A stretch of 64,000 nt of DNA. Origin: Callorhinchus milii (lineage: Eukaryota). The DNA lies in contig NW_024704742.1 in NCBI RefSeq assembly GCF_018977255.1, positions 11,782,001-11,846,000 on the forward strand, read 5' to 3'. Below the pieces are notes generated by a model. It did no database searches. It saw only the letters and a list, made by a program, of their open reading frames with translations, and had not been told where the DNA came from. The translations under genes were made by a program, and so were the position numbers. Below are positions 1 to 64,000 of this stretch, in pieces (the first letter of the stretch is position 1; each line of letters opens with the position of its first letter).

Positions 1-134
1 GACTAGATGAGCCTAATTTTTTTTCAGTTTGATGATAAGAGTAAAATACCATCCATCTCCACAGATGTTTCCGATCAGAAGAGAGGCTTGAATGAAGAAG
101 GCTATTGGGCCTTTCTACTCCCATCCTTCCACAA

Positions 135-490
135 TATAATAATATAATATAATCCTTACATTTGATATAGCGCCTTATCACGTCTTCGACACATCTCAAA
201 GTGCTTCACAAAAAATACTGTAAAGTGAATTGACTACATATTTTGTGGACGAAACCTGGCAGCCAATTGTGCACAGCAGTGTCCCACAAACTGTCGTGGA
301 TTGAGCGATCAATTTTGTTTTCTTTTTGTTGAGGAATTATTACCCCCGGAAAAGCAATTCACCAATCGACTAACAACCGGGTTCCTGCTTACAGAGAAGT
401 AAACAGAGGTGCATGGAGTAAGGAAACTTGCCCAACATTTCGCCCTGCCGGGAATCAAACCCAGGTCTCTAACCACTGAACTACAGGTCT
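135..490 (-). mobile_element. tRNA-derived SINE, long-body form, decayed
   Basis: Reverse complement of the window's SINE consensus (TTGGGCAAGTTTCCTTACTCC ... TTTGTGGGACACTGCTGTGC ... ATATCAAATG, ATT tail). Confidence 0.85.
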
Positions 491-1129
491 CCACAGAATA
501 CCTGGAACCTTTTGTTCTGCTGCTTTGGCGCAGGTGAAAGATTTGTTTTGGGTTCACTTTCTCAATCCCAATTAAAATCTTATATGCCTCAATAAGGTTC
601 CCTTGTATTTTTGTCAAATTGCAACTAGTGATGATCCTCTGGGGGTGGATTGGGGGTAGGCAAGTGAGGTATCCTTGGAGCTGAACAAATTTGTGCTGTC
701 AAATGGAATGTCAAATATCTGTGGTGGTCTCAGTAGTCCAGTTCCTAAGCCAGGCGAGTCCACAATACTCCAGGGCACTGCTGCTGACAGACCAACCGAC
801 CTGGATGGACTTGGAGTAGCAGTAGTCACTGGGCACAGTGACTTCCCACTCAACTCCTGTTAACCCTGCAAGCCAAAGCCCAAATGTGTAGAGTGGTCCT
901 AGCTAGACAAGCAACAGGAAGCTTGGCAGATAGTACTCTCAATGGCAAGCTAAGTAGTTTTAGCTGGTTAGACTCAGCAATTACCCCAGCACACACTCTG
1001 GGGTCCCTAAGCATTGCATCTTGCTAAACTGTGCCAAATATTTTTTCCAGAATTAGGGAAGCAGGATGCGTCCTTCCAGCGAGTGAGTGCATTTTCCTTT
1101 CCGAACTTGGAAATTTCCATGTGTAAACA

Positions 1130-1405
1130 CAAAAACAAAAACAAATTACATTTGTACAGCACCTTTCACATCGGGAGGATGTTCCAAGGTGCTGAATAGT
1201 CAGGGATTTGGACCCGAGCTGGGGATTGCGATAGGAGGGTTAGGAGAGCAGGGAGGTTAGGGGAGTGACTGATGGCACGGTTGAAGAGGAGGGTCTTGAG
1301 ATGTGCTTTGAAGGAGCCAAGCAAGGGAGCAAGGCGAAGGGACTGTGGGATTGAGTTCCAAAGGGTGGGGGTGCTATACAAGTATAATTTGTTGTTGTTG
1401 TTGCT
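1130..1405 (-). mobile_element. L2 LINE 3' fragment, with a short plus-strand L2 tail abutting at about 1370-1405
   Basis: Translates to LWNSIPQSLRLAP..FKAHLKTLLF, like the C-terminus of the L2 ORF at 58357-59886. L2-type tail present. Confidence 0.8.
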
Positions 1406-2514
1406 TGGTTGTAAAAGCTGTGATTCTAAGACATAGTGGATTACGGATTCTACAAAAAAAACATGATTTTGGAAACATTTTTCCTTCAAATAGTGACAAC
1501 ATGTATTAATGTGGGTGTGCGAATAACAGGATGTTTATAGATTGCTCTCTCTAAATATAAATTAGCAGGTTGTGCAGCTGGGTGTTGTGACACTGACTTG
1601 AGGGATATAGTTCTTGAATATATGGACTTGGAATATTGTTTGCCCTGTTTTTATTGCAACATTGAAACAGAGAAAGCAAGGCTGTGTTTCATAAGGATCG
1701 TTTCTGAAATTGAACCTTGTTATGTCCTGGTATTTAGCTTGTTTTACAGACATGTATGCTATCCGAATCATAGACAAAACATTAGAGTGCAATCAATCTA
1801 ATTTGCATCTGGATGTGTGAATGATGTTTAACTAAACATGATTAATATGCTCCCTCGCTGAGAACAGATATGTCCTTCAGGTTTTGCTAGGATTCAATAG
1901 GGTTAGCATACTGTGCCAGAACCCTCATTCGATCATGTTGTCACTTTGAGACTTGATTTCTTCAATCCTCCCCGCACTGGACTCCCTAATTCCACACACA
2001 CCCCCATAGAATCTAATGATTATAAATCTCCACAACCCACATCCTCTCCTGTACCAGGCTCCGCATGCCAATTACCCTCAGCAGGTTAAATTGCTCCCAG
2101 TCCTTTAACGGATTAACTTCTGGATTCTTAACCAGACCTTCAAATCCATTCACAAATGTGTCTTACAAAATGTTTGCTCAACCAAACTCTTCTGCCAGTA
2201 GCTTCTCCATTTCCAAATACTACTCCACCAAGTCATGTACATGACTTGTACAGTTGTTCCACCACCAGTGCTGATCTTAAACTACTATGCCCCCACTCTC
2301 TAGACCTCACTAAAATCTCTTCACCTTGTTTCTTCTCTCCCAATTCTGTTAATATTTTTTGTTAAGTTTGCTTTTGGTCAACACCCTCTATTATGCTATT
2401 TGAGTTACAAACAAACACAGGAGAGTAACCAATCAATTTTCATCTGGGTGTATCCAACCTTGTTTTATTCTACCTTCCATTTAGTCACCCTCTCATTAGC
2501 TCCCTGCTTGATGA

Positions 2515-2632
2515 TGATAATAATATTCCTTGCATCTGATATAGCTCCTTATCACATCATTGCGATGTCTCAAAGTGCTTCAAGGATATATTGTAAAGTG
2601 GTTTGACTGTGGATTTTGCGGGTGAAATATCT
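2515..2632 (-). mobile_element. SINE 3' part, interrupted by CR1 and resuming at about 5150-5200
   Basis: The SINE tail sequence stops at the CR1 start. CACAGCAATGTCCCAC...GTGACCAA resumes directly after the CR1 tail. Confidence 0.7.
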
Positions 2633-5149
2633 ATCAAGGTATAAATCAGGAAATTACCAGAGCATGTAGTAAAGGAAAAACATTAATTGTGGGTGATTTT
2701 AATTGCACATAGATTGGGACAACCAAATTGGGAAAAGTATGATAGAGGAAGAGTTTATAGAATGTATTAGGGATAATTATCTAGATCAGTATGCCGAGGA
2801 GCCAACCAGGGAAAAGGCCATATTAGACCTTGTTTTGTGCAATGAAGCACGGCTGATCAGCAAACTGGAAATTAAGGCTCCTCTAGGGCAAAGTGATCAT
2901 AATACGATGGAATTTAGCATTACGTTAGAGAGAGAAATAGTTAAGTCCGAAGCAAAGGTTTTAAATTGAAGTAGAGCCAATTTTGCTGGTATGAGAGAGG
3001 ATTTAGCCAAAATAAACTGGGAAATTAGACTGAAGGATTTGACAGTAGACCAGCAATGGCAGACGTTTAAGGAGATAGTGCAAATTCCCAGCGAGCACGT
3101 ATTCCTTTGAGGAATAAGAATGCCACGGGAAAGGTGGCCCCACCGTGGCTAACTAGAGCAGTTAGGGAAAGTATAAAGTTAAAGGAAGAAGCCTATAAAA
3201 CAGCTAAGATGAGTAGTAAACCCGAGGATTGGGAGAACTTTAGGGATCAACAAAGGAGAACCAAAAAAGTGATTAAGAGGGAGAAAATGGAATATGAGGG
3301 CAAACTAGCAAGGAACATAAAGACAGACTGCAAGAGTTTTTATAAATATATAAAAAGAGGCTGTCAAAGGTAAATGTGGGTCTGCTACAGGCAGAGACGG
3401 GGGGAATTATAGTAGGGGACAAAGACATGGCAGAGTCATTAAACAAGTACTTTGCTACTGTCTTCACCTTAGAAGACACTGAAAACCTACCAAGAATAGA
3501 GGGGAACCAAGAAGAAAATGTTAGCGAGCAACTTGGAGGAATTAATATTAGTAAAGAAATGGTTTTAGGTAAATTATCAGGTCTTAAAACTGATAAATCT
3601 CCTGGACCTGATGGCCTACATCCTAGGGTTTTAAAAGAGGTGGCTACTGAGATAGTGGATGGCTTGTCTTTGATCTTCCAAAATTCTCTGGATTCTGGAA
3701 CGGTTCCCATTGATTGGAAGATTGCAAACGTGACACCACTATTTAAGAAGGGTGGGAGAGAAAAGATGGGGAACTATAGACCAGTTAGTCTGACATCAGT
3801 GGTAGGGAAAATTCTTGAGTCCTTAATTAAGGATGTCGTTATGGGATTCCTGGAAGACCATAACAAGATTAGGCAGAGTCAACATGGCTTTACAAAAGGG
3901 AAGTCATGCTTAACTAATCTTTTAGAGTTTTTTGAAGATGTATCTAGCAGGTTAGATAGGGGGAACCAGTAGATGTAGTATATTTAGATTTTAAAAAGGC
4001 ATTTGACAAAGTGCCACACAAAAGGCTATTGCACAAGGTTAAGGCCCACGGGATTAATGGGAACATATTAGCATGGATTGAAGAGTGGCTAACGGGTAGA
4101 AAACAGAGTAGGGATAAACGGGTAATTCTCGAATTGGCGGGATGTGACTAGTGGAGTGCCACAAGGATCAGTGCTTGGCCTCAGCTATTTACAATTTACG
4201 TCAATGATCTAGACGAGGACGTTGAATGTAATGTATCTAAATTCGCGGATGACACTAAACTAGGTGGGAGAGTAAGCTCTGAGGATGATGCAAAAAGATT
4301 GCAATGGGATATAGATAGGCTCGGTGAGTGGCAGATGGAATTTAATGTGAGGAAGTGTGAAGATATTCACCTAGGTAGCAAAAATAGAAAAACAGATTAT
4401 TTTCTAGAGTGGGAGAGATTAGATAGTGTTAGTGTGCAGTGGGATTTGGGTGTCCTTGTTCACCAGTCTCAAAAATTTAGTTTGCAGGTGCAGCAAGCAA
4501 CTAAGAAGGCGAACGGCATGTTAGCGTTCATTGCAAAAGGTTTAGAGTACAAGAATAGGGAAGTCTTGCTGCAACTGTATAGGGCCTTGTTGAGTCCGCA
4601 CCTAGAATATTGTGTGCAGTTTTGGTCTCCTTATCTAAAAAAGGACATACTTGCCCTAGAGGCAGTGCAGCGTAGATTCACGAGGTTAGTTCCTGGGATG
4701 AGTGGACTGACCTATGAGGATAGGCTGAATAAACTAGGGCTGTATTCTCTAGAGTACAGAAGAATTAGGGGAGATCTTATTGAAACATATAAGATCCTTA
4801 AAGGGCTGAATAAAGTAGACACTGAAGGTCTGTTTCCCCTGGTAGGAGAATCTATAACCAGGGGTTACAGTCTTAAAATTAATGATCAGCCTTTTAGAAC
4901 AGAGTTGAGGAAACATTTCTTCATTTATGGAATTCACTACCCCAGAAGGCTGTAGATGCTCAGTCCTTGAACATCTTCAAGGCTGAGACTGATAGATTTT
5001 TAAAAAAACAGAGGGATTAGAGGATATGGGGAAAGGGCAGGTAATTAGAGTTAGGTCGGAAGATCAGCCATGATCTTATCGAATGGTGGGGTAGGCTCGA
5101 GGGGCCGAATGGCCTACTCCTGCTCCTAATTCTTATGTTCTTATGTTCT
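2633..5149 (+). mobile_element. CR1 LINE, 5'-truncated and defective (part of endonuclease, RT, 3' UTR)
   Basis: ORF pieces GDFNLHIDW, EPTREKAILDLVL, KSPGPDGLHP, NYRPVSLTS, QHGF..KSCLTNL, FADDTK (about 4242) and LEYCVQFWSP. Ends in TTCTTATGTTCTTATGTTCT. Contains stops and frameshifts. Confidence 0.95.
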
Positions 5150-5596
5150 AGTCCACAGCAATGTCCCACCAACAGTATTGGAGTAAGTGACCAATTGTTA
5201 TTTTGATGATAGCTACCCATCATCTTTATCAAGCGTTTTAAGATAATCAGCCAGTGTTAAAGGAGTTATCAAAATGCAAGTTATCTTTTATAAACTAGAA
5301 CCATGTCCTCTTGGATAACGAGTGACTGTCATACAAGCATTCATATAAATTACAGAATCTAACATTCCAATCTTTGATAATTAATGTGTTATTGTGCAGT
5401 CTCCAACCTTGATTTATTTTTTGTCAGAAAACACAGATTTTGACTAATTGAACTAAAATGAGTTTACGAATAGACAGAGCAGTCAAAGTAAAACAACTAT
5501 TAAAAGCAAAAGCAATTAGATAGCAAATGTAAAATAAACAAAATTTTGTGTGTTGAACAACAACAACAAAATCTTACATTTGTATAAGTGCCTTTC

Positions 5597-6612
5597 GAGT
5601 CTTACCTCACGAACCGCCAGCAGTGCATCTCCAGAAATGGCTTCTCCTCCCGCTCTCACCTGTGGGGTACCCCAAGGATCCAACCTTGGCCCACTCCTCT
5701 TTCTAATCTATATGCTCCCTCTTGGGGATGTCATCAGCAGACATGGGGTACACTTCCACATATATGCAGACGACATCCAATTCTATTTTTCCACCTCACT
5801 TTACGACCCTGTCAGACATCAGGAGCAGGATGAGCGTGAATTTCCTTCAGCTAAATGTTGACAAGATGGAAGCCAAACTCTTTGGCTTTCGTCAAAGTCT
5901 AAAATCACATGGTTCTCACCTCCTCCATCTAAAACTCTCTAAATCCGTACGGAACCTAGGCTTAAGGTTCGACCTCCAATTATCCTTCCTCCACCACATC
6001 CAGTCCCTCACCAGCACCGCTTCCTTCCACCTCCGACGCATCACCCATCTTCGCGAATACCTCACTCCAAAAGTCCCCAAAACCCTGGTCCATGCCTTTG
6101 TCATCTCTCGGCTGGACTATTCAAACGCCCTCCTCGCCGGTCTCCCCTCCACTACCATTCATAAAATCCAGGTCATCCAAAACTCTGCCGCCCGCATTCT
6201 CACCCTCACCAAACTCTGCTCCCCGATTACCCCAGTCCTTGTCAGACTGCACTGGCTGCCCATCCCAGTGAGGATCGACCTCAAGTTCCTCATCCTTGTC
6301 TTCAAATCGCACCACTCCTCTGTACCCTCCCAACCTCTCTAACCTCCTCTTTCCTCACAACAGTGGCCGCTGCCTTCACTCCACCGGGTTCTTGTACCCT
6401 GAATCCACTGCTCCACCATCGGCGGCCGTGTCTTCAGTCACTATGTCCCGAGGCTCTGGAACTCCCTTCCTGACTCCTTTCTTTTCGACCGTGCCTTTGG
6501 TCACCTTCCTCCCCTTCCCCTGGCTCAGCCCCGGGATCCATTATTGTGAAGCGCTCTGAGACGCCGTCCAGCGTGGAGGGTGCTATATAAATCCAAGTTG
6601 TTGTTGTTGTTG
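5597..6612 (+). mobile_element. L2 LINE, 5'-truncated, nested in the 3' end of a minus-strand L2
   Basis: [34 protein letters not shown]; (TTG)n tail at about 6598-6612. Confidence 0.9.
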
Positions 6613-7662
6613 TTTCATGTCAGAAGGATGTCCCAAGATGCTGGATGGTAAGGGATCAGCACCCGAGCTGGTGGTTGGGATCAGAAGGTGTGGAGGGTAG
6701 GGAGGGTAGCAGTAGGAGGGTGACCAAAGGCACAGTTGAAGAGGAGCATCTTGAGATGGACTTTGAAGGAGTTAAGGGAGGGGGTGAGGTGGAGGGACTG
6801 TGGGATGGAGTTCCTGAGGGTGGGGGCAGAGAGGCTGAAGGCCTGCCCGCCAATGGTGGGGGAGGCAAGCCGGGGACATAAAGCAGGCCAGAGCCCACTG
6901 AGCTGAGGGAGCAAGCAGATTGTTAGGGGGTTAAGAGGTCATAGAAGTAGGGAGGAGCAAGGCCGTGGAGAGCTTTGAAGGTGAGGACAAAGATCTTGAA
7001 CTGTATCCTCTGAGTGAGGGGAGCCAGGTGAGGATGGAGATGATAGGGTGGAGCAGTCTGGTGCAGGAGAGGACATGAACTGCAGAGTTGTGGATGATCT
7101 GCAGCCTGTGGATGGAGGAATTGGGGAAGAGAACAAGCAGAGAGTTTGCGTAGTCGGACCTAGATGTGATGAACATGTGGATGAGGGTCTCACTGGCCTG
7201 TGACGAGAGACAGTATCAGAAAGTCAGAGCGGGTTTTGATGCGGATGTGGGGGATGAAGGACAGTTGAGAGTCGAACAGGATGCCAAGGTCCATAAAGCG
7301 AGATGCTATCAGCACTCAAGGTTTGGAGCCGCTGATGGGAGCCAAGCAGGAGAGTCTTGGTCTTGCTGACATTGAACTGGAGGAAGTTTGCTCTTATCTA
7401 GGACTTGATATCTAACAAACCTTCTGTCAGGACAGCAGTGGTTGTGGAGTCGAGGTTGGAGGCGGAGAGATTGGATGGTTGAGTGGTGGTTGAGTCGAGG
7501 TTAGGTGTCAACAACATACATGTGGAAATTGACTCCATGTCTACGGATGGTGTCACCAACAGGGAGCATGTAAATGTTGGAAAGGAGAGGACCAAGAACA
7601 GAGCCCTTACGGATGCCACACATGATGATACGACAGCTAGAGATGAAGCTGTTAGTGGGCAC
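6613..7662 (-). mobile_element. L2 LINE, 5'-truncated; its terminal tail lies at about 5556-5596
   Basis: L2 RT C-terminal motifs (GQAFSLSAPTL, FKVHLKMLLF, ITSRSDYANSLL). The 3' end continues on the far side of the nested plus-strand L2. Confidence 0.85.
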
Positions 7663-7844
7663 AAATAGTACTATGAACTAGAACAAATAAAAATTGCCTT
7701 GGAATGAATCTCATAAATGAGTTCAATTGTTTTGAGAAATGAGGATCTTTTAAGAAATAGGATGTCTCAGCTTTCAGAATGAAATACTATGAAAGCTTTT
7801 CAGAAACTTGCCAGCGCTGTCCCTCCAAACAAATGCTGACACTC

Positions 7845-8195
7845 AACAACAACTTGGATTTATGTAGTGCCCTCCACGCCAGACAGCGTCTCAGAGCACT
7901 TTACAGTAACGGATCCCGAGACCAAGCTAGGGGGAGGGGGAGGAAGGTGCGGTTGAAAAGAATGGTCTTCAGCCGAGACCTGAAAATAGAAAGAGAGGGG
8001 ACGAGGTGAAGGGAGAGAGGAAGGGAGTTCCAGAGCCTCGGGGCATAGTGGCTGAAGGCACGGCCACCGAGGGTGGAGAAGAAGACTTTGGGGACAAGGA
8101 GCAGGCCAGACCCGGTGGAACGAAGGCAACGGGCACTGTTGTGAGGAGAGAGGATGTCAGAGAGGTAGTGGAGGGATTTGAAGACAAGGGTAAGA
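7845..8195 (-). mobile_element. L2 LINE 3' fragment
   Basis: GGRAFSHYAPRLWNSLP..FRSRLKTILF, followed by an L2 tail. Confidence 0.85.
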
Positions 8196-8377
8196 CTCAA
8201 CCAAAGAATGAAGGAAAGATATCCCCTTCTAGCTAGAAATGCTTCTGTTAGGATTCAGTCCTTGTTTTTGCATAGATACAAGGTGCATTGTATTTATAAA
8301 TGTCTCACCTTTCATCAAGATGAGTTATTGCAAAATAAATTCCATCTAGAGATAAGGAATGAAGATAATACTAAATT

Positions 8378-8692
8378 GTCCTGTAGCTCAGTGGTTAGAG
8401 CACTCGCTTTGCAAGCGAGAGACCTGAGTTCAATTCCAGGCAGAGGGCGAAACCTTGGGCAAGTTTCCTTACTCCACACAGAGCCTAGTAATAATCCCTC
8501 CAAAAATCAAAAACAATAATAAATTTTCAATCTACGACTGTTTGTGGAACATTGCTGTGCGCAATTGGCTGCTGCGTTCGCCCACAAATATACAGTCAAT
8601 TCACTTTACGGTGTGTTCTGTGAAGCGCTTTGGGACGTCCTCCCAACGTGAAAAGCGCTAGATCAAATGCAAGGATTATTATTATTATTATT
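8378..8692 (+). mobile_element. tRNA-derived SINE, short-body form, near full length
   Basis: GTCCTGTAGCTCAGTGGTTAGAGC (A box), CTCGC-TTTGCAA-GCGAG anticodon-like arm, GAGTTCAATTCC (B box), Deu-like body, L2-type stem-loop, (ATT)n. Confidence 0.95.
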
Positions 8693-9239
8693 TGAACCAC
8701 CTTTTGAAGGCTTTTGGACTCTGGCAGCAAATGACATGTTAAGGTATTCTGATTTTCAACAGAAGAACTCCAGCAAACAACACTATCAAGTCTCTGATGA
8801 ACCTTTTCACCAAAATACATTCTGTGTCAGTCAGGCAGACTAATAACTACTGTTGGGAAGTTTTGCCACTCTAAGTACCATAGAAACAGGAGGAGGCCAT
8901 TCAGCTCCTCGAGCCTGTTCTGCCATTCTATAAAATCATGGCTGATCTGTACCTCAAGTCCAAATACTCACCCTTCAGGCATGATGTCAATGCTCAAGAA
9001 CAGATCACTTGTGCAATTGTTTTATCATCTAAACATTCCTTAAGCATTCCTGTATCAGTCTCTTCATATATTAGATGCAAATTTAAATAATGGTAATACA
9101 TGTATTTGATATCATTGTAAGGTCAGGAGAATGTGTCTGTGCGGCTCACAGGATATACAGTAAAGTGTAGTGACTGTATTTTGTTGGTGAGCGCCTACAA
9201 TTTCCCTCTTTGTACAATAATGTATTATACAATACAAAA

Positions 9240-9458
9240 TTATATTTGTGTCGTGCCTTTCACATCGGGAGGACGGCTCAAGGTGTTGGACAGTCAGGGA
9301 TTTGGACCCAAGCTGGGGGTCAGGATCGGGGAGGGTGGAGGGTAGGAGGGTGGCGGAAGACTTGATCAAAGAGGAGGGTTTTGAGAAGTGCATTGAAGGA
9401 GGTAAGGGAGAGAACTACGCAAGGGAATGTGGGATGGAGTTGCATGGGATTGGGCTAG
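9240..9458 (-). mobile_element. Older L2 3' end
   Basis: Second, diverged copy of the L2 3' UTR (GCCTTTCACATCGGGAGGAC...) in tandem with the element at 9459. Confidence 0.7.
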
Positions 9459-10625
9459 AACAACAACAACAAGATTTCATTTATAGAGCGCCTTTCACAT
9501 CGGGAGGACATCCCAAGGCTCTGGACAGTTGGGTCAGGACCCAAGCAGGGGGGAAATGGTCAGGGTGAGGGGAGGGAAGGGAGGGAGCGAGGAGGGGGTA
9601 GAGAGTCGAGAGGGGAACTGAAGCCGCGGTCAAAGAGAAAGGTCTTGAGACCGGCCTTGAAGAAGGAAAGGGAGGAGGCAAGGCGAAGGCACTGGGGGAT
9701 GGAGTTCCAGAGCCTAGGGGCTGAGAGGCTGAAGGCCCGGCCACCGATGGTAGGGCGGTTGGGGCGGGGGATGTAGAGCAGACCGGAGCCAGAGGAACGG
9801 AGGGTACGGACAGGTAGGCAGGGGGATAGTAGGTTGGAGAGGTAGGAGGGAGCGAGGCCGTGAATGGCCTTGTAGGTGAGGATGAGGATCTTGAATTTGA
9901 TCCTCTGGGTGATGGGGAGCCAGTGGAGGTGAGCGAGGGTGGGAGTGATGTGGTCCCGAAGCCTGGTGCGGGACAGTACACGAGCTGCAGAGTTCTGAAT
10001 GACCTGCAGCTTGTGGAGGGAGGTGCCGGGAAGGCCGGCGAGGAGAGAGTTCCCATAGTCCAGCCTTGAGGTGATAAAGATGTGGACCAGATTTTCAGCA
10101 GCGTGAGGGGTGAGGTAATGCCGTAGTCTGGCGATGTTCCGGAGGTGATGGAATTCGGTGCCAATTGTGGCGCGGATATGAGGAAGAAAGGACAGCTCAG
10201 GGTCGAACAGAACACCGAGGTTCCTGACTGGCTTTGAGAGGTGGAGAGTGCAGCCTTGGATGCTGATGCTGTCAGCGCCTGAGTTGCGGAGGCGCTGACG
10301 TGAGCCAATCAGGAGGGCCTCAGTTTTGCGCACGTTGAGCTGAAGAAACTTATCTCTCGTCCAGGACTCGATGTCGGACAGGCAGCTGTCAGGACATCGG
10401 TGGTCGTGGAGTTGAGGGTAGAGGAGGAAAGGTAGAGTTGCGTCTCATCCGCATACATGTGGAAGTTAACCCCATGTCTGCGGATGATGTCACCAAGGGG
10501 GAGCATATAGAGGGTGAAGAGGAGGGGACCGAGGACAGAGCCCTGAGGGACACCACACGAGACAGTGCGGGGGCTGGAGGTAAAGCCGTTTGTGGAAACA
10601 AAATGAAGACGGTGGGAGAGGTACT
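9459..10625 (-). mobile_element. L2 LINE, 5'-truncated, young
   Basis: ORFs 9560-10333 and 10309-10506 ([34 protein letters not shown]) are nearly identical to 58357-59886; (TTG)n tail. Confidence 0.95.
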
Positions 10626-10637
10626 ATAGAAAGTACA

Positions 10638-10954
10638 AATAATAATAATAATCCTTGCATTCAATATAGCACTTTTCACGTCTTCTAAACGTCTCAAAGT
10701 GCTTCACAGAGTATGCCGTAAAGTGAATTGACTGTATATTTGTGGGTGAAATGTGGCAGCCAATTGCGCACAGCAGTGTCCCACAAACAGTCATGGATTG
10801 AAAATGACCAATTTAATATTGTTTTTGGTTTTGGAGGGATTATTATTAGACGTGTGGAGTAAGGAAACTTGCCCAAGGTTTCGCCCTGCCTGGAATTGAA
10901 CCCAGGTATCTCGCTTGCAAGCCGAGTGCTCTAACCACTGAGCTACAGGACTCC
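10638..10954 (-). mobile_element. tRNA-derived SINE, short-body form, full length
   Basis: Complete head (GGAGTCCTGTAGCTCAG) through (ATT)n tail. Confidence 0.95.
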
Positions 10955-11214
10955 ACCGCTAAAGTGATATTTCCATTTCACATACAGGCCATCTTGGTCA
11001 TCTCTCTGGGTGAAATAATTAATCGTCAGCTTGATGCTCTTTTGGACAGATGGAGACCAAACTAAGTATTAAAACTGAAGACAGCATTGTAATGTATAGC
11101 AGCAAATGGGGTGAGACCGTATATGGCAGAACCTGGTAAGACCTCCATGCAATTTATCATTTGTACAGTTACATACAGGCACACGTACACGCACACTCAC
11201 AGGGATGCACAGCA

Positions 11215-12065
11215 TAATAATAATAATCCTTGCATTTGATATAAATATAAACCAGGCTCCGTGACCCCATCACTCCCACCCTCACCCAACTCCACCGGCT
11301 CCCCATTCCTCAGAGGGTCGAATTCAATATCCTCATCCTCACTTTCAAGGTCATTCATGGCCTTGCCCCCTCCTAACTCTCTGATCTGCTGACTCCATAC
11401 CAACCGGCCCGCTCCCTCTGTTCAGTGGACTCCAGTCTGCTCCATGTCTCCCGCCCGACCCGCCCTATCATCGATGGCCGGGCTTTCAGCCTCTCTGCCC
11501 CCACACTCTGGAACTCCATCCCACGGTCTCTTCACCTCGCTTCCTCCCTTGCCTCTTTCAAGGCCGGAGTCAAGACCCTCCTCTTTGATCGTGCCTTCGA
11601 TCGCCCTCCCACCACTCTGCCTTCCCTCACCCCTACCCCACCCCTCCCCCATGCTCGGGTCTTGAACCCTGACTATCCAGCGCCTTGGGAAGTCCTCCCG
11701 ACGTGAAAGATGCTCTATAAATTTTATTTTGTTGTTGATATAGCGCCTTATCACGTCTTTGAGACATTTCAAAACGTTTCATAGAATATACTGTAAAGTG
11801 AATTGACTGTTTATTTTGCGGGTGAAACTCGGCAGCCAATTGCGCACAGCAGTGTCCCACAAACAGTGGTGGATTGAATAACCAATTTATCATTTTTTTA
11901 AGGAATTATTACTCCCGGAAGAACGATCCACCAATCGGCTAAAAACTAGGTTCCTACTTACTGCTAGGTAAACAGAGGCGTGTGGAGTAAGGAAACTTGT
12001 CCAATATTTCACTGGGAATCGAACCCAGGTCACTCGCTTGTGTGGCCATTGAGTTACAGGACTCC
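11215..12065 (-). mobile_element. SINE (long-body form) with a plus-strand L2 3' fragment (about 11250-11735) nested in its tail
   Basis: The SINE tail breaks at TTGATATA and resumes at TTGATATAGCGCC after the L2 (TTG)n tail. Confidence 0.85.
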
Positions 12066-12068
12066 AGA

Positions 12069-12105
12069 GGACCATACACAGGACCATACACAGCACCATA
12101 CACAG
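12069..12105. repeat. Short tandem repeat, (GGACCATACACA) x3, imperfect
   Basis: Visible directly in the sequence. Confidence 0.8.
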
Positions 12106-13134
12106 GAATATGACATGCCCACAGGCACACACAGACTCACACACATACAGGGTGACCAAAAAGTGGTGATACCATTACCATGTCTGATACGTCTTAAAGA
12201 AATTAAGCAATATTTGCTTTTTTGTTGGATAATAGTGTAGATATCACCCTGTACATGCACAGGCCCACACACAAACATGCTGTTGTTGGCTGAAAATAAA
12301 TCATCAGGCAAATCTGCATTTTAAAAAAATGTTGCTGTCCTGCAAATGTAGCAGTTGGCAAAGAATGATCTGACATGAAGAACACGAGTTGTGAATGTCC
12401 ATTTTGTATCATATAGCCAGCGTCCTGAAAAGCAATACACAAATTTAATCTGTTGTTAATGTTGTCTAGAACACTATCGAGCTTTAAACACCCCTTCCTA
12501 ATACTTGAGATTTTGTCTGGGCATGAATTGAAAGGATTTAATTCAATGTGAGTTCAGATGCATCTTAAATGACCAAGGCAAAGCTCAAGGCAGATCACAA
12601 ATGTCTTCTAACCACTTGTATTGAATGTAGCTTCTAACTCATACCTTCGATATTTCCTGCAGTTAGTTACCAAGATGGCTTATGCGCTGTTACTTGATGA
12701 ATAGAACACCAATTATTTTACCAATTATTGGCACTTCGCTCACAAATATACAATAAATTCACTTTACAGTATATTCTGTGAAGTGCTTTGAGACGTATAG
12801 AAGACATGAAAAGTGCTTTAACAAATGCAAGGATTATTATTAATATTTTTATAAAACACCAATTAAACAAATCATTGAAGGTGAGCCCTGAATAATTGAG
12901 TTGAAGTGCTATTTCCTAGAATTTGTGTACTACACATGCAGTCTCAGCTTGACTTATCAGTCCAAATATTTAGTTGCAATTCTGGTTGCAATTTGAAGAA
13001 TTTTCATGATCCACAAACTGCAAGAAAATATCGCAGGTACTTACCAATGAGATACAAGCCTTATTCAATACAAGTGGTTAGAAGATTTGTGCGATTTGTG
13101 TGATCTGCTGTGAGCTCTGCCCTCCCTCATCATT

Positions 13135-13262
13135 TAAGATGCATCTGAACTTGCATTCAAGGAGGAGTGGGACGGATTGGGGGGCTCTTCCAAGGAGCCG
13201 GCACAGGCACAATGGGTCGAATGGCCTCCTTCTGTGCTGTAATATTCTGTGATTCTATGATA
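13135..13262 (+). mobile_element. CR1 3' end
   Basis: GAGCCGGCACAGG..GGGTCGAATGGCCTCCTTCTGTGCTGT..TTCTGTGATTCTATGA, the same family as 34325-35152. Confidence 0.8.
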
Positions 13263-13744
13263 TGAATTGTGGATGATGAGGAGAATATAAACCGCGTTAA
13301 CTGGGAGAAAGACTCCACGTTTCTTTCAAATAGGAGCAGAATGGGTGTTCCAAGGCAGGCGGGCCGCAATTTAGTGACTCGATTAACAACTGGGATGATG
13401 ATTGGGAATAACAACACGGAACATGACAGAATAAATGCTATGGAGGCCAAAGTGGCAGCTAATTTCAGATGTTTCTATTTCCCTTTTACAAGATATTATA
13501 AAATCCGCTTTAATCCCTATTTTCACTCCACACTCTGGTGTGTGTGTGTGTTTTTGTGTTTGTGTTTGTGTGTGTGGTATCCGTGTTTGCAAGAAAACTC
13601 TCCTAACCTCCTCCATTGTGATTATTTTGGATGCTGATCTTAAACTGATGGCCTCTAGTCATTGACGCATCATCCAGTGGGAGGAAAGGAAGAAAAAGGG
13701 AAAAATAAAATACACAGAAGATGCTCTCAATGGGAGGTCACTAA

Positions 13745-13962
13745 ATAATAATAATAATTCCTCCAAAACCAAAAACAATAATAAATTGGTCATTTTCAAT
13801 CTACGACTGTTTGTGGGACATTGCTGTGCGCAATTGGCTGCCGCGTTCGCCCACAAATATAGTCAATTTACTTTACAGTGTGTTCTGTGAAGCGCTTTGG
13901 AACGTCCTCCCGACGTGAAAAGCGCTATATCAAATGCAAGGATTATTATTATTATTATTATT
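13745..13962 (+). mobile_element. SINE, 5'-truncated
   Basis: Deu-like body, ACGTC-CTCCC-GACGT tail, (ATT)n. Confidence 0.9.
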
Positions 13963-14009
13963 GAATTAATCCTTCCAATTCCTGCCCAGGCAAAATCACA
14001 ATACTATGC

Positions 14010-14322
14010 AATTTACATTGGTATAGTGCCTTTTACATGAGGAGGATGGCTCAGATTGCTTCACACTGCTGTCTGGGCAACCGTGCTGCTGGGTGGGAGC
14101 TAATGGTGGTGTGGAGGGAGGGAACGAGTTGGTCGGATTCTGCGATGGAGTTCCAGAGAGGAGGGGGTGTTATGGCTGAAAACCCACCCGCCTGCGAATG
14201 ATGGGTCAGAGAGGGCGAGGAATATGAAACCAGACTGTGTTCACTGAGTGTAGTATGGTTGAAGAGATAGTGTTTCGAAGAGGTAGAGTGGGGTGAGGCT
14301 TGCAGAAGGATTTGAAGATGAG
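14010..14322 (-). mobile_element. Old L2, 3' part; host of the H2B+SINE block
   Basis: Decayed L2 C-terminus (LWNSI) and tail. Joins colinearly with the L2 piece at 15185-15380. Confidence 0.65.
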
Positions 14323-14626
14323 AATAATAATAATAATCCTTGCATTTGTTATAGCGCTTTTCACGTCTTCTCGACATCTCAAAGCGCTTCACAGAATATA
14401 CTGTAAAGTGAATTGATTGTATATTTGTGGGTAAAATGCGGCAGCCAATTGCGCACAGCAGTGTCCCACAAACAGTCTTGGATTGAAAATGACCAATTTA
14501 TTATTGTTTTGTTTTTGGAGGGATTATTATTAAGCGTGTGGAGTAAGGAAACTTGCCCAAGGTTGAAATTGAAACCAGGGTCTCACTTGCAAGGCGAGTG
14601 CTCTAACCACTGGGCTACAGGACTCC
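14323..14626 (-). mobile_element. tRNA-derived SINE, short-body form, full length
   Basis: Head GGAGTCCTGTAGCCCAG starts at 14626; (ATT)n tail at about 14323-14337. Confidence 0.95.
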
Positions 14627-14670
14627 ATGGGATATTATCAGTGCACACATAAGTTTAAGGCGCTTTTGTT

Positions 14671-14712
14671 ACAGCTCTGTCGGAGAAGTGGTGTGTGGTT
14701 CTGAAAAGAGCC
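14671..14712 (-). promoter_or_regulatory. Histone 3' processing signals: stem-loop (14697-14712) and histone downstream element (14671-14680)
   Basis: Minus strand reads AAAGGCTCTTTTCAGAACCACAC (canonical GGCTCTTTTCAGAGCC, one mismatch), then ACAGAGCTGT (canonical AAAGAGCTGT). Confidence 0.9.
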
Positions 14713-14742
14713 TTTGTGTGTAGATGAAGTGAATGTGAGCCT

Positions 14743-15145
14743 TCACTTGGAGCTGGTGTACTTGGTGACGGCCTTGGTGCCCTCGGACATGGCCTGCTTG
14801 GCCAGCTCCCTGGGCAGCAGCAGGCGCACGGTGGTCTGGATCTTCCTGGAGGTGATGGTCGAGCGCTTGTTGTACTGAGCCAGGCAGGAAGCCTTGGACG
14901 CGAAGCGCTCGAAGATGTCATTCACAGGAGTTCATGATGCTCATGGCCTTGGAGGAGATGCTGGTGTCCGGGTGAACCTGCTTCATCACCTTGTACATGT
15001 AGAAGGAGTAACTCTCCTTCATCGACCTCCTGCGCTTCTTGCTCGCAGTCTGCGGTTTGTGAATCGCTTTCTTGCTACCTTTTTGGGGAGCTCCTTTGCC
15101 CTCGGATTTAGCTCCTTTGGCCTCGGATTTGGCGTCACCTAACAT
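14743..15145 (-). pseudogene. H2B: Replication-dependent histone H2B pseudogene
   Basis: [37 protein letters not shown] / [51 protein letters not shown] 2-bp deletion at about 14926 shifts the frame. Several invariant residues are substituted. Confidence 0.95.
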
Positions 15146-15184
15146 TCTCTCTTGACTACAAACAACACAGTGTCCAATGAGGAC

Positions 15185-15380
15185 ATGAGGAATGAGGATC
15201 TTGAACACAATCCCCTGGGGGATGGGGAGCTGAGCAGTGGAGCTGAGTAAGAATGGGGGTGATGGGCTCACGTTGCCAGTGGGAGAGAAGACATGGACTA
15301 CAGAGATCTGGATAGTCTGCGGCCTGCGTAGGGATGAGCTAGGGGAGTATCATTTACCACAGTCAAGCCTTACAATAGTG
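15185..15380 (-). mobile_element. Old L2, upstream part; host of the H2B+SINE block
   Basis: Encodes [13 protein letters not shown], matching L2 [14 protein letters not shown]. Confidence 0.7.
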
Positions 15381-15769
15381 ATAAAGAAACCACATTAATT
15401 ACTAATTACTGATTACTAATTAATTAATTACAACATTATTTTCTATGGTTGATCTGCTGAGGAGGAGCAAAATCTGTTCTCTACATACAAAAAATATTTT
15501 TTTACTGATCAAACCAGCTAAGGCAGAGTCTGTGGAGTGCTTGCTATCTTTAGTTACCTAAACTAATAGTAATAATAATCAAAACACTTTGAGACATCTC
15601 AATAACGTGATACGATACTATATTAAATGCAAGGATTATTATTATATTATTATATAATCCTTTCCTTGCATTCGATAATTATTTGATACAAATTATTTTT
15701 GGCCTAGAAAGATGCAAGAGAATCATAGCAAACTCTAAGCCAGACATTAATAACGACATAAATTAATAT

Positions 15770-16190
15770 GTTTTACATTTGATATAGCACCTTGTAAGCC
15801 ATTAGGATATCTCAAAGTGCTTCACAGGATCTACTGTAAAGTATAGTTTCTGTGTAATTTGTAGGCAAACTCAGCAGGCAATTTGCACATAGCAAAGTCC
15901 CACAGACAGCCATGAAGTGGCAACCAATTTTATCTGGGTGAGTGTTGGTTAGGACACTGGGAGAAACTCTTTTCTGAATAGTGCAGTGAGATTTTTAACA
16001 TCCACCTGAACAGGCAAACAGGACCTCAGTTTATTGTCGATCTTTAGGATGACACCTCCAACAATGCAGCACACTCCCAGCACTGTATTGGAGTGTCAGC
16101 CTAGACAATGATTTCAATGTCCCGATGTGTGACTTGAACTCACAGCCATATGACTCAGAGGCGAGAGTGCTATCAACCTTGCTTGAGCTT
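15770..16190 (-). mobile_element. Older Deu-domain SINE (SacSINE1/AmnSINE-like)
   Basis: Reverse complement has a tRNA-like head (GCACTCTCGCCTCTGAGTCA), then TCTAGGCTGACACTCC, TGCTGCATTGTTGGAGGTG, CCTGTTCAGGTGGATGTTAAAAATC and an L2-type tail. Family assignment is from recall. Confidence 0.75.
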
Positions 16191-17401
16191 CATTTTTTTT
16201 ATTTTTAGGTCAGCCAGGTATCTAATGCTTGACTGTTATGTACACACAATACACAATGGGTAATGGTAGAATAGAGAATTGTTTGCTCTGTTCCCATTGG
16301 GTATCTTGCAACACTTCACTGTTTGATCAGAAAAAACAAATGTTTCTCCTTGTTGCTCCTAAGTTTGAAATAGGCTATCCCTCACATTCTCCCTTAATAC
16401 ATTCTTACTTTTCCAAATAAAGATTTATTGTGTCATCTCCCACATTAACTGAAAAATGATTTCCAAGGACCTCAAAACTATTATTTTTCTTCTCTATAAC
16501 CTAGAATTTTTTTTCAAAAATCCAAATTTTCGTGGCACCTCACCACTTCTTGATTTATCTTGACTTCTTTCCTATTTTATCCTGTTCAAAGCTTGATGGT
16601 GCCTTGCATTATTAGCTTTTTGCCTAGTTTTCTCAGAAAAAAACTCCTTCTTGATCAGCCAGGAACTGCAAATAAGCTAATAATAGTTATTATTATTAGT
16701 CTAAACAATGATCACAGCTTTTCTAAAGGAAATTTGATACAGTTCCATGATAATAAATGGTTGTCATGAGCTGCAAAGCAGTAATTCAACTGAACATGTC
16801 TCCTCACATCAAAAATATGATGTGTGCGACACAAGAGCTTTATAAATGGCAACAGAACCAAAAAATTTAGTTACTTTTTCTTTTTTGCATTATTTTTGCA
16901 TTCAAAGAGAAAAAAAATTTTTTACATAAAAAAATAAATTTTACCATTGTGCTGGGTATTGGGGAAGACTGGTAAACATGGTAGTGAGGAGCTATAGTTT
17001 TATACATGTATTCAGTTTCTAGGATGCAATTTGTGGTATGCACATGTGGAATTCTGTCTGATTTGGATATTCTTCAGCATGGTGATGTGTTTCTGCAGGT
17101 GTCAGTCACCCAACTGACCAATAAAAAATACTAGATTATAGCATTACACTTTGTTTACTTTTTGGCATTAAACTATGAAGTAATCTTTTATTCAGTTTTC
17201 TCATTTTAGGAAACAATGTTGAAGGGTCAAGACCCATAGTAAACAACACCAATTGTTTAAAAAGAGGTGAGAAAAACAGTTAAACTGGGACATGGTGCAT
17301 TACGATCCAATGAAGCAGAAGAGGAAAATGCAGAGAAGCAATAGCCATAGTAATAGTAATTAGCAAAAGAAAAGGGAAAAAAAAGGTTGAAATGGAACAT
17401 A

Positions 17402-17750
17402 TAATAATAATCCTTGCATTTTTTGAAATAGCACCTTATCATGCCTTCAAGATGTCTCAAAGTGTTTCACAGAATATACTGTAAAGTGAATTGACTATAT
17501 ATTTTGTTGGCAAAATGCAGCAGCCAGTTGTGCACAAACAGTCGTGGATTGAGTGACCAATTTTTTTCAAGGAATATTACCCCCAGAAAAGCTATTTGCC
17601 AATCGACTAACAAACAGGTTCCTACTTACTGCTCGGTAAACAGAGGCGTGTGGAGTAGGGAAACTTGCCCAATGTTTCACCCTGCTGGAAAACAAACCCA
17701 GGTCTCCCATTTGCGAGTACTCTAACCACTGAGCGACACAGAGGACTCCT
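17402..17750 (-). mobile_element. SINE, long-body form
   Basis: Matches the window's SINE consensus. Confidence 0.9.
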
Positions 17751-17789
17751 ATAGGGGTTCAATGTGTACAGCTGAATATGAGATATGCC

Positions 17790-18208
17790 ACAGTGTCAGC
17801 CTTGGCTAGTTGGTAGCACTCCGAGTCAGGAGATTGTTGGATTAAGTCCATGTTGGAACTTTGTACTCATATAATTTAGCCTTCCAATGTAATATTGGGG
17901 AGGGGGAGCTTTTCTTCAAATGAGACATTTAAACTGAGGTCCTATCTGCTTGTTCATGTGTCATTAAGGATTCCTGACACTATTCAAAAAGAGGAGGGAG
18001 TTTTCCCCAGTATCCTGATCAAAAATAAATGTGTTCATTCCCATTCACTTCATGACTGATGGGTGGGACTTTGCTTTGTGTAAATTGGTTACTGTGTTGT
18101 GAACAAAGTACACAGTCACTACACTTTACAATATATCCTGTGAAGTGCTTTAAGACATAACTCTGGATGTGAAAGATATTATACGAAATGTAAGGATTTT
18201 ATTATTTG
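17790..18208 (+). mobile_element. Older Deu-domain SINE, decayed
   Basis: TTGGTAGCACTC..GAGTCAG head, TGAGACATTTAAACTGAGGTCCTATCTGC, GTGGGACTTTGCT, L2-type tail. Confidence 0.65.
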
Positions 18209-19239
18209 CTATCAATCTTATAAGCAGCGGGCATCCTGTCAAACCTCAGCAGGCCAGACACTGATTATTGATACAGCAGCTACAGTTAAATCTATATCAA
18301 ATGCATTAATTTGTATTTATTAGATCACTGGGAGATATCTCGTTGGGTTCTTTCTTGAATCTCTTGGTGATTGAATGAAATGGGAAGTAAATCTGTGGAA
18401 ATGCAGTTTAACAAAGAAAAAAAATTTCAAGGAAAATAAATGATTGTCCTTGCCATGTCTGGCTCATTCCCATCTTGTCTTGATTTCTGGATGTATTCTG
18501 CACCTACTGATTTCTAGCCTGATCTTTGAGCCCACAGTGATCGAACTTTCAGTTTGACTTTAAGACCAGGTAAATGTCCAAACTGAAATAATCCTCAAAC
18601 AAGAGCTGACATTGTACAGCAGGTCTGATTTAAAAGCAGGTCTGCCACTGCAATAAGATACAATAATTTGAGCAGAAGAAAATACCACAGTCTTTTCTTC
18701 TGTGAGTCTCTGTCTCCTGAGAACTGTACTGTCCCAGCTAATATCACTCGGAATGTTTACGCACAATCAAAGTGAAATGTCACACGTAAAGAGGTGCTCT
18801 ATGAGACCACCCTATTAGCCTCTCCTCCCATCATCTCACTCTCCTCGTTCTCTTCAGCCAATAATCTAATGTACAATTTCCCATGTATTTTCCACATCGC
18901 TGTCATCACCTCTGCAGACTATGTTGATCAATGACTTGTTCACAGCAGACATTTAAAACTGTGTTTTGTAAATGTTATCTTGAACGCAGAAACACCGAAA
19001 CACTTACAATGAAACTATTGTCCCGTGTATTTTATACCTGTAATGCTCCTCAGAAGGTCAGTTATCGAAGCATAAACAGCATGTATTGTGCAAGAAATTA
19101 CAATGAAGTAGATACGCATTTTGTTTTGAAACAATCCCTTCAGTTTATTTTGCTTCCTCTTTTGAAGATACTAAGCTGTGAGGACTAATATTTTCTCTCA
19201 TGCAGGGTGAGTCAGGTAAAACAAAGTGTAGGTCCCTAG

Positions 19240-19352
19240 AGCCAGCCCAGCTCATGTCTGCTAAACTCAGCACAGGCCAGTGATTTCGCACGGGTCATTT
19301 ATTGTGGCTCATTTGTACATTGAGCAGTGGGTTTACCAAAGGAGCCATCAAC
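19240..19352 (-). mobile_element. LF-SINE-like head relic
   Basis: Reverse complement TGGCTC..GGTAAA..TGAGCCAC..CTGGCCTGTGCTGAGTTTAGCAGA resembles the recalled LF-SINE 5' consensus. Confidence 0.55.
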
Positions 19353-20899
19353 AGAGTTCTACATTAATTCCAGAGTAATCAAGTGCGCTATTCTCGGCTC
19401 GTAGATTTTGCACAATGATACAACTCCATCCAGCACTTCAGAACAGGTTAGCTTTTTATAGACCCACTCAAAAAGTGAATTAAATTCATAATCAACTCAG
19501 TCCTCCTAAATAAATCCTGTCCATAGGCATTTTTTTTATTAATCTACAGAGATGTACATCAATCTTTCAAAAGCAATTACAGTGTGAGGCACTGCCCTCA
19601 GTCAGTTAGCATTCAAGTGCAATAAATTAAGATTGAACCCTTCAGAGAGCTGTTAAGATCTTTATTTGGGTAAAACAAAGGCATCAATGATAAAAAGATT
19701 GGTGCAGATGTAATTACAGGAGAGTGGTGGGAATCAAATGAGAACCAGACATTCATTTCTGCTATGTGTTTGACTTGACTCTATCAATGTCCAAGGAAAC
19801 AAAATAAACCTTAAACCAATGTTCAGGAGCCAGTTAAATAGTTTTTTATGTGCTAATCTGTGATTTTTTTTCTATTCTCCTTTGATCTCTTACAAAATGA
19901 AAGAATTACTTTTGAATTAATAGGGTTTGTATGTAATTTGTCACCAAGTTCTAATATTTTGAGTAATTGCGAACAGCAAAGGGGATTTTTTTTAAATCAA
20001 GAAGGAATTTGTTGGAAAGATAGTATTTACCACACATAGAAGATGAAAATAAATAATCCAGTAGAGTTCAATCTGTTCTGTAAACACACTTGATGAAGAC
20101 ATGGGCTTTAGTAATGGCACTCTACAGCTGGGATTCAAAAGTAATCCAATCTACAGCTTGGATTCAAACTTACTGGAACATCTTCATACTCTCTGGAGAC
20201 TTTGACATGTATCCTTAAATTACATCCAGTCTAACCATGGCCACAGGTAATTTACTTATGTTACCAGCACTGATGGAGCTCCTATTTCCTTCACGTTAAA
20301 CTTTCACATTAAAGCTTTTTTTAACATTAAAATAAAGGACCAGCCAAATTTCCAGAATAGATGCTGCTGCCCTGCCCTGCCTCGCCTTTCCTGCTCTGCC
20401 CCTGCCCTGCCTCGCCCCTGCCCTCTCTCCTCTTTGCACTCAAAAATGATCAGAGGCTCAGCATTTCAGCACCCGCTAAAATGTCAGAGCAGGTGGGTAA
20501 ATGGAATCTGGTCACACAGAACTGGTTGGTCAAGTTAAAGGAGAGAGAGTGCTGTAAGGGACCTCACTGCCTTTCTTCAGTTGCAGTTGTTAATCTAACC
20601 TGCCTTTTGTTCTTGTTTGCTGTAACATGATGCTGACCTTCTCTGCTGCAACTGATTTCACAGGTTGTGTGTATTCTGCCTGGTGCTGAATGCTTTGACA
20701 GTGGCTTGTGTGTGATCAGGATTTCTGATAGTAATGCAGGAGACCACAAGTGTGAAGGCCCGGGTTTGGGAGGGGGAGATGAATTATTGATCTTCAAGAA
20801 GGTCAGGGTTGTGTTTACAGAAAGAAAAGAGATATTTGGTGAAGCAGTATAGCTCTGACAAATAGAGAGTGCACCATTGGAGGTGGCACAAGTGTATCA

Positions 20900-21226
20900 C
20901 TGCTTGATTCCCAGCACGGCAAAATGTTGGGCAAGTTTCCTTACTCCGCACGCCTCTGTTTACCTAGCAAAAAGTAGGAACCCGGTTGTTAGTGAATTGG
21001 CGGATCTCTATTCCAGGGGTAATAATACCTTCAAAAAAATTAATAATGATATTTTGGTCACTCAATCCACGACTGTTTGTGGGACACTGCTGTGCGCCAT
21101 TGGCTGCTGTGTTTCGCCCACAAAATATAAAGTCACTACACTTTACAGTATATTCTGTGAAGTGTTTTGAGACGTCTCGAAGGGATGATAAGGCGCTATA
21201 TCAAATGCAAGGATCATTATTATTAT
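20900..21226 (+). mobile_element. SINE, long-body form
   Basis: Matches the window's SINE consensus. Confidence 0.9.
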
Positions 21227-21577
21227 CACTGGTTCATATGGACATTTTATCAGAATTTCACTGGTATCATTTTACGGCTTCATCTGTTTTTGCTTTTCGT
21301 ACACTAGCCATTAACTATAATTTTACAACAGATATGGAGTTTGGTCCGGGTCAGTAGTTTTGAATGAGCTGGATTTGAAAATGTTTTTTATTTAAAGAAC
21401 AGAGTCCAATGTGTATACTCTGCATTTTATTTTAACTGTTCAAATTCTTTGAGATGATTGTATTTCAGTTGGTTTCACAGAGTGGGTGACTGTGGATGTG
21501 GGGGGTGGGGGCAAAGAGTAAACATTTAGATACATTTTCAATTTAGGATTGAAACAACTGAAAATCTGAAAGGTCTG

Positions 21578-21740
21578 AAGAATCATAGAATTATACAGCA
21601 CAAAAAGAGGCCATTCGGCCCATCGAGTCTGTGCCGGCTCTTTGAATAGAGCAATTAATGTCAATCCCACTCCCCAGTCCGTTCCCCATAACCCTGCAAA
21701 CCCGTCCTCCTCAAATACCAGTCCACCGCGTTTTTAAAAG
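21578..21740 (-). mobile_element. CR1 3' end
   Basis: Near-identical reverse complement of 35000-35152. Confidence 0.85.
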
Positions 21741-23664
21741 AATAATGGTTGAGGCACAGACAGGAATAATATTAGCCTTCATGGAAGTTTCAATGTGCCC
21801 TCCTTCAACACACATATACATTGACTGCCGAAGAACCTGGCTGATTGTCACTCTGTCTCCTTTCTGTACCAGAAACAAACATGTGATACTTTCCACCCTT
21901 GGCTCCCGGCACACAATAAACCATCTAATATAACATCAGAGATATCAAAATGTCATTTTCCATAAACTGATTTTACTGTATTTTCATTGGTAAGACCTTA
22001 CAGTCTAACATTCCATCCGTATTAGAATTATAGAATTCATGATAAGCGCAACATCCTAACCTAAACAGCTTATTGCCTACCGCTCCCAAACTTCGTTAGG
22101 AACATATTCGTGTCATATTATATTTTATCAATATAACCATTTTACTGTCACGTGTACATTTGTTAATCTTTTTTCTATACGCCGCACAATTATAGATTAA
22201 AGTTATTGTGACCTAACTTGCCAAGCCTACATTTCCACACAATTTTCATCTCCTTTCTGTACAATCACCAGTTAAGTCCACTGCACCTCATAAGTGCAGC
22301 AAAGGTTTCTTGTATTGCTGTAGGTCAGATTCATAAAGGAGACCGGATCAATTCTCATCATCTCAAGCCAGCTGGACCAAGAAAGCCTTGCAGATAGTCT
22401 CCTGAGATACAACCCTCTGATGCACGCAAGATTTATCAAACAAATTCTCTGTCGCTACATATTGGTTTTATAATATTTTCCCTGCAGCAAAAGAAATGGA
22501 AAGATAAAAGTGAAGCAAAAGTGGTTTGCTGCACGCCTGTTCAGCAAATAACTTATCTAAGAGCAGCTATTAGAAGTCAGTGAATGATGTGCGGCAAGCA
22601 ATCTTTAATAGCTTCCTCTGAATTTGTACACAAAGAAGGCAGGGAGCAGACTGATTATCGATACCACAAGATACATAAGGTGAATGAGGGCAAAGTATGT
22701 TTTAATGAGATCAGAGTGTGGGGAAGCATGTTGAATTGTAAAACTTTTCCCGTTTTGTGCAGGCGAATGGTTTTGTATCCCATTCTGTTGCTGCCCTGAA
22801 TTGTTGAGTTTTCAACCCTCACCCTAAATTTTGTGCACAATGTTTTGGCATGTGAGCGCATTGTTGTAGGAAGGCAACTGTGGTATTGAGACACAATTGC
22901 ATAAAATCAGCCTTCTGAGTTCAAGTGGATTTTTGCTCTGGGGTGCCATTTGGGGATTTTGTAAACCAAATGCAACATTTTTCTACTGGTGCTCTTCATT
23001 TTAGGAATCAACAACCTACAGTCTATTCTGTGAAGTGCTTTGAGAAGTCTCGAAGACATGATAAGGCGTTATATCAAATGCAAGTTTTATTATTATACTA
23101 AAGGACTACAGGTGATTCTGAAATTCTTCTCTTAGTGATTAATAGAATAATTAAGGGCAATAAATAATCCACTCTATAAAATAGTGTTTACACATAATTA
23201 ACATAATGTGCAAATCAGACTCCGTTGTGTTCAATGAGCTTTGCAAAATATCTTATGGTTCATTGCCTATTTCATCCTTGATTTCATTTGGTATTCTGAT
23301 GAATTGTTTTATGAACCCCAAATTTTTGTTTTCTTAATGACCAATTTTTCATTCCTGGCCACTGTTTACACCTTTAATTAGAAACATCCCCATGACTTAT
23401 CGGACTGAGAATATTTGATGTTTTTTTTTTACCCGGGGAAAACAATATAATTTGCAATGTGTCATACATCTGCTGCCTCGACCACCTCCCCACCCAACAG
23501 CTAGTCACCCAGCTCCCACTCCTCTGCCTCCTGCTGCAGAAGCTCTTAATACAATCAGGCTTATTTCTGTTAGGAAATAATATTTTGGGATATGATATAG
23601 AGTTAGGGACATGACATATCAAGCGACTGCCAGGAAGATGGAAGGTGAATTGGATGGTTTTCTT

Positions 23665-23983
23665 TAATAATAATAATAATCCTTGCATTTGATATAGCGC
23701 TTTTCACGTCGGGAGGACGTCCCAAAGCGCTTCACAGAACACACTGTAAAGTGAATTGACTGTATATTTGTGGGCGAACGCGGCAGCCAATTGCGCACAG
23801 CAACGTCCCACAAAGAGTCGTAGATTGAAAATGACCAATTTATTATTGTTTTGTTTTTTTGGAGGGATTATTATTAGGTGTGTGGAGTAAGGAAACTTGC
23901 CCAAGGTTTCGCCCTCTGCCTGGAATTGAACTCAGGTCTCTCGCTTGCAAAGCGAGTGCTCTAACCACTGAGCTACAGGACTC
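23665..23983 (-). mobile_element. SINE, short-body form, young and full length
   Basis: Complete head to tail, with the ACGTC-CTCCC-GACGT loop. Confidence 0.95.
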
Positions 23984-23999
23984 TTTCACCTAGCAAATT

Positions 24000-25630
24000 C
24001 TTATGTTCTTATGCTCCGTCCCGCTACCCATCAAAACCATTGTCATCAGTCCCCTCCTCAAAGAAAAATACTCTTGTGCGCTATTGGCTGCCGTGTTTTG
24101 CCCACAAAATGTAGTCAATTCACTTTACAGTATATTCTATGAAGCACTTGGACATGTCTCAAAGACGTGATAAGGCACTATATCAAATGCAAGGATTATT
24201 ATTATTACTTAACCTTCTAACTTTGCAAACTACCAGCCTATTTAAAACTTGCCCTTCATTTCTCAAGTCTTGGAAAGCGTTGATTCCCAACAACTTCGCT
24301 CACAACTCCCTCACTACTCCGTACTTGAGCCCCTCCGGTCCAATTAGCATCCTGCCAAAAACATTGAGACAGCACTCAGCAAAGTCACAAATGCCATTCT
24401 CATTCTCTGTGACCACGGCTCCCTCCGCATCCTTGCCCTGCTGGGTAAGTGCTCTGGGATGCTACCCTGCATGAGGGGCACTTTATAAATGCAAGTTGTT
24501 TTTGTTATTGTTGGACTTCTGCTGCCTTTTACACAGTCGATCGTGCCATCCTCCTTGACTACCTCTCCTCCCTCATCCAGGTGGTCAGTAGGATTGCACT
24601 CTCCTGGTTCAAGTCCTACCTTACCCACTGCCATGGTTTATCCTCCCACCCCTGCTGGATCACCTGTGGCATACATCAAGGCTCTATCCTTGGCCCCCTT
24701 CTGTTCCTCATCTAATACACTCCCTCTCAGTTTATGTCATCCACAGACCTGCAGTCAACTTACACATGTTTGCAGATGACACCCAAATCTACTTCTCCTC
24801 CAGCTGCAACTCCCAGGTCTACTTGCTGCAGCTGAATGTTGGCAAAATAGAAGCCGTACTCCTTGGCTTCTGTCAACGTCTTCTTACCTGCAGCTCCAAC
24901 CTCCTTAGCTTCCCCAGCTTATCCCTTTGATTTATTGAAACCGTGCATAACCTAAGCATCAGGTTTGATCTCCAGCTGTCCTTCCTAACCCATATCTGGT
25001 CCCTAATAGGTCCACTCTCCTCCACCTTCAATGCATTGCTCACCTCCTACCATACATCACATCCAAGGCAGCCAAAAAATGTATCCACACATATGTCACC
25101 TCTCATTTCAATTTTTCCTTCATTGCTGGTCTCCCAAGCTTTACCATACCTAAAATCAAATTAATTCAAAATTCCATTACCTGTAGCATCACTGCTTTAC
25201 CCCCACCACCCCAGTCCTTGACAGGCTCCATTGGCTCCCTATTGCAAAATGGATTGATTATAAGATTTTCACATACTTCATGACTTGGTACCTCCCTACC
25301 CCCCTACCTCCCTACCTCTCTGACCTGCTTACACCTCACTCCCCTACATATTGCCTTCACTCAGTTGACTCCAGTCTCCTGCACATCTTTTGTCCCAACC
25401 ATTCCATCAATGGTAACCGTGCTTTCAACCACTACACCTAAAAACAATGGAACTCTGCTCAATTGCTCCGTCTTGTCTCTTCCTTGTCTGTTTTCAGATG
25501 ACATCCGAAGACCTTCCTCTTTGACTGTTTCTATGGTCACGTCCCCCTCTCCCTGGCTCAGTGGCAGGCTCCACCACTGTTAATTGATTCAAGATGCTAC
25601 CACATGTGTAGGGCACTGTATAAATGTTAC
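24000..25630 (+). mobile_element. Old decayed L2 with a nested SINE 3' part (about 24075-24207) and a nested L2 tail (about 24440-24510)
   Basis: SAAFYTVDRAILL, SWFKSYL, CGIHQGSILGPLLFL, FADD (about 24769), CATTGGCTCCC. Confidence 0.75.
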
Positions 25631-25667
25631 ATAAATGTTGCTGGTATTGGTGACGATTTTCTTAAAA

Positions 25668-26140
25668 AATAATAATAATCCTTGCATTTGATATAGCGCT
25701 TTTCACGTCTTCTAGACGTCTCAAAGCGCTTCACACAACACACTGTAAAGTGAATTGACTGTATATTTGTGGGCGAAACACAGCAGCCAATTGCGCACAG
25801 CAGTGTCCCACAAACAGTCGTAGATTGAAAATGACCAATTTATTATTGTTTTGTTTTTGGAGGGATTATTATTAGTTGTGTGGAGTAAGGAAACTTGCCG
25901 AAGGTTTTGCCCTGCCTGGAATTGAACTCAGGTCTCGCGCTTGCAAAGCGAGTGCTCTAACCACTGAGCTACAGGACTCCACGATATAGCGCCTCATCAC
26001 GTCTTCGAGACATCTCAAAGCGCTTCACAGAATATACTGTAAAGTGAATTGACCATATATTTGGTGGGCAAAACGCAGCAACCAATTGCTCACAACAGTG
26101 TCCCACAACCAGCCGTGGATTGAGTGACCAAATTATTATT
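25668..26140 (-). mobile_element. Two tandem SINEs: full copy 25668-25980 and 3' part 25983-26140
   Basis: A second SINE tail begins immediately after the head of the first. Confidence 0.9.
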
Positions 26141-26927
26141 TAACATGAGCCAACTACCCATGAGGTATGGTCTCTGTAAGTAATGTGATCAAAAAATAGA
26201 TTGTTGTCTCCTAGCAATTGATGCTACTGTTTCATTCTTCTAATATAATATCCATTTTCATAATGCTCGACAGTCTTTCAGAATCAAACCTATTTCCTTC
26301 TCCCTTAAAAATCATGTGTTTTAAGTTTCAATTTTTGATTCTGCTTTTCTTTATTTATTCAGTCAATGTGGCCTATGTTTGTGTCTTATCCTCTGCTTCT
26401 GCGCAGAATATATCTCAATTGAATCTCCACAAAGGTCTCTCTCAAAACAAGTCATTTCTCTCCAGTTGTTCTATCTTCTAATACAATCTCCCTTTTTTTT
26501 AATCTTTCCTAGTTCCTCTCATATACTGGTTCTGAAATTTTCTCTGCAGAATCCTGCAATTCCTGTTCAGCTGTGCTGGTCTTTAACCTTCATCAATATG
26601 TCAAATCTAATAACTTTATCATTACTTGTGCGGAAATGTTCACCCACTTCTAAGTTACTGATAATTAATAATTTACTGTTAGACATTAAGCATTGTATCT
26701 GTGCCGCTGCAGTGACATATAGCAAAATAGTCTTTGACTATCTCAATAAATGTACTGCATTTCCTAACCTAGGATTGACCTCTATGCTTTATTACTGATG
26801 ACCTTATTTGACAAAAAAAAGTTTTAGGCCAATCTAATCATGTTGGTACCTGTAGGAGTTACATCCTATATTTCACCCCCCCATCAATCCAATTTGTTCT
26901 GCTTTTTCCACCACTGCAGTACTGAGG

Positions 26928-27178
26928 TAATAATAATAATAATCCTTGCATTTGATATAGCGCTTTTCACGTCTTCTCGACGTCTCAAAGCGCTTCACAG
27001 AATATGCTGTAAAGTAAATTGACTGTATATTTGTGGGCAAAACGCGGCAGCCAATTGTGCACAGCAGTGTCCGACAAACAGTCATGGATTGAAAATGATC
27101 AACTTATTATTGTTTTGTTTTGGAGGGATCATTATTAGGCGTGTGGAGTAAGGAAACTTGCCCAAGGTTTCGCCCTGC
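26928..27178 (-). mobile_element. SINE, short-body form, head truncated; an older Deu-SINE piece adjoins at about 27180-27420
   Basis: Matches the consensus. The adjacent GCACTGCATTGTCAGGAGG..CTGCCTGTTCAAGTGG is Deu-like. Confidence 0.85.
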
Positions 27179-29079
27179 TGGGGTAGCACTGCATTGTCAG
27201 GAGGTAGTATCTGCCTGTTCAAGTGGCCATTAAAGATCTCACCACACTACTCAAAATAAGCTGGGAGTTTCTTGCGGTGCCTTTGCCAACAATCTAACAG
27301 ATAAATTGATCATTCACATCATGACTGTTCCCAGGGCCTAGCTGTGTGAAAAATGACTACTGAATTTGTGTACAAAAGAAAAGGACAGTTGACAGTAATT
27401 ACTGTGATAATCTTCGAGACACTTCGAGACACATTGCAGAAAAAACACTTATTTATTTTTGTCGTCCAGAATTCTAGCAAGACCGATCTAGATATTTCAC
27501 CATGGGAAGAAAGAACTGCATTTTAGTCTCCCTGACCAATATTGCTATTCTTCTTGTTTTCCAAATGTTTTTTTCTAAAGATTCTAACACCAGCTCCATT
27601 TGCACTGGTCAAAGGGGACTGTCACTCTTTGGTGAGCACTTGCATGTCAATGACATCTTTCTATCTGACGTCCAATTAGTGGGCTGTTGCCAGAGCTGGG
27701 ATTCATCCTCATTCGCTTGCCTGCTGTGCTGCCAAAGGAAAGAAAACACAAACTATTGATCCCATTGTCTTTGGCAGCTTCCTGTGGGTTACTGCCTTTG
27801 CTTGATAATTGCTGACAGCACAAGCTGACCATGTGGGGAATCTACTGCTTGAATGTCAGGAAATTAGGTCACTTAAACCATGTAAATTAATCTGTTTTAT
27901 GACACTGAAGTAGCAAACATGAGGAAACAGTGGCTGCAAGAATCTGAATGCAGATTATGCTCTCAGTAAATCTGAAATACCTTCTTCGGGCCATTAAAAA
28001 AGTTTCAAAAATGGCAACCAACAGAGTTCCAGTGAAAGATCTTGGAATCATTACTGCAGAAGAGTTATAAAGTTACATATTTTGCTTGTGATAAAAAAAG
28101 CTGTAAGAAAACATTCTAGTAATCTTGAATGTATTGTTCAGTTGAAGTCCTCACAGAATGGAACTCAGAGAGGGTCAGAAAAGTAGTATTGGAAGCAGAA
28201 TCAATAATAACTTTCAAAAGGGAATTGGATATTTACTTGAAAAGAAAACAGTTGCAGGGGAATGGGTCTAATTGGATAGCTTTTTCAATTTACTGTCTGG
28301 TGAAGAAGAAACTGGGATTTACTCACTACCTTTATGTGAAGTACTTTGAGATGTCTCAAAGAAGTGATAAAGTGCTATATCAAATGTAAGGATTACTCAT
28401 CAGAGAAATACATCCATTGATCCAACAAGCTTTTTTTTGCAGTACAGTCAGCATCAGGAATTGTAGTGAGTTCAATTTTGTTAATATGTGTTCCCGGATT
28501 TGGTGCACCCAAATGCTCACACTATTGTGGAAGAATATAAGATATTAAATGGGATAGTGAAAGTAAACTCTGAACAACACATTCAGATACTCCGAATTAG
28601 CAGAACAATCGGCCACGGGTTTAAGGTTATTTTTAGTTCAGGGTTTTATCCTTAACGATTTTTTCTTCCAACCTGATGTTATTTGTGGTGATACAATGAC
28701 CTCAGAATTACTGGATTAGCGGGGGGAGGAAAACAATAAGACAGACTGCTTTCTGTTGATCTTTATCCAGTAACCTCTTGCTAGAACGTGCAGGTATTTA
28801 GTTGTTGGTTGAGTGTAGTGCTTAGCCAGGAAGACTAACGCTGACACTCGCAATCTATAGCCTCAGCCACGAACAATGACCCTTGGGCAAAGCCCTGGAA
28901 AATTGCCAATACATGTGGAACTGTATCGAACCAGGGAGAGAACCAGGATATAATCAAGATTTCTGAAAATCACATTCATAGATTTGAACATTCGGTTAAC
29001 AACAATAATCAATATATCTTGTGAATACTGTCTTTGTGATTCCATTATTGTCACAAGAATAAAAAATGTAACCAGAGTG

Positions 29080-29776
29080 TAATAATAATAATAATTCTTG
29101 CATTTGATATAGCGCTTTTCACATCTTCTAGACAACTCAAAGCGCTTCACGGAATATGCTGTAAAGTGGATTGACTGTATATTTGTGAGCAAAATGGAGC
29201 ACCCAATTGCGCACAGCAGTGTCCCAAAAACAGTCGTGGATTGAAATGACCAATTTATTATTTTTTTTCTTCAGGGCTTTTTACAAATGCATCTGTAGAC
29301 ATTCCTGGTATGTTAATGAATTGTAACCTGCAGTTAATGAGTATTAGGACACTGAATTGTGTGGTTTAATACTTGCATTTTCAAGTCACAACATGTTAAA
29401 GCAGTTGAAAACTGAAAGAAATGCATAATATAAAGAGCATAATAGAATTGTGTGAAAAATTAGGTAACCTCAGGCAAGTTTCCTTATTCCACATGCACAC
29501 CTCTGTTTGCCAAGCAGTAAGTAGTAACCCGGTTGTTAGTTGATTGGCAAATCGCTTTTCCAGGTATAATAATCCCTTCAAAAAATATATTAATAATAAT
29601 AATAATTTGGTCACTCAACTCCGCAACTGTTTGTGGGACACTGCTGTGTAGTATTGGCTGCCACATTTCACCCACAAAATATACAGTCAATTCTACTTAA
29701 TATATTCTGTGAAGCGCGTTGAAATGTCTCGAAGACGTGATAAGGCGCTATATAAGATGCAAGAATTATTATTATC
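29080..29776. mobile_element. Two divergent partial SINEs (29080-29265 minus; 29465-29776 plus)
   Basis: Both match the consensus. Confidence 0.85.
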
Positions 29777-31675
29777 ATTTTCTCCCTTTTCAGTTCTTGA
29801 TGTCATTTAAAAAGCATTGGGGAAAAAAAAATCGCATGGTAAAAGTTCACACTGTTTCATCTTCCACCCAGTGTTCAGCTAGAACCACTGCTTTGATGAG
29901 AATACTGCCAGAATAACAAAGCACAAACCGATTTCTCCTGCTCTCAGCTACCTCTTCCAAATGATCCGATTCCTTTGTAAGAATGGAAGCTACTGTTCTG
30001 ATCAGACTCAAGAAACCTCACATTCAGAAGAGTGTTAGATATAAATTGTCTTATCAAGGGCAGGAAGAACAGTTCAAGGAGAGAATTATTCTCATTAATT
30101 TCTCAGAGGAATTAACCAATTTTCTATTTGATGATGAAATCAGCATACTGAAGTGAAGATAGAACCTGTAGATAATGGAAGATATACTCTGAGCTATGTG
30201 TGGTTGTGGAAGAATAAACTCAAACCTGCTGTGCTCGCCTTTGCTGAGTCTCTTTCAAAAGGCCAAATAACTGTTGCACAAACATGTTTCTGAGTTATTT
30301 TTTAAAAAATCATTAAAAACTCATATTTCATGCATGAATTCACAACAGTTTTCAATCAAACATTGCTAAATGTAATCCACATGTTTCCATTTTATGAAAT
30401 CCTATTGTAATTGATGAAAGTGAACCCCAGGCATTTCCTGCTGGAGGGAAATTGATGTCTCAAACAACGCTCAAAAATTATTTTGCAAGGGGGCCACATC
30501 GTGCGACCAAACATGCAGAGCACTGCAAGATGTGCAGAAAAAAACAAAAACCCTTTGAGTGGTTTCATTAGGGTAAAAGGCATCTCCAAATGCCAACCAG
30601 ACAGTCAACTGAAGTATTCAAGGAAGAGTTAGATACATAGATCATTCCTTGTAAGAATAAAAATAATTTGGCCACTCAGTCTACGACTGTTTGTGGGTGA
30701 CTGCCGTGCACATTTGGCTGCTGTGATTTGCTCACAAAATATACAGGCAATTCACTTTATAGTATATTCTGTGAAGCGCTTTGAGAAGATGTAATATCAA
30801 ATGGAAGTATTATTATTATTATGATGGATATTTAGGGGTGTTATGAAAGGGTGGGGAAATGGAATTGAAGATAGAGACTATTAGAGAAGGCTCAACAGGT
30901 AAGGTGGCTTACTCCAGTTTCTTATATTAATTCCAGGTTAATCTAGCTTGGGTGTCCAGTCAACAGGTTAAGCATTTTGAGACATCCTCCTGATGTGAAA
31001 GTCACAATATGAATGTAAACTGTATTGTATTAATCAAAGACAGTAAAAGCTATACTGTTACACCCGATGACCTGTGTGGCCAACCACAACAGAATCTGTA
31101 GGAACATTGACTCTTAGATGTCCATTGGGTTTAGAGAATTAGTTTTGTGATCGAACATGTTCTGTCCCTGAAGAGGGGAGAACATAAGTGTTTTTATTGA
31201 TAAAACAGGCTATACCAGAGTGGGCCAATCAGTGTAACATTATCTTTTCGCTGGAGAGTGTTTGTTTTTCATTCCTTCTCTGCAGATCATCTATGGGGTT
31301 AATTATTCAAACTAAACAAATGCTTGCTTTCAATGTAGAAAAATAAAGTGTTGGATACTGGGATCGTAAAAGGAATGAATCACTTACCAGGAGAACAGTG
31401 ATAAATCACTTACCAGGAGAACAGTGCTGCCGCCTAGTGAATGATAGTTAAGACTGGCAACAGTTAGGAGCATTCTAAACCTTACCCATTATTCAGTTTA
31501 AACTTTCATTCTTATCTTTACATTACATTTTTTTTACTGATCTTTATATTTATATTTCTGCTTCAAAATAACTATTCTAGTGGGAAAGACAGATATTCAC
31601 AAATGTCTCGGCTGGTGCACAAACTCCAGACTGTACATATAGTACCCATATGCTCTACATACATCGGTACATATT

Positions 31676-31988
31676 ATAATAATAATAATCCTTGCATTTG
31701 ATATAGCGTTTTTCACGTCTTCTCGATGTCTCAAAGCACTTCACAGAATAGACTGTAAAGTAAATTGACCGCATATTTGTGGGCGAAACGCGGCAGCCAA
31801 TTGCGCACAGCAGTGTTCCACAAACAGTCATGGATTGAAATGACCAATTTATTATCGTTTTGTTTTGGAGGGATTATTATTAGGCGTGTGGAGTAAGGAA
31901 ACTTGCCCAAGGTTTCGCCCTGCATGGAATTGAATCCAGGTGCCTCGCTTGCAAGGCGAGTGCTCTAAACACTGAGCTACAGGACTCC
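31676..31988 (-). mobile_element. SINE, short-body form, full length
   Basis: Head ends at GGACTCC (31988). Confidence 0.95.
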
Positions 31989-32001
31989 ACTATTGCCAAG
32001 T

Positions 32002-32355
32002 GGAGTCCTGTAGCTTAGAGTTTAGAGCACTCACTTCGCAAGCGAGAGGACCTGGGTTCGATTCCTGGCAGGGCGAAACATTGGGCAAGTTTCCTCACTG
32101 TTTACCTAGCAGTAAGTAGGAACACAACTGTTAGTCGATTGGCAGATTGCTCTTCGGGGGGGTAATAATCCCTTAGAAATAAATAAATTGGTCACTCAAT
32201 CCACGACTGTGGGTCACTGGTGTCCTCAATTGGCTGCTATGTTTCGCCCACAAAATGTACAGTTAATTCACTTTACAGTATATTCTGTGAAATGCTTTCA
32301 GATGTCTCGAAGAGGTGATAAGGTGCTTTATCAAATGCAACAATTATTATTATTG
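32002..32355 (+). mobile_element. SINE, long-body form, full length
   Basis: Starts GGAGTCCTGTAGC at 32002; ATT tail. Confidence 0.9.
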
Positions 32356-33494
32356 TTGTACACAAACAGCATGTTTTGCACATACTATACACAAACAGCA
32401 CAGTCTATACGCACCGTAGGGAAAAAGCCACAAACAGCATGGTATATACTTACTGTACTCCACCCAAGGCAAGGTCTGTACACACTGTAATCGCACCATG
32501 CATTTAAACTACACAAACAGCCAACTAGAGTACTATATGTAAAGATAACTAAAGATAACTTCATGTTTTCCCTCATTAGAATGACATCAGAGAGCATTGC
32601 CTTGACCACTGAAAATGCAAATCTAATAACCATGTATTCCCTTTCGCTTCCAGACATGTATTGTTACCAATGTGGTAAATGATGCTGGCGGGGAAACTAG
32701 AAAATTGCAATTGCCCACTGGCCTGGGGAATAAGACTTCACAGCTTCGGGAACCTTAAAAACAAGGCTTGCAATTAACACCAGTCAATTCTTCATTCTTT
32801 CTTGCTACATCCCATCCGTTGTTTCCTGTCCTCCAGGACGCTACCCCGCGTGAAGGGCGCTTTATAAATGCAAGTTGTTGTTGTCCTACTAACCAGCTCT
32901 CCAAGGATAGAAGGTTTCATTTAATCCTCAGTAGAATTCAGTTATTTGGGTTATTTAGGATCAAGTAGCAACTTATGATGAGGAAAGTATCAATTTAGTC
33001 CTATTCAGTTTTCAGCAGACCACTCCATAAAGTGTTAATTAGCTTCTAAACTATATATTAGTATTCTTGGAAACATTGCATTTAACACTATATAATAACA
33101 TATTTTTGATTAAAATCCAGATGTTTAATATAACATCTATATTTTTAATACGAGTTCTGAGGAATTTGTTTATTTTTAATAATACATTGGCTACAGAGGG
33201 GTTTGACTAAATTTAAAGTCTGTTTTAATTTTAGACAACATGCTTAGTTTCTAACACTGTTACAATTACTCATTTGTTTTACAAAATCATAATTAATATT
33301 TTAATTACATTAATAGAAGGAACGCATTCTTTCTTGGTTTACTAAGATACTTTAGTGAGAATTTGGATTCTGGTTGTCTTCTACATTTGTGATGAAAGAA
33401 TGTATGGTTATGCATGTTAGATTTGGTATAGATGCATGTATAGATGGTTAGAAACATTACATTATTGTACAGCTGTTGCTTTCAAAATATTACA

Positions 33495-34322
33495 ACAACA
33501 AGATTACATTTGTATAGCGCCTTTCATGTTGGGAGGACGTCCCAAGGCGCTGCACAGTGTACAGCATTTCAGACCCGAGCTGGGGTCAGGAAGGGAGAAG
33601 GGAGGGGAGGGAAGGGGGGTGGCCAATGGCATGGTCGAAGAGGAGGGTCTTGAGGGAGGCTAAGGAGGGTGCAGGCAGAGTGATTGGGGGATGGAATTCC
33701 AGAGGTTGGGGGCACAGTGGCTGAAGGCTGGTGGGGCGGGTGGGTTGGGGGACGTGGAGCAGGCCGGAGCCGGCTGAGCGGAGGGAGCAGGCGGGTTGGT
33801 AGGGGGTTAGGCAGTCGCAGAGATAGGGTGGGGCGAGGCCATGGAGGGCTTTGTAGGTGAGGACCAGGATCTTGAACTGGATCCTCAGAAGGATAGGGAG
33901 CCAATGGAGTCGGGCGAGAGTGGGGGAGATGGGGTCACGGAGTTTGGTGCGGGAGAGGACACGGGCTGCAGAGTTCTGGATTATCTGTAGCCTGTGGAGG
34001 GAGGAGTTGGGAAGGCTGACAAGCAGGGCGTTTGCATGGTCGAGCCTGGAGGCGATGAAGGCATGAACAAGAGTTTCAGCGGCCTGAGGGGTGAGGTAGT
34101 GGTGGAGTCGGGCGATGTTACGTAGGTGAGGGAAGGCAGAGCAGGTCATGGCTTGGATGTGGGGAAGGAAAAGACAGTTAAGGGTCGAACAAGACACCTA
34201 GGTTCCTGACTGGCTTGGTGAGTTGTAGTGAGCAACCATGGAGGTTGATGCTGCCAGAGCCTGAGGTGCATAGGCGCTGGCGCGAGCCAATCTGGAGGGC
34301 CTCAGTCTTGTTCACATTCAAC
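33495..34322 (-). mobile_element. L2 LINE, 5'-truncated; continues at about 35153-35200 beyond a nested CR1
   Basis: ORF 33586-34197: [31 protein letters not shown]. Confidence 0.9.
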
Positions 34323-34324
34323 CA

Positions 34325-35152
34325 TAGGAGGCAAATGAGTTTCAATGTAGAGAAATGCAAAGTAATGCATTATGGTAGAAAGAATGAGGGGAGGCAAATA
34401 GGCTGGTAATACAGTCTTAAGGGGGGTAAAAGAGCAGAGTGACCTGGGGGTGCAGGTAAATGAATCCTTGAAGGTGGCAGGACAGGTAGATAAGGCTGTA
34501 AAAAGGGCATATGGGATACTAGGCTTTATAAATAGGGAGACAGAGTACAAGAGTCAGGAGGTTATGATTAACCTATGTAAAGCACTGGTTAGGCCTCAGT
34601 TAGAATACTGCGCCCAGTTCTGGGCACCACACTATAGGAAGGATGTTAAGGCATTGGAAAGGGTGCAGAGGAGATTTACGAGGATGGTACCAGGAATGAG
34701 GGACCTTGATTATGAGGAAAGGCTTGAGAGGTGAGGATTATTCTCATTGGAGTAGAGAAGGTTATGAGGAGAGCTAATAGAGGTCTTCAAAATCATGAGG
34801 GGATTTGATAGGTTGGAAAGCGAAAAACTGTTTCCACTGGTGGGAGTGTCGGTGACGCGAGGTCACAGACTTAAAATAGTCTCTAAAAGAAGCAGAAGGG
34901 AGGTGAGAAGACATTTTTTCAAGCAGTGAGTTGTTTGAATCTGGAATGCATTGCCTGAAAGGGTGGTCGAGGCCGATTCGATAACTACTTTTAAAAACAT
35001 GGTGGATGGGTATTTGAGGAGGATGGGTTTGCAGGGTTATGGGGAAAGGGCTGGGAAGTGGGATTGACATTAATTGCTCTATTCAAAGAGCCGGCACAGA
35101 TTTGATGGGCCGAATGGCCTCTTTTTGTTCTGTACAATTCCATGATTCTATG
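34325..35152 (+). mobile_element. CR1 LINE, 5'-truncated
   Basis: QMSFNVEKCKVMH, LVRPQLEYCAQFWAPHYRKD, ERVQRRFTRM; tail ATTCCATGATTCTATGA. Confidence 0.95.
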
Positions 35153-36472
35153 ATCCAGGACTTGATGTCCGACAGGCAGTCTGTCAGGACAGTAGTGGTC
35201 CTATTGTGCATTCCTCTTCTTTCCTGCGTTAGCCATTATTTTCCACAGTAGGAATAAGTTTGACCAGTACTGATTTATAATGTTGAGATGCCGCAAAACA
35301 CTTTGCAGTAATTGCTGTTAAGTATTGTGACATCGCAGATGTGAATGATCAATTTGGCAGGAAGATGGCTTGTCAAGTCACTGCATGAAGCTCCTTTTTT
35401 TCTTTGAATTCATGTTCATTAACGTTTTTTAACGAAACATACTTTAAGCCTTACTTTAACCAAAAAAGCAGATGGGACATTAGTTTAATGTTTCTTCATT
35501 AATGTGAATGTTTCTGGAAGCACTGCAACTTTTCCTATGCAACATTGCCCCAGGACTGAACCACAGTATCAGCCTGGACTGTGAGTTTATAGCTGATGAT
35601 GGAGCGTATTGCATAACAGGGCCATTCAAAGACCCAATGACTATTGGAATAGCAAATGTGAACATAATGCTTGACAGCATGTTTAGCTCTAATGTTGATT
35701 GTATTGTCTTATTAAAAAGTGACAATAGTCAGTTTTCTGTGCTGTGATCAACACTACGTAGTGGTGTTAAGCATCACACAACAGTTACATGTCAGCTGCC
35801 TTGAAAAGCATTTCAGCATTGCAGCGTTTTTGCCATGATAATAATAATCCTTGCATTTAATATAGTGCCTTATCATGATGAATGAAAAGAGCACCTTCAC
35901 AAAGGATGAACAGGTATCAAATTAGTTTCCTAAATTGGGCTGACACTCAGCATTTTCATAGTTTTAGATTTACTGACCAGAAATTAAAACCAGGATTTGC
36001 AGTGTCATATTTGCCAAAAATGACACTGCTGTACACCACTAGCTGCCGCGTTTCTCCTGAAAAAATATACAGTCAAATCCCTTACAGTATATTCCTTGAA
36101 GAGCTTTGAGATGTCTTGAAGACGTGATAAGGCACTATATCAAATGCAAGGATTATTATTATTTAGCGCACTCCTCCTGTGCCTCGGGAACCTTTCAGAA
36201 CTTCAGTGAGTTCATTCCTGGGCAAATACCAGTCTTCAAATGCACCATCATTGGCACTGCAGCTCTGCTCGGTTCAGAAGGTTGTCTTTCACGTCTGTTC
36301 CTTCACAAAGCAGCAGACAACCAAACATGAGTCCTCTGCTATTTATAGCTCATCTTATTTCCTTGGCATTCCTGGGCAATTGAAACACGAATTCGCCCAA
36401 AATACTAAAAAAACGTCAAGGAGGGAATCCATATTAGCTTTCTAGAATAGATGTCTAAAACTTGTAGGGGTA

Positions 36473-36805
36473 AATAATAATAATAATCGTTGCATTTGAT
36501 TTATCAAATTTTATAAAATATTTTTATATTTGCCTTATCACGTTTCCGAGACTTCTCAAAGCGCTTCACAGATATACTGTAAAGTGACTGCATAATTTGT
36601 GGGTGAACTGCGGCTGACAATTGCGCACAGCAGTGTCCCACAAACAGTCGTGGATTAAGTGCCACATTTTTTAAAAAAATTATTACCCCTGGAAAAGCGA
36701 TCCGCCAAACAACTAACAACTGAGTTCCTACTTACTGCTAGGTAAACAGAGGGGTGTGGAATAAGGAAACTTGCCCAACGTTTTGCCCTGCTGGGAATTG
36801 AATCT
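36473..36805 (-). mobile_element. SINE, long-body form
   Basis: Matches the consensus, with an AT-rich insertion in the tail. Confidence 0.85.
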
Positions 36806-37039
36806 GGTAAAAAGGTAAATTTGATTTAATGATTGGATTGCTCTTTTCAAAGTTCCAGAATCCTTATCATAAAATAATAATAATAAAATAATAACAATCC
36901 TTGCATTTGTTATAGAGCATTAACAAGTCTTCAAGACTTTTATTACTTTCATTATTATTTTTATTAGCTTTTAAGAAGGAATGAGCTAGATAACTGAAAA
37001 GGAGGAAATAGGGTCTGGAGCAAATACCTCATTGGTTTA

Positions 37040-37365
37040 CTGTTAGTAGCTGCTCAGGGCTTCACTCCAAGTCTGTCAGGCTGCTAGCCCAGTGTATGTC
37101 ACACTATTCCATTATTAGGAGTGCAAACCTGTCTTCAATTGATGGCCAACTGATGCAGGCTTTCCAGCTGGAGTCACAGGATAGGAATCAAGAATCAGAA
37201 TAATATTCACCTCCTTCACTCCAGAGCAATGGAGCCAATTGTAGCCTCCATCAAACTCCCCAGATAAAATCAGCTAACAGACCAGGGATCTGACCTAGAA
37301 ATCTTCTCATTTGCAAGACTTGCCACCATTCCATATGGTGCATTTGCTCACTTAGCCACCAGGGA
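37040..37365 (-). mobile_element. LF-SINE-like element
   Basis: Reverse complement GGTGGCTAAGTGAGCAAATGCACC..GATCCCTGGTCTGTTAGCTGAT..GGCTACAATTGGC..ATCCTGTGACTCCAGCTGGAAAG resembles the recalled LF-SINE consensus. Confidence 0.7.
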
Positions 37366-37544
37366 ACCTGTGGGATTTTGACTTAAATCAGTAGGTCTGA
37401 AACCAGTTTTATCAGCTGTATTATTGTTTCATTTTAACAGAGAACTGCACCAATCTGCACCCTGATCCTCATTCAGTCTAACTGCATTCATTTAGAATTC
37501 TGCTGGTGGACAGATTTTTTTTTGCTCTTCCAATTTTCTCCCCT

Positions 37545-37690
37545 CCTCTCACATGCACCCTCCAGCAGTGGACTCCAGGAAGTGATTATGAGTAGGAACT
37601 GATTGATTTTCTCCTCCCCAAAGTGAGGTTACTGCGGCAAATTGTGGTGCTCCAACTGCTGCCTGGCTCAGATCAAATCATACTGAGATA
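37545..37690 (-). mobile_element. Second LF-SINE-like fragment
   Basis: Reverse complement TGATCTGAGCCAGGCAGCAGTTGGAGCACCACAATTTGCCGCAG..GGGGAGGAGAAAATCA..CTGCTGGAGGGTGCATGTG. Confidence 0.6.
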
Positions 37691-37714
37691 CGAACATGTG
37701 AAGTTCTGTAGCGT

Positions 37715-38362
37715 ATTGGTTCGAGCACTCACCTCACAAGCGAGAGGACCTGGGTTTGATTCCAGAGCAGGGTGAAACCTTAGGCAAGTTTCCTTAATCC
37801 ACATGCCTCTGTTTATCTAGCAGTGTATAGGACCCCGGTTGTTAGTCGATTGGTGGATTGCTTTCTGGGATAAAAAATTCCTTCAAAAAAAAAAATAATA
37901 ATTTGGTCATGCAATCCATGACTGTTTGTGGGACACTGCTGTGCGCAATCGGCTGCCAGGTTTTGGCCCATAATATACAGTCAATTAATTTTTACAGCAT
38001 ATTCTGTGAAGCTCTTTGAGATGTGATAAGGCTCTATATCAAATGCAAGCATTATTATTATTATGCAGCAACTAATGTATGTGGTTTCACTCACATTTAT
38101 CAAGTTGGCTACTGGGAGAGACTTAACAAGGAAGTACTAATAATAATAATAATAATAATAATCCTTGCATTTGATATAGCGCTTTTCACGTTGGGAGGAC
38201 GTCCCAAAGTGCTTCACAGAACACACTGTAAAGTGAATTGACTGTATATTTGTGGGCGAACGCGGCAGCCAATTGCGCACAGCAATGTCCCACAAACAGT
38301 TGTAGATTGAAAATGACCAATTTAATTATTGTTTTTTGGGTTTTTGGAGGGATTATTATTAT
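37715..38362. mobile_element. Tail-to-tail SINE pair (37715-38063 plus; 38138-38362 minus)
   Basis: Both match the consensus. Confidence 0.9.
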
Positions 38363-38529
38363 AAGTAGTTATAATGCCAAGAGAATTTGGGGATATTAGT
38401 TGATCTTATCATGCCACTCACCATTGTTTAAACAGTGTGAGATAACACCCAGGGATACTAGGCTCCAATGCCAAACCAGTTGAGTTCAAGTCCTCAAACT
38501 ATCCAGTGTTCTGGGTACCTAGAGCAGTG

Positions 38530-39090
38530 TTAGAGGGTGCGTTATGAGGAACAACTAGATAAGCTACGGTTCTTCAGCCTTGGAAAGAAAGATTTCAGAG
38601 GTAAAAAGGTGCTCAATAGGATAGACAAAGTAAACTGAGAACAATGCTTTCACGTGTAAAGAGGCAGCCAAATGATAGGACACATAATCAAGGTTACGAA
38701 AGAGAATTTCAGACACCAGGAACATTTCTTTATAGAGTTCAGTGCCTTGGCACGTCCTCCCGACATGAAAGGTGCTGTATAAGTGAAATCTTGTTGTTGT
38801 TGTAGAGCATGATTAACAACTGGAATACATTACCAGAAAGGTAGCTGCCTCTCAAACCCATTCATACTGTCTGCTTCAATGACCATCCCTGGTAACCATT
38901 CCATAAGTCTATCACGATTTGTGTGAAAGAGTTTTGCTTGACTTTTTCTTCCTTTACAACTAATTTCTAACTTGTGTCCCCTGGTACATAAACCTTTCAC
39001 CATTGTGAACAATTTGTCTGAATCACCTTCAGCAATTTCTTTCCTAATCTTAAAAATTGCATTCAGGTCAGCTTGAAGTCTCGTTTTTAA
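38530..39090. mobile_element. Decayed CR1 3' fragments (plus, then minus) with an L2 tail-only insert at about 38740-38803
   Basis: YEEQLDKL-like and TRGHKL-like CR1 C-terminal sequence. The L2 tail is flanked by TAGAG on both sides. Confidence 0.6.
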
Positions 39091-39899
39091 CAAAGCTACG
39101 TGTTTTATCAGTTTTCATTGCAGAAACACTTGATTTAATAAAGATACCCATCTGATCGTGTTTTGTTGCAGAAACACATGATTTCTTGTCACAAAATGCG
39201 GCATTTCAATAATCTGAATTTCATCCATCATCGTTGTTGAGAAAAATAACCTGATGTGGATATTTGCACCCAGCCTGTGATTTCTGTAGGGTGTATTTGT
39301 CATGTACCTCTTAGTGTGACAACTGAACTGCTCAAATAATTGCCTTAGAATAGTGTCTGCTAGAAATTTTTGAGACATTAGTATTGTGCGAGCAAAGCAT
39401 GAATTATTTCGCCTACAAAATACACAGCACTACACTTTCAGATGTCCTCCTAATATGAAAAGGGCTATTCCAAATGTCAGGATTATTATTATTTATATTA
39501 TCTAAAAAGAATACATATTTCACTACTGCTCAGTGATTCTGAATGCAGAAAATCTTTGCATATCCAGAACTATATTAAAATACCAATGTGATAATGCTAG
39601 GAAAATGAAAAGTGTTATGACCAGATATGTATAATAATTGTGTGGAAAATATTTTTGCAAGTCTTCAATGACAAGTAATGTGGTTCCAGGTGTAAAATCT
39701 ACCAATATTGTAAAGTATGAAGGAATTAAATCATCAATAGATACTCACATATAATACAATGAAGGAGGCATTCTTCAACTGTAGTTCCAGAATATAATTT
39801 ATCGACTTTCCAGAATATAATTTATATTTTGTACTTGTCACTTCCATAGAATAATGATCAACCTTCCCAGGTTGTTACATTGACCTCATGTACCAATAT

Positions 39900-40280
39900 C
39901 AGGAGGTGCCCTCAGACGTCTACATTTCCCTGGCTCCCCTAACAACCTGCCCACTCCCTCCGCTCAGTGGACTCCAGCCTGCTTCCCATCCCACGCCTCG
40001 CCCACCCCACCGTTGGTGGGCGGGCCATCAGCCACTCTGCCCCCACCCTCAGGAACTCCATCTCGCAGTCCCTGCGCCTTGCCCCTCCCTTGTCTCCTTG
40101 AAGACCCGTCTCAAGATCCTGCTCTTCGACCGTGCCACCGGTCACCCTCTTTCCGCATTTGCCCTTCATGCTCCTCTATCCCGTCCCTCAACTCGGTTCC
40201 GAAAACTCAATTGTTAAGCCCCTTGGGACATCCTCCCAACGTGAAAGGTGCAATACGAATGTAATTTTGTTGTTGTTGTA
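39900..40280 (+). mobile_element. L2 3' fragment
   Basis: LKTRLKILLFDRA; stem-loop and (TTG)n tail. Confidence 0.85.
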
Positions 40281-40284
40281 AAAT

Positions 40285-41034
40285 GTAGTTTAGTGGTTAG
40301 AGCTCTCGCCTTGCAAGCAAGAGGACTTAGAGTTTGATTCCCGGCAGCACGAAATGTTGGGCAAGTTTCCTTACTCCACACACCTCTGTTTACCTGGCAG
40401 TAAGTAGGAACCTGGTTGTTTGTCGATTGGCGGATCACTTTTCCTGGGTAATAGTCTCTCCAAATTTTTTTAAAAATAGTAACAATTCGGTCACTCAATC
40501 CACAGCTGTTTGTGGGACACTGCTAGGTACAATTGGCCTACAAAATATACAGTCAATTCATTTTACAGTGTATTCTGTGAAGCGCTTTGAGGCATCTCGA
40601 AAACGTGATAAGGTGCTATATTAAATACAAAGATTATTATTGTTATTATTATTAGAATGTGTGGACCTTCTGGCTCCCTTCTGCCTCAAACAGTCTAAAA
40701 ATACTAAGTTTTAGACTCTAAAGGTTTGACAGCATTTATTTATTTATATCACCGGAGAGACCCAAGTTCATTTCCAGTCAGGGCGAAACATTGGGCAAGT
40801 TTCCTTACTCCACACAGAGCCTAATAATAATCCCTCCAAAAAACAAAACAATAATAAATTGGGCATTTTCAATCTACGACTGTTTGTAGGACATTGCTGT
40901 GCGCAATTGGCTGCCGTGTTCGCCCACAAATATACAGTCAATTCACTTTTCAGCACATTCTGTGAAGCGCTTTGAGACGTCTAGAAGACGTGAAAAGCGC
41001 TACATCAAATGCAAGGATTATTATTATTATTATT
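40285..41034 (+). mobile_element. Two SINE copies (40285-40652 long form; 40755-41034 short form)
   Basis: Both match the consensus. Confidence 0.9.
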
Positions 41035-41539
41035 AAGGTTTGCAGAGAGAGAGCAAGAGCAACAGAAATGGATTAAGTGAGGAAAGCACCCTGTGCGATG
41101 TCAAAACAGCATGCTTCAAACACTGGCAAGATGCCAGCCACTTAAACCTGCAGTGAAGAGGTGTTAGAGGTGCAAGAAGGAGATGCTGGAATACAGAGAG
41201 CTTCAACATAACCACTCTAAATCTGCTAAACTCGGGGAAAGCTGTGATAGAGCTGAGATTTGACATGTTGCAAAGCTGAGAAAAGAGTAAAGAAACATAA
41301 AGCCAAAGGCCTCTGTGGTCAAAGGTTATAGCTAATGGAGGAAACATAAACAGGAATTCTAAGAGCGTAGAGAGAGAAGTAAGTTAAGTAATAATAATAA
41401 ATTCTGATAAAGTATAGACCCTGTCCATATAAGCCAGTGATGATAATAATAATACTCTATGCATTTGATATAGCGCCTTATCATGTCTTCGAGGCATCTC
41501 AAAGCGCTTCACAGAATATACTGTAAAGTGAATTGACTG

Positions 41540-44500
41540 TGACTGCTAGGGCTCGCATCAGGGACCACCATGGTCCAGTTGGGTTGGCTGCCCCAGCCCC
41601 AGCCTATGGGCTAATGCCATCCACCTGACCGCTCACTCCAGGTCCCCGCATGCGCATTATGGCTGCTGCTCTGACCCGAGCCCCCTCACCCACTCACCCC
41701 CTCCCCCCAAACCCTCCCCCCTCTGCATCTCTCCCGCTCTGTCCTCCTCTTTCTCCGTCCCTCTCGCCTTCTATCCCCACTTGACCCTCCCACAACCTCC
41801 CTCTGCTCCAGCCTGGGAATCCTCCGCCGGGCTCACCGTGGCACTCGGCGTTGGCTGTCCAGCAGCAGCCACACTGACTGCCCCATTCCCCACCACACTC
41901 GCCAGCCACCCTGGACACAGACCCAGGGAGCCAAACTCTCCTCCCTCATCCTCATTCCCCCCACCCCTGCCTCACAACCTGGACCCCCCTCCCTCCCCAC
42001 ACATCCTTCTGTCAACCGCTCCCTCCACATCGGAATACAGAACGTCCGCTCCCTCTGTAACAAGGTCCTGGTCATCAACGATCTCATCCTTGATGAGAGA
42101 GTTTACATCATGGCCTTAACGGAAACCTGGCTCACCCCAGGTGACAACTTCCCCCTCACGGAGGCCACACCACCCGGCTACATCTCCCACCACATCCCTC
42201 GCCCCAACATCCGTGGTGGTGGTGTGGCCCTTATCGCAAGGACACCACTTGCCCAATCCCCCTACTCCTCTGGCTCTTTCCCCTCTTTTGAGCACCTCAC
42301 CCTCTCCCACCCCTCCTTTCATTCAAAATCCTCCTCCTCTACCGGCCCCTTAAAACCTCTCTCACCTTTATCTCTTATATTTCGACACTTCTTACATCTC
42401 TCTTCCTCTGCTCTGATCGCCTCATCAACCTGGGCAACTTCAACCTGCACTTCACCCCTCCTGCTCCATTTCCTCGGACTTCTCTTCCCTGCTATCCTCA
42501 CTCAACCTCTCCCTCCACATCAACTCCCCCACTCACAGTCACGGCCACCCACTCGATTTGGTGATCACCCGGGGCCTCAGTGTCTCAGATGTCACCATTA
42601 CCGACAAGGCCGTCTCCGATCACCACTTCATCTCCTTCACCATCTCCACCCCCCTCCCCACCTCCACCAGAAACACCACCATCTTCTACTGCCCCTGGAA
42701 GAAGTTACCCCCACAATCCGTAACTGCTGCCTTAGCTCTGAACTACTCTCCCTCTGGCATTCAACCCTCACTGAACGCTCTTCTGCTCTCATCCTCCTCC
42801 ACAACACCCTCTCCTCCACACTCGACACTCTTGCTCCCATCACCTCCCATACTGTCACTTACTCTCACTCCTCCTCCGGTTCACCACCCACCTCCGCTCA
42901 CTGAAGAGCCAGGTGCGGGCCGCTGAATGCACCTGCCTCAAATCTGGCCTCACGGTCCGACAAATCTGGCTGGACCTCCTCAAAATCTACTGCTCCACTC
43001 TAGCCTCAGCCAAGTCGTCCTTCTACTCCAGGATAATCCTGGAGGCGAAGAATAACCCCAGGCTTTTGTTCTCTACCACATCCCGACTCCTCCGTCCCCC
43101 CCACCACCCCGCGCAGGTCATCTCCTTCAACCTTTACTGCGGGGACATGCTGGATTTCCTTGAATCCAAAATCAAGGGAATCCGCTCCGCGATCACTCCC
43201 CCTCCAACTTCCACCCAACCCCCACCCCTTCCCTCCCACACTCCAACTCCTACACATCCTCCCCTACACACCGTCGAACTCATTTCCCCACCCTCTGTCA
43301 CCAACCTCATCCTGTCCCTGAAACCCACCACCTGCTCCCTTGACCCCATCCCCACTCCACTCCTTATCTCTCAGCTCCAACTCCTTGCCCCACTTCTCAC
43401 AGACATCATCAACCTGTCCCTCTCCTCTGGCTCAGTTCCCATTCCCCTAAAAACTGCCATCATCACTCCCACTTTGAAAAANCCCTCCCTTGATGCGTCG
43501 CAGCTATCAGGCTACCGGCCCATCTCCAACCTCCCCTTCCTGTCCAAGGTCCTTGAAAGAGTTGTGGCCACCCAGCTGCGCTCTTTCCTCTCTACCCATG
43601 CATTATTCGAACCGCTTCAGTCGGGTTTCCGTGCTGCCCATAGTATGGAAACCGCCCTGGTCAAGGTCACTAATGACATCTTGACCATCTGCGACCAGGG
43701 CTCCCTCTGCCTCCTCATCCCCCTCGACCTATCGGCCACATTCGATACGGTCAACCACTGTATCCTCCTCCACCGCTTGTCCTCCCACCTCAACCTTCAA
43801 GGCCCTGTCCTTGAGTGGTTTAGGTCGTACCTCTCCCACCGTCTTCATTTTGTTTCCACAAATGGCTTTTCTTTCAGCCCCCGCCCTCTCTCGTGCGGTG
43901 TCCCTCAGGGCTCTGTCCTCGGTCCCCTCCTCTTCACCCTCTATATGCTCCCCCTGTGGTGACATCATCCGCAGACATGGGGTTAACTTCCACATGTATG
44001 TGGATGACACGCAACTCTACCTTTCCTCCTCTACCCTCAACTCCACGACCACCGATGTCCTGACAGTCTGCCTGTCCGACATCGAGTCCTGGACGAGAGA
44101 CAACTTTCTTCTGCTCAATGTGCGCAAAACTGAGGCCCTCCTGATTGGCTCACGTCAGCGCCTCCGCACCTCAGGCGCTGACACCATCAGCATCCAAGGC
44201 TGCACTCTCCACCTCTCAAAGCAGTCAGGAACCTCGGGGTTCTGTTCGACCCTGAGCTGTCCTTTCTTCCTTATATCCGCGCCACAACTGGCACTGCCTT
44301 CCATCACCTCCGAAACATCGCCGGACTATGGCACTACCTCACCCCTCACGCTGCTGAAACTCTGGTCCATGCCTTTATCACCTCAAGGCTGGACTATGGG
44401 AACTCTTTCTTCGCCGGCCTTCCTGGCACCTCCCTCCTGGCTCCGGTCTGCTCCACTTACCCCGCCCCAACCGCTCTACCATCGGTGGCCGGGCCTTCAG

Positions 44501-44770
44501 CCTCTCAGCCCCTAGGCTCTGGAATTCCATCCCCCAGTGCCTTCGCTGCCTCCTCCCTTTCCTCCTTCAAGGCCGGTCTCAAGACCTTTCTCTTTGACCG
44601 TGCCTTCAGCTCCCCTCTCGACTCTCTATCCCCTCCTCGCTCCCTTCCTTCCCTCCCCTCACCCTGACCATTTGCCCCCTGCTCGGGTGCCGACCCAATT
44701 GTCCAGCACCTTGGTACGTCCTCCTGACGTGAAAGGTGCTCTATAAATGAAATCTTGTTGTTGTTGTTGT
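41540..44770 (+). mobile_element. L2 LINE, about 3.2 kb, defective (endonuclease and RT)
   Basis: [60 protein letters not shown]. Has an internal deletion near 44435, frameshifts and a (TTG)n tail. Confidence 0.95.
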
Positions 44771-45038
44771 ATATTTTGTTGGCGAAACGCGGCAGCCAAT
44801 TGCGCACAGCAGTGTCCCACAAACAGTGGTAGATTGAATGACCAATATTTTTTTGAAGGAATTGTTTCCTCCGGAAAAGCGATCCGCCAATCGACTAACA
44901 AACAGGTTCCTATTTACTGCTTAGTAAACAGAAACATGTGGAGTAAGGAAATTTGCCTAACATTTCACCCTGATGGGAATCGAAACCAAGTTTCTGGCTT
45001 GCGAGACGAGTGCTCTAACCACTGAGCTGCAGGACTCC
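44770..45038 (-). mobile_element. SINE 5' part; its 3' part is at about 41440-41540, split by the L2
   Basis: GAATTGACTGT | ATATTTTG is continuous SINE consensus across the L2. Confidence 0.9.
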
Positions 45039-45749
45039 GAATGTTAAGGCACGAAAGTCAGAAGATGAGCAACTAGAAATGAGAAATGAACCCAGTATTG
45101 TAATGTACTACTCTAAAAGTACATCTATTTGCATTCCTCAACAGTAACAATCGTGTTGGTGATCCCTGTTGATCGGATAGAATGCTTTAGCTTTAGTATG
45201 AATTATAAAGAACTCAGAAATACAGAAGCAAATGTTTGCTGAAAGTAGCTCTGTGCTTGAGAACTAACAATACCTGAGGGAAGGAAGACTTGATCCTAAT
45301 GTAAAGCAAAAGATTCAGTGAAGTGAAAGTATATTGTGCAGGAGACTGAAAGAGAAGATGGCGCTTGCATAAAAAAATTAAAGTCGAGTGAAAGACGAAG
45401 AGAGGAATGTTCCATTGAAACATAATAAAAGGACCGCAGCTATGAGACTCCCCCAAGAAAATGTCACATTAATCTGTGACAGGAAATAAAGAATCAAGAA
45501 AAGAAATAGAAATAACGAGTCTTAGAAATGATCAATGCAAGCATTAACAAACCTGAAGATGGAATCTGTTAAAAGAAGAATGGACTGAGGGAAAAAAAGA
45601 ACATTGAACTCAGAAGATATGAAGAGCAATTATAAAGCAAAGAGTGTCTGGAAAATTGTGATGTGGAACTAAATGCTCTTACTACTCTAACTTGATCAAG
45701 GAACAAGCTAAAGAAGGGAACATGTAGTAGGTGTCATATGGGAAATATG

Positions 45750-46122
45750 GTAATAATAAAAATAATAATAATCTTTGCATTTGATACAGATCACGTCTTC
45801 GGGTCTCAAAGTGCTTCACAGAATATACTGTAAAGTGAATTGACTGTATATTTTATGGGTGAAACAAGGCAACCAATTGTGCACAGCAGTGTCCCACAAA
45901 CAGTCGTGGGTTGAGTGACCAAATTATTATTTTTTTTTTGAAGGAATTATTACCCCCAGAAAAGTGATCCGCCAAACAACTGAAAACTGGGTTCCTACTT
46001 ATTACTAAGTAAGTGGTGGGGTGTGGAGTAAGTAAACTTGGCCAATGTTTCACGCTGCCAGGAATTAAACCCAGGTCTCTCGCTTACGAGGCAAGTACTC
46101 TAACCACTGATCTACAGGACTT
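45750..46122 (-). mobile_element. SINE, long-body form
   Basis: Matches the consensus. Confidence 0.9.
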
Positions 46123-48309
46123 CACAGGGATGGGAGACGGTGGCAGCAGAATGGATCCTCTCAATTTTGGAGTCATTTGGAATTGAAGGAGAGGATGTGT
46201 GAAGTATGGGTTGGAGAGTGAAGGAGGTGATTGATGCGGGAGAAGAGGTTGTTCTTGGCCTCCAGCATGATCCTAGAGCAGAAGGTCAATATCGGTGTGC
46301 GGAGCACACAGAGATAGATTTGGTCCAGCCAGATCTGGCAGTGGAACATCAGGTTGGATTTAAGCATTGCAGTAGATCCACAAACAGAATGGCCACTGAT
46401 CCCATTTCCAGGTTGCTGATGAAGATATCCCTTCCTGTTCTGTGCACATACGCGGCGTGGGCAGGAAGTGAAGTCAGCAGCGACCTAGCAGACATTTTTT
46501 TGCATGGGAAGCCAGCGTGGGACTGGGACACTACCCTGCAATGCAAGTTGTTGTTATTGTTGTATGACCCATTCTAACAGGGTCATCCTATATTTGGACT
46601 TCGCCAGGTGCAGGTAAGATTCTGGGAAATGGTTACCTTTTCATTAGTTAAATCTAAAGATCTAAAGAGTCGAGGTTTAGGTTCATATTGCAAAGACATG
46701 AGATTCAAGATTTATCTGAATTCTCAACTCCCTCTCTCATTGCACCCTTTTTTCATTCCTAACTTCTTTAGGTCAAATACTGATTTGGGCCATGCTACCT
46801 TTTGTACCTCACCACTGTATCAGGTTTTTTGAATCCTTTAATTTCTTTCAGGTAGAATACACCATTTGGAAGTATTACCTGAATGAAATCTAACCCTTTC
46901 CTTTGCTGAGGCGAGTAACCCAGTGACTTTGCTGATCATTCCCAGTTTAATGCCCGATAATGGATGTGAATGCAGATTAGCACCAGTAGAAATTGCATTG
47001 AAACCATTGATTCTCCTTTTACTTGGAGAGGAGACATTCATCCTTGTCATTTTCAGTCTGATTTGATCCATGCTCTCAGGCCTGACAAATCATTGCTTAT
47101 GAGAAATGGGAGAAAAAGCTATTTCATAAACTTTTCACATTCATGTTATCAATCTACATGGAGGTGGGAGGGAAGAGTCTGAAATTCCGCAGTGCCAAGT
47201 GTAAGAATAGATAATATATTTTAATCATCTAAATAGAAATGTAACAGCTAATGAGGAGGCACCTTTAGTGATTAACGTTTCACATCACTAAAGCACTTTA
47301 ACAATTCAGTTGAAGCCTTATAAAATATACAGTCTGTCAATATATTTTGCAGCAAACATATAAAATAGACACTCATAATCAATTACCTTCAGCTGGAATC
47401 CAGATTGAATATTTAGGCATTGTTTATCATATCTGCTGGTTGTATTTTGTTCAGATTGTTTATAAGCAAGCTGTAATTCAATGGGTTCAAGTTCCACATC
47501 AGGGCGTGAACTCAAAGGTTAGACTGAGGTTGCAGTGCTCCACTAGGAAAACAGGGTCCCACCTGCCTGTTCAGGTTAAAGACCCCATTGACATCCTTCA
47601 AAACAAAAGTTTCACTTGGTCGACAATCCTTCAGAAGAATTGTTCTTTTACCTCATTCCTGTGTTCAAATTAAGTCTCACATTTGGTTACAAATACAATC
47701 ATTACATTTGACATCAATTACCTGTGAAGCAGTTTCAGTTTTTATTAACCGTAATCTATATTAATAAAGACAAAATATCTGTGTGTCTATTTGTGTGTGT
47801 GTGTCTGTCCGTCAGCCAAGAACACAATAACCAGTTGATATAGAGACATGATTTGTATCTTATTGGAAAGGTCTTGCATCTAAGAATGTCATGAGTATAT
47901 TTGTTTTCGGGGATCTGCTATTGTTGATGAGCTATGACCCAAACAAGCTCATCACACATGTATGGCAGTTTTGCTTAAGTTGTGCATGGTGTTTATGGCA
48001 TGTTAAATGGTTTGGGAGTGGTATCACTGAAATTTACATTCTATTTTGGATCCTTTGGTTGCAAGCGTTGCTGGAACGGGTACAGCTAGTACACGTATAA
48101 TAATCTTTGAATGTTATATAGCGCCTGTGACATCAGGAGGATGTCCCAAAGTGCTTCACAAGAGTTACATTTTACCAGTTATAGGCACCATTCGCCCACA
48201 AAATATACAGACAATTCACTTTACAGTAATTTCCTAATTTCCACCAGAGTGATATCAAGGAATGATATGAGATTTGTGTTAGGCCTAGTCCTTGAGCGTC
48301 CATTTGGAC

Positions 48310-48902
48310 GCTCATTCAGAACTCTGCAGCTCGTGTACTGTCCCGCACCAGGCTTCGGGACCACATCACTCCCACCCTCACTCGCCTCCACTGGCTCCCC
48401 ATCCCCCAGAGGATTGATTTCAAGATCCTCATCCTCACCTATAAGGCCATCCACGGCCTTGCTCCCTCCTACCTCTCTGACCTACTATCCCCCTACCTAC
48501 CTGCCCGTACACTCCGTTCCTCTGGCTCCGGTCTGCTCCACGTCCCCCGCCCCAATCGCCCTACCATCGGTGGTCGTGCCTTCAGTCTCTCAGCCCCCAG
48601 GCTCTGGAACTCCATCCCCCAGTGCCTTCACCGCCTCCTCCCTTTCCTCCTTCAAGGCCGGTCTCAAAACCTTTCTCTTTGACCGAGCCTTCAGCTCCCC
48701 TCTCGAGTCTCTTCCCTCTGCTCGCTCCCTCCCTTCCCTCCCCTCACCCTGACCATTTTCCCCCCTCCTCGCTCCCTCCATTCACTCTCCTCACCCTGAC
48801 CATTTCCCCCCCTGCTCGGGTCCTGACCCAACTGTGCAGCGCCTTGGGACGTCCTCCTGACGTGAAACGCGCTTTATAAATGGAATCTTGTTGTTGTTGT
48901 TG
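48310..48902 (+). mobile_element. L2 3' fragment, young, with a duplication in the 3' UTR
   Basis: Nearly identical to the other L2 copies; CTCACCCTGACCATTT occurs twice (about 48743 and 48790). Confidence 0.92.
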
Positions 48903-49084
48903 TCCACCCAACAAGGCAGATGGGACCTTGGCTTCAATGTATCATCCAAAGGATGGCACCTCCAACTATGCAACACCCGCCACAGCATTGCATTGCTGCC
49001 TCAAGACTTTGAGGTCAAAGTCCTGACATGGGACAGTTCAGTTAAGAGTTTTTCATGCTTAAAAGGAAGCTATACAACAATAAG

Positions 49085-49420
49085 CAACAAATGACATTTG
49101 TAGAGCACCTTTCATGTCAGGAGACGCTGTACAGTCAGGGATCCGCACCCAAACTGGTGGTTGGGATCAAGAGGGGCGGAGGGTGGCCAAATTTAAGGTC
49201 AAAGAGGAGGGTCTTGAAGGAGGCAAGGGAGGGGGGTGAGGCAGAGGGACTGTGGGATGGGGTTCCAGAGGGTGGGGGCAGAGAGGCTGAAGGCCCGCTT
49301 GCTATTGGTGGGATGGGCGAGGCGGGTGGGTCATGAAGCAGGCTGGACCCCGCTGAGCTGAAGGAGCGGACAGATTGGTAGGTGATCACAGAGATAGGGG
49401 CGAGCAAGGCTGTGGAGAAC
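49085..49420 (-). mobile_element. L2 3' fragment
   Basis: SFKTLLFD; L2 3' UTR. Confidence 0.75.
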
Positions 49421-52400
49421 AGTATACATTAGCCAGGCAACAAGATGGTACCATTTTGATGGCTGAGTGCCACCAAAGCCATTTCAAGATATCATTGAAG
49501 ATCTAGAAAGTTAATATTAATTAAACTTTTTTAATGTAGACCTCTCACTCTCTCTGGCAATGACACACTCCATCCACATCATGCTGTAAAATACATTTAG
49601 CCCTTGTCACATTTGATCTTTTCCATCTCACTGGCCTTTACTGAACTTTAAATAGCTTAATTTACTTCACTCCTGCTAACATTTCTTCTTCAATTTTCTG
49701 CTATTCACAAAAAATCCACTGAACACAAGTTACCTGTTGAGTACAAACTCTTCAAACATGCTTCATCTACACTTTTATATTTTTGCTACATTTAGCGAAA
49801 CAAGGAATTTCAGGCACATGCAATTGAGACATTTATACAGATCCTTATTGTAATGAATGATTAATATCCTGGTTAGGTCACCTGCAAAATATACAGTCAA
49901 TTCACTTTACAGTATATTCTGTGATGCGCTTCGAGGTGTCTCAAAGATATGGTAAAGTGCTTAATCAAATGCAAGGATTATTATTATATCCTTCATGTAG
50001 GATAACATCTCAGAGTACTTTATATTCATTATATCTGACCATGTTGCAAAGGTAATAGCTTAAACTACTGTGAGCATTAGTTGCTCCACTAAACTAACAT
50101 TTGTGTAAGTAATGATCCGCCATTGCATTCAATAGATAGTAATTCATCAGTTCAACAATTGAACGCTATTCTCAATATTTGTTTAAAAGTGAAGGCATGG
50201 CTTTACTTTGATATTAAAAAGGTCTTCTTGACACCGAGGAGCACGATAATAGACACAGATTAGCCTCATGAAACAATTACTTCATGAATTGGGCTTCTGA
50301 AAAACTCCAGTTTATTACAGCTTATAATACTACTAACGTGTGTTCTTTTGAAGCATTTTTCTAAAGGTTCCTTGCATCAGTTAATTGTATGACTTAAAGC
50401 ATTTTAAATAATTAAACATGTGGTCTGTCAAAATACTTATATTTGTACAAGTGGCACCCTGAAAGGAATTTAAATGGCTTAATCAACAAGTTTTTTTAAT
50501 ATGCAACATCATATTATCTCCCCTTGTTGGGCAGAGCAGGCTGTAGTTTCAAAAAAAGGTAGATTTACTGGTGTTTAATAACCCATTGTCACATCTTAAA
50601 ATGTTATTTTAATTGTATTTTGTTATGGGGTCCTGAGGGAAATGGTGGTGTTAGGATAAAATACAATGATAATGTGATTTTAAAGGGCATTGCTGCTGCT
50701 GTTGCAGAAATGAGTTGCTGTTGAGCTGACTGTGTAACTGTACATCCCAGTCCCTGCATTGAAATGCACATGAGGAATACTGTCTGAATACCAACATATC
50801 TCACACTGTCAACTGTTTGTTTCTCTAGCGTTTCACCGTGGATTGAACACCAACAACAACATGAAACACCATTGCAAGATAGAAACAAGTAGAGTCCATA
50901 TCCGACCCATCCATCCCAAAGTCTGACTGCTCCTTGATGAATGGCCACTTCCCTCCAACAAGGCAAAAACAAATCGGAATGTGAATGGATCACTCTGGGA
51001 ATGTTTCTGAGAAGCAAGAGTTTTGACCTGTTAACAACAAAGCAATACAGATCTGAAAATAAAAGGCTGCAAAGTATGAAAGCGCTGTCAGAGAGATAAT
51101 GCTGGAGTTACAGGAGAACACCATCACAGGAGTAATTTGTCTTCTTTCAGAATGTTTCAGTGCTTTTTTNATATAAATTTGCTTCTTAAAGCACTCAAAT
51201 CAATCAGAAAGTTTACAGCACAGAAGTAGGCCATTTGGTCCATCACGTGTGTGCTGGTGCTAGCTACCCCATCAATTCAAATCCAATTCCCCTGTTCTTT
51301 CCCCATCCTGATTAGTGTTGTTACTTCAGCAATTCCTTTTTAAATACTTGATGCTGTTGTTCTGTGTCAATCTGTTGGGTGACAAAACAAAAGTAATCTG
51401 TGGGCTCTGGTTTCTGAGGAAAAAGATTTCAACACAGATAATGTTGTTGAGTCCTAATGGATTTGAATGCTCATGCCTCGCCTTCTCAAAGACTTTAATA
51501 TACAACACTTGTGACCAGTAACCTTTCACCATAGTGATAGTTTTGGTCATTAACTCATTGCTATTAACCAACTTTATCTGGTACATTGCTTGTTAGCTGG
51601 TTAATTTGAATGATTAGTCCTACCTAAGCTTTCTTAAGTGACTCCTAAATACCCAAAGGAGCCAGTTATATCCTGCACAATAGGAAGCAATGAGAAGGCT
51701 GCAAGACAGAAGACTGCAGGACGGCATTATAGACAAAGTAAATCGCTTCAGAGAATGTAACAGAGAAAGGTGAGGCCACAAACAAGCGGACTTGTCGAGA
51801 ATCAGCAGTGCCCTGGTAAGTGAACCCATTCAATGGAATACGTTTAAAAAAAGCTGGAAAATAGAAATTAGGAGGCCTGCTCGTTTCATATAACAACAAC
51901 AACATGCACTTATATAGCGCCCTCTGCGCAGAGTAGCATCTAAGAGCGCTTAACAGTGGCAGAGCCTCACTCTGAGCCTTCGATGGTGGGGCAAAGGGTG
52001 CGAGGGACAAGCAGGAGGTCGGTACAAATCAAGCGGAGGCGCCGGTTGGTGGATTGGGGAGTGAGGAGGTAGGGAGGTGCCAGGGAGTGAATAGCACCTC
52101 CCTACTATGCAGTTAACAGATTGCTGGGACGTTTCTATGCCAACTCTTGCCAAGTTAGCAAACAATATGACAATATTACTGTGGAAATGTATTGTATGAT
52201 GTGTTAGATTTTTTGCACAATGGAGGGTTGCTCCCTGCAGTGTGCTGGATGTGTGTTGGGGCTGTCGCAAAGACTAGGAACCATCTCCTGGTCTTTTGAT
52301 GTAGGCCCTCCAGCTCACGTGACACCATCCAGAGAAAACCCTACAGAGAATTCAGCCATAGGCGTGACGGCTTGCACTGCTTGTCAGCACAATCACTCAT

Positions 52401-53251
52401 GCAGACAACTGAGTTATTGTAGGGCAGAGGTGTGTTGTCATCGTCATCAGATGTGATCTGCTCCTCTGGAATGCTGATGGGCCCCAGAGCGATCCTTTGG
52501 AAGTGATGTGGAGGGCTCATCTGCAGAGGCATGCAAGACAGCGTTTAATGATAGATTTTGGACTATGTATTATGACTATGCATGAACGTCAGACGTTTTT
52601 ACAATACAACTGTTGCAGAAGACAGAGAGCTGGTGAATTAATTAATTTAGTGCAAACTCGGTGAATGATAATTATGCAAGAGATTATACTTGATTTATTG
52701 TACTGAATATTGTCCAAATGCATTTTAGAAAAGTGTATTGGTATTGCTATTGTGACAATCATTTCTAACCAGAACAGATAGCAGGTATAATTTATATTAT
52801 GTATTTGGCTTAGTAGGGGATTCTGATATTTATTGTTGTTGCTTTGCTTGCATAGTCGGGCGATCACTTGCTCAGGTCTTGGAACAAAAATCCTACTAGT
52901 TTAACTGTTCTGTTTAATTGACTTCCTTTTTTTTTTACATTCAGTGTGTCTTTGGGACATCCTCCTGACATGAAAGTAGCTGTACGAATGTATTTTGCTG
53001 TTGTCAAAATATTTTCTAAATTCCTGCCAGAATACACAATGTATTTGAGATGTCTCGAGGACATGATAGGGTTCTATATCAAATATCAAAGCAAGTATTA
53101 TTATTAATATTGGCATAACCTTCTCTGATACTGATCTGGCCGTCTTGGCAGTTCCACAGGTGCTGGTTTACCTCTGCTGCCTTACCTCAAGAGCTCATTG
53201 CTAATGTGTGAGCCTTGGGACTATGTATGTATGATCCAATGTGACTAAATA

Positions 53252-53415
53252 TAATAATAATCCTTGCATTTGATATAGCACCTTATCACATCTTCGAGAT
53301 GTCTCAAAGTGCTTCACAAAATATACTGTAATGTGAATTGACTGTATATTTTGTGGGCGAAACATGGCAGCCAATTGCACACAGCAGTGTCCCACAAATA
53401 GTTGTGGATTGATCA
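53252..53415 (-). mobile_element. SINE 3' part
   Basis: Matches the consensus. Confidence 0.85.
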
Positions 53416-53554
53416 TCAAATGAAGATTACCAGGAAATAGTCAGTCTATCTTCATATTTGTATTATTCATTCTACTGTAATCCGTTACAAGTCTAAAAAT
53501 AAAAATGGTAACGTATGCAAGAGATGTAAGTTTAAAGTTCAATTACACTCATTC

Positions 53555-53830
53555 AACAACACCACCAAATTGCTTTTGACATCGGGAGGAAGTCCCAAGG
53601 CACTTGAGAGTGGAGGGTTTGCACCCAAGCTGGGGGTTGATTTCAGGAGGGGCGAGGGGTGGTATGGGATAACCCAAGGTGAGGTGAAAGAGGAAGGTCT
53701 TGAGATGATCCTTGATGGAGGTGAAGGAAGGGGCCAGGCAAGGGGACTCTCTGGGATGGAGTTCCAGAGAGTCTGACCACTAATGGGGGGAGCTGGGCAG
53801 GCCGGGGTATGTGAACCAAGCCACTGGCTA
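53555..53830 (-). mobile_element. L2 3' fragment, decayed
   Basis: TLWNSIP; L2 tail. Confidence 0.7.
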
Positions 53831-54641
53831 CCAAGCAAAAGGAGGGGGTTGGTAGGACTTAAAAAAACCAAAAAAAAAAACCTGCAGAGGTAGAAATATC
53901 CTTGAAAGGTAAGAAAAAACAATTTGATTTATGAGTAGAACCTGGCCAAGAGTTACTGCCTGGTTAAAAAGGCTTATGTTTTTGGTTGTTTTTGTACTAT
54001 TTATCTTGAACAATTTGTCAGCTGACTCCATCAACAAACTCCACCACTCTCCTAAGGATCCAGACCATTGTTGTGCATCTCCCCTGTGACCACACAGATT
54101 AGGGATGGGTGGGTCGGATGGAGGGAGATTGATATATGATTGGGAGAAATGGTTTGAGAAGTATTGGGAGGGGGGAATGATTGGGGATTAAGGGAGATGA
54201 TATCTTGTGAAGCGCTTTGAGATATCTTCCTGACATGAGATATCAAATGCAAGGATTATTATTATGACTTGGGGAGGAGACCCAGGCTGACATTTATCCT
54301 GTGTTGTTGCTGATTGCGTGTACACTTTTCTTTTTTTTAAAGAGTGAATCTGAAAAAGATTTTAAACTCCCAGTTCTTTAACTCAGTTTCTCTCTTTTCC
54401 AAATCCTACATACATATTAATTGTAAAATGCATTCAGTATATTCCGTGAAGTGCTTTGAGACATCTTGAAGATGTGATAAGGCAGTATATCAAATGCAAG
54501 GTTATTAATATTATTATTATTGACAAAGGTGCCAGAGTTTGGTTTGCTTCCCAGCTGAACCGAAGAACGGCAGTTCAGCTCATGTTTATAAGTTGATGAG
54601 TTTTTTTGTATGTACGGTGACTTTTTGTATGTATGGAGACA

Positions 54642-55598
54642 GGGAGCGGCGCCAGGACAGCACGGGGAGGAGCTGGGCCTACCTCTCAGGTATTTAACAT
54701 TGACGCGGGGAGTGAGTACAGCTAGCGGGCTGTGCAGCGTGTGGGGCTGAGGAGGGAATGGGTGGGGGCAGAGCGGGGGAACCGCTGACGTCATAGTGGT
54801 AGTTTTCAGAAGTGTGCGCGCGCAACGAAAAACAAAACAAAAAAAAATCCTCTGCCCCCCCCAGGGCTCAGAGCCCACCATGGTCCTGTTAGGTTGGCTG
54901 CCCCAGCCCATGGAACAATGTGTCCATCCACCTGACCGCTCGCTCCCGGTCCCCGCGTGCGCAATATGGCTGCCGCTATGACCCGAGCCCCTTACCCCCT
55001 CAATCCCTCCTCTCTGCTCCCAAACCCACCCCCCTCTGCATCTCTCCCGCTCTCTCCTCCTCCTCTCTCTCCGTCCCTCTCGCCTTCTATCCCCACTTGA
55101 CCCTCCCACAACCTCCCTCTGCTCCAGCCTGGGAATCCTCCGCCGGGCTCACCGTGGCACTTGGCGTTGGCTGTCCAGCAGCAGCCACACCAACTGCCCC
55201 ATTCCCCACCACACTCGCCAGCCACCCGGGGAGCCAACCTCTCCTCCCTTACCCCCATTCCCCCCACCCCTGCCTCACAACCTGGAACCACCTCCCCTCC
55301 CACACACCCTTCTGTCAACCGCTCCCTCCACATCGGACTACAAAACGTCTGCTCCCTCTGTAACAAGGCCCTGGTCATCAACTATCTCATCCTTGATGAG
55401 AACGTTGATATCATGGCCTTAACGGAAACCTGGCTCACCCCAGGCGACACCTTCCCCCTCACGGAGGCCACACCACCCGGCTACACCTCCCACCACATCC
55501 CTCGCCCCAACCGCCGTGGTGGTGTTGCCCTTATCTCAAAAACACCACTTGCCCTATCCCCCTACTCCTCTGGCTCTTTCCCCTCTTTTGAGCACCTC
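54642..55598 (+). mobile_element. L2 5' fragment (5' UTR and start of endonuclease), 3'-truncated
   Basis: Colinear with the reverse complement of 60940-61898; IGLQNV..DIMALTETW. Confidence 0.92.
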
Positions 55599-55779
55599 AG
55601 TTCTACATAGAACTACAGTTCTATATCCTTTTGCATTAGGATGATATCATTGATTCTGTGATTAAATGTCAAATGTCACTAAACAAATTACTATAATCTG
55701 TTGTGCTTTTGGCAAATGTGTGCCTTTCGGAAATACCAAGTTAAAGGACTGGGAGTTTAAAACCTTTTTCAGCCAAAGT

Positions 55780-56142
55780 AGCAGCTTAGTGGTTAGAGCA
55801 CTCACCTCGCATCCAAGAGGATTTTGTTCGATTCTAGCAGGGTGAAACGTTGAGCAAGTATCCTTACTCCACACTCCTCTGTTTATCTAGCAGTGAGTAG
55901 GAATCTGGTTGTTAGTCGATTGGTGGATCGCTTTTCCGGGGGTAATAATTCCTTCAAAAGAAATAAAAAGTAATTTGATCCCTCAATCCACGACTGTTTG
56001 TGGGACACTGCTGTGCAGAATTGGTTACAGTGTTTCGCCCACAAAATATACAGTCAATTTACTTTACAGTATATTCTGTGAAGTGCTTTGAAACGTCTTG
56101 AAGACATGATAAGGTGATATCAAATGCAAAGATTATTATTAC
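55780..56142 (+). mobile_element. SINE, long-body form
   Basis: Matches the consensus. Confidence 0.9.
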
Positions 56143-56519
56143 TATGAGTAGCAAAGGAAGAGAGGACCAACAAGGGAGAGATTAGCAGTCATTGCCAAAC
56201 GAAAATATATCTGTTACCAACACTGAAACGTTCCTGTTCAGCCGCCTCTGCTTCCCGTTCATTGGATCTGCTGCAAGCTGTTTTCTCCTACAGACAATGG
56301 CAACTCTAACCCTGGACAAGGCTTCTTGCAAGTTTATATCATCGTTTACACCTGGAGTATTTCAAGTGCATTTTATTTCCTGTCCCAAATGTTAAACAAT
56401 TCAAAATAATGCAGCAATATTCTGCTTATGGTGACATTGCTATATAGCCTACTGCATCTGTGTCTGTGTCTTTTAAGACCAATCCTTTCGTTTACCTGGC
56501 CATTCCCTATATTCTTGTA

Positions 56520-56760
56520 ACTTACTCATTTTTTAGATACTCATCTCGTTCCCTTTTGAAAGTTACTATGGATTCAGCCTCAACCACCACTCCCAGCAGT
56601 ACATTCCATATTCTAACTACTGTGTGTGAAATATTTTCCCTAACCTTCCCATTTGCTTGTTTGCTTATTGTCTTAAGCTGATGTTCCACCAGTGGAAATA
56701 GTTTCTCCCTGTTGACTTTCCCAAAACCTCTCATAATTTTAAGGACATCTATCATATTTG
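56520..56760 (-). mobile_element. CR1 3' fragment, decayed
   Basis: KIMRGFGKVNREKLFPLV..VVRIWN..VVEAESIVTFKRE. Confidence 0.75.
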
Positions 56761-57449
56761 TATTAAAATGATCTTTCAGAGAAATTAAGTATGTTTCATT
56801 GTATATGGAAAACACTAGTTTATGTTGCATGAATGCATCACATGAACCTCCGCCCATCCAAATCCCCTCTCATACTCCTCTATTCTTTTCTCCCTCCTGA
56901 ATGCATTACGTTTCCTTTAAAATGCATTCTGCTTCAACTACTAAACAGCAATGAGCAAGATATTTTGAATTAGCTTTCTATTATTTTATCTACCTCTTGT
57001 TTATGTTCTCATTGAATTCCCTTTTGTTTTAATTTGTCCTTTCTCTCACCTTGCAGTTAATTTTGTTTTTCTTGGTACATGTTGAATATTGACCCGGTGC
57101 CCTCTCGTCCTGATGTCTTGGCATTTCTGAAATCATTTTTTCGATTTATTATTTCACAAGCTCAATAAGGTTCTTGTAAATCTCTATAATTCCTTACAGA
57201 TGTCTTTTTCAGTTTAAAGAGCTGTAGATTTGCCAATATTTAATCCTGCAAATCACCAGTTAAAATATATGGAGTTTTACTTATTTTGCTCTCCAAATTC
57301 AACCCTCCTCTTCTGAAGATTATGACTCTGACCGAGATACAGTTTAATGGGTTCTGGATACCCTCCAGTAACCTACCCTATCGTGATTATTATATATAAA
57401 TATATTTACACACACACCATATATATAGTGATTGTTCCTCATGTATGTC

Positions 57450-57710
57450 AGTAGGCTATTTCATCACTAGACAATCACAACCTATTCCAATTCTATCCAT
57501 ATCCTATAGCCAGCAGCAGAAACTCTAGCTGACTTTCTATTCTTCCCAAGCCCATAGGACAAAAAGACCAATTATATCATTTCTATGCATAACCCCTCCC
57601 TCACCTCCCCCACTGTCCATATGAATTTAATTAACTCAGCACAGATCAGGAATCAAACAAATTCATGGTTTGTGTGGCTCTGTTTCAAACTGAGCAGTGC
57701 CTAACCAACT
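57450..57710 (-). mobile_element. LF-SINE-like relic; a CR1 3' end (minus) follows at about 57712-57960
   Basis: Reverse complement GCACTGC..GAGCCACACAAACC..GATTCCTGATCTGTGCTGAGTTAA; GAGGAGGCCATTCAACCCATCAAGCCTG is CR1 3' UTR-like. Confidence 0.5.
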
Positions 57711-58257
57711 AATAGAGGAACAAGAGGAGGCCATTCAACCCATCAAGCCTGTTCCATCAGTTTATCAGATCTGGTCAGGTTGGAGCATTTATTTCCATTG
57801 CCCTAACATTTCTCCATATACCCTTTAACATCTCTACTGTCCACGTATCTGTTCTTTTCCTGTTTAAACATGTCTATTGATTATGCCCTTGCAGCTATCT
57901 GGGTGGAGAACTTCACATTCCTCTGGGTGAAGAAATGTTTCTTGATTTTAGTGCTAACTGGATTAGTTCTGTTTTTAAGGCTGTACCCAACTATTGGGCC
58001 ACTAACTAGAGCCTCCTAAGGGAATTTCATCCTGAATATTGAGATCTCTGGAATAAATTGTGTTCAGTTTTTTTTGTTAAAACAAAGCCTTTTAAGCCTT
58101 TCCCTTTCACCCCATGTCAATGTTGAGCTGCAGGAGGAAGTCTGCAGTCAATACTGCCCTACCTTTTCCACATCAGTGGAAAGGATACAAGGTTTACATT
58201 GGTCTCAGTGCCTTGCTGATTTCTCTTGACTAACAGAAAATGTGTAATTTTTAGGTA

Positions 58258-61200
58258 CAACAACAACAAGATTGCATCTATAGAGCGCCTTTCACGTCGG
58301 GAGGACATCCCAAGGCGCTGGACAGTTGGGTCAGGACCCGAGCAAGGGGGAAATGGTCAGGGTGAGGGGAGGGAAGGGAGGGAGCGAGGAGGGGCTAGGA
58401 AGTCGAGAGGGGAGCTGAAGGCACGGTCGAAGAGAAAGGTCTTGAGACCGGCCTTGAAGGAGGAAAGGGAGGAGGCAAGGCGAAGGCACTGGGGTATGGA
58501 GTTCCACAGCCTAGGGGGTGATAGGCTGAAGGCCCGGCCACCGATGGTGGGGTGGGGGATGTGGAGCAGACCGGAGCCAGAGGAACGGAGGGTACGGGCA
58601 GGTAGGTAGGGGGATAGTAGGTCGGAGAGGTAGGAGGGAGCAAGGCTGTGAATGGCCTTGTAGGTGACGATGAGGATCTTGAAATCGACCCTCTGGGGGA
58701 TGGGGAGCCAGTGGTGGCGAGCGAGGGTGGGAGTGATGTGGTCGCGGTGTCTGGTGTGGGACAGTACACGAGCTGCAGAGTTCTGAATGATCTGCAGCTT
58801 GTGGAGGGAGGTGGCGGGAAGGCCGGCAAGGAGAGAGTTCCCATAGTCCAGCCTTGAGGTGATAAAGGCGTGAACCAGGGTTTCAGCAGCGTGAGGGGTG
58901 AGGTAGTGCCGTAGTCTGGCGATGTTCTGGAGGTGGTGGAAGGTGGTGCCAGTTGTGGCGCGGATATGAGGGAGAAAGGACAGCTCAGGGTCGAACAGAA
59001 CGCCGAGGTTCCTGACTGGCTTTGAGAGGTGGAGAGTGCAGCCTTGGATGCTGATGCTGTCAGCGCCTGAGGTGCGGAGGCGCTGACGTGAGCCAATCAG
59101 GAGGGCCTCAGTTTTATGCACGTTGAGCTGAAGAAAGTTGTCTCTCGTCCAGGACTCGATGTCGGACAGGCAGGCTGTCAGGACATCGGTGGTCGTGGAG
59201 TTTAGAGTAGAGGAGGAAAGGTAGAGTTGGGTGTCATCCGCATACATGTGAAAGTTAACCCCATGTCTGCGGGTGATGTCACCAAGGGGGAGCATATAGA
59301 GGGTGAAGAGGAGGGGACCGAGGACAGAGCCCTGAGGGACACCGCACGAGACAGTGCGGGGGCCGGAGGAATAACCATTCGTGGAAACAAAGTGAAGACG
59401 GTGGGAGAGATACGACCTAAACCACTCAAGGACAGGGCCTTGAAGGTTTAGGTGGGAGGACAAGCGGTGGAGGAGGATAGCATGGTCGACCGTATCGAAT
59501 GCTGCCGATAGGACGAGGAGGCAGAGGGAGCCCTGGTCACAGATGGTCAGGATGTCATTGGTGACCTTGACCAGGGCAGTTTCTGTGCTATGGGCAGCAC
59601 GGAAACCTGACTGAAGGGGTTCGAATAATGAATGGGTGGAGAGGAAAGAGCGCAGCTGGGAGGCGACAACTTGTTCCAGGACCTTGGACAGGAAGGGGAG
59701 GTTGGAGATGGGCCGGTAGCTTGATAGCTGCGACGCATCAAGGGAGGGTTTTTTCAAGGTGGGAGTGATGGTGGCAGTTTTTAAGGGAATGGGAACAGAG
59801 CCAGAGGAGAGGGACAGGTTGACGATGTCTGTGATATGTGGGGCAAGGAGGTGGAGCTGGGAGATAAGGAGTGGGGATGGGGTCAAGGGAGCAGGTGGTG
59901 GGTTTCAGGGATAGGATGAGTTTGGTGACAGAGGGTGGGGAAACGGGTACGAAAGGGTGTAGGGGAGGATGGGTAGGAGTCGGAGTGTGGGAGGGAGGGG
60001 GTGGGGGGGTGGGTGGATGTTGGAGGGGAAGTGACCGCGGAGCGAATTCCCTTGATTTTGGATTCAAGGAAATCCAGATTCTCCTCGCAGTGAAGGTTGG
60101 AGGAGATGACCTGCGCGGTGTGGCGTGGGGGATGGAGGAGTCGGGATGTGGTAGAAAACAGTAGCCTGGGGTTGTTCTTCGCCTCCAGGATTATCCTGGA
60201 ATAGAAGGACAATTTGGCTGAGGCTAGAGTGGAGCAGTAGATTTTGAGGAGGTCCAGCCAGATTTGTCGGTGGACCGTTAGGCCAGATTTGACGCAGGTG
60301 CGTTCAGCGGCCCGCACCTGGCTCTTCAGTGAGCGGAGGTGGGTGGTGAACCAGGGGGAGGAGTGAGAGTAGGAGACAGTACGGGAGGTGATGGGGGCAA
60401 GAGTATCAAGTGTGGAGGAGAGGGTGTTGTGGAGGAGGGTAAGAGCAGAAGAGGGATCAGTGAGGGTTGAAGGCCAGAGGGAGAGGAGTTCAGAGGACTC
60501 CAAGGCAGCGGTTAGGGATTGTGGGGGTAACTTCTTCCAAGGGCAGTGGAAGATGGTGGTGGGTCTGGTGGAGGTGGGGAGGATGGTGGAGGTGGTGAAG
60601 GAGATGAAGTGGTGGTCAGAGACGGCCTTGTCGGTGATAGTGACATCTGAGACACTGAGGCCCCGGGTGATCACCAAGTCGAGTGGGTGGCCGTGACTGA
60701 ATGGGGGAGTTGATGTGGAGGGAGAGGTTGAGCGAGGAGAGCAGGGAAGAGAAGTCTGAGGAGATGGAGCAGGAGGGGGTGAAGTGTAGGCTAAAGTCGC
60801 CCAGGATGATGAGGCGATCAGAGCAGAGGCAGAGAGATGTAAGAAGTGTCGAAATATCGGAGATACGGTGGGAGAGGTTTTAGGGGGCCGGTAGAGGAGG
60901 AGGATTTTGAGTGAGAGGAAGGAGGGCTGGGAAAGGGTGAGGTGCTCAAAAGAGGGGAAAGAGCCAGAGGAGTAGGGGAATAGGGCAAGTGGTGTTTTTG
61001 AGATAAGGGCAACACCACCGCCACAGCGGTTGGAGCGAGGGATGTGGTGGGAGGTGTAGCCGGGTGGTGTGGCCTCCGTGAGGGGGAAGGTGTCGCCTGG
61101 GGTGAGCCAGGTTTCCGTTAAGGCCATGATGTCAACTCTCTCATCAAGGATGCGATCGTTGATGACCAGGGCCTTGTTACAGTGGGAGCGGATGTTTTGT

Positions 61201-61898
61201 AGTTCGATTTGGAGGGAAAGGTTGACAGACGGGTGTGTGGGAGGGGAGGGGGGTCCAGTTTGTGAGGCGGGTGGGGGGAATGGGGATGAGAGGAGAAAGG
61301 TTGGCTCCCCGGGTCTGTGTCCGGGGTGGCTGGCGAGTGTGGTGGGGAATGGGGCAGTCGGTGTGGCTGTTGCTGGACAGCCTATGCCAAGTGCCACAGT
61401 GAGCCCGGCGGAGGATTCCCAGGCTGGAACAGAGGGAGGTTGTGAGAGGGTCAAGTGGGGATAGAAGATGAGAGGGATGGAGTGAGAGGAGGACAGAGCG
61501 AGAGAGATGCAGAGGGGGGAGGGTTTGAGGGTAGGGAGGAGGGAGGGAGGGGGTGAGGGGGCTCGGGTCATAGCGGCAGCCATAGTGCGCACGCGGGGAC
61601 CGGGAGCGAGCGGTCAAGTGGATGGAAACATTATCCCATAGGCCTGGGTAGCCAACCCAACAGGACCATGGTGGGCCCTGATGTGAGCCCTGGGGCGGGG
61701 GGGGCGCAGAGGTTTTTTTTTTGCATGCGCACACTTCTGAAAACTACAACTATGACGTCAGCGGTTCCCCCGCTCCGCCCCCATCCGTTCCCTCCTCAGC
61801 CCCGCAGCCCCCCTGGCTAGACTCCCTGCCGCCGCGACCTTAAATACCTGGGTAGGTAGGCCCAGGCTCCTCCCCGCGCTGTCCTGCCGCCGCTCCCC
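58258..61898 (-). mobile_element. Near full-length L2-clade LINE (GC-rich 5' UTR, single endonuclease+RT ORF broken by frameshifts, stem-loop and (TTG)n tail)
   Basis: ORF 59883-61592 (LQNIRS, MALTETW, LYRPP, GHPLDLVIT, SDH) and ORF 58357-59886 ([33 protein letters not shown]). The 5' end coincides with that of the copy at 54642. Confidence 0.97.
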
Positions 61899-62379
61899 GT
61901 GTGCTTGGTAATTGTGTTAGCACTCAGCCTTTGCTTTTTAATGCTGTTGAGCTGTTTGTCAATTCTTGTTTTGAAATAAGGTGGAATTGTCAGTTGACTG
62001 ATGGGCTGAAGAATCCAAAAAATAAACCATTGGGGTACAATCAGTTTAAACTGATACGTTGCTGTATTACTGTATGCAGCAATCAATCTTTATATGAAGA
62101 CCCTATTCATCAATAAGATATTTAGTTCAATGATAATGACTTGAAGGTTTATGCCACACCTGTGTTTGATCTAAAATTCTGTATGCCTGAGTCAAAATAT
62201 TAAACTGCTTCAAATATAAGGAGTGCCACAGCTACATCTTTGTAGTTTTATCACGTCATCATTCATTCTGTTTATGTCAATGTTGATAGATGCATATTGG
62301 AAGCCTCAGTGTTATTTTAACAAATTGAAAATGCGGAAAATAAGAGCTGTCAACAAACTTTATATAAAATTAATAAAAT

Positions 62380-62880
62380 ATAATCTTTGCTTTTGATACA
62401 AGACCTTTTCATTCTCTTCAAAGTGCTTCACACAATATACTTGTGTGCAGTGACTATATTTTGTTTAGGTAAACTTGGCGGTTAAGTTGCAAACAGAGGT
62501 ATCCTACAAACAATCATGAAGTGAATCATCAATTTTATGTGTAGGATTACTGGGCAGGACTAGGGAGCAACTCCTTCCTCTTTTCAAATTGTGCCAATGG
62601 GCTCCTTAATGTCCACCTGAACAGGCAAACAGGACCTTGGTTCAACATCTCATCCGAAGAACGATATCTTCCACAATGCTAATTGTGCACAGCAGTATCC
62701 CACAAACAGTCATGGATTGAATGACCAAATACTAATAATTATGATTTTTGAAGGGATTATTACCCTCAAAAAGCGATCTGCCAATCGACTACCAACCAGG
62801 TTCCTACTTACTGCTAAGTAAACAGAGGCATGTGGAGTAAGGAAACTTGCCTAATATTTCGCCCTGCCGGGAATTGAACC
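62380..62880 (-). mobile_element. Older Deu-domain SINE (62380-62682) adjoining a SINE middle/5' part (62683-62880)
   Basis: TCCACCTGAACAGGCAAACAGGACCT is shared with the copy at 15770-16190; young SINE consensus follows. Confidence 0.75.
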
Positions 62881-63894
62881 CACATGAGTGCAAGTACTGT
62901 ACTATATGCTCAAGCTATTTTAGTCCATTTCTGTATGCACTCCAGGATACATGGTAGAGAATTGCTCCAATTTTCTCAACAAGATCTATGTGATCAGCTG
63001 GTAACAATCCACAAGTCGGCCATAATAACTAGTGAAGAGAACACACTGTCTTACAACCAGCTTTGCATAATCGGGGGGAGGTGAGGGGTGGGAAAGAAAG
63101 GTGAAATGAAACAATAAAAGTCTGCTGGAGATGAAAACCATTCTCCAAATAATTAATTATTACTCCAGGGAAATCAAGAGGATTGTCAACACTTTTGTGG
63201 AAAGAAAGCAAGAAAGATGTTGTGTTCATTCTGAACCTAAAGTTTACTGCAAGATACCTCTCCTCACTACCCAACCCACCCCCCCTTAAGCAGAGGAACC
63301 AGTTTGATGTTCATTAGAGCTGTTAGTGAAGCAACCTTGGGTGCTTCTGTTGTGGAGATTTGTACCATATGTCTAAAACTCAGCACAGCTGAAATATTTA
63401 GTTCAAACCAACTTGACTTGATTCAACTTAAATATACATTTCAATCTTATCATACATTATGCATGGCTGACTTACTCTGAAAGACAGGCCTGGAAACGCA
63501 AGTAAGCCAGATAAGCACCTAATTTGATTTGCAAATACTGTGACGAGTAGTAGTTTTTTTATATGTATGTATATGTATGTATTGAGAAACCAAGGAGAAG
63601 GGCCAAGTGATGTAGGAGAAAGGGCAAGACATATCAAATAGTAGAAACAGGCATGGATTTTAAAAGATTTCATATTATTGGAGGAAGAGGAGAATAAAGA
63701 AGATAGAAATAGTGGCTGTTTATAAAGGATGATTTGGCCCAATAGCAATTTGTTCCTGTCTGAAGGCTAATGTTTTGGCAATATAATTTTAACCTGTAAT
63801 AGAAAACAGTGTCTGAGTTCACGAGTAAAAAATGAACATTGTAGTATTTGCATTAAGGGATTCAGGCCATGCTTAATCAGATACTTGATGGATA

Positions 63895-64000
63895 TCAAAC
63901 AAAAGCAGAAGTCACTGGTAACACTCAGCAGGTCATGAAGCATCTATGAAGAAAGCAAAGTGAGTCAACGTTTCGGGTTCACTATCCTTCGTCAGAACCG
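63895..64000. mobile_element. Possible Penelope-like terminal repeat fragment, cut by the window edge
   Basis: AAAAGCAGAA..CTGG..ACACTCAGCAGGTCA..AGCATCT..GTCAACGTTTCGGG..CCTTCGTCAGAAC resembles a repeat I recall from chondrichthyan genomes. Not verified. Confidence 0.4.

Follow-up and report, generated by a model that had tools for sequence, protein, structure and literature searches.

A histone H2B copy and a full-length SINE lie side by side inside one old L2 LINE, and we conclude that the two were very probably inserted together in a single event by L2-type machinery. In the window (the whole 64-kb stretch of DNA analyzed here), the minus strand carries one old L2 split by an 860-bp block that reads, in order, leader, frameshifted H2B, histone stem-loop, HDE-like element, spacer, full-length tRNA-derived SINE and (ATT)5. 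Re-reading of the minus strand upheld the order and coordinates that a preliminary description had given for these parts. Its proposal that they entered as one unit, by way of the SINE tail and L2-type machinery, is also well supported, by a lossless split of the L2, a short target duplication, a hairpin shared by SINE and L2 ends, and equal ages of the two parts. The block is a real, well-preserved chimeric retrocopy. The surrounding window is rich in repeats (self-comparison masks 42% of it), and a Pfam scan covering 150 of the 326 non-repeat frames (window 473-29459) detected neither a host gene nor a further histone; two matches were weak and below the cut-off.

The insertion site

The upstream arm of the host L2, comprising the 3′ end of its ORF2 (15186..15343, minus strand), is 72-76% identical to five window L2 copies; it aligns to all five L2 paralogues tested, and the alignment always ends at 15186. 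This arm runs ...GATCCTC and then ATTCCTCAT (15193-15185, minus strand). On the other side of the block the L2 restarts with ATTCTCAT (14325-14318, minus strand) followed by CTTCAAATCC, and the downstream arm (14013..14317, minus strand), delimited by alignment to L2 paralogues, continues to the element's own 3′ tail. The restart falls at the matching point in three of the five paralogues, and in the other two the alignment begins only further down. The split ORF2 frame encodes FKILI in the left arm and ILIFKS in the right arm, where the paralogues have FKILILTYKA, so no L2 sequence was lost. At least 4 nt (ATTC) and at most 8 nt (ATTCTCAT, the left copy having one more C) were duplicated. In the left copy, ATTCCTCAT (15185..15193, minus strand), the sequence beyond ATTC may be target-derived filler; in the right copy, ATTCTCAT (14318..14325, minus strand), the first ATT is shared with the SINE tail repeat.

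The preliminary description had placed the whole block inside approximate direct repeats. A 4-8-nt duplication does surround the block, but the direct repeat carries modest weight when taken alone: 17 of 596 random flanks equalled its score, which an ATCCTC repeat of the L2's own also inflates. The split L2 is stronger evidence of insertion than the direct repeat. A duplication of 4-8 nt fits an L2 enzyme, since target duplications of 1-9 bp are reported for platypus U6-L2/Mon-1 chimeras (PMC4476161) and one of 5 bp for ZfL2-1 (PMC4245944); that of L1 is given as about 15 bp (PMC4245944). A classical L1 processed pseudogene was considered and rejected, as the block has no A run and its duplication is 4-8 nt as opposed to ~15 bp.

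At the 5′ junction, TCCTCAT occurs three times in tandem (window 15177-15199, minus strand). The third copy may belong to the H2B leader, as its first bases, or may be filler templated by the target.

The SINE and its tail

The window holds 34 SINE copies with a tail end, six of which are full length, including that of the block (14323..14627, minus strand). The block's copy has an 11-nt deletion and two substitutions in the B-box region; the clustering of these changes (p about 0.03) was tested post hoc and is left out of the evidence. Its head matches the Rfam tRNA model at 22.5 bits, under the gathering score, and ARAGORN called the heads of five sister SINEs tRNA-Ala. We rejected these calls (8377, 10951, 23981, 25977 and 32004) as tRNA genes, as they are SINE heads.

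The tail of the block's SINE (14323..14395, minus strand) consists of a hairpin and (ATT)5. Over the last 70 nt of the SINE, the sequence can be aligned with five young L2 3′ ends and with the end of the host L2, and the SINE tail and L2 ends adopt an identical two-stem fold (z -3.05 for the block copy). The SINE combines a tRNA-like head with a tail and hairpin shared with a LINE, two features of an L2-mobilized tRNA-derived SINE. The local LINE that shares this tail, which by its likeness to the clade we take to be an L2, carries reverse transcriptase and endonuclease domains. The local young L2s end in (GTT)n and the SINE in (ATT)n, so they are candidate rather than established partners.

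Several other arrangements of these repeats were seen in the window. There are two SINE subfamilies with the same tail stem and a different 5-nt loop (e.g., 14375 and 23720): GAGAA or TAGAA in the group of the block's SINE, and CTCCC, which is also the loop of the young L2s, in the younger group. The two loop types may mark two partner LINEs. At window 25665-26140 (minus strand), a 5′-truncated older SINE lacking its last bases adjoins the head of a full-length SINE, and the tail of the first does not resume after the second; this is either a SINE dimer or an insertion with loss of target sequence. At window 31676-32099, an inverted SINE head of 100 nt faces, ~10 nt away, the head of a full-length SINE. 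Window 58270-61743 holds, on the minus strand, a young L2 that is nearly full length and has long frames for endonuclease and reverse transcriptase, and an L2 resembling it lies on the plus strand near 41550-44750.

The H2B copy and its flanks

The H2B sequence (14743..15145 from ATG to stop, minus strand) is dead. Two nucleotides are missing near 14926, the N-terminal tail contains a 21-bp tandem duplication (15089..15130, minus strand; period 21, 2.0 copies, 95% matches), and the core has nine replacements among the 73 codons examined. The preliminary description had listed an H2B open reading frame, which the 2-nt loss and the tandem duplication show not to be intact. Neither the leader, the coding part nor the spacer has a second copy in the 64-kb window. 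A pattern made from the spacer matched nothing among metagenome contigs, but a SINE pattern matched nothing there either, so this collection is uninformative.

Downstream of the stop, the histone 3′ stem-loop (14697..14712, minus strand; one mismatch in the stem) is followed by AGAGCTGT (14671..14678, minus strand), which resembles a histone downstream element (HDE) and would lie past the normal cleavage site. Together they give a match to the Rfam Histone3 model (14717-14671; 23.8 bits, E 0.0014) that ends with the HDE-like element and is below the gathering score of 34; with the stem-loop taken alone, the histone hairpin is absent from the best fold (z -0.54). Then comes a unique spacer of 43 nt (14628..14670, minus strand), probably the 3′ flank of the parent H2B gene. 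Ten poly(A)-signal hexamers were sought between 14735 and 14628 and none was present, nor was there a run of six A's. The H2B-derived part retains the HDE and reaches 64 nt beyond the expected cleavage site, which we presume to be at the usual position for histone mRNA, and has neither poly(A) nor its signal.

The 5′ end of the block lies 39 nt upstream of the H2B ATG, and these 39 nt (15146..15184, minus strand) form a leader that is probably the H2B 5′ UTR. TATAWAW has no match within the leader or immediately upstream, in agreement, as with poly(A), with the preliminary description. A start this close above the ATG, with no TATA box, points to an RNA origin of the 5′ part. Replication-dependent histone genes are not known to have introns, so intron loss cannot prove an RNA origin at this locus. 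This leaves room for capture at the DNA level, in which the end of the SINE cDNA would have invaded an H2B gene, copied ~560 bp of chromosomal DNA and rejoined the target. Such a capture would account for sequence beyond the cleavage site with no unusual RNA, and about half of zebrafish ZfL2-2 copies bear a few extra 5′ nucleotides; we nevertheless regard it as quite improbable, as DNA copying gives no reason for a captured piece that ends near the histone transcript start with the promoter absent, or for its sense orientation.

A near-length protein search returned, among the 120 of 602 matches listed, two from elephant shark (Callorhinchus milii): V9LIG4 and a model of the locus itself. V9LIG4 is the nearest intact protein of the species among the matches listed, but it was rejected as the parent H2B for its divergent tail. 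Because its N-terminal tail differs so widely, the parent is likely to be another H2B paralogue; none of 22 candidates in a search for a longer H2B bore the same N-terminal tail.

One UniRef entry from Callorhinchus milii, A0A4W3GPN5 ("Anoctamin 9a"), is built from the H2B pseudogene (window 14743-15090, minus strand). It was matched by the N-terminal frame of the histone gene, and its residues equal the locus across both frames, except that its start looks spliced and that it has a gap where the frameshift lies; on this ground we take the window to come from elephant shark. Anoctamin matches were absent from the 150 of 326 non-repeat frames scanned, and the entry looks like a mis-named gene model.

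One event or two

The SINE and the H2B copy have decayed equally, as a comparison suggested in the preliminary description now shows. The SINE differs from the majority of nine other copies at 7 of 269 non-CpG sites (2.6%) and 6 of 22 CpG sites (27%), and H2B differs from V9LIG4 at 3 of 146 non-CpG (2.1%) and 6 of 20 CpG (30%) replacement sites (Fisher p 1.0 for non-CpG and CpG sites alike); these age estimates are rough, as the H2B reference is a different paralogue and one H2B change falls at a variable position, and the confidence ranges of the non-CpG values are wide (1.1-5.3% for the SINE and 0.4-5.9% for H2B). Among the ten copies of its group, the block's SINE has the lowest non-CpG divergence. 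Because the H2B copy is at least as old as the SINE, the SINE would have stood beside the parent gene only briefly, if at all.

We regard it as very unlikely that two separate insertions occurred, the H2B copy arriving first and the SINE landing at its 3′ junction, or the reverse. SINE density is high, and a weak repeat (ATCCCAT as compared with ATTCTCAT) brackets the SINE alone; the preliminary description had raised this motif, as ATGGGAT, as a possible target duplication of the SINE's own. A SINE-only duplication was rejected, the repeat being at chance level (178 of 596 random flanks). Exact 4-5-nt duplications occur at four of nine other SINE copies, which does not exceed the 95th percentile of the null. 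Two insertions would also require an exact junction match, and an unrelated sense SINE tail falls within 5 nt of a given junction with a chance of ~0.3% (34 tail ends in 64 kb). The ages of the two parts agree, and an H2B copy on its own would have had no poly(A) or any other handle for retrotransposition.

How the two parts were joined

Read-through from an H2B gene into a neighboring SINE, with the product copied by an L2 enzyme as one RNA, is the explanation toward which we cautiously lean. We infer that a replication-dependent H2B gene acquired a recent sense SINE 43 nt downstream of its HDE, and that a Pol II transcript evading U7-dependent cleavage would have continued through the SINE and thereby borne the hairpin and ATT repeat required by the L2 enzyme. 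The enzyme would then have nicked the old L2 and primed on the ATT overlap, and target-primed reverse transcription would have run through the SINE, spacer, H2B and leader to the 5′ end of the transcript, leaving a 4-8-nt duplication and a promoterless copy that would have decayed since. This route would also need the enzyme to start from a tail located inside a longer RNA, as has reportedly been seen in reporter work with the eel L2.

Read-through is favored because it predicts an H2B part that runs on through the HDE to 64 nt beyond the mature end, with no poly(A), as seen here. We also count in its favor that human L1 5′ transductions mostly involve near-full-length elements (bioRxiv 10.1101/2025.02.02.635956). 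It is weakened because the SINE, the least diverged of the ten copies of its group at non-CpG sites, is no older than H2B, because only 6 of the 34 tailed copies are full length, the complete 5′ end suiting end-to-end jumping as well, and because the terminal repeats of the SINE and the young L2s differ.

Such a jump, or an RNA ligation, is an alternative that we put forward tentatively; the preliminary description, which proposed read-through, had left it out of account. The L2 enzyme would have copied a Pol III SINE RNA to its 5′ end and then an unprocessed or 3′-extended H2B RNA, and the parent H2B gene would have no adjoining SINE. Two RNAs in the same orientation lie within one duplication, as a template switch would leave them, the 5′ end of the SINE is complete, and the SINE is no older than H2B. 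The junction, however, is found neither at the end of the mature acceptor RNA nor inside it; it lies 64 nt beyond the presumed cleavage site, where only rare unprocessed or extended RNA would reach, and it carries no poly(A) remnant. Template switching is the explanation given for chimeras of U6 with the L2-mobilized Mon-1 and AnolisSINE2, with duplications of 1-9 bp reported in platypus (PMC4476161), which supports a jump, but the platypus chimeras have a short LINE part and a usually 5′-truncated U6 (PMC4476161), whereas both parts look complete here.

If read-through is correct and the parent bears a SINE, retrocopies in genomes rich in L2/CR1 are predicted to terminate in SINE tails within a short shared duplication. 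We think it quite unlikely that the H2B gene with a SINE past its HDE is, in addition, a Pol II-driven master locus whose read-through transcripts were repeatedly copied by the stringent L2 enzyme. Were it so, one would expect several H2B+SINE copies scattered through the genome and joined at the same point, an emerging histone-headed retroposon; SINE tails would then be a route by which full-length gene retrocopies arise generally where L2/CR1 dominate the genome.

Comparison with known systems

Both candidate mechanisms are already known in other settings, and poly(A) independence is not new. The preliminary description had presented a poly(A)-independent route to retrocopies as novel, which overstates the case given the tailless histone retrocopies (PMC5322556) and 5′ transductions (PMC12593883, PMC4494074) in print. 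In a literature search at the level of titles and abstract openings, mostly outside subscription journals, we found no histone transcript carried by an L2-partner SINE, and the main text of the elephant shark genome paper, in the parts available, mentions neither SINEs nor histones (PMC3964593). The example is a single copy, dead and functionless. Few gene retrocopies are expected from LINEs whose enzyme accepts no tail but their own (PMC4476161, PMC5470649), and the block is a natural case in which a whole protein-coding transcript appears to have been copied through a SINE tail by a stringent-LINE system. Retrocopies with SINE tails would form a class overlooked by poly(A)-based screens.

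In humans, 51 tailless histone retropseudogenes have been reported (Noll et al. 2015; PMC5322556). As in the block, a histone mRNA was copied with no poly(A); those copies were made by L1, are 5′-truncated and without a SINE, and were reportedly not found in platypus or chicken (PMC5322556). The block was rejected as a tailless retropseudogene, since a 305-nt SINE with a tail of its own stands between the RNA end and the duplication. The SINE itself resembles, by description, the elephant shark SINEX-1_CM/SINE2-1_CM, a tRNA-derived SINE of the same species with a LINE-shared tail that is paired with CR1-2_CM (PMC3747384).

The block also works like a 5′ transduction, with host sequence and element in one target duplication and in sense orientation, and is a candidate member of that class. 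Transduction from upstream promoters has been described for SVA (PMC12593883), L1 5′ transductions include 17 mRNA or lncRNA cases (bioRxiv 10.1101/2025.02.02.635956), and 5′ transduction has been suggested for the 5′ extensions of SINEU-2 (PMC4494074). These share with the block an upstream host sequence, from an upstream promoter, that lies in sense within one duplication with a near-full-length element. The SVA and L1 cases differ in their relaxed, poly(A)-reading L1 enzyme and frequent splicing, whereas the block lacks poly(A) and its tail is of L2 type; they also require a source locus, whereas the block is known from its insertion site alone.

The closest likeness in arrangement is to the U6-Mon-1 and U6-AnolisSINE2 chimeras (Doucet et al. 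2015; PMC4476161), in which a cellular RNA lies upstream of an L2-mobilized SINE within short duplications (1-9 bp in platypus). In contrast to these chimeras, the 5′ part of the block appears to be a whole Pol II protein-coding transcript with its 3′ flank rather than a snRNA, and both parts look complete, so that read-through is possible.
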